27,657 nt of DNA from IMG/VR virus record IMGVR_UViG_2703718778_000008; one strand, 5' to 3'. The notes beneath the pieces were generated by a model. The model did not search any database, was not told where the DNA came from, and saw nothing but the letters and a program-made list of their open reading frames with translations. The position numbers and the translations under genes were made by a program. Below are positions 1-27,657 of this stretch, in pieces. Numbering within the stretch: the first letter of the stretch is position 1; every line of letters begins with the position of its first letter. This DNA is from a virus (lineage: Duplodnaviria > Heunggongvirae > Uroviricota > Caudoviricetes).

Positions 1-2
1 AA

Positions 3-164
3 CACAACGAAAAATATCTCGACCCTACAAATGACGAGGACAATATGAGCGACACAACGATCCTGCAAAACAGTACCCAAGTTAAAAAATATCCATCTAA
101 GGCATTGAATTTTATTTGTTTGTTAAATGCTTTGCCTACATATTGCCTTGCTTTGAGAATATAA
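3..164 (+). CDS. 3' end of an unidentified ORF entering from the left window edge (...DEDNMSDTTILQNSTQVKKYPSKALNFICLLNALPTYCLALRI*)
   Basis: By my own translation, frame 3 is open from nt 3 to TAA at 162-164, with an internal ATG at 45. The region is AT-rich. A strong hairpin terminator starts 2 nt after the stop. No family recognised; this may be flanking host or island DNA. Confidence 0.3.
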   Translation, partial: HNEKYLDPTNDEDNMSDTTILQNSTQVKKYPSKALNFICLLNALPTYCLALRI

Positions 165-166
165 AA

Positions 167-200
167 AGCCCGCAGTTTTTACGCTGCGGGCTTTATTTTT
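167..200. terminator. bidirectional rho-independent terminator
   Basis: A 9-bp GC-rich stem, AGCCCGCAG (167-175) / CTGCGGGCT (184-192). It is followed by TTTATTTTTT on the plus strand and preceded by AAAAA, which reads as a U-run on the minus strand. It sits at the 3' ends of both the left-edge ORF and the hok-like transcript. Confidence 0.75.
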
Positions 201-286
201 TCTTTGTGACTTGCGTGTGAGGGTGCTACTTTCGGCCTTACCCTGACAACCGATTGACGGGGGATTACTCCCCCGTCGCGGTTTCC

Positions 287-427
287 TTACTGCTTACACT
301 GTAAGAGCGCCGCAAACTCCGCTCCCCAGATGTTCATCCGTATTTCACACAGCGAACCATGTAACATCCAGATGATGAGGATTGCCGTCACGCAGAACGT
401 GATGGCCATAAGCGATTTTTGCGACAT
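287..427 (-). CDS. hok: Hok/Gef-family type I toxin, 46 aa (MSQKSLMAITFCVTAILIIWMLHGSLCEIRMNIWGAEFAALLQCKQ)
   Basis: Absent from the ORF track because it is under 60 aa; translated by hand. SD AAGGAG lies 7 nt upstream of the ATG at 427. It has one N-terminal TM helix followed by C-V-T-A-I...S-L-C-E-I-R, which closely resembles the Hok signature (C-L-T-V-I...D-L-C-E-V-R). The 3' UTR has a 9-bp hairpin (257-278) and ends at the 167-192 terminator. Confidence 0.75.
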   Translation of the reverse strand: MSQKSLMAITFCVTAILIIWMLHGSLCEIRMNIWGAEFAALLQCKQ

Positions 428-560
428 AGCGCTTGCTCCTTTGTTGGAGAGGCGCTAACCTTCCACTTGTCTAGGGTAGGAATGGTTAGGGCCTCGGGTT
501 AAACAATATGTTTGACTCGGGGCCTTTCCACATCCGGCCTTCAGGTTTTCCTTCCAGCCG

Positions 561-863
561 TCAGCCGAAAGGCACCCGCGCGTAATGTACTGGTTTTAAA
601 GCCATACCGCAATCCTCCAGTTGTAGCGTTAACTGACTGCGTCCCTGATGGGATTTGCGCATTGTCTCCCGTGGAATATCTTTATCGTGGAAGATCAACT
701 GAGGCTGGCCAATAATTCTGTGCACACTTTCCATTGTTGAAAATGTGGCGCTGCACTCAAGGTTATTGCACTGATAGTATTTGTAGCGGATGGTGCCGGT
801 ATCATTGGCGGCTTTACTGGTACGGATCCGGGCAGATGCGCCGCAGAATGGACAATGAAACAT
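561..863 (-). CDS. ogr: Ogr/Delta-family zinc-finger late-gene transcription activator (100 aa)
   Basis: Starts MFHCPFCG...YYQCNNLECSATFSTMESV, a CxxC...CxxxxC zinc motif that is near-colinear with P2 Ogr (MFHCPLCQ...CQNVNCSATF). The ATG at 863 is chosen over the ORF-track start at 938. A G-rich SD lies upstream. Confidence 0.9.
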   Translation of the reverse strand: MFHCPFCGASARIRTSKAANDTGTIRYKYYQCNNLECSATFSTMESVHRIIGQPQLIFHDKDIPRETMRKSHQGRSQLTLQLEDCGMALKPVHYARVPFG

Positions 864-907
864 TGATATACCCCCCTGGCTGAACTGGGGTTGAACTCGT
901 CGCCATT

Positions 908-2032
908 CTAACCATTGCTTTCCTTTTCGGCTATCCACTCGGGTATTCTTGCCTCCAGTTCAAGCCTTGTGGTGAAGCCGCTTCCGTCGATATTGTGTTC
1001 CACTTTTGCAATGAGCCAGTCCTGATTGTCTATTTCGGTTTTAAAGCCGGTTACCGTGCCATGCATTTCAGGGTAAAGCTCCGCTCTGCCCCGGGCCAGC
1101 GTGATGGAGAATTCAGCCGCACCGCGCTGTAATTGCTGCCACCTGGCGGCAGCTGCGCGCTGTGCAGCAATTTCATTTGGGTAGGTTTTTCTCAGAACGA
1201 ACACGTTACCTTCTGCCCCCTCCATGTAGCTGCCTTCCCGGCTGCTGCTCTTTTCAGCGTGAGTTTTTCGTTTTTTTATGTTGACGGCTTTCTTTTTGCC
1301 ATGATTCAAATCCAGCCAGTACGCCTTCACCCCTGTGTATGCCTGGCGATCGGCTATTCTGAACTGGTGACTGTCTCCGTCACTGCGTGCCAGTGCAAAT
1401 GAGGGGAGTGGGCGCCCGTCAGCTGTCACGCCGCCACCCGGCAGAATGAACAGCAGACAGCCATTTTTGACGGTAGTGATGGCTCCCAGCATATCAGCCA
1501 TGCGGGTAAGGAATGACATGTCGCTTTCTTCCGTCTGGTCGGCATGATCGATTTCAATATCCATAAGCATATCGCTTATCTGGGCTTTCAGTCCGTAACG
1601 GTGGGCAATAGCGGAAACCACGCGTTCAACAGTCACGTCGTGCCAGGATACTTCCCGTTTGACGTTAAATTCCTCCCTGAAGTCTGCGCTGTTTGCACTC
1701 AGTGTCAGCCGATCCGGAGGTCCTTCATGAGCGACCTCATCAACAATGTAGGTGCCTTTATCAACCAGAGGCTCTCCCTTCCATCCCAGCATGACTCTGA
1801 TGTGTGTTCCCCGCCCGGGGAGAGCCAGCTGCCCGTCGGCATCATCCAGCACAAGAGTGACCCTGTCTGCTTCAAACCCCCGGTTGTCTGTCATGGAAAG
1901 CGATATCACCCGGTTATTCAGTTCCTGAAGAGTGTTTTTATCCTGCTCCCTGTCCAGTGAAACGCTGAAATCAGGCATTTTCACCAGTTCTTTCAGGGGG
2001 GAATAAACCGTGTTACCGTTCAGCAATACCAT
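908..2032 (-). CDS. D: tail / late control protein gpD (374 aa)
   Basis: Contains ...ISLSMTDNRGFEADRVTLVLDDADGQLALPGRG...GWKG...VDEVAHEGPPDRLTLSANSADF...SWHD, a typical P2 gpD pattern. The start at 2032 is chosen because of GGAGGAATTATG. The longer track ORF (to 2383) overlaps FI and has no RBS. Confidence 0.9.
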   Translation of the reverse strand: MVLLNGNTVYSPLKELVKMPDFSVSLDREQDKNTLQELNNRVISLSMTDNRGFEADRVTLVLDDADGQLALPGRGTHIRVMLGWKGEPLVDKGTYIVDEVAHEGPPDRLTLSANSADFREEFNVKREVSWHDVTVERVVSAIAHRYGLKAQISDMLMDIEIDHADQTEESDMSFLTRMADMLGAITTVKNGCLLFILPGGGVTADGRPLPSFALARSDGDSHQFRIADRQAYTGVKAYWLDLNHGKKKAVNIKKRKTHAEKSSSREGSYMEGAEGNVFVLRKTYPNEIAAQRAAAARWQQLQRGAAEFSITLARGRAELYPEMHGTVTGFKTEIDNQDWLIAKVEHNIDGSGFTTRLELEARIPEWIAEKESNG

Positions 2033-2091
2033 AATTCCTCCGTTTTTCCCGCCACAGTTGCATACCAGAAACACCACCGGAATGAGTTTGG

Positions 2092-2113
2092 GTTGTATGT
2101 GTATTGCGAGAAA
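2092..2113. promoter_or_regulatory. degenerate Ogr-type dyad (GTTGT-N12-AGAAA) in the divergent D / FI control region
   Basis: The left half is identical to the half-site of the perfect dyad at 20655-20676; the right half matches 3/5. The centre (2102.5) lies about 54 bp from a predicted FI TSS (-10-like TAAAGA at 2145-2150) and about 50 bp from a predicted D TSS (minus-strand TGnTATGCA at 2067-2059). Prediction from sequence only. Confidence 0.3.
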
Positions 2114-2186
2114 CCGCAGTTCGTGAAAAAGCTCCCCGTGTTCGTAAAGATCTCTGCTGAACTCACACCAATGCAGGGTGAATAAT

Positions 2187-3374
2187 ATGGCTGAAACCCG
2201 TTTCCATGGCGTGCGGGTCCGGGAGAATGCGGATCTGGTCACGGCCATTAATGATATTGACTCCAGTGTGATTGGTATCGTGGCTGTTGCTGATGATGCT
2301 GATACAAAAACATTTCCGCTGGATAAGCCGGTGCTCCTGACGCGTGTCATGGATGTGCTGGGTAAGGCCGGAAAAACCGGCACGCTGTATAAAAGTCTGA
2401 AAGCTATTGCCGATCAGGTCAGCACCAGAGTTGTTGTGGTGCGGGTTGCTGCTGCGAAGGAGGGGGATGGTCAGCCGACACAAACGCAGCTTGTTATTGG
2501 TGAGGTCAAAAATGACGGAACCTATACAGGCATGCAGGCGCTCCTGGTGGCTGAACAGAATGAGGCTGTTGGTGTTCGTCCCAGGATCCTGGCCGTGCCA
2601 TCGCTTGACACCAAAGAGGTGGTGGCGGCACTGGTAACCGTCGCGAAAAAGCTGCGTGCCTTTGTGTATGCGGGCTGTCCCGGCTGTAATACCGTGCAGG
2701 AGGCTGTTACCTGGCGCGCCGATCTTGCTCACCGTGAAGTTATGCTGATCTGGCCTGATTTTATCGCGTACAACCCTAACAGTGGCCAGAATGAGGCTTT
2801 TCCTGCATCTGCGTATGCGTGCGGGTTGCGTGCGAAGATTGACCACGAGCAGGGCTGGCATAAATCCCTGTCCAATGTGGCAGTGAATAATGTCCTGGGT
2901 ATTTCTGTGCCGGTGTTCTGGTCGCTCCAGGCAGAGGACAGTGACGCGGAAACCCTCAATGACAAGGAGATCACCACACTCATTAAACGTAACGGCTTCC
3001 GTTTCTGGGGTAACCGGACTCTCGACACCACTACCTACACCTTTGAGACCTACACGCGTACGGCGCAGTCGCTGGCGGATACCATCGCCGAATCGCAGTT
3101 TGAAACCGTGGACAAGCCGCTGACGCCGTCGAACGTGAAGGATGTGTTAAGCGATATCCGGGCAAAACTGAGTGCCCTTGTGACAGCGGGTAAACTTATC
3201 GGGGCAGAGTGCTGGTATGACGTGGTGGATAACGGCACAACGGATCTGCGTCAGGGGATTGTGCGGATCCGCTACAGATATACGCCGGTACCACCGCTTG
3301 AAGATCTGGAGCTTCACCAGACGTTTACTGATGAGTTCTTTGACGGTGCATTTGCATCACTGGGAGGTGAGTAA
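2187..3374 (+). CDS. FI: contractile tail sheath protein gpFI (395 aa)
   Basis: Contains ...HGVRV...DADTKTFPLDKPVLLT...KAGKTGTL..SL.AIADQ...RPRILAVPSLDTKEVV...KLRAF...REVMLIWPDF, colinear with P2 FI. The ATG at 2187 has SD GGTGA 7 nt upstream. The track start at 2178 is a GTG. Confidence 0.93.
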   Translation: MAETRFHGVRVRENADLVTAINDIDSSVIGIVAVADDADTKTFPLDKPVLLTRVMDVLGKAGKTGTLYKSLKAIADQVSTRVVVVRVAAAKEGDGQPTQTQLVIGEVKNDGTYTGMQALLVAEQNEAVGVRPRILAVPSLDTKEVVAALVTVAKKLRAFVYAGCPGCNTVQEAVTWRADLAHREVMLIWPDFIAYNPNSGQNEAFPASAYACGLRAKIDHEQGWHKSLSNVAVNNVLGISVPVFWSLQAEDSDAETLNDKEITTLIKRNGFRFWGNRTLDTTTYTFETYTRTAQSLADTIAESQFETVDKPLTPSNVKDVLSDIRAKLSALVTAGKLIGAECWYDVVDNGTTDLRQGIVRIRYRYTPVPPLEDLELHQTFTDEFFDGAFASLGGE

Positions 3375-3883
3375 TGGCGGTACCAAACAAACTTCGCGTT
3401 TTCACGGTGTACATCGATGGCGAAAACAAGCTGGGGCGGGTGACGTCCTTCACGCCGCCTAAACTGACCCGAAAAACGGAGTCCTTCCGTGGTGCCGGGA
3501 TGCCCGGCAGTGTTTCCGTCGACTTTGGTCTTGATGATGGTGCACTGGATCTCTCTTTTGCGGTAGGCGGCGCAGATGCCCACCTTTTCTCCCGTTATGC
3601 CGGGTCACTTGATGAAGTCTGTCTTCGCTTTTCCGGTGAGTACTATTCGGATGCGGATATCAGATATGTGGATATTGAGGTCCGCGGGCGCATCACTGAA
3701 ATCGATATGGGGGAGGCGAAGCAGGGTGAAGACACTGAGCACAGTTATTCGATGAAAAACACCTGGTACAGACTGAGTGTGGACGATCGGGAAAAAATCG
3801 AATTTGATGTGCTGAATTTTATCTGGCGCATTGACGGTAAGGATGTGCTGCCGGATCGCACCCGCTCGATGCTGGGCTTCTGA
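3374..3883 (+). CDS. FII: tail tube protein gpFII (169 aa)
   Basis: Position and size match P2 FII. There is a TAATG stop/start overlap with FI, and GGAGGTGA lies upstream. Confidence 0.9.
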   Translation: MAVPNKLRVFTVYIDGENKLGRVTSFTPPKLTRKTESFRGAGMPGSVSVDFGLDDGALDLSFAVGGADAHLFSRYAGSLDEVCLRFSGEYYSDADIRYVDIEVRGRITEIDMGEAKQGEDTEHSYSMKNTWYRLSVDDREKIEFDVLNFIWRIDGKDVLPDRTRSMLGF

Positions 3884-3900
3884 TTATTGTTTAACAGAGA

Positions 3901-3919
3901 ACGGCGGGGATCCCGCCGT
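3901..3919 (+). promoter_or_regulatory. intercistronic GC hairpin between FII and E
   Basis: ACGGCGGG / CCCGCCGT, an 8-bp perfect stem with no U-tract. It is probably an mRNA stability or attenuation element separating the abundant sheath/tube genes from the downstream genes. Confidence 0.4.
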
Positions 3920-3930
3920 GGAGACTGAAA

Positions 3931-4320
3931 ATGGATAAAGAAACGGAAATGGCCACTGACACTGCCGTCAGTAACGGGGAGGCTTCCGCGGTGGCAGTTG
4001 CCGCTACGGCTGCACCTAAGAACGTGGTGAAGCTGACGGTGCCTGTTGTGCGCGGAGATGTGTCGTACAGTGAAATTAAAATCGGACCGCTGGCGAATCA
4101 GGCCGGATCGCTGCGTGGGCTGTCTTTGCTTGCGCTTTACAACATGAACTGTGATGCCATGGTCACCTGGCTTGCGCGTGTGACAGAGCCAAAACTTAAG
4201 GAGGCCGAAATGTATGCCATGAATACGGCGGATTTTACGGCGCTGAGCTCGGCGGCGGTTAATTTTTTCGCACCCTCGGGGTCGAATGCACCGGCACCGG
4301 AGAACACGGCAGAGCCGTAA
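3931..4320 (+). CDS. E: tail assembly chaperone gpE (129 aa)
   Basis: GGAG lies 8 nt upstream of the ATG. Contains ...LTVPVVRGD...LRGLSLLAL...EAEMYAMNTADF..L...VNFF, resembling the P2 gpE pattern. It sits directly upstream of the tape measure gene. Confidence 0.85.
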   Translation: MDKETEMATDTAVSNGEASAVAVAATAAPKNVVKLTVPVVRGDVSYSEIKIGPLANQAGSLRGLSLLALYNMNCDAMVTWLARVTEPKLKEAEMYAMNTADFTALSSAAVNFFAPSGSNAPAPENTAEP

Positions 4321-4478
4321 CCTGTCTTTGCTTTGACTGCATTGAAGATCCCGTTGCGGATATTGCTGTTATTTTTAACTGGCCGCCCGCAGAGATATTT
4401 GCAATGACGCCTGCAGAGGTGGTCGCCTGGCGTGAGCGGGCGGCTGCCAGAAGCGGAAGTCACAATCATGATGAATAA
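3931..4478 (+). CDS. E': gpE+E' -1 programmed-frameshift product
   Basis: The slippery heptamer T TTT TTC (4263-4269) is in the correct zero-frame register (N-F-F). The -1 frame then stays open to TAA at 4476-4478. It encodes ...IEDPVADIAVIFNWPPAEIFAMTPAEVVAWRERAAARSG, which matches my memory of the P2 GpE' domain. Its end overlaps the T start. Confidence 0.6.
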
Positions 4479-7260
4479 TCTGCATATCAGGGTTGCTCTG
4501 GCGGCGGCAGACACCCTGACACAACCTCTCAGGCGCGCCCGCGAAACCGTGGGCGCGCTTTCTGATTCCCTCCGTGAAACTCAGGACTCCATCCGCTCGC
4601 TTGAACGGCAGAGTGAAGCCTTTGCTGCGGCACAGACTAAATTTGACGAAGCCACCCGGAAAATTGCCGCTGTTCAGCAGCAACTGAACCGTCTGCAGCA
4701 GGCGGAGCGTGAGGATACCGTGCTCAGTGAACGGCAGCGTGAAATGATGGCTTCGCTGACCACCCGGCTTGAACGTCTGAACCGGGTGAGGGATGTACAT
4801 CAGCGACGCCTGGAGGATTCACGCCGGGAGCTGGAGAGACACGGTATTGCCGCAGAGGGCAGCAGTCAGACCATACAGGCAGCCATTCGCCGGACGGCAG
4901 AGTATAACGAAGAGCTGGCGCGACAGCGGCAGGCACTCGCACAGGTGACCCGTGCACAGCAACGCTATGAACAGGCGCAGGAGCGACTCGGGCGGATACG
5001 TAATGCCGGTGCGGCGGCACTGGCTGCCGGTGCAGCAGGACTTTACGCTGGCGGGCGTGCTGTTGCGCCGGTGATGGATCTCCAGCGTCATGGTGCCGTC
5101 ATTGCGGCTCAGGCAGGAGAGGGCGCGTCAGATGCCGTGGGGTATACCGGGGTTATAAACCACATGGTTCATACCGGTATCACACCGGATGCACAACTGG
5201 CGGCTGAAGCTGTGGGTGCTGTCCGCTCCACTCTGGGTGGGCTGGGGGCGGTTAGTGAGAATGAACTGACCCGAATCACCCGAAAAATGCTGGATATGCA
5301 GGCCGTGATGGGGGGCGATATCCCGCAGCACATTCAGGCGGCTGCCATCATGATCAAAAACGGTCTTGCACGCAGCAGTGACGAGGCGGTTGATCTGATG
5401 GTGGCGGGCATGCAGCGCATGGGGCCGGTTATGCGCGATGAGCTGCCTGAGATCCTTCACGAGTATTCGACCCATTTTCGTAACATGGGGCTGACAGGGT
5501 CGGAAACCATGACGCTCCTTGCGGATATGGCGCAGCAGGGGAAGTTTGCGCTGGATAAAACCGGCGATGCCATCAAGGAGTTCAGTATTCGCGGCTCCGA
5601 TATGTCAAAGGCGAGTGCTGAAGCGTATGCGCTTATCGGGCTGGATGCAGCCAGGATGTCATCGGCTGTAGCCAGTGGTGGAACGGCTGCACGGGCTGCG
5701 CTGCAGAAAACAGCCTCGGGTCTGTTGCAGATCGTCGATCCGGCTGAGCGGGCCAATGCGGCCATCGCACTTTTTGGTACACCGGTTGAAGATCTGTCTG
5801 TCGATCAAATCCCTGCCTTTCTTGGCGCGCTGGCGCGGGTGTCTGACCGTATGGCTGACGTGTCTGGTGTGGCGGACCGGATGGGGCAAACCCTGCGTGA
5901 CAATCTGAGTGGTGATGTGGCGCGGCTTACCGGGACGTTCAGCGCGCTGAGAAGTGGGATTATCGGGGAGATTACGGACGATCTGCGTGGGCTTGTCCGG
6001 ATGGCCACAGCGTGGGGTGAGCGTCTGCAGGCGTGGGTGAATGCGCATCCGGAACTGGTGCGAATGATTGCGCTGACGACGGGAGCGGTGCTGGCGTTAA
6101 CCACAGCGGTGGGGGCGTTGTCCGTTGCGGCCTGGATGGTTGTCGCACCGTTACTGAAACTGCGTCTGGGGCTTGCCCTGCTTCGCGCGATCCCGGCCGG
6201 ACTCTCCGTTGCCGGTACGCTGTTTGGCGGACTGACGGGTGTGATTTCAGCCGTGGGGGCTGCGCTGGGGGCGCTGACCTGGCCGGTTGTGGTGGCGGTG
6301 GGAGCCCTGGTCGGTGGTGCTCTGCTGATCTGGCGCTACTGGGATCGGGTCAGGGCGTTTGTGAGCGGATTTATTGAAGGGGTACAGTCAGCACTGGCGC
6401 CCTTCATGGCGACAGCCTCCCGTTTTGCGCCGCTGCTGGATCTGGTTTCAGGGGCACTGTCCCGTATTCTGGGATGGTTTAAATCCCTGTTAACGCCAGT
6501 CTCCTCCACGCGTGATTTGCTTGAGCAGTGCACCTCTGCCGGGCAGACGTTCGGGAGCACTCTGGCCGGTGCGTTAGCCACGGTTTTTTCGCCCCTGAAA
6601 GCTCTTATTGACGGTCTGGCGTGGGTGCTGGAAAAACTCGGTGTTCTGCCCGGTGAAGCTGAGCGGGTTAAGCGAAAACTGGATGAGGCCCGTAAAACGC
6701 CGGTGGCATGGGAGTGGGATCCGGAACAGAAAAAAATGGTTCAGAAGGCGTGGCACTGGTCGCCTCCTGGTGGGGCCAGTGTGCCTTCCGGCGCCTCCGG
6801 TACACAGCCTCCGCCGGTGGCGCTCCCTGCGGGGATAGCGCCGGACGGTAACCGTAACGTTCTCCGTCACCTGAAAGGCATTGAGGGGAATACCGGTGGT
6901 CTGCTGGCTGAAAACCGTAAACGTATCGGACCCGGAGATATTGTGTTTAAACATCTTCCACGGGCGCTGGCGGTCCGGGGGCAGTGGCATGAACCTGTCG
7001 TTGCGCCGTCTTCCGGCGGAATGCGCGCGCTGCCACAGGAGGAGATTCAGGTGCAGCAATGGCCGACGGCACGCCCGGCGCCACGAATGCACCAGCAGGA
7101 AACCTTCGCCAGCGCCTTTCAGGGGGAGATACATGTGCATCTTCACGGGGTGAGTTCGTATAATCCCCGGGAACTGGCGCGCATGGTTGGTGACGCTGTC
7201 AGGGCGGAAATGAACAGAATGGCACGTGCCGGAACCGGCAGCTTCCGCGATCGCGACTGA
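4468..7260 (+). CDS. T: tail tape measure protein gpT (930 aa)
   Basis: Size, position, a coiled-coil N-terminal part and a long Gly/Ala/Leu-rich hydrophobic central segment all fit. ATG-ATG at 4468 overlaps the E' stop. The track start at 4432 is a GTG. Confidence 0.9.
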   Translation: MMNNLHIRVALAAADTLTQPLRRARETVGALSDSLRETQDSIRSLERQSEAFAAAQTKFDEATRKIAAVQQQLNRLQQAEREDTVLSERQREMMASLTTRLERLNRVRDVHQRRLEDSRRELERHGIAAEGSSQTIQAAIRRTAEYNEELARQRQALAQVTRAQQRYEQAQERLGRIRNAGAAALAAGAAGLYAGGRAVAPVMDLQRHGAVIAAQAGEGASDAVGYTGVINHMVHTGITPDAQLAAEAVGAVRSTLGGLGAVSENELTRITRKMLDMQAVMGGDIPQHIQAAAIMIKNGLARSSDEAVDLMVAGMQRMGPVMRDELPEILHEYSTHFRNMGLTGSETMTLLADMAQQGKFALDKTGDAIKEFSIRGSDMSKASAEAYALIGLDAARMSSAVASGGTAARAALQKTASGLLQIVDPAERANAAIALFGTPVEDLSVDQIPAFLGALARVSDRMADVSGVADRMGQTLRDNLSGDVARLTGTFSALRSGIIGEITDDLRGLVRMATAWGERLQAWVNAHPELVRMIALTTGAVLALTTAVGALSVAAWMVVAPLLKLRLGLALLRAIPAGLSVAGTLFGGLTGVISAVGAALGALTWPVVVAVGALVGGALLIWRYWDRVRAFVSGFIEGVQSALAPFMATASRFAPLLDLVSGALSRILGWFKSLLTPVSSTRDLLEQCTSAGQTFGSTLAGALATVFSPLKALIDGLAWVLEKLGVLPGEAERVKRKLDEARKTPVAWEWDPEQKKMVQKAWHWSPPGGASVPSGASGTQPPPVALPAGIAPDGNRNVLRHLKGIEGNTGGLLAENRKRIGPGDIVFKHLPRALAVRGQWHEPVVAPSSGGMRALPQEEIQVQQWPTARPAPRMHQQETFASAFQGEIHVHLHGVSSYNPRELARMVGDAVRAEMNRMARAGTGSFRDRD

Positions 7261-7270
7261 GGTGAAAAAG

Positions 7271-7762
7271 ATGATGATGATTTATGGGATGTTTGTGTTT
7301 CAGTTAAGTACCCTGCCGCATCAGCAGGTGGAACAGAGTAAACGCTGGCGACACGTCAGTAATGAACGGGTTAACCGTTCATCCTCCTGGCAGTATATTG
7401 GCTCTGGTGAAGATCACATCACGATGTCCGGTGTGCTCTGTCCGGAAATCACCGGCGGGGAGGTGTCACTGACTGCCCTGAACACCCTGGCCTACACAGG
7501 ATTACCTTGGCCACTGATTGATGGTGTCGGACAGATTTACGGGATGTATGTCATTACGGAAATCAGGACCACCCGTCAGGAGCTGGATCGCTATGGCATG
7601 GCCCGCAAAATTGAGTTCACTGTCAGCTTTCAGCGATGCAATGAAGATCTGCGTGAGCGTCTTCAGTCGGGCTCGGTGGGTGATCTGATGGCAGGATTAA
7701 AAAACAGCGCGTCGTCGGCCCTGTCGTCGGCGTCCTCTGCGCTGTCTGGTCTCATGTTGTGA
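7271..7762 (+). CDS. U: tail protein gpU (163 aa)
   Basis: MMMIYGMFVFQL...WRHVSNERV...ITMSGVLCPEITGG...WPLIDGVGQIYGMYVIT is colinear with P2 gpU. GGTGA lies 7 nt upstream of the ATG. Confidence 0.85.
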   Translation: MMMIYGMFVFQLSTLPHQQVEQSKRWRHVSNERVNRSSSWQYIGSGEDHITMSGVLCPEITGGEVSLTALNTLAYTGLPWPLIDGVGQIYGMYVITEIRTTRQELDRYGMARKIEFTVSFQRCNEDLRERLQSGSVGDLMAGLKNSASSALSSASSALSGLML

Positions 7763-15912: not shown

Positions 15913-16180
15913 CCGCCTGTAAGTTTTTCCGCATCGTTTCACGTCGTTCTTCCCCTCTGGCTGCACGCTCCTGATCTTCGCGCCGGATAGCGGCCAGCGC
16001 TGACTGTGTCTCCGCCGTGGCCTTAAGCAACTCCCGGACGGTCGTATTGCTCTCTTTCACGGCTTTTTCCAGCGCTTCATAACGGGTGCTCTCCTGACCT
16101 GAGCGATAGGCCCGGATGACCACCATTGCCTGCAGCGAAATGGTCAGCAGCAGCGCACAAAGGATAATGTTCAGTTTCAT
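15755..16180 (-). CDS. lysB: i-spanin (LysB/Rz-type, 141 aa)
   Basis: MKLNIILCALLLTISLQAMVV is an N-terminal TM anchor, followed by a charged coiled-coil periplasmic domain. It lies directly after the endolysin, with the start overlapping the endolysin stop. Confidence 0.75.
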   Translation of the reverse strand: MKLNIILCALLLTISLQAMVVIRAYRSGQESTRYEALEKAVKESNTTVRELLKATAETQSALAAIRREDQERAARGEERRETMRKNLQADECARTSPPADVADSLQQHASAAENRRHLRERAGKSDQTDAGTGAAATHDMG

Positions 16181-16728
16181 GGCTGCGCTCCCGCGTCTTT
16201 CAGGCACCAGTTCTTAAAATCATTCCGGCGGTTAACCAGTCCCTGCGTGCGCGTTCCGCCACTGTTCACAAAATCTGTCAGCCGGTAACACATGAGGCGC
16301 CATTGCCGTGTCTGCGCGTGTTTCCAGATGGTGGTGCGTTGCGGCGTGCCGTTTTTGTTTTTAAACCACATCAGATTCCGGCAGCCCAGGTTAAAGGCGG
16401 CGTCCGTCATGGCTTCGAATGCAGACTGCGGCATCTGCTGCCCCCTGAAATTCTGTGTGATGCAGTTCTCAGCGCGGCGCATATCGTTGATCCACCGCCC
16501 GGCCACTTCCTCCTGTGTGTACAGGCGGTTTTCCACGTTACCGGTGGATCCGCATCCGACCGTACCGACCCCCACCAGATCACGGTAGGGTCGGGCCCGG
16601 CACTCCTCCCATGTGGCAATTTTGATTTGTGCCTCGCGGGAGGTTCTCAGTTCTCCGGGAGCCAGGGAGATCCCCAGCGCCACAATGGCGGCCACGGCGT
16701 AACGCTTAGGTCCGGCCATCGTGCTCAT
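16177..16728 (-). CDS. SAR (signal-anchor-release) endolysin, T4-lysozyme/GH24-like (183 aa)
   Basis: The N-terminus KRYAVAAIVALGISLAPG is a weakly hydrophobic, Gly/Ala-rich SAR-type helix. The catalytic triad spacing E-x8-D-x5-T appears in WEECRARPYRDLVGVGTVGCG. Confidence 0.85.
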   Translation of the reverse strand: MSTMAGPKRYAVAAIVALGISLAPGELRTSREAQIKIATWEECRARPYRDLVGVGTVGCGSTGNVENRLYTQEEVAGRWINDMRRAENCITQNFRGQQMPQSAFEAMTDAAFNLGCRNLMWFKNKNGTPQRTTIWKHAQTRQWRLMCYRLTDFVNSGGTRTQGLVNRRNDFKNWCLKDAGAQP

Positions 16729-16990
16729 CCTGCTTCAGAAGCATCATTGCCCGGCGCTCTGCGTCGTTCAGCTCCCTTCCTTCTGACTGCATAAGGATTT
16801 TTTCAATCAGTTCGTTGCGCCTTGCCTGGGCGATCTCCATCCTGCGGCGGTGAAGCCAGGCACGAAGCAGTGACAGCGTTCCCAGCACAAAACCGGCCAC
16901 GGCAATTTTTTCGCTCAGCGTCATCACGCCGATACCGGCTGTCGTCACTGACGCCCAGAACGTGATGTGATCACAAAGCCGCTGAAACAT
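16706..16990 (-). CDS. holin, two-TM class II / pinholin-like (94 aa)
   Basis: Two hydrophobic helices (ITFWASVTTAGIGVM and IAVAGFVLGTLSLLRAWL) are followed by a highly charged C-terminus. It lies immediately upstream of the SAR endolysin. GGGGGTGAGA SD. Confidence 0.7.
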   Translation of the reverse strand: MFQRLCDHITFWASVTTAGIGVMTLSEKIAVAGFVLGTLSLLRAWLHRRRMEIAQARRNELIEKILMQSEGRELNDAERRAMMLLKQDEHDGRT

Positions 16991-16992
16991 TC

Positions 16993-17193
16993 TCACCCCC
17001 ACAACTGGATCATTTCACGCCGGGTCTGCCCCTGCAGCTCCGGCAGCTCCACTTCCTGTCCGGCATGCAGAAACATGACGGCTGAAATCCCCGGATTGGC
17101 GGCCAGTACCGCCTCAGTCACCCCCTGCGTGGTGCCGTAATGGCGCTGACAGAGTAAATCGACGGTGTCACCGTCCAGAGCCATTACTTTCAT
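16993..17193 (-). CDS. X: tail protein gpX (LysM-like, 66 aa)
   Basis: MKVMALDGDTVDLLCQRHYG.T.G.TE.VL.ANPG......L..G..V.LP is the P2 gpX pattern. There is a TGATG stop/start overlap with L. The longer track ORF N-terminus is rejected. Confidence 0.8.
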   Translation of the reverse strand: MKVMALDGDTVDLLCQRHYGTTQGVTEAVLAANPGISAVMFLHAGQEVELPELQGQTRREMIQLWG

Positions 17194-17687
17194 CAGACCA
17201 GCTCCGCATAAATGCGGGTGACACCGCGTATGTCTGATATTGCCCAGCGGGCATCCCGCCACAAATCCTCAACCTGCATGTCCAGCGCGTCAGCCCTGCG
17301 GTCGCCTTTATCGGTGGTATCCACATCCCGGGTGCGCTCCAGTACAAACGCGCGGGTGAGTGCGAAAACGGCCCTGCGGTAGCGGTGGACGTGTACACTC
17401 TCTCCGTTCACCTGCGTGGCCGGAACGTCAGCCAGTGAGGCCGCGCCTTCAGCCATCCGCTCACGTTTCCAGAGCTCCAGTTCGGCGATCACATGGGCGA
17501 CCGCTTCCGTTGCTGCATGTAACAGACGGGTTGTTGTTGTCCTCCCCGGAATGCGGGAAGCCAGGCGAATTTCATGCAGTGAGATCGCCGGCCAGAAGTC
17601 ACCCGCGCTCACCATGGCGTCGCCGTCATCGGTGTCGGTGGTATCTGTGTCAGCGCTGTTCACGCGGGGTCTGGCTATCAGACTCAT
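17193..17687 (-). CDS. L: head completion/stabilisation protein gpL (164 aa)
   Basis: Position between M and X, and the size, match P2 gpL. GGAGA SD. Confidence 0.8.
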   Translation of the reverse strand: MSLIARPRVNSADTDTTDTDDGDAMVSAGDFWPAISLHEIRLASRIPGRTTTTRLLHAATEAVAHVIAELELWKRERMAEGAASLADVPATQVNGESVHVHRYRRAVFALTRAFVLERTRDVDTTDKGDRRADALDMQVEDLWRDARWAISDIRGVTRIYAELV

Positions 17688-17699
17688 GCCTGTCTCCGT

Positions 17700-17768
17700 A
17701 AAAATCAGGCGGTGGGCAACCGGTAAAAAGAACGCGAAGCCTGTTCAGATCACCGGTTGCGCCGCCTG
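17700..17768 (-). terminator. intra-operon hairpin with U-tract between M and L (attenuator/partial terminator)
   Basis: A 16 bp interrupted stem: CAGGCGG..GCAACCGGT (17706-17724) pairs with ACCGGTTGC.CCGCCTG (17752-17768), with a 27-nt loop. On the coding (minus) strand it is followed by ATTTTTA (17705-17699). The L SD and ATG come immediately afterwards. Confidence 0.5.
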
Positions 17769-17791
17769 CCGACGAGGTGCGGTTCGTTAAA

Positions 17792-18589
17792 TCAGTTTGT
17801 TTTGCGCGCGGCTTTTTTCTGGCTGGCAGCGCTTTTCTTTTTTGCGCTGCTCTTTTTCCCGCCGGTGGTGGTTTTCCTGCCCGTTGTGGATGCAGGCACC
17901 ACCTGATTTCCGTCTGCCAGTTTCCTGACCGCGCGCTCCAGCGTGGCAATTTCACGCTTCACTCCCGAAGCCGGATTGATCCGCATGGCTTCACGTAACA
18001 GGCTCAGCGACAGACGCAGATCATCGGGAGAGGAGGAGGCGCGGCGGGAAAATGCGCGTGCCTTGTGCAGTTTTGACCTGACCTGGTCCGGCATATCCTG
18101 CTCACTGACCAGGTGGTTCAGCTCATCAAGCATGGCGGTGTACACAGACAAATCCGCCTCGCTGTCCGTTGTGGCCTGCGTCAGAACGGCGTCAGTAATC
18201 TCTTCAGCCAGTACCGTGGCGGCGTCACGGCCAAAGTTATCCGGCAGCGCCAGACCATGGCGGATCACGTACTCCCCGATACGCAGTGCCAGCGGGTAGT
18301 CACGGCAGTCAATGGCCCACACCATCATGGTGGTGATGACCTCATCCTGGCGTCCGCTGTCTCCAGCCAGGGTGCCTTCAATCCACCCTTCAAAGTCAGG
18401 CAACAGATGTTTTTTAAGCTCTGCCCTGGCGACGTTTGACTGAATACCCTTCAGCTGCATCTGTGCCAGCCTTAACTGGTGAAGGACCTGTTCATGTGCG
18501 GTTCTTTCCCGTTGTGTTTCCCGGGCGTTCATGGTCACCCGGTTGCGGGCCACCGCCTGTTGCACATAGCGTTGTGCCGGTGTCAGCAT
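17792..18589 (-). CDS. M: terminase small (endonuclease) subunit gpM (265 aa)
   Basis: Position between N and L, and the size, match P2 gpM. The helical N-terminal region has a conserved look. It ends in a lysine-rich C-terminal tail. Confidence 0.82.
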   Translation of the reverse strand: MLTPAQRYVQQAVARNRVTMNARETQRERTAHEQVLHQLRLAQMQLKGIQSNVARAELKKHLLPDFEGWIEGTLAGDSGRQDEVITTMMVWAIDCRDYPLALRIGEYVIRHGLALPDNFGRDAATVLAEEITDAVLTQATTDSEADLSVYTAMLDELNHLVSEQDMPDQVRSKLHKARAFSRRASSSPDDLRLSLSLLREAMRINPASGVKREIATLERAVRKLADGNQVVPASTTGRKTTTGGKKSSAKKKSAASQKKAARKTN

Positions 18590-18605
18590 TTCTCAGCTCC
18601 TGTTA

Positions 18606-18624
18606 ACGGGCGCGGCGCGCCCGT
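18606..18624 (-). promoter_or_regulatory. GC hairpin between N and M
   Basis: ACGGGCGCG-G-CGCGCCCGT is a near-perfect palindrome directly after the capsid gene stop. There is no U-tract. It is followed by AGGAG and the M ATG. Confidence 0.45.
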
Positions 18625-18629
18625 CCGGG

Positions 18630-19730
18630 TTATGCTTCGGGTTGCGGCTGTCCGCTTTCGGCGTTGTTGTCCGGATCTTCACCTGCGAAGGTGATCCCCT
18701 CAATCAGCGCGCATTTTCCGTAGTCTTCCACCACGTAGCAGTCATTCATGGACTGGTAAGTCGCGATACGGTTGTATTCCGGCTCCTCGCGAATGAAACG
18801 GCGCAGTGAGCCTTTCTGGAAGTAGATCGACAGGTTTTTCAGCGACGTGATGAGCATGGCGTCTTTCGGGAAGTACGGCGCAAGATACGTCTGAAGACCA
18901 CCGACGGTACGGGACGCCACAATCAGCTGCCCGGCAACAAGCTCAGTGTTCGGGTTGGTGGTGCTGATGGCGTTAATCATGGGAAGACGCAGTGTATTGA
19001 ACAGATCCCGCCCCATCAGTACGACCAGATCCGGTGCGTCCTTATGCCATTCATCCAGCACGGATGAGCGGATGTCGTGCACCATGGCATCCGGGTTACC
19101 ATAGTCACCTTTTGCCACCAGTTTGTTTTCATCATCGCGACGGGTCAGGGTCATCCCTTTAACCACGCGGGTGGCAGCCTTGTCGCGGATGTGTTTCAGC
19201 CAGCCCGGGTTGACGTCCTGCAGGAGAGGGTTGGTGGCACGATCGGAAATCAGCGCGTGTGACTCCCCGTTGAAACCAATCATGATTCGATCCAGGGCTA
19301 CCTGGCGGGTGATTTGCGCGCTCAGCAGTTGCTGAAAGTTTTTCTGGCTGCTCCATGCGTCAATCTGTGCGTAGCTGATGAAGGTATCGTAGTTCACCTG
19401 CTCGCAGCGGTAACGGCGTGCATCCAGATCAGCAACTGATGCAGGATTGCGGCGTTTCACTCCGTCGCTCGTTGCGTTCGTGCTGGCAATGGGGCCGCTG
19501 GTGTCAATCAGGACTTTTTCACCTTCCTGGTCATCCACACCGATAAAATTGATTTCCTGTAACAGTCCGGCGCTTTCCTTGATGGCGTTCTCCATCTTCT
19601 GCTGAATGGATGGATCCACGCTGAAGGTTTTACCCAGGCGCTCTGTTGTGATACCAGCCAGCGATGCCTGCTGAATCATATAGCGTTCCAGACTGTCACG
19701 TCCTTCACGGGAAAGGGATAAACGGGCCAT
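18630..19730 (-). CDS. N: major capsid protein gpN (366 aa)
   Basis: ...FSVDPSIQQKM....ES...L..IN........GEK..I...G.IAS..........R.P... and ...NPLLQDVNPGWL...PDLVVLMGR.L......YFP.DAMLIT.L.NLSIY....S.RR.I.E.P...R...Y.S.N..YVVEDY are colinear with P2 gpN. Confidence 0.93.
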   Translation of the reverse strand: MARLSLSREGRDSLERYMIQQASLAGITTERLGKTFSVDPSIQQKMENAIKESAGLLQEINFIGVDDQEGEKVLIDTSGPIASTNATSDGVKRRNPASVADLDARRYRCEQVNYDTFISYAQIDAWSSQKNFQQLLSAQITRQVALDRIMIGFNGESHALISDRATNPLLQDVNPGWLKHIRDKAATRVVKGMTLTRRDDENKLVAKGDYGNPDAMVHDIRSSVLDEWHKDAPDLVVLMGRDLFNTLRLPMINAISTTNPNTELVAGQLIVASRTVGGLQTYLAPYFPKDAMLITSLKNLSIYFQKGSLRRFIREEPEYNRIATYQSMNDCYVVEDYGKCALIEGITFAGEDPDNNAESGQPQPEA

Positions 19731-19747
19731 AAATTACTCTTCTCCTG

Positions 19748-20584
19748 TCAGAATTCAGCCAGTGTCTGGTCAGTGCCGCCAGCGGAAGTAAAACGCTGCT
19801 GTGGATCGGCATCCTGGTTTCTCAGTTGCGCTTTCAGTGCTGCAAGCTCGAGACTGAGCTCATCCAGCGCCGTTTTGTCGAGGGCATGTTTCTGCTCCAG
19901 AGTGCTGAAACGGTCGATAAGATCTGCATGATCGGATGCGATGTTTTCCACAACGTCGCGCAGCTGGCTGAACTGCTCGCCATCCGCTGTGCGTGTTTTG
20001 CTGATGAGTGCCATGACGCGGCTGAACCACTGACGGCTCTCTTCCGTTCGCTGTTCTGTGGTGGTAAGCATCTCTGCTTCCATGGCGACGGTGAACATGG
20101 GGGGTTCTGTTGTGCACTTACTGAACTGCATGATGCTGGCGCGTTGCTGTGCGGCAAACTCCAGGCGTTCAGTGCCCAGACTTGCTGGCGTGTCGGTCAT
20201 TGCCAGACCCACAATGTAAGGCCCCTTGACGGCGTCCAGCTCAGGCAACATCTCAATGCTCGAATACACTTTTTTCCCGTCAGCAATCATGTTTTTCATG
20301 CGGTCGGTGGGTTCAATTTCGGCATATAACGCTGTACGCCCTGCCAGTTTCCCTTCGGTGATTTCATCAGTTGACAGAGCGATCAGATCACCCACTGCGC
20401 AGAGTTCACTGGATGGCCACATCGAAAGGACGTGCTCAATGTTCACCCGGGAGGCGTAAACGGACGGGTCATAGTTTTCTGCGGCCTGACGCAGCATTTC
20501 ACCAGAAATTTCACGTCCGTCGATGGTTGAACCGGAAACGGCAACGCGAAATTTTTTGCGCTCTGGCGTGTTTTTGCTTCCCAT
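19748..20584 (-). CDS. O: capsid scaffolding protein gpO (278 aa)
   Basis: ...KKFRVAVSGSTIDGREISGEMLRQAAENYDPSVYASRVNIEH...YSSIE.....GPYIVGLAMTDTPASLGTE.LEF matches the P2 gpO pattern. The ATG at 20584 has GGAG 8 nt upstream. Confidence 0.88.
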   Translation of the reverse strand: MGSKNTPERKKFRVAVSGSTIDGREISGEMLRQAAENYDPSVYASRVNIEHVLSMWPSSELCAVGDLIALSTDEITEGKLAGRTALYAEIEPTDRMKNMIADGKKVYSSIEMLPELDAVKGPYIVGLAMTDTPASLGTERLEFAAQQRASIMQFSKCTTEPPMFTVAMEAEMLTTTEQRTEESRQWFSRVMALISKTRTADGEQFSQLRDVVENIASDHADLIDRFSTLEQKHALDKTALDELSLELAALKAQLRNQDADPQQRFTSAGGTDQTLAEF

Positions 20585-20654
20585 GGAAATTCTCCATAAC
20601 CTGGTCGTTTTTCCCATGATGGCGGCAGATAACGGTGTGTCTCAAGGTGCTTAA

Positions 20655-20676
20655 GTTGTATGGCGACGGGGACAAC
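20655..20676. promoter_or_regulatory. Ogr-type late-promoter activator site, GTTGT-N12-ACAAC (contains TGT-N12-ACA), between divergent O and P
   Basis: A perfect 5-bp-arm dyad read directly from the sequence. Its centre (20665.5) lies about 54 bp upstream of a predicted P TSS (-10-like CTTAAT at 20707-20712) and about 56 bp from a predicted O TSS (minus-strand CATCAT at 20621-20616). P2-family late promoters carry TGT-N12-ACA near -55. Confidence 0.6.
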
Positions 20677-20739
20677 GCGGGCTGGTATCAGGCGGTATTG
20701 CTGAGGCTTAATCTTGCCCTGTTAATGTCAGGGGGTGCA

Positions 20740-22473
20740 ATGATCCAGGATGTCTTTATTCGTATGCGGGCGAAACAGCTTTACTGGCAGGGGTATACCC
20801 CGGCGGATATCGCTCAGCTGATGGGAATAAACCAGAACACGATTTATTCGTGGAAAAAACGCGATGAGTGGGATGCCACTCCCCCGATCCAGCGGGTCAC
20901 CCAGTCCATTGATGCACGCCTGATACAGCTCACCGCCAAACCGGATAAAAGCGGCGGTGACTTTAAGGAAATTGACCTGCTGACGCGCCAGCTGAAAAAA
21001 CTGAATGACGGTCAGGGAGAACAGGCTGTTTCCGGTAAGAAGCCCCGCAGGCGCAAACTGAAAAATCACTTCACCGAAGAGCAGATTGTCGCTCTCAGGG
21101 AAAAAATCCTGCCGTCACTGGCCTGGCATCAGCGCGAATGGTACGACAACCGCCATCACCGCAACCGCATGATCCTGAAGTCGCGTCAGATTGGTGCGAC
21201 CTGGTATTTTGCGCGCGAAGCACTCCTTGATGCACTGCGTGATGATGTCTCCGCCGGGTACCAGCGCAACCAGATATTTTTGTCCGCATCCCGTCGCCAG
21301 GCGTATCAGTTCAAACACTTTATTCAGCAGGCGGCGCTGGAAGTTGATGTCGAACTGAAAGGGGGTGACAAGATTGTTTTGTCTAACGGTGCAGAGCTTC
21401 ACTTCCTTGGCACATCGGCAGCAACCGCTCAGTCGTATACCGGACACCTTAAATTTGATGAATTTTTCTGGGTCAGTAATTTTGTGCAGTTGCGAAAGGT
21501 GGCTGGCGCAATGGCAACCCTGAAAGGCCTTACCCGTACCTACTTTTCAACGCCATCGGGTGAAACGCATGAAGCTTATCAGTTCTGGACGGGGGATCGC
21601 TGGAACAGTGAGCGTCCCCGCTCAAAACGCACTGAATTCGATGTGTCTCATTCGAACCTGAAAGGGGGCGTGCTCTTCCCGGATAAAACATGGCGGCAGA
21701 TTGTCACCATTGAGGATGCAGTCGCGAACGGGTGGGAATATACGAGCATTGACGATATCCGGGATGAAAACACCGAAAGCGAATTTCGTAACCTGTACAT
21801 GTGCGAGTTCGTGCGTGATGGCGAGGCGGCGTTCAGTCTGAATGCGCTGATCGGCTGTGGTGTGGATGGATACGACGAATGGCCTGACTGGAAACCTTTT
21901 GCTGCGCGTCCGATGGGCGTGCGGGAAGTCTGGCTCGGGTACGACGCCAACGGCAGCAGCGGGAAGGGGGACTGCGGGGCGCTGTCGGTCTGCGTACCTC
22001 CACGGGTTACAGGCGGTCGTTTTCGTACCGTGGAGACGGTCAGGGTGCAGGGTATGGAGTTTGAACAGCAGGCGGCCCTGATTGAGGAATACACCCAAAA
22101 ATATAACGTGAAACATATCGGCATTGATGTGACCGGCGGGAACGGGGAGGGGGTTTATCAGATTGTGAAAAAGTTTTTCCCGATGGCCGTACCGTACAAC
22201 TTCAATATCGCCTCCAAGCGGGCACTGGTCATGAAAATGCTTCAGGTGGTGCGTGCCGGACGCTGGGAGTATGACCGCAGTGAACGTGACCTGATCCAGG
22301 CATTCGCATCGGTGCGAAAAATACAGACACCCGGCGGCTATATCACCTATGACACCGACCGCTCCCGCGGTGTGAGTCATGGGGATCTTGCCTGGGCAAC
22401 CATGCTTGCTGTTATCAATGAGCCAATTGGTGCGGAGCGTGAGGATAATCGCGGCTTTGCAATGGAGTTCTGA
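20740..22473 (+). CDS. P: terminase large (ATPase) subunit gpP (577 aa)
   Basis: Size and position match. The N-terminus has an HTH-like region (QGYTPADIAQLMGINQNTIYSWKKRDEWD), and a Walker-A-like LKSRQIGATWYFA is present. The ATG at 20740 follows GGGGGTG. The upstream part of the track ORF lies in the promoter region. Confidence 0.92.
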   Translation: MIQDVFIRMRAKQLYWQGYTPADIAQLMGINQNTIYSWKKRDEWDATPPIQRVTQSIDARLIQLTAKPDKSGGDFKEIDLLTRQLKKLNDGQGEQAVSGKKPRRRKLKNHFTEEQIVALREKILPSLAWHQREWYDNRHHRNRMILKSRQIGATWYFAREALLDALRDDVSAGYQRNQIFLSASRRQAYQFKHFIQQAALEVDVELKGGDKIVLSNGAELHFLGTSAATAQSYTGHLKFDEFFWVSNFVQLRKVAGAMATLKGLTRTYFSTPSGETHEAYQFWTGDRWNSERPRSKRTEFDVSHSNLKGGVLFPDKTWRQIVTIEDAVANGWEYTSIDDIRDENTESEFRNLYMCEFVRDGEAAFSLNALIGCGVDGYDEWPDWKPFAARPMGVREVWLGYDANGSSGKGDCGALSVCVPPRVTGGRFRTVETVRVQGMEFEQQAALIEEYTQKYNVKHIGIDVTGGNGEGVYQIVKKFFPMAVPYNFNIASKRALVMKMLQVVRAGRWEYDRSERDLIQAFASVRKIQTPGGYITYDTDRSRGVSHGDLAWATMLAVINEPIGAEREDNRGFAMEF

Positions 22474-22478
22474 ACACA

Positions 22479-23522
22479 ATGAGTAAACGCAAAAAATACA
22501 CCGGAAAGCGGGGGCAGGATTCGCTACACGATGCACTGAAATCAACGCCTGCACTCAGCGCATTCACCTTTGATGGGCCCTATGAAGTCAGCCGCATGGA
22601 TCTCCTGGATAACATGTCATGTGCAGATAACGGGCGCTACTTTGATACCCCCATGGACTGGAACGCTATCGCCCGTGCATCCCGTCGTGCGTCCTGGCAT
22701 CAGTCGGCTTTGTACTTCAAGCGCAACGCCCTGAACGGGTGCTTTGTTCCTCACCCTCTGCTGTCCCGCCAGGCGTTTTCAGCCTTTGCGCTCGACTGGT
22801 TTGTGTTTGGTAATGCCTATCTTGAAGTGCGGCGTAACAGGCTGGGGGAACCACTCCTGCTTCGCCCGGCACTGGCAAAATATACACGCAGGGGAAGTGA
22901 CCTGGATACCTACTGGTATCTCAACGACGACGGTACGGAGTTCAGTTTCAGGAAAGGGACTGTGTGCCACGTGCTTAATCCTGATATTAATCAGGAGATC
23001 TACGGGATGCCGGAATATATCGGCGGGTTGCTGTCTGTCAGCCTGTCAAACTCAGCGGATACATTCCGCAAGCTCTACTACGATAACGGCTCGCATGCCG
23101 GGTGTATTATCTATGTAGGCACACCTCAGGCGAATGCGGAAAGTGTCGAGGCCATTAAAAAAACGCTTACGGATTCCCGTGGTCGCGGGGCGTTTAAAAA
23201 CCTGTTTCTTCATGCGCCGGGTGGTGGCAAGGATGGTGTGCAAATACTGCCGTTCCAGCAGATAACCGCAAAGGATGAATTCCTGAACATCAAGGGGAGC
23301 GCCCGCGACGATATCCTTGCTGCCCATCGTGTACCACCTCAACTGATGGGGGCAATGCCTGACGGGAATGCGGCGTTTGGTGACGTTGAGAAAGCGGCGA
23401 GGGTGTTTTTCATCAACGAGTTGCAACCTGTCATGGAGGCCATGAAGCATGTCAATGAATGGCTTGGCGTTGAGGTGATGCGCTTTAACCCCTATGCCCT
23501 GCTTCTGGATAACGCCAGCTGA
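22479..23522 (+). CDS. Q: portal (capsid vertex) protein gpQ (347 aa)
   Basis: Follows P by 5 nt. Size matches P2 gpQ, and the pattern looks conserved (...YFKRN.L...F......LSR..F..FALD...FGNAYLE...N..G....L......). Confidence 0.92.
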   Translation: MSKRKKYTGKRGQDSLHDALKSTPALSAFTFDGPYEVSRMDLLDNMSCADNGRYFDTPMDWNAIARASRRASWHQSALYFKRNALNGCFVPHPLLSRQAFSAFALDWFVFGNAYLEVRRNRLGEPLLLRPALAKYTRRGSDLDTYWYLNDDGTEFSFRKGTVCHVLNPDINQEIYGMPEYIGGLLSVSLSNSADTFRKLYYDNGSHAGCIIYVGTPQANAESVEAIKKTLTDSRGRGAFKNLFLHAPGGGKDGVQILPFQQITAKDEFLNIKGSARDDILAAHRVPPQLMGAMPDGNAAFGDVEKAARVFFINELQPVMEAMKHVNEWLGVEVMRFNPYALLLDNAS

Positions 23523-23548
23523 CGCGCTTCGCTTGTCTGCTGCTTCGC

Positions 23549-23573
23549 CGGGGCATAAAAAATTTATGCCCCG
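23549..23573. terminator. palindromic hairpin between convergent Q and orf167
   Basis: CGGGGCATAAA-AAA-TTTATGCCCCG has perfect 11-bp arms. There is no flanking U-run on either strand, so its termination efficiency is uncertain. Confidence 0.45.
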
Positions 23574-23587
23574 ACTCTCCAGCTCTC

Positions 23588-24091
23588 TTAACGGAATGCG
23601 GATGGCGTTCTTCTTTGCAGCTTGCTGATAATATGCATCTTCATACTGTTTACTATCGGCAGCCATTCCCTGTCACCGTCTCCGTTGATGACCACGCGAA
23701 TGGAGGTATCATCTTCCACGCGAACCCGAAGAGATACACCGTCTTTTCCGACGGAATGTAACTCCATTGCCAGGACTATGTTTACCGACTCTCCTTCATC
23801 GTGTGAGTCAACCCATGTTCTTACAGCCATCCGGAATATGTTATCTGTGTCGGTTGCAATCATATTTACCGGAAATGGCCTGAAGTCCCGATCGTTTCTG
23901 CACGGAAACCCCGTATCAACGTAACGATGATGCTCGCCGTCTTTGTCTTCCCATGTCTCTGAAGGCAATTCCAGCCACTGCTCATAAAAAGCAACCAGCT
24001 TTTCAGCCTGATTGCGCAGAATCCCTGTAACCTCCCGCCTCGCGTCCCGGCTCTTTTTGTTTGCCAGGTACAAATCGCGAAAATGGCTCAT
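23588..24091 (-). CDS. hypothetical protein, 167 aa, no family recognised (orphan cargo between portal gene and cos)
   Basis: Clean ORF with SD AAGGAGA 6 nt upstream of the ATG at 24091. A private AT-rich upstream region (24100-24240) contains sigma70-like hexamers. The product is soluble and slightly acidic. No motif recognised. Confidence 0.6.
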   Translation of the reverse strand: MSHFRDLYLANKKSRDARREVTGILRNQAEKLVAFYEQWLELPSETWEDKDGEHHRYVDTGFPCRNDRDFRPFPVNMIATDTDNIFRMAVRTWVDSHDEGESVNIVLAMELHSVGKDGVSLRVRVEDDTSIRVVINGDGDREWLPIVNSMKMHIISKLQRRTPSAFR

Positions 24092-24273
24092 GTCGCTCTC
24101 CTTTGGTCTGTTTATGCCAGCCTGTATTCTGCGCTCACCTCATATTGTGCGCAAGTTTTCACCCGTGAATGACTGATACTTTAAATTCTATTAACTTTAT
24201 GATTTCAGTGATTTTTGTCTCTCTTTTTTATCCCGTTCGTCACGTCCGTTTCCCTCCCGATCTCCGACCTCGC

Positions 24274-24300
24274 CAGACGCAATCAGACGCATTCTGACGG
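24274..24300. repeat. three 10-bp-phased direct repeats, CAGACGCA / CAGACGCA / CTGACGG
   Basis: Copies start at 24274, 24284 and 24294, so the period is exactly 10 bp. They lie about 115 bp to the Q-proximal side of the best cos candidate. Confidence 0.6.
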
Positions 24301-24413
24301 CCTGTTTCCCTGACCATGTTTTGATGTGGTTTTTCAAAACTGGCTTCACTGCGCGCGTATCACGCGCAATACGACCCCAAATAAAGCAACCTGCCTTCCA
24401 CCCCTCAATTCGG

Positions 24414-24432
24414 GCGCCCTTCCCTCGTCGCC
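24414..24432. other. putative cosN (19-nt cohesive-end sequence), reverse complement GGCGACGAGGGAAGGGCGC
   Basis: Matches 13/19 positions of the P2 cohesive end as I recall it (GGCGAGGCGGGGAAAGCAC), including both termini, and in the orientation expected next to Q. It lies in a ~500-bp GC-rich non-coding tract. Not verifiable without a comparison or an end-mapping experiment. Confidence 0.35.
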
Positions 24433-24530
24433 TGCGCGCTGCAATTGCCTCGTTTTTCGTGCACCGTGCAAAGTGGCTTCAGCCCGCGCCGTTACTGGGC
24501 TGAGTGGGGATGAAACACATAAGAAAAATT

Positions 24531-24560
24531 GTGCAATTTCGTGCACTTTTGTGCAGTTTG
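24531..24560. repeat. three tandem 10-bp repeats, GTGCAATTTC GTGCACTTTT GTGCAGTTTG (two more GTGCA copies at 24459 and 24466)
   Basis: The period is exactly 10 bp, with a T-tract in each unit, which predicts an intrinsic bend. The repeats end 15 bp upstream of the TTGACA at 24575. Confidence 0.6.
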
Positions 24561-24574
24561 AAACGGGTATCTGT

Positions 24575-24604
24575 TTGACACTGGTACTTACTTTGCGCTA
24601 ACTT
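24575..24604 (+). promoter_or_regulatory. candidate sigma70 promoter, TTGACA-N18-TAACTT
   Basis: A perfect -35 hexamer at 24575-24580, with a -10-like TAACTT at 24599-24604. The predicted TSS is near 24611. It is the only plausible promoter upstream of the 24806 gene. Confidence 0.35.
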
Positions 24605-24711
24605 TACTCGACCAGAAATTTCAATGAATCGGATGAGGTTGTTTGTCATACGACCTCGGTTAGCTAGGTTGCCTTAATCAAAAGGCATGTTTGATACTGG
24701 AGGAGGTTAAT

Positions 24712-24747
24712 ATGAATAAAGCATTTGACGAATTTGATGGATTCTGA
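24712..24747 (+). CDS. leader sORF, 11 aa (MNKAFDEFDGF)
   Basis: A very strong SD, GGAGGAGG (24699-24706), lies 5 nt upstream of the ATG. TGA at 24745-24747. Too short to assess coding potential. Confidence 0.3.
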   Translation: MNKAFDEFDGF

Positions 24748-24765
24748 ATGTGTTAACCTCGATAA

Positions 24766-24794
24766 GGCGGAGACTGATCTCCGCCTTTTTTATT
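24766..24794 (+). terminator. rho-independent terminator 12 nt upstream of the membrane-protein ATG
   Basis: GGCGGAGA-CTGA-TCTCCGCC (an 8-bp stem with a tetraloop) is followed by TTTTTTATT. Confidence 0.8.
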
Positions 24795-24805
24795 GGTAAA
24801 GAAAT

Positions 24806-25309
24806 ATGGCTATGGACTCAGTAACGATACAAATCATTAGCAATATGATAGTCCTGTTTGGTGTCATTGTTGCTATCTGTACAATTATCTATAACGTTCG
24901 TACGGCAAAAAAAACACAAACCGCTAATTTTTTATTTGAAAGTCGCCAGGATAAGGAATACCTGGAATCATTACATCTCCTCAGGAGAATTCATCGCTCA
25001 GGGAAATCGTTTCGTGCTTATGTTTTTCCTTGTGAAGGCGGGGCTATTACGGAAGAGGAGATGACCGAACGTCGCAAGTTTCAGTACATTCTTAACTTTT
25101 ACGAGAGAGTTGCAGTTAGTATCCGTGAAGGTATTTATGATGAAAGGATGATCAAACGAACGTCCTTTACAACGATTATTACAACTTATGATATTGCAGA
25201 ACCCCTGATTAAGGCTATCAGAGAAGATACTCAATCAAAAACAGCGTACCAGGAGTTTGAATGGCTGGTAAAACGATGGAAAGCTCGTCCTCTTGATAGG
25301 GATGTGTAG
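24806..25309 (+). CDS. hypothetical N-terminally membrane-anchored protein, 167 aa (AT-rich cargo in the P2 old/tin position)
   Basis: One TM helix (IQIISNMIVLFGVIVAICTIIY) is followed by a ~135-aa charged helical domain. GC is clearly lower than in the flanking phage genes. A hairpin follows the stop. It vaguely recalls small uncharacterised DUF-type proteins from phages, but no confident family assignment is possible. Confidence 0.75.
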   Translation: MAMDSVTIQIISNMIVLFGVIVAICTIIYNVRTAKKTQTANFLFESRQDKEYLESLHLLRRIHRSGKSFRAYVFPCEGGAITEEEMTERRKFQYILNFYERVAVSIREGIYDERMIKRTSFTTIITTYDIAEPLIKAIREDTQSKTAYQEFEWLVKRWKARPLDRDV

Positions 25310-25324
25310 TTTATTTCTTGCATT

Positions 25325-25351
25325 AGAGCGAGGTTATTGGTGCCTCGCTCT
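25325..25351. terminator. hairpin between the convergent membrane-protein gene and the SSB-like gene
   Basis: AGAGCGAGG (25325-25333) / CCTCGCTCT (25343-25351), a 9-bp stem. A weak T/A run follows on the plus strand. Confidence 0.55.
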
Positions 25352-25356
25352 TTAAA

Positions 25357-25674
25357 TTATCGAGCCGTTCTTGCGCTCATGATGCTTTGCGCCAGCAACT
25401 GCCAGCCCTCTTTCTGTTGCCCGCGCTTGTCCTGATACCTGTTTACCTGCAAGTTTCCGTGCACCAGAATCAGATCGCCTTTTCTGTGTTTTGCCAGTTC
25501 TTCGTGCTGCTTCCCGAATGCAATAAGGTAAAGCCACATTGTGGTTGGCTGTTCTGCGCCATGGCAGGGTAGTGATACCGCCAGTTGTGCCGTTGTGACG
25601 TTGGTTCCTTTGGTTGTTCTCCTTGTGTTCGGGTCTGCTGCCAGTCGTCCCTCTGTTGCAACCTGTGTTGGCAT
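25357..25674 (-). CDS. SSB-like OB-fold single-stranded DNA-binding protein, truncated form (105 aa)
   Basis: GRLAADPNTRRTTKGTNVTTAQLAVS...W..LIAFGKQHEELAKHRKGDLILVHGNLQVNRYQDKRGQQKEGWQLLA parallels E. coli SSB ([26 protein letters not shown]...[49 protein letters not shown]). The acidic C-terminal tip is absent. Confidence 0.7.
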   Translation of the reverse strand: MPTQVATEGRLAADPNTRRTTKGTNVTTAQLAVSLPCHGAEQPTTMWLYLIAFGKQHEELAKHRKGDLILVHGNLQVNRYQDKRGQQKEGWQLLAQSIMSARTAR

Positions 25675-25706
25675 ATTTGTCTCCCGTGTTGGTTTTATTG
25701 TTGGGG

Positions 25707-26045
25707 TTAGATGGCTGGCAGATCTCCGCCAGCGCCGTAGATAAACAGAATTCGCTTCATGATTTCGCTGCGCTTACAGGCTTCGATGACTGATTTTTCC
25801 TGTTGCCATTCTGCCCGTTGCGCCAGCTCCAGTCGTTCCTTTTCCGTTAGCTTCCGGTAATGCGTTATCTTGTCCGTGTACCCGTCCACAACCAGCAGCC
25901 CTTCGCGTACCATCTTCCCGGCGGCCTGATTAATGATGGTCCTTTTCACGCCCAGTTTTTCAACCAGCTCTGGTGCGCTGAAGCGTGCGTGCGTTTCCAG
26001 GTAGCGTAAAATGATTACCTTTCCGGTCATTCTGGGTGTCTTCAT
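25707..26045 (-). CDS. putative winged-helix DNA-binding protein (112 aa)
   Basis: The start at ATG 26045 overlaps the upstream stop (ATGA). ILRYLETHARFSAPELVEKLGVKRTIINQAAGKMVREGLLVV has a MarR/wHTH-like pattern. Family not confirmed. Confidence 0.5.
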   Translation of the reverse strand: MKTPRMTGKVIILRYLETHARFSAPELVEKLGVKRTIINQAAGKMVREGLLVVDGYTDKITHYRKLTEKERLELAQRAEWQQEKSVIEACKRSEIMKRILFIYGAGGDLPAI

Positions 26046-26212
26046 TTGGCGGCTCCTTCGTTGTTCCGGCGTTCGCGGAGTTCGGTCAGTGCTGCCAGTA
26101 AATTTTCCCACCATGTTTCTTCCACAACCGGATTTCGTCGTGAAAGCAGCTGCTGCGCCGACTCAATCATTTTCGTAAGCTCTTTGTCGCTGATCCTCCT
26201 GATGTCGTTCAT
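26042..26212 (-). CDS. hypothetical small protein (56 aa)
   Basis: The ATG at 26212 is preferred because AAGGAG lies 6 nt upstream; the track start at 26251 has no SD. It belongs to the translationally coupled early-operon tail. Confidence 0.45.
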   Translation of the reverse strand: MNDIRRISDKELTKMIESAQQLLSRRNPVVEETWWENLLAALTELRERRNNEGAAK

Positions 26213-26260
26213 GGTGTGCTCCTTCGGTTTGCTGTTTCTGGTCATGTTCATGGTCTTTTG

Positions 26261-26665
26261 TTACCTGCGTGATTGCCTGCTGGCGGCCGAATGCACATAG
26301 CGGACAATTGCCGCTTTTCGGTTAACGACGGCCAGCGTTCTTGCCAGTTCTTCGTTGAGTTTTCTGGTCTGTTTTTCGTGGTATGCCTGCATGATTTTTC
26401 CTACGGGAGTCAGTGGTTCAGGCTCTGATATGGCGCGACGAGGGCGCACGGCAACGATGAATGCGCTTCTGTCGGTGTTGATTCTTGCAGTCAGGATGTC
26501 GGTCATAACGGTGTCTGTGCTGCGATCGGGACTGGCGATCGTGATTTCCAGTTCGTCGCCTGGCTGCGGTCGAACACTGACGCCGCTCAGTGTCAGTGCC
26601 GGAATGCGTGCGTTCATGATGGTGCTGAAATCATGGCGCTGGAGTACGCAATGGAATCGTGTCAT
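26261..26665 (-). CDS. hypothetical protein (134 aa)
   Basis: There is an ATGA start/stop overlap with gene A. No family recognised. Confidence 0.5.
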   Translation of the reverse strand: MTRFHCVLQRHDFSTIMNARIPALTLSGVSVRPQPGDELEITIASPDRSTDTVMTDILTARINTDRSAFIVAVRPRRAISEPEPLTPVGKIMQAYHEKQTRKLNEELARTLAVVNRKAAIVRYVHSAASRQSRR

Positions 26666-27657
26666 GGGTTAACCTCCGGTTGATCTGCTGCCACCAGGCT
26701 TCGTGATTTTTCATCCCAGTGCACAATCCGCCCGTCAGGCAGGCGAACGCGTGCACCTCTGTGTACGGAAAGTGCTGCGCCACTGTGTAGCTCCTCGCCC
26801 GTCGTGCTCAGTGCCGACTTGATTACGGTGGTGGTGACGTCAGTCAGCGGCAATGCTGTACGCACATGTATGACGTCATCGGGCGTGGTGGGGCCGCCGG
26901 TTTTCACGGTTTTTGTGTCAGATGGCGCATCTTTCAGCTGCCTGGTGAGTTGTTTTCTCTCTGTGGGGGTCAGTGACCTTAACCATTCGCTCAAATCACC
27001 TTCCGGGATGGTCAGTTTTTGTTCTTTCCTGGTTTCCGGTGGTGGGGTTTTACCCTCTCCGGTGTCTGTTTTTTCATCATGGGGACAGTTATTGCCACGA
27101 GTCCAAGGTGCGGCGAAGCCGCCCCCAACGTCAAAATCCTCGTCCGTGCTGTTGTCGGCTTTCGCTTCTTTTCTGACCAGTTTCCACTCGTCCGGATGGG
27201 TGCAGATGGTGTAGCGCTCGCCGAGCGACGGGGCACAAATTCCGTAGATGCGCTGCGGGAATTCGCCGTAGTCGTTGGCCTCATCTGCGGTTTCGTATGC
27301 GGTGCGGATCAGGTACAGGTTGCGCGGAATGAGCACGCCGCCCTGACGGTTGATGTAGGTGGCAAAACACCCCACGTCAGCGGCGGCCAGAATGGCGTCA
27401 ATATGGTCATGGTCCAGGCGCTTCGGTGATGCGGGGTTACGCTCCATTTGTCCGGCAAGGCGGCGGAGTTCACGCCATACCTGGCGGGGCGGGATACCGA
27501 AGAACTGGAACTGCCGGATGCGGTGGAGACTCGCCCAGGCAATGGCGTTTTCCACGGTTTCCGCCATGGTTTTTCCCGCTTCTTTATCGGCGTAAGGTTT
27601 GCCGGTTTTCGGGTCATTGTCGTGAAAGGTGCTGGCGTCCAGGTTCTTGCCAATATA
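26662..27657 (-). CDS. A: replication initiation endonuclease gpA, C-terminal ~331 aa (5' end beyond the right window edge)
   Basis: The frame stays open upstream of the track ATG at 27567 all the way to nt 27657 (YIGKNLDASTFHDNDPKTGKPYADKEAGKT-MAETVENAIAWASLHRIRQFQFFGIPPRQVWRELRRL). The YI.KN.D...W....IRQFQF.G.P....WRELRR block matches my recollection of P2/186 gpA. Confidence 0.8.
   Translation of the reverse strand, partial: YIGKNLDASTFHDNDPKTGKPYADKEAGKTMAETVENAIAWASLHRIRQFQFFGIPPRQVWRELRRLAGQMERNPASPKRLDHDHIDAILAAADVGCFATYINRQGGVLIPRNLYLIRTAYETADEANDYGEFPQRIYGICAPSLGERYTICTHPDEWKLVRKEAKADNSTDEDFDVGGGFAAPWTRGNNCPHDEKTDTGEGKTPPPETRKEQKLTIPEGDLSEWLRSLTPTERKQLTRQLKDAPSDTKTVKTGGPTTPDDVIHVRTALPLTDVTTTVIKSALSTTGEELHSGAALSVHRGARVRLPDGRIVHWDEKSRSLVAADQPEVNP

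Follow-up and report, generated by a model that had tools for sequence, protein, structure and literature searches.

A hok/sok-type toxin-antitoxin module as probable cargo at the outer end of a P2-like prophage, with a closed mok-equivalent frame

The short stretch of DNA between the ogr gene and the outer end of a P2-like prophage raises two questions: does it encode a toxin of the Hok/Gef type, and if so, how would that toxin be controlled when an overlapping mok reading frame is missing? We analyzed a 27,657-nt viral record (IMG/VR IMGVR_UViG_2703718778_000008), the whole of which is referred to here as the window. A preliminary description of the sequence had proposed a Hok/Gef-type type I toxin gene beside ogr, and evidence from profiles, sequence and RNA structure supports it. 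With a probability of about 0.8, positions 163-612 of the window form a type I toxin-antitoxin module of the hok/sok kind. It would be cargo of a P2-like prophage integrated in prpC, lying between ogr and the attachment junction, and is probably still functional.

We identified an ATG-initiated open reading frame at positions 427 to 287 of the minus strand (46 codons and a stop codon) that encodes the peptide MSQKSLMAITFCVTAILIIWMLHGSLCEIRMNIWGAEFAALLQCKQ, in agreement with the earlier coordinates and translation. The core C-V-T-A-I-x4-M-x-H-x2-L-C-E-I-R was also read correctly at that stage. The Hok/Gef profile search suggested in the preliminary description gave a Pfam match (HOK_GEF, PF01848) of 28.2 bits, above the gathering cut-off of 22 (E = 1.4e-6), with residues 7-44 aligned to profile positions 5-42 of 42. 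PHROG 251, which is labelled "MokW-like host killing" and placed in the moron category, is matched over the whole length of the peptide (E = 4e-21). Among the 1264 distinct Hok peptides of a recent survey, seven residues are each conserved in over 80% (M1, C16, T18, L30, C31, E32 and E41; 10.1101/2025.08.07.668861). All seven are present in the 46-aa peptide (M1, C12, T14, L26, C27, E28 and E37), with the spacings of the family (+2, +12, +1, +1 and +9) and an N-terminus that is four residues shorter. The variable C/Y position 48 of the Hok logo (10.1101/2025.08.07.668861) corresponds to C44. By inspection, residues 6-22 form a hydrophobic run (LMAITFCVTAILIIWML), which fits a peptide of about 50 aa with a single N-terminal hydrophobic helix. 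Cell killing or arrest and location in the inner membrane are established for other Hok peptides (PMC8621323; PMC9841398), and both may be expected of this one. A Shine-Dalgarno sequence (AAGGAG, 436-441, minus strand) precedes the ATG, as had been proposed, with a spacer of 8 nt (CAAGCGCT) rather than 7 nt.

The peptide scores well under the cut-offs of the NCBIfam HokA equivalog (NF007290; 30.4 versus 89) and of the Hok subfamily model (NF007279; 21.7 versus 73). By these profile scores it is best placed in a separate subfamily within the Hok/Gef family, outside both HokA and NF007279. The same low scores, and the shortness of the peptide, could be taken to mean that the frame arose by chance or encodes a hydrophobic peptide unrelated to Hok, with the nearby hairpins being ordinary 3' UTR and terminator structures of ogr. 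This reading is refuted by the Pfam and PHROG matches, by the full set of conserved residues, by the match of the leader to a hok-leader covariance model (RF01794, described below), and by the recurrence of the entire 433-bp module in unrelated contexts (after lom in Stx phages, and on plasmids). We regard its probability as negligible.

The gene upstream of hok encodes an ogr/Delta-like zinc-finger protein of 100 aa (561-863, minus strand; Pfam Ogr_Delta, E = 7e-16). It ends at 561, so that the interval between ogr and the toxin start had rightly been given as 428-560, and its last codons overlap the promoter and 5' end proposed here for the hok mRNA. On the other side of the module, positions 8-82 are 83% identical to the upstream region and first 38 nt of prpC of Escherichia coli K-12, and an open reading frame at 45-164 starts like PrpC (MSDTTILQNST) and then enters phage DNA. 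Thus, we infer that the prophage sits in the 5' end of prpC. The outermost prophage gene is hok, and the junction lies about 85 nt beyond its terminator, as anticipated by the placement of the module at the very end of a P2-like late region. The comparison with other P2-like prophage ends that had been called for showed an ogr homolog directly upstream of hok in 79 of 90 fetched loci (mostly IMG/VR prophages of 33-38 kb, found with an alignment of 15 homologs as the query), and D is also present in 66. The distance from the end of ogr to the hok ATG is 200-219 nt in 71 loci and 120-139 nt in three; compared with its relatives, the window copy has an ogr frame that runs into the hok promoter.

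The module is real but is routine, already annotated cargo of P2-like prophages. The gene had been described as unannotated, which holds for the list of open reading frames used at the time; RefSeq E. coli genomes and phage records annotate the same 141-bp coding sequence. The exact peptide is present in NCBI as "Hok/Gef family protein [Escherichia coli]" from 177 contigs, and its 90% identity cluster has 165 members. E. coli JNEC-KY176 is 97.9% identical to positions 1-3000 of the window, with the order D / ogr / Hok-Gef (141 bp) / prpB, and carries the identical coding sequence (WP_062896806.1, "Hok/Gef family protein"). Phages P88 (Peduoviridae, Xuanwuvirus) and Chuche have a 141-bp coding sequence annotated just past the late control D (tail protein) gene, in Chuche directly after an ogr-like regulator. 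Their products (P88 gp52, YP_009113095, and Chuche CDS0012) and WP_062896806.1, all in PHROG 251, share the frame length of the window copy and are 87-100% identical to its peptide. The suggestion that this cargo deserved documentation therefore stands as to cargo and fails as to novelty, since public annotation already includes this very peptide and the gene order ogr-hok.

DNA related to positions 100-640 is present in 1751 of 5426 complete E. coli genomes, at up to nine places per genome, and also in 198 phage records and 34 plasmids. A contig search returned six loci; the records of three bear the labels Planococcaceae, Vagococcus and Xanthomonas and look like contamination. Prophages hold 23% of hok genes versus 5% expected, and 6290 homologs are found in IMG/VR (10.1101/2025.08.07.668861). 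In P2-like phages and prophages the 46-aa relatives have the same module of about 430 bp (tac, fbi, the predicted Sok unit and the terminator), likewise located behind D-ogr at the end of the prophage. As an allele of this group, the window copy shows no difference of substance; its Sok-target hairpin has an insertion of 2 nt and GG in place of AT. Literature searches returned no experimental, expression or toxicity work on the 46-aa subfamily.

The hok mRNA would be about 415 nt long (577 to 163, minus strand), from G577 to the U-run of an intrinsic terminator. Its 5' end was set at G577 because the alignment to Rfam RF01794 begins exactly there. This model is labelled "sok", but its consensus spans the hok mRNA from the 5' end to the hok AUG, and it matches positions 577 to 417 on the hok strand over all 157 model positions (E = 2.7e-8). 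The Rfam search proposed earlier was thus positive by E-value, and the match appears only in E-value mode: its 44.3 bits are below the gathering score of 59, and nothing in the whole window reaches any Rfam gathering threshold. The putative promoter has a -35 element TTGCGG (607-612, minus strand; called by hand and verified) inside the 3' end of the ogr-like frame, and a -10 element TACATT (584-589) that follows after 17 nt and ends 6 nt before the proposed 5' end. The TTGCG of the -35 element is kept in P88-type relatives, with a differing spacer, and the -10 site reads TAGATT, TAAATT or TACATT among relatives. The terminator hairpin (165-194, minus strand; stem 167-192, then a T-run) was recovered by a terminator scan where it had been noted before. 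It is the only terminator downstream of ogr and is common to P88-type relatives. Because there is no terminator between the two genes and the hok promoter lies inside the ogr frame, transcripts of ogr should read through hok.

Folding of the 415-nt RNA gave a minimum free energy of -180.3 kcal/mol (z = -9.5 versus shuffled sequences). In both the minimum free energy and the centroid folds of the full-length RNA, the 5' end GGGUGCCUUUCGGCU (tac, 577-563) is paired to CCGAAAGUAGCACCC (fbi, 235-221) in a 15-pair helix; at the DNA level these elements are GGGTGCCTTTCGGCT (tac, 563-577, minus strand) and the complementary CCGAAAGTAGCACCC in the 3' UTR (fbi, 221-235). A further element, ucb (GTGGAAAGGCCCC, 519-531), covers CGAGGCC with its GGCCCCG, and a hairpin formed by UAGCGC...CUCC and GGAG...GCGCUA lies over the hok Shine-Dalgarno sequence and abuts the AUG. 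When the RNA is cut after the hairpin at 256-277, tac is predicted to pair with ucb instead, and GAGGC (491-495), which corresponds to the Shine-Dalgarno sequence of mok, forms a stem with GCCUC (449-453, dcb). The resulting hairpin (449-497, minus strand) has a 14-nt loop, UACCCUAGACAAG, that is complementary to the 5' tail of the predicted Sok RNA. In R1, the full-length mRNA switches on 3' trimming from tac/fbi pairing to tac/ucb pairing and a hairpin of the Shine-Dalgarno sequence with dcb (PMC9841398). As modelled, the folds of the window locus reproduce this switch, and its tac, fbi, ucb and dcb elements appear intact.

The hairpin at 256-277 has a GC-rich 9-bp stem (GACGGGGGA/TCCCCCGTC) that was recovered both in the folds and in the terminator scan. 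It is the hairpin seen previously, one base off the earlier position of 257-278. By analogy with the R1 model (PMC9841398), it is probably the protective 3' end of a processed, active mRNA. Its helix is 99.7% paired among relatives, with two pairs changed on both sides.

Both folds are conserved. We projected the two structures on 34 distinct relatives, with slid pairing partners as the control, and 94.0% of cells pair in the full-length structure (13 pairs changed on both sides) and 96.8% in the 3'-shortened structure (11 pairs changed on both sides), compared with 38-45% in the slid controls overall and 38-44% in those of the shortened structure; these counts lean towards the tested structures, as most helices show no variation and the window sequence itself was the source of both folds. 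By helix, the paired cells amount to 99.8% for tac/ucb, 89.6% for tac/fbi and 93.5% for the target hairpin. Covariation of tac/fbi was not demonstrable in this sample because tac is invariant, and the changes seen in this helix are one-sided G-C/G-U exchanges. The majority fraction is 1.00 for tac and ucb. Within the module, conservation is lowest at the top of the Sok hairpin (0.83) and in the Sok tail with its target loop (0.82), both of which have indels. The TC insertion and the GG-for-AT swap of the window copy compensate each other within the target hairpin.

Homology supports well an antisense Sok unit at about 468-530 of the plus strand. No convincing antisense promoter and terminator pair had been recognized in the preliminary description; we find a putative Sok-type unit at 433-530 (plus strand), with the geometry of sokW and sokC. 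The putative promoter (433-461) consists of TTGCTC (433-438) and, 17 nt on, TAACCT (456-461). Both hexamers are invariant or nearly so in the 34 relatives, but they overlap the hok Shine-Dalgarno sequence and dcb. The predicted RNA of about 60-65 nt (468-530) would start near 468-470 with a single-stranded 5' tail of about 19 nt, followed by an 18-bp hairpin (488-526) and UUUCC. The target-hairpin loop has its complement in this tail, GUCUAGGGUA. Shape and position are those of the annotated sokC (59 nt) and sokW (71 nt). In phage 933W, sokW has the same -10 element (TAACCT) and the same 6-nt gap to the start, and sokC of K-12 lies 49-107 nt upstream of the hokC ATG, compared with 41-103 nt for the predicted Sok and the hok ATG. 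The Sok promoter agrees with the consensus at 6 of 12 positions. A consensus sigma-70 scan found neither this promoter nor that of hok, whose -35 element falls below threshold, and by this measure both promoters would be weak. Both calls therefore rest on positional homology to sokW and sokC and on conservation.

The mok frame is the element that is missing. The preliminary description had found no overlapping mok-like frame, and this is borne out: no frame started by ATG, GTG or TTG within the hok mRNA reaches the hok Shine-Dalgarno sequence. The equivalent frame has two stop codons (TAA 488-486 and TAG 473-471, within the expected start site at 471-488, minus strand) and no ATG, GTG or TTG before hok. 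An ATG at 533-531 is in the right frame and has AAGG upstream, and in relatives the equivalent ATG or a neighbouring GTG opens a frame across hok. As a mok start in the window copy it was rejected, as its frame stops at 488-486.

Both mokC and mokW start at an ATG placed 8 nt after GAGG; the window has ATT (483-481) at the aligned position. It is conceivable that mok coupling persists through this non-canonical start, with ribosomes initiating at AUU and opening the hok Shine-Dalgarno sequence as in R1. The codon stands 8 nt after GAGG, directly under the mokC ATG and at the same distance as that of mokW, and it begins a 32-codon frame, created by the 2-nt insertion of this copy and open in the window, that passes over the hok Shine-Dalgarno sequence and ATG and terminates 36 nt inside hok. 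Translation in E. coli starts very poorly at AUU, however, and relatives carry CAT, CGT, CGC or ATA at the site, with 1-2 nt indels that shift the frame. Nothing suggests selection for a start codon or for a frame there, and we consider initiation at ATT highly improbable.

The window copy is not alone in this respect. No canonical upstream frame reaching the hok Shine-Dalgarno sequence is present in 23 of 48 distinct mRNA variants (30 of 87 loci), among them those of the sequenced phages P88, Chuche and Stx 75/02. The other 25 variants have an upstream frame, whose start is in the invariant GATGTGG (ATG or GTG, at -103/-100) or is an ATG at -130. Indels of 1-2 nt within the target hairpin distinguish the variants. 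An intact Hok frame is kept at all loci (46 aa nearly throughout, 47 aa at locus L007), with one contig ending inside the gene. Literature searches on hok loci that lack mok or act independently of it, and on hok in P2-like phages, returned nothing relevant.

In R1, mutation of the mok start codon or nonsense mutation of mok upstream of hok abolishes translation of Hok (PMC9841398). By that rule the window locus could be a silenced hok/sok relic, in which the frame and the folds are intact, Hok is never made for lack of a translatable mok, and there is no present function, as is the case for several hok loci inactivated on the E. coli K-12 chromosome. The stop codons and missing start of the mok-equivalent frame are consistent with this, as is the pairing of the hok GGAG in both folds: it is held in a 4-bp stem with CTCC (449-446) throughout, and is paired with a probability of about 0.9 in the shortened fold. 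Against it, all 23 of the variants that lack an upstream frame keep an intact 46-aa Hok frame. The pN/pS of hok is 0.15 for the whole set and 0.18 for the 18 distinct coding sequences without an upstream frame, although some of the divergence measured in the latter may predate loss of the frame. The elements of the RNA switch are invariant, whereas a dead locus should decay. We think it rather unlikely that the locus is a relic.

The 46-aa prophage subfamily may instead work without any mok leader peptide, a possibility that we put forward tentatively. The 3'-processing switch would then act on hok itself. While the RNA is locked or bound by Sok, the UAGCGC/GCGCUA and CUCC/GGAG stem would cover the hok Shine-Dalgarno sequence and AUG; in the processed RNA, GAGGC would capture GCCUC and the AUG would be freed. 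The modelled probabilities that the three AUG bases are unpaired rise from 0.19/0.57/0.01 in the full-length RNA to 0.99/0.82/0.31 in the 3'-shortened RNA, and with the Sok target blocked the AUG closes again (0.14/0.53/0.00). This opening on 3' shortening offers weak support for a switch that is independent of mok. Such a switch would leave the hypervariable Sok tail and target loop, with their 1-2 nt indels, free to diversify. Indels of this kind would not be tolerated in a coding mok frame. Genomes carry as many as nine related loci, and it is reasonable to infer that Sok specificity may diversify from copy to copy among them. The earlier expectation that regulation might depart from that of R1 is thus upheld as regards the mok frame, which is unusable, and not as regards the putative Sok-type unit, which has been located, and the RNA switch, which is present.

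The hokW-mokW-sokW locus of Stx phages 933W and Sp5 is a prophage-borne type I system of the Hok family that is toxic and controlled by Sok (PMC8621323). Its leader is laid out like that of the window, with a GGGTGC... 5' end, a GAGG box, a AGGTTAGCCTC box and the Sok -10 element TAACCT. HokW has 51 aa and a different peptide (MKQQKAML...CEVRIRTGQTEVA...), and the annotated mokW of 70 aa starts at its ATG where the window has ATT and stop codons in frame. We rejected identity of the window locus with hokW-sokW, as hokW of 933W is a different gene with its own mokW at another position in the phage. Phages of the 933W type also carry a locus of the 46-aa type, after lom.

With hok/mok/sok of R1 the window would share a small membrane toxin, the tac/fbi lock, activation by 3' trimming, and a short antisense Sok (unstable in R1) aimed at the leader (PMC9841398). 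R1 Hok has 52 aa rather than 46 aa, and its translation needs that of mok, whereas the window has no usable mok; the R1 module serves plasmid maintenance and the window module is prophage cargo. The leader of hokC (gef)/mokC/sokC of E. coli K-12 aligns over its full length, including the 5' GGGTGC and the AAAGCCCCGAG and CCCGAGGCC boxes. HokC is 29% identical to the 46-aa peptide over 31 residues, and hokC is chromosomal and adjoins IS186.

Taking the locus as a hok/sok-type module, we propose the following mechanism. Transcription of the minus strand would produce the mRNA of about 415 nt that encodes the 46-aa toxin of the inner membrane. New mRNA would be locked, with tac held by fbi, ucb over the GAGG box, and a hairpin over the hok Shine-Dalgarno sequence and AUG. 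Slow trimming of the 3' end to the hairpin at 256-277 would remove fbi, after which tac/ucb and GAGGC/GCCUC could form, exposing the Sok target loop and freeing the hok AUG. While the prophage is present, Sok from the plus strand would bind the target and block expression, probably with cleavage by RNase III. If the supply of Sok stops, through loss of the prophage or through shut-off of transcription on induction or infection, Hok would be made and the membrane depolarized. Possible roles are the killing of cells that lose the prophage, an aid to lysis on induction (by analogy with hokW-sokW of Sp5, a different locus; PMC8621323), and exclusion of other phages, which has been reported for R1 hok/sok.

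The outermost 450 bp of this prophage would then be a self-contained addiction or lysis-modulating module. For annotation, the gene after ogr is to be named as a type I toxin of the Hok/Gef family, accompanied by a predicted Sok-type antisense RNA; a cut-off of 60 aa for open reading frames would miss it. About half of the alleles lack mok, and this is the one feature of wider interest. If confirmed, a mok-free Hok under purifying selection would qualify the rule, based on R1, that translation of hok needs mok.

At one end of the window, the sequence places the insertion of the P2-like prophage in the 5' end of prpC, where it separates prpB from prpCDE. The region upstream of E. coli K-12 prpC, together with the first 38 nt of the gene, is 83% identical to window positions 8-82. 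An ORF on the plus strand (45-164) opens with MSDTTILQNST, as PrpC does, and continues into phage DNA. The REP array found between prpB and prpC in K-12 is absent from the closest genome, L001.

The ogr-like ORF (561-863, minus strand) encodes 100 aa; Ogr of P2 has 72 aa. Its final ~17 codons overlap the -35 and -10 elements and the 5' end of hok, the 46-aa Hok/Gef-type toxin gene. The distance from the end of this ORF to the hok ATG falls within 120-139 nt in only three related loci, compared with 200-219 nt in 71. No terminator lies between ogr and hok, and the hok terminator is therefore probably where transcripts of ogr stop.

Many IMG/VR prophage contigs stop exactly 3 nt past the hok stop codon (L010, L015 and L032, plus some 40 further loci from IMG/VR, of length 3141). 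The predicted boundary of these prophages is cut at the end of the hok gene, and thus leaves out the 3' UTR, which carries the terminator and the fbi element that pairs with the mRNA 5' end.

A 46-aa hok of the same subfamily is present, unannotated, between lom and ST933Wp67 in the RefSeq genome of phage 933W (NC_000924.1 45660-45800; 7661-7801 of locus L093). Phage 933W also carries the annotated mokW/hokW/sokW (58460-58734). Thus, Stx phages have two different hok loci. Published work on hokW-sokW of Stx phages (PMC8621323) concerns that locus rather than the 46-aa hok near lom. Near-identical copies of the enterobacterial hok found in the window (peptide identity 72-89%) also occur on genome contigs labeled Planococcaceae bacterium UBA3378, Vagococcus sp. 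WN89Y and Xanthomonas pisi DSM 18956 (L005, L006 and L008). Most likely, these are Enterobacteriaceae DNA introduced by contamination or mis-binning of the assemblies.

Although Rfam model RF01794 is named "sok antitoxin", its consensus follows the sense strand of hok, beginning at the 5' end of the mRNA and finishing at the hok AUG. It matches window 417-577 (minus strand) with 44.3 bits, compared with a gathering score of 59. This hok subfamily is therefore missed when the gathering score is applied.

In the alignment of related hok/sok modules (A2), the most variable parts are the top of the hairpin of Sok, the predicted antisense RNA (columns 61-81, window about 517-498), and the Sok 5' tail/target loop (columns 95-117, window about 484-462). 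Indels of 1-2 nt occur in both stretches, and the remainder of the module is nearly invariant. Related copies are co-resident, at up to nine places per E. coli genome, and one possible cause of the variability is that these copies have diversified in Sok specificity.

Follow-up and report, generated by a model that had tools for sequence, protein, structure and literature searches.

A micropeptide gene paired with a membrane-anchored DUF4760 protein gene in a cargo cassette of the P2-like prophage hotspot

Within the window (the whole stretch of viral DNA that was analysed, 27,657 nucleotides), the region between the conserved flanks at 24559 and 25367 is best read as a self-contained two-gene moron that a P2-like prophage carries in its cos-proximal cargo hotspot. 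Its first gene is a short open reading frame (sORF) for an 11-residue acidic peptide and its second encodes a membrane-anchored DUF4760 protein, and comparison of related loci points to a two-part peptide/membrane-protein system. The features of the locus are as follows.

24529 to 24559, no strand assigned: left-edge backbone element, three copies of TTGTGCAATT with a 10-bp period (Tandem Repeats Finder)
24560 to 25366, plus strand: variable cargo cassette (moron), with promoter, micropeptide gene, terminator, DUF4760 gene and 3' hairpin
24575 to 24604, plus strand: candidate sigma-70 promoter TTGACA-N18-TAACTT, −35 at 24575 to 24580 and −10 at 24599 to 24604, from conservation between cassettes
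24611 to 24698, plus strand: 5' untranslated leader with two local hairpins (RNA folding), not conserved
24699 to 24706, plus strand: strong Shine-Dalgarno (SD) sequence of the sORF, GGAGGAGG, read from the sequence
24712 to 24747, plus strand: micropeptide gene, MNKAFDEFDGF, 11 codons plus TGA, its motif conserved upstream of DUF4760
24753 to 24760, plus strand: anti-SD TTAACCTC, which pairs with 24703 to 24710 and encloses the sORF
24764 to 24791, plus strand: intercistronic intrinsic terminator with a 10-bp stem, a CTGA loop and a run of six T (terminator scanner)
24806 to 25309, plus strand: DUF4760 protein (PF15956), 167 aa, N-terminal membrane anchor and then a predicted cytoplasmic helical bundle
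25325 to 25352, plus strand: GC-rich hairpin after the DUF4760 stop codon, AGAGCGAGG...CCTCGCTCT, −17.6 kcal/mol (RNAfold), followed by TTTAAATTAT

The locus lies between the portal gene gpQ (22479 to 23522, PF04860) and a minus-strand gene for a gpA-type replication endonuclease (phrog_91), whose start is at 26662. This interval corresponds to the gpQ-gpA hotspot near cos that Rousset et al. 2022 (PMC9122126) defined for P2-like phages, in agreement with the position that an earlier note on this DNA had proposed from the letters alone. The hotspot is a known home of anti-phage systems, and its cargo also includes non-defence genes, such as partition systems and cytolethal distending toxin (PMC9122126). 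DUF4760 is entered 197 times in the cargo listing of that study (Table S5) and is absent from its table of evaluated systems, and a micropeptide partner of DUF4760 is not mentioned there (PMC9122126). A search with the P2 cos 19-mer, allowing up to three mismatches, gave no match. When the flanks (24100 to 24559 plus 25367 to 25700) were compared against E. coli genomes, 30 genomes matched, two of which carried the same cassette and ~27 different cargo, including HVO_A0114 with TumE and a 178-aa hypothetical protein. Across these ~27 prophages conservation ends at 24559 and restarts at 25367, common flanks thus enclosing other genes as expected of a variable slot. The TTGTGCAATT repeat at the left edge is kept in all P2-like relatives regardless of cargo and hence belongs to the backbone, outside the cargo.

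A moron in the sense of Hendrix and Juhala is reportedly an autonomous unit of atypical composition that brings along a promoter and a terminator and is set between conserved phage genes. The cassette carries the candidate promoter at 24575 to 24604 and the hairpin at 25325 to 25352, and its GC content, already noticed as low, is 0.397 against 0.545 for the window and 0.49 and 0.53 for the two flanks. The hairpin is absent from the terminator-scanner output and is probably the 3' terminator of the cassette.

The 11-codon sORF and its strong SD, both picked out in the earlier note, lie at 24712 to 24747 and at 24699 to 24706, respectively. The sORF belongs to a class of reading frames upstream of DUF4760 that end in [DE]-[EG]-[FYW]-[DE]-G-[FYV]-stop. 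The module was defined as an sORF of 7 to 21 codons on the same strand, directly upstream and ending in [DE]-[EG/V]-[FYWNV]-[DEG]-[GWD]-[FYVLCI]. Such an sORF preceded DUF4760 in 37/37 evaluable genomic loci and in 77 of the 78 viral loci, the pair spanning taxa from Enterobacterales to Acidobacteriota; by chance, it was found in 0.2% of 16,436 random windows (36 such sORFs in 846 kb). At one viral locus (L078), DUF4760 was kept without the sORF and the promoter was lost too. Synonymous variation was present at every codon of the sORF, with aspartate encoded by GAT 16 times and GAC 6 times, glutamate by GAA 14 and GAG 8, phenylalanine by TTC 15 and TTT 4, and glycine by all four GGN codons; the stop was TAA in 14 cases, TGA in 7, and TAG in one. 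Most loci had a strong SD before the sORF, and in the few rows that did not, the sORF start codon had been picked too far upstream. Judged from these alignments, the sORF core of the supposed leader is a translated micropeptide gene under selection at the amino acid level, and the peptide gene and DUF4760 almost always occur together, as an apparently obligate pair, both within and outside the Proteobacteria. The peptide is acidic (net charge about −2), and conservation falls on its six C-terminal residues. A literature search for the peptide strings returned no relevant paper.

The promoter suggested at 24575 is present and is conserved in two diverged cassettes, those of Shae_phiSM and the P88-like phages, as TTGACA-N18-TAATTT and TTGACC-N17-TAGTTT. 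It falls below the threshold of a consensus scanner because its −10 element matches at only 3/6 positions. From the sequence, transcription is predicted to start near 24611. The expectation of a structured leader held in part, in that the whole leader (24611 to 24796) folds at −56.6 kcal/mol with z = −3.7, but its upstream half is not conserved. P88-like cassettes lack ~56 nt of that half (about 24611 to 24698), the two leader hairpins are not retained in phage Shae_phiSM, and E. coli homology to P88-like cassettes begins only at 24700, at the SD. The leader from 24611 to 24698 is probably dispensable. The 8-bp pairing of GAGGTTAA (24703 to 24710) with TTAACCTC (24753 to 24760), which the earlier note had pointed out, was borne out by a duplex energy of −14.7 kcal/mol (z = −4.3 versus shuffles). 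Across 16 loci, 75.6% of cells in this helix were paired, with three compensatory pairs, compared with ~50% when the partners were slid.

The stem of the intercistronic terminator (24764 to 24787) is AAGGCGGAGA-CTGA-TCTCCGCCTT, with a T-run to 24791 and a folding energy of −17.7 kcal/mol. It was the top scanner match in a region with 9 terminator-like sites versus 3.3 expected, and the earlier placement just before the ATG was correct to within a few bases, the ATG lying 14 nt past the T-run. Across loci, 91.7% of cells in the stem were paired, with three compensatory pairs, and loci from Pantoea, Pseudomonas phage and Halomonadaceae have terminators of unrelated sequence at the equivalent place. 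A first scan found a terminator between the genes in 71/75 sORF-bearing viral loci. These comparisons are evidence for selection on the intercistronic terminator. Spacing between the two genes differs among clades: spacers of 53 to 128 nt hold unrelated terminators, the gaps in Zoogloeaceae, Achromobacter and Rhodovulum are 2 to 31 nt without a hairpin, and, among distant clades, the stop and start overlap as TAATG in Pasteurellaceae. Translational coupling through TAATG looks ancestral. No plausible private promoter for DUF4760 was read within the sORF/terminator region or in the 14 nt before its ATG. With no conserved promoter other than the one ahead of the terminator, expression of DUF4760 would need read-through; the same layout, already proposed for the window, was seen in over 70 independent phage loci.

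The 167-aa ORF was confirmed at 24806 to 25309, with an alternative start at the second ATG (24812), the one chosen by PGAP and by P88-like homologues. Although the earlier note called the protein an orphan with no recognisable motif, profile searches identified it as a full-length Pfam DUF4760 (PF15956; E = 2.7e-35, 122 bits versus a cut-off of 25), residues 14 to 158 aligning to profile positions 2 to 141 of 141, and as a member of phrog_2284 (E = 2.4e-68); the identical gene in RefSeq carries the DUF4760 protein annotation. The family comprises ~2,100 clusters at 50% identity and is uniform, nearly all of the top 150 representatives being stand-alone proteins of 145 to 200 aa. No NCBIfam model matched the protein, and neither did any PADLOC model at E ≤ 1. 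As had been described, there is a single membrane helix, the one hydrophobic segment being at residues 10 to 28 (Kyte-Doolittle mean 2.71). No K or R precedes this helix and three occur in the 16 residues after it, so that the positive-inside rule leads us to expect an N-out/C-in orientation, with the helical domain in the cytoplasm. The rest of the protein beyond the helix is helical, and the AlphaFold model (pLDDT 87.2) is an all-helical membrane-anchored bundle. In the literature, a search of main texts retrieved DUF4760 only in an unrelated context, and neither a 2025 TIR/Thoeris survey nor a 2026 P2/P4 hotspot paper mentions DUF4760 or the micropeptide.

For the function of the pair we tentatively favour, at somewhat below even chances, an exclusion or abortive-infection moron in which the peptide is made in excess over membrane-anchored DUF4760, holds it inactive, and releases it upon infection. 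One promoter would drive the strongly translated gene for the acidic peptide, followed by the terminator and the gene for DUF4760. The majority of transcripts would end at the terminator and give peptide only, while a minority would read through and give DUF4760 too; a large molar excess of peptide over DUF4760 would result because most transcripts stop at the terminator. Such an excess may be likened to that of antitoxin-first toxin-antitoxin loci and of the mccA-mccB operon, where one promoter serves a 7-codon sORF and an intergenic intrinsic terminator under ribosome control, and where an abundant short sORF transcript plus minor read-through for the peptide-acting protein yields a high peptide:protein ratio (Zukher et al. 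2014, PMC4231749). The likeness lies in the order of sORF, terminator, and partner gene under one promoter (PMC4231749). In contrast, MccB is an adenylating enzyme that uses MccA as substrate for an exported antibiotic, whereas DUF4760 is a small membrane-anchored helical protein without an enzyme signature; the cassette also lacks further biosynthetic, export, or immunity genes, and no upstream anti-terminator appears in its folds.

In the favoured mechanism, the SD/anti-SD helix would shut the finished short RNA and so tie peptide synthesis to ongoing transcription. A sequestered SD would lower the yield of peptide, and this is hard to square with an antitoxin made in excess. The acidic-aromatic C terminus of the peptide, with its free carboxylate, may bind the basic cytoplasmic domain of DUF4760 and keep it inactive, the charge basis being 26 K+R in the domain versus a net charge of about −2 for the peptide. 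Collapse of the peptide supply or displacement of the peptide, for example on infection by a second phage, would let DUF4760 act on the membrane and stop the invader, either by exclusion or through abortive infection, from which the lysogen would gain.

On the present analysis it is plausible that the cassette may act in exclusion or abortive infection. Sie2009 of lactococcal phages, T4 Imm, and HK97 gp15 are small membrane-anchored exclusion proteins. DUF4760 shares with them a length in the range of ~80 to 190 aa, one N-terminal membrane helix, expression from a prophage and a place beside the repressor or integrase, although no sequence or family link was found and the soluble domain of DUF4760 is predicted to be cytoplasmic. 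We know of no requirement for a partner micropeptide in any of these three. Among P2 hotspot cargo, old, tin, the DUF4238 system, DprA-PRTase and TIR+TM occupy the same gpQ-gpA slot and share low GC and rapid swapping with the DUF4760 cassette; their anti-phage activity is demonstrated, whereas DUF4760 is known there as listed cargo only (PMC9122126).

The foremost alternative, which we consider unlikely on balance, is that the pair is unrelated to phage defence and forms a membrane housekeeping or stress module, with the peptide as cofactor, substrate, or signal, carried as a lysogenic-conversion moron that raises host fitness. Most non-phage loci fit this idea, being small islets among housekeeping genes without defence neighbours, and many of these homologues adjoin MFS, nrdB, astB, or LysR genes. 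Only 3 of 24 diverse genomic loci lay in P2-like prophages, and beyond these three no enrichment of defence or prophage genes was detected among the 106 neighbouring ORFs of the 24 loci. A large and uniform family (~2,100 clusters, nearly all 150 to 200 aa), the lack of a matching defence model in PADLOC, and the partition systems and cytolethal distending toxin also housed in the P2 hotspot (PMC9122126) are likewise consistent with a non-defence role. Related cassettes were, however, patchily distributed, occurring in 297 of 5,426 complete E. coli genomes (5.5%), all in prophage-type contexts, and the module recurs at classic exclusion or moron positions, namely after cI, beside the integrase, and in the P2 hotspot. 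Further moron positions were beside Ant and tail genes, lambdoid-type phages being included among the carriers. Rapid turnover that leaves decayed remnants also resembles the behaviour of defence cargo. In the remnants both the sORF and DUF4760 were lost, leaving no asymmetry between a degraded toxin and an intact antitoxin to be read. Across plasmids the module occurred in only 5 of 72,556 records, which weakens the idea of plasmid addiction; this near absence is unlike typical addiction modules.

It is less probable still that the sORF acts in cis as an arrest or leader peptide, with ...DEFDGF stalling the ribosome at or close to the stop codon when a signal such as a metabolite, an antibiotic or translation stress is sensed, to tune termination at the hairpin, or reinitiation where the genes overlap as TAATG, and so control DUF4760, the free peptide having no function. 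The layout of an attenuator is present, with the sORF stop at 24747, the terminator stem from 24764 and DUF4760 downstream, so that 16 nt separate the sORF from the stem, and the SD/anti-SD helix encloses the sORF. The place of the conserved residues, directly ahead of the stop codon, also recalls termination-stalling peptides; TnaC is a peptide that stalls the ribosome at termination. Ribosome-controlled termination at an sORF is, moreover, documented for mccA (PMC4231749). What stands against this role is that conservation extends to the peptide but not to the RNA layout downstream of it, which ranges from a 1-nt overlap through gaps of 2 to 31 nt to spacers of 53 to 128 nt with terminators, the opposite of classical attenuators. 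Going by footprint sizes, a ribosome at the stop would cover the RNA to ~24760, short of the stem at 24764, and no alternative anti-terminator pairing appeared in the minimum-free-energy or centroid folds. In the TAATG versions, moreover, translation of the downstream gene would be blocked, not promoted, by a stalled ribosome.

A doubtful reading, to which we assign a low probability, casts DUF4760 as the phage/prokaryote counterpart of the EDS1-family EP domain, a membrane receptor gated by a peptide of 7 to 21 residues and not by a nucleotide, with the peptide, in excess owing to the intercistronic terminator and linked to ongoing transcription through SD sequestration, as an ultra-short, labile antitoxin or self-signal whose loss or displacement during infection would trigger the effector. 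EDS1-family EP domains were the top fold matches of the model, with weak Foldseek E-values (at least 0.18) and 7 to 14% identity; no sequence similarity between DUF4760 and the EP domains of EDS1, PAD4 and SAG101 was detectable. The search of viral structures in BFVD gave nothing informative, and a 40-sequence profile of the family found no PDB chain at E ≤ 10. The architectures also differ, in that the EP domain of the EDS1 family, which acts in a heterodimer, is fused to an N-terminal lipase-like domain, whereas DUF4760 is a single domain plus membrane anchor of 167 aa without a lipase-like part. Plant EP domains bind TIR-made nucleotides; at the DUF4760 locus no TIR gene is linked. To our knowledge, the EP domain has been described so far only in seed plants.

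Type III toxin-antitoxin systems (ToxIN, AbiQ/AntiQ) are arranged as promoter, small antitoxin, terminator and effector, are found on mobile elements and act by abortive infection. The resemblance to them drawn in the earlier note survives as layout only, in that the terminator at 24764 to 24791 separates the units and the order of promoter, short highly expressed unit, terminator, and effector fits ToxIN, but a leader RNA that accumulates as an antitoxin against the downstream protein is highly improbable and a type III identity is rejected: the antitoxins of ToxIN and AbiQ/AntiQ are repeated RNAs processed by an endoribonuclease toxin, whereas here a translated peptide accompanies a membrane-anchored helical bundle without ToxN-like features or a ToxN/AbiQ fold or match (Pfam, DUF4760 only); the transcript has no tandem repeats (Tandem Repeats Finder), the sole repeat, TTGTGCAATT in three copies at 24529 to 24559, lying upstream of the promoter, in agreement with the absence of RNA repeats stated in the earlier note; and the 5' leader is not conserved, its 5' half being probably dispensable, while conservation tracks the codons of the sORF and not the RNA. 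The claim of a structured regulatory RNA or ToxI-like antitoxin fails on the same grounds. Rfam returned only isrP below threshold (27.6 bits versus a gathering score of 45), a similarity that rests on UUAACC plus a GGCGGA-terminator (isrP: Padalon-Brauch et al. 2008).

These data suggest that DUF4760, a family of ~2,100 clusters, has an obligate and unannotated partner gene of 7 to 21 codons. Because genes of this size fall below every annotation threshold, clones or screens that start at the annotated DUF4760 ORF would omit half of the system. The family turns up repeatedly in the phage defence hotspot that has been studied best and is carried by 5.5% of complete E. coli genomes, and the locus would be the second natural case, after microcin C, of a terminator that sets the ratio of a micropeptide to a protein. 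At the level of fold, there is a lead that would connect this family of bacteria and phages with the EP domain of plant immunity; if DUF4760 were truly its counterpart, the module would represent a new anti-phage or exclusion class with the smallest known protein antitoxin and would offer a first hint of bacterial ancestry for the EP domain. If the pair is an exclusion or abortive-infection system, it would add a membrane effector gated by a peptide as a new type of mechanism, and if it is not, it would still provide a clean model for micropeptide function.

The DUF4760 gene of the window belongs to a promoter-sORF-terminator-DUF4760 unit (24560-25366, +), which lies among phage genes as follows.

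22479-23522, +, portal gene
23588-24091, -, conserved hypothetical gene (167 aa, phrog_5091) between the portal gene and the cos-side intergenic region
24575-24604, +, candidate promoter, TTGACA-N18-TAACTT
24712-24747, +, sORF of 11 codons (MNKAFDEFDGF), with its SD, GGAGGAGG, at 24699-24706
24764-24791, +, canonical intrinsic terminator (stem 24764-24787, loop CTGA, T-run to 24791; -17.7 kcal/mol)
24806-25309, +, DUF4760 ORF, 167 aa
25357-25674, -, tail-less SSB gene (105 aa, without the acidic C-terminal tail)
25707-26114, -, MarR/Ren-like winged-helix gene, matching the PHROG 'Ren-like exclusion protein'
from 26662, -, gpA-type replication endonuclease gene

The elements that the earlier note had read from this DNA (ORF, membrane segment, low GC, terminator, promoter, sORF and SD pairing) are all present. 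GC content is 0.397 in the cassette versus 0.545 in the window and 0.49/0.53 in the flanks. The promoter, though kept in diverged relatives, fell below the threshold of a consensus scan because its -10 element has only 3/6 matches. The terminator is the region's top-ranked match, and the 14 nt left between its end and the ATG are too few for a promoter, as had been argued. The SD of the sORF pairs with TTAACCTC (24753-24760; -14.7 kcal/mol, z = -4.3), and the full leader folds better than its shuffles (z = -3.7). Separately, 24723-24791 matched isrP, a Salmonella island sRNA, in Rfam below threshold (27.6 bits versus a gathering score of 45), driven by a common UUAACC motif and the GGCGGA...UCCGCC terminator. 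This similarity could reflect an origin of IsrP from a related cassette leader, or chance.

The 167-aa protein, previously described as a motif-less orphan, is a full-length member of Pfam DUF4760 (PF15956; E = 2.7e-35) and phrog_2284 (E = 2.4e-68), and an identical gene in RefSeq is annotated as a DUF4760 protein. An exhaustive profile search (E <= 1e-3) recovered 2,126 clusters at 50% identity, nearly all consisting of stand-alone proteins of 150-200 aa. PADLOC defence models, NCBIfam models and PDB sequences gave no match to the protein, and in the searchable literature the family name turned up in one paper only, an unrelated one. A single strong hydrophobic segment spans residues 10-28; the lack of basic residues ahead of it, with three close behind, predicts a cytoplasmic location for the remainder of the protein. 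In the AlphaFold model (40-sequence alignment; pLDDT 87.2, pTM 0.76), a long N-terminal helix (residues 5-48), predicted to form membrane anchor and stalk, is followed by a five-helix bundle. EDS1-family chains were found in 8 of the top 9 Foldseek matches (probability 0.87-0.99, TM 0.49-0.57), with weak E-values of at least 0.18 and no sequence similarity between the two families. The plant literature consulted traces the EDS1 family within seed plants, PMC6377607 describes a cavity in the EDS1 EP domain lined with essential basic residues, and no report of a bacterial counterpart was found in our literature search. The modelled likeness is a fold-level lead, not evidence of homology.

Upstream, the region once taken for a structured RNA leader encodes a peptide. 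The Shae_phiSM, E. coli no107 and P88-like cassettes were aligned with the window: the peptide reads MNKAFDEFDGF, MKKVFDEFDGF or MKKMYDEFDGF, with synonymous changes and differing stop codons, and the P88-like cassette lacks ~56 nt of 5' leader. Across 43 genomic and 80 viral loci fetched, all encoding DUF4760 relatives, a motif sORF (7-21 codons, strong SD, C-terminal [DE]-[EG]-[FYW]-[DE]-G-[FYV]) precedes the DUF4760 gene in 37/37 evaluable genomic and 77/78 viral loci. The search pattern was written after the data had been seen, and a random-window control was therefore run: such sORFs occur in 0.2% of 16,436 random 263-nt windows of the same loci, and only 36 in total in 846 kb. Examples are MKKxFDEFDGF (Enterobacterales), MRKFDEYEGV, MMKRIICDEFEWV (Photorhabdus), ...DENDGY (Halomonadaceae), ...REEYEGI (a Pseudomonas phage), MKGLNEGWDGF (Pasteurellaceae), MTAHREGWDGC (Achromobacter), MTHIRNEGWNG (Zoogloeaceae) and MREGWVD (an Acidobacteriota MAG). 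In 22 class-A genes, synonymous codons are used freely at every conserved residue and all three stop codons are present, which indicates that selection acts on the peptide and not on the RNA sequence. The E. coli SSB C-terminal tip is DFDDDIPF, and its loose similarity to FDEFDGF is probably a coincidence.

These comparisons indicate that the sORF and the DUF4760 gene form an obligate pair; the only intact exceptions are Acinetobacter phage proteins and one viral locus, L078. In Acinetobacter phage A3926.3 and relatives (L011, 3707-4567), DUF4760 is the C-terminal part of a 286-aa ORF with no sORF upstream, and its N-terminal extension of ~100 aa may stand in for the peptide. At L078 (~3830-4000), a recombination breakpoint inside the terminator has replaced the promoter and sORF with unrelated sequence, leaving only the 3' arm and T-run upstream of an intact DUF4760 gene. 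In Enterobacter pulveris (L020, 4923-4970), a mutated sORF stop extends the peptide to MKKAFDEFDGFYIMK, which would mask the conserved free C-terminus; the anti-SD is lost and DUF4760 is intact.

As the earlier note had proposed, the locus lies in the P2 defence hotspot, the cos-proximal region between gpA and gpQ (Rousset et al. 2022, PMC9122126), and comparison across P2-like prophages showed it to be a true cargo slot. The exact cassette occurs in 2 prophages of complete E. coli genomes, whereas ~27 further E. coli prophages share the flanks (left to 24559, right from 25367) and hold in its place an HVO_A0114+TumE pair, a hypothetical protein of 178 aa or no annotated gene. Diverged cassettes occupy the same slot in P88-like and Xuanwuvirus phages, where ParM/ParR replaces SSB/MarR, and 297 of 5,426 E. 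coli genomes contain related cassettes, all of them chromosomal. P88-like cassettes (L007/L008, 4538-5380) have an extra 280-aa ORF directly downstream on the same strand, which matches no NCBIfam family and could serve this lineage as a third, accessory gene. Table S5 of Rousset et al. lists 'DUF4760 + StbA + Plasmid_stab_B...', the word occurring 197 times, and DUF4760 is missing from their table of evaluated systems (PMC9122126).

Decayed 5' or 3' cassette remnants adjoin other cargo in P2-like hotspots of Trabulsiella, Symbiopectobacterium, Klebsiella and E. coli STEC2018-553, at L038, L050-L052, L054 (near 5000) and L135 (2480-2610), and look like the outcome of cargo replacement by recombination inside the cassette. 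In the L135 remnant the sORF start is gone, erosion has reached the 3' arm of the terminator, and only ~7 codons of DUF4760 are left. Just left of the cargo boundary, 24529-24559 holds three copies of TTGTGCAATT at a 10-bp period, with TGTGCA cores that include a GTGCA...TGCAC dyad. These are kept in all P2-like relatives regardless of cargo, even next to remnants, and could be a backbone regulatory site, a terminase/cos-accessory site or a recombination anchor for cargo exchange. The 23588-24091 (-) gene, whose protein has no Pfam match, is absent from some related prophages (e.g., L005), so cos could have a second variable element on its other side.

We propose that most transcripts end at 24791 and encode the peptide alone; read-through would supply a little DUF4760 mRNA, leaving the peptide in excess. 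The same ratio-setting logic is documented for mccA-mccB (PMC4231749), and antitoxin-first loci offer a likeness. The acidic-aromatic C-terminus of the peptide might then dock into the basic cytoplasmic domain and restrain an effector that acts on the membrane in exclusion or abortive infection, the least secure step, drawn from architecture, genomic position and analogy. Taken whole, this account is tentative, a possible explanation somewhat short of a probable one.

Beyond P2, the module follows cI in Pseudomonas phage D14E and adjoins the integrase in Alteromonas phage P24. In lambdoid-type viral contigs it comes after an anti-repressor gene, after the major tail gene, or between a lipoprotein gene and the minor tail genes. 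All are classic moron positions. Only 3 of 24 diverse genomic loci are P2-like, and many of the 24 are islets adjoining MFS, nrdB, astB or LysR genes; PADLOC families were not enriched among the neighbours of these 24, and the module is nearly absent from plasmids. We consider it unlikely, if less so than the remaining alternatives, that the pair is instead a membrane module with a role outside defence, which phages carry as a fitness moron.

The junction between the two genes varies. The sORF stop and DUF4760 start overlap (TAATG) in Pasteurellaceae, 2-31 nt separate the genes in Zoogloeaceae, Achromobacter and Rhodovulum, and in one chromosomal clade of enterobacteria the spacer is 26-27 nt long and has no hairpin. 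Intercistronic intrinsic terminators, unrelated in sequence between clades, occur in the window's clade, Halomonadaceae, Pantoea, Photorhabdus and a Pseudomonas siphophage, and in 71 of the 75 viral loci in which the first scan had found an sORF. The stem carries a compensatory A-T to G-C change between the window and Shae_phiSM, E. coli no107 and P88-like cassettes. In 16 aligned enterobacterial loci, the terminator helix was 91.7% paired and the SD/anti-SD helix 75.6% paired, each with 3 compensatory pairs, versus ~50% in a slid-partner control, figures biased in favour of the scored structure since it was derived from one of the 16 sequences. The alignments indicate selection on the terminator in phage-borne copies. 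The window shows strong SD sequestration, which some loci lack. Many enterobacterial loci (L013, L015, L016 ~4980-5003 and others) have ATGGATGAAA in common just after the terminator T-run. In some of them it begins a mini-ORF of 4-5 codons, with a stop codon overlapping the start of DUF4760 (ATGA or TGATG), and the corresponding ATG of Shae_phiSM shares its reading frame with DUF4760. This pattern is inconsistent across loci and absent from the window.

Translational coupling in distant clades argues that the two products are needed together. A regulatory arrest peptide, or any purely cis-acting leader, should conserve its RNA context; instead the peptide is conserved and the junction varies, a pattern that favours a trans-acting partner peptide and makes arrest quite improbable. 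The toxI/toxN-like RNA antitoxin suggested earlier is almost certainly wrong, as selection appears to act on the peptide and not on RNA sequence.

The DUF4760 family and its presence in the P2 hotspot were already known, while the searchable literature holds no description of the conserved micropeptide partner, the recurrent intercistronic terminator or the EP-like fold. With the partner peptide included, the module reads as a small-partner/effector cassette on mobile elements, its stoichiometry apparently set by the terminator. We regard the finding as well above the ordinary, since a hidden gene has come to light in a widespread system, which can now be tested directly.
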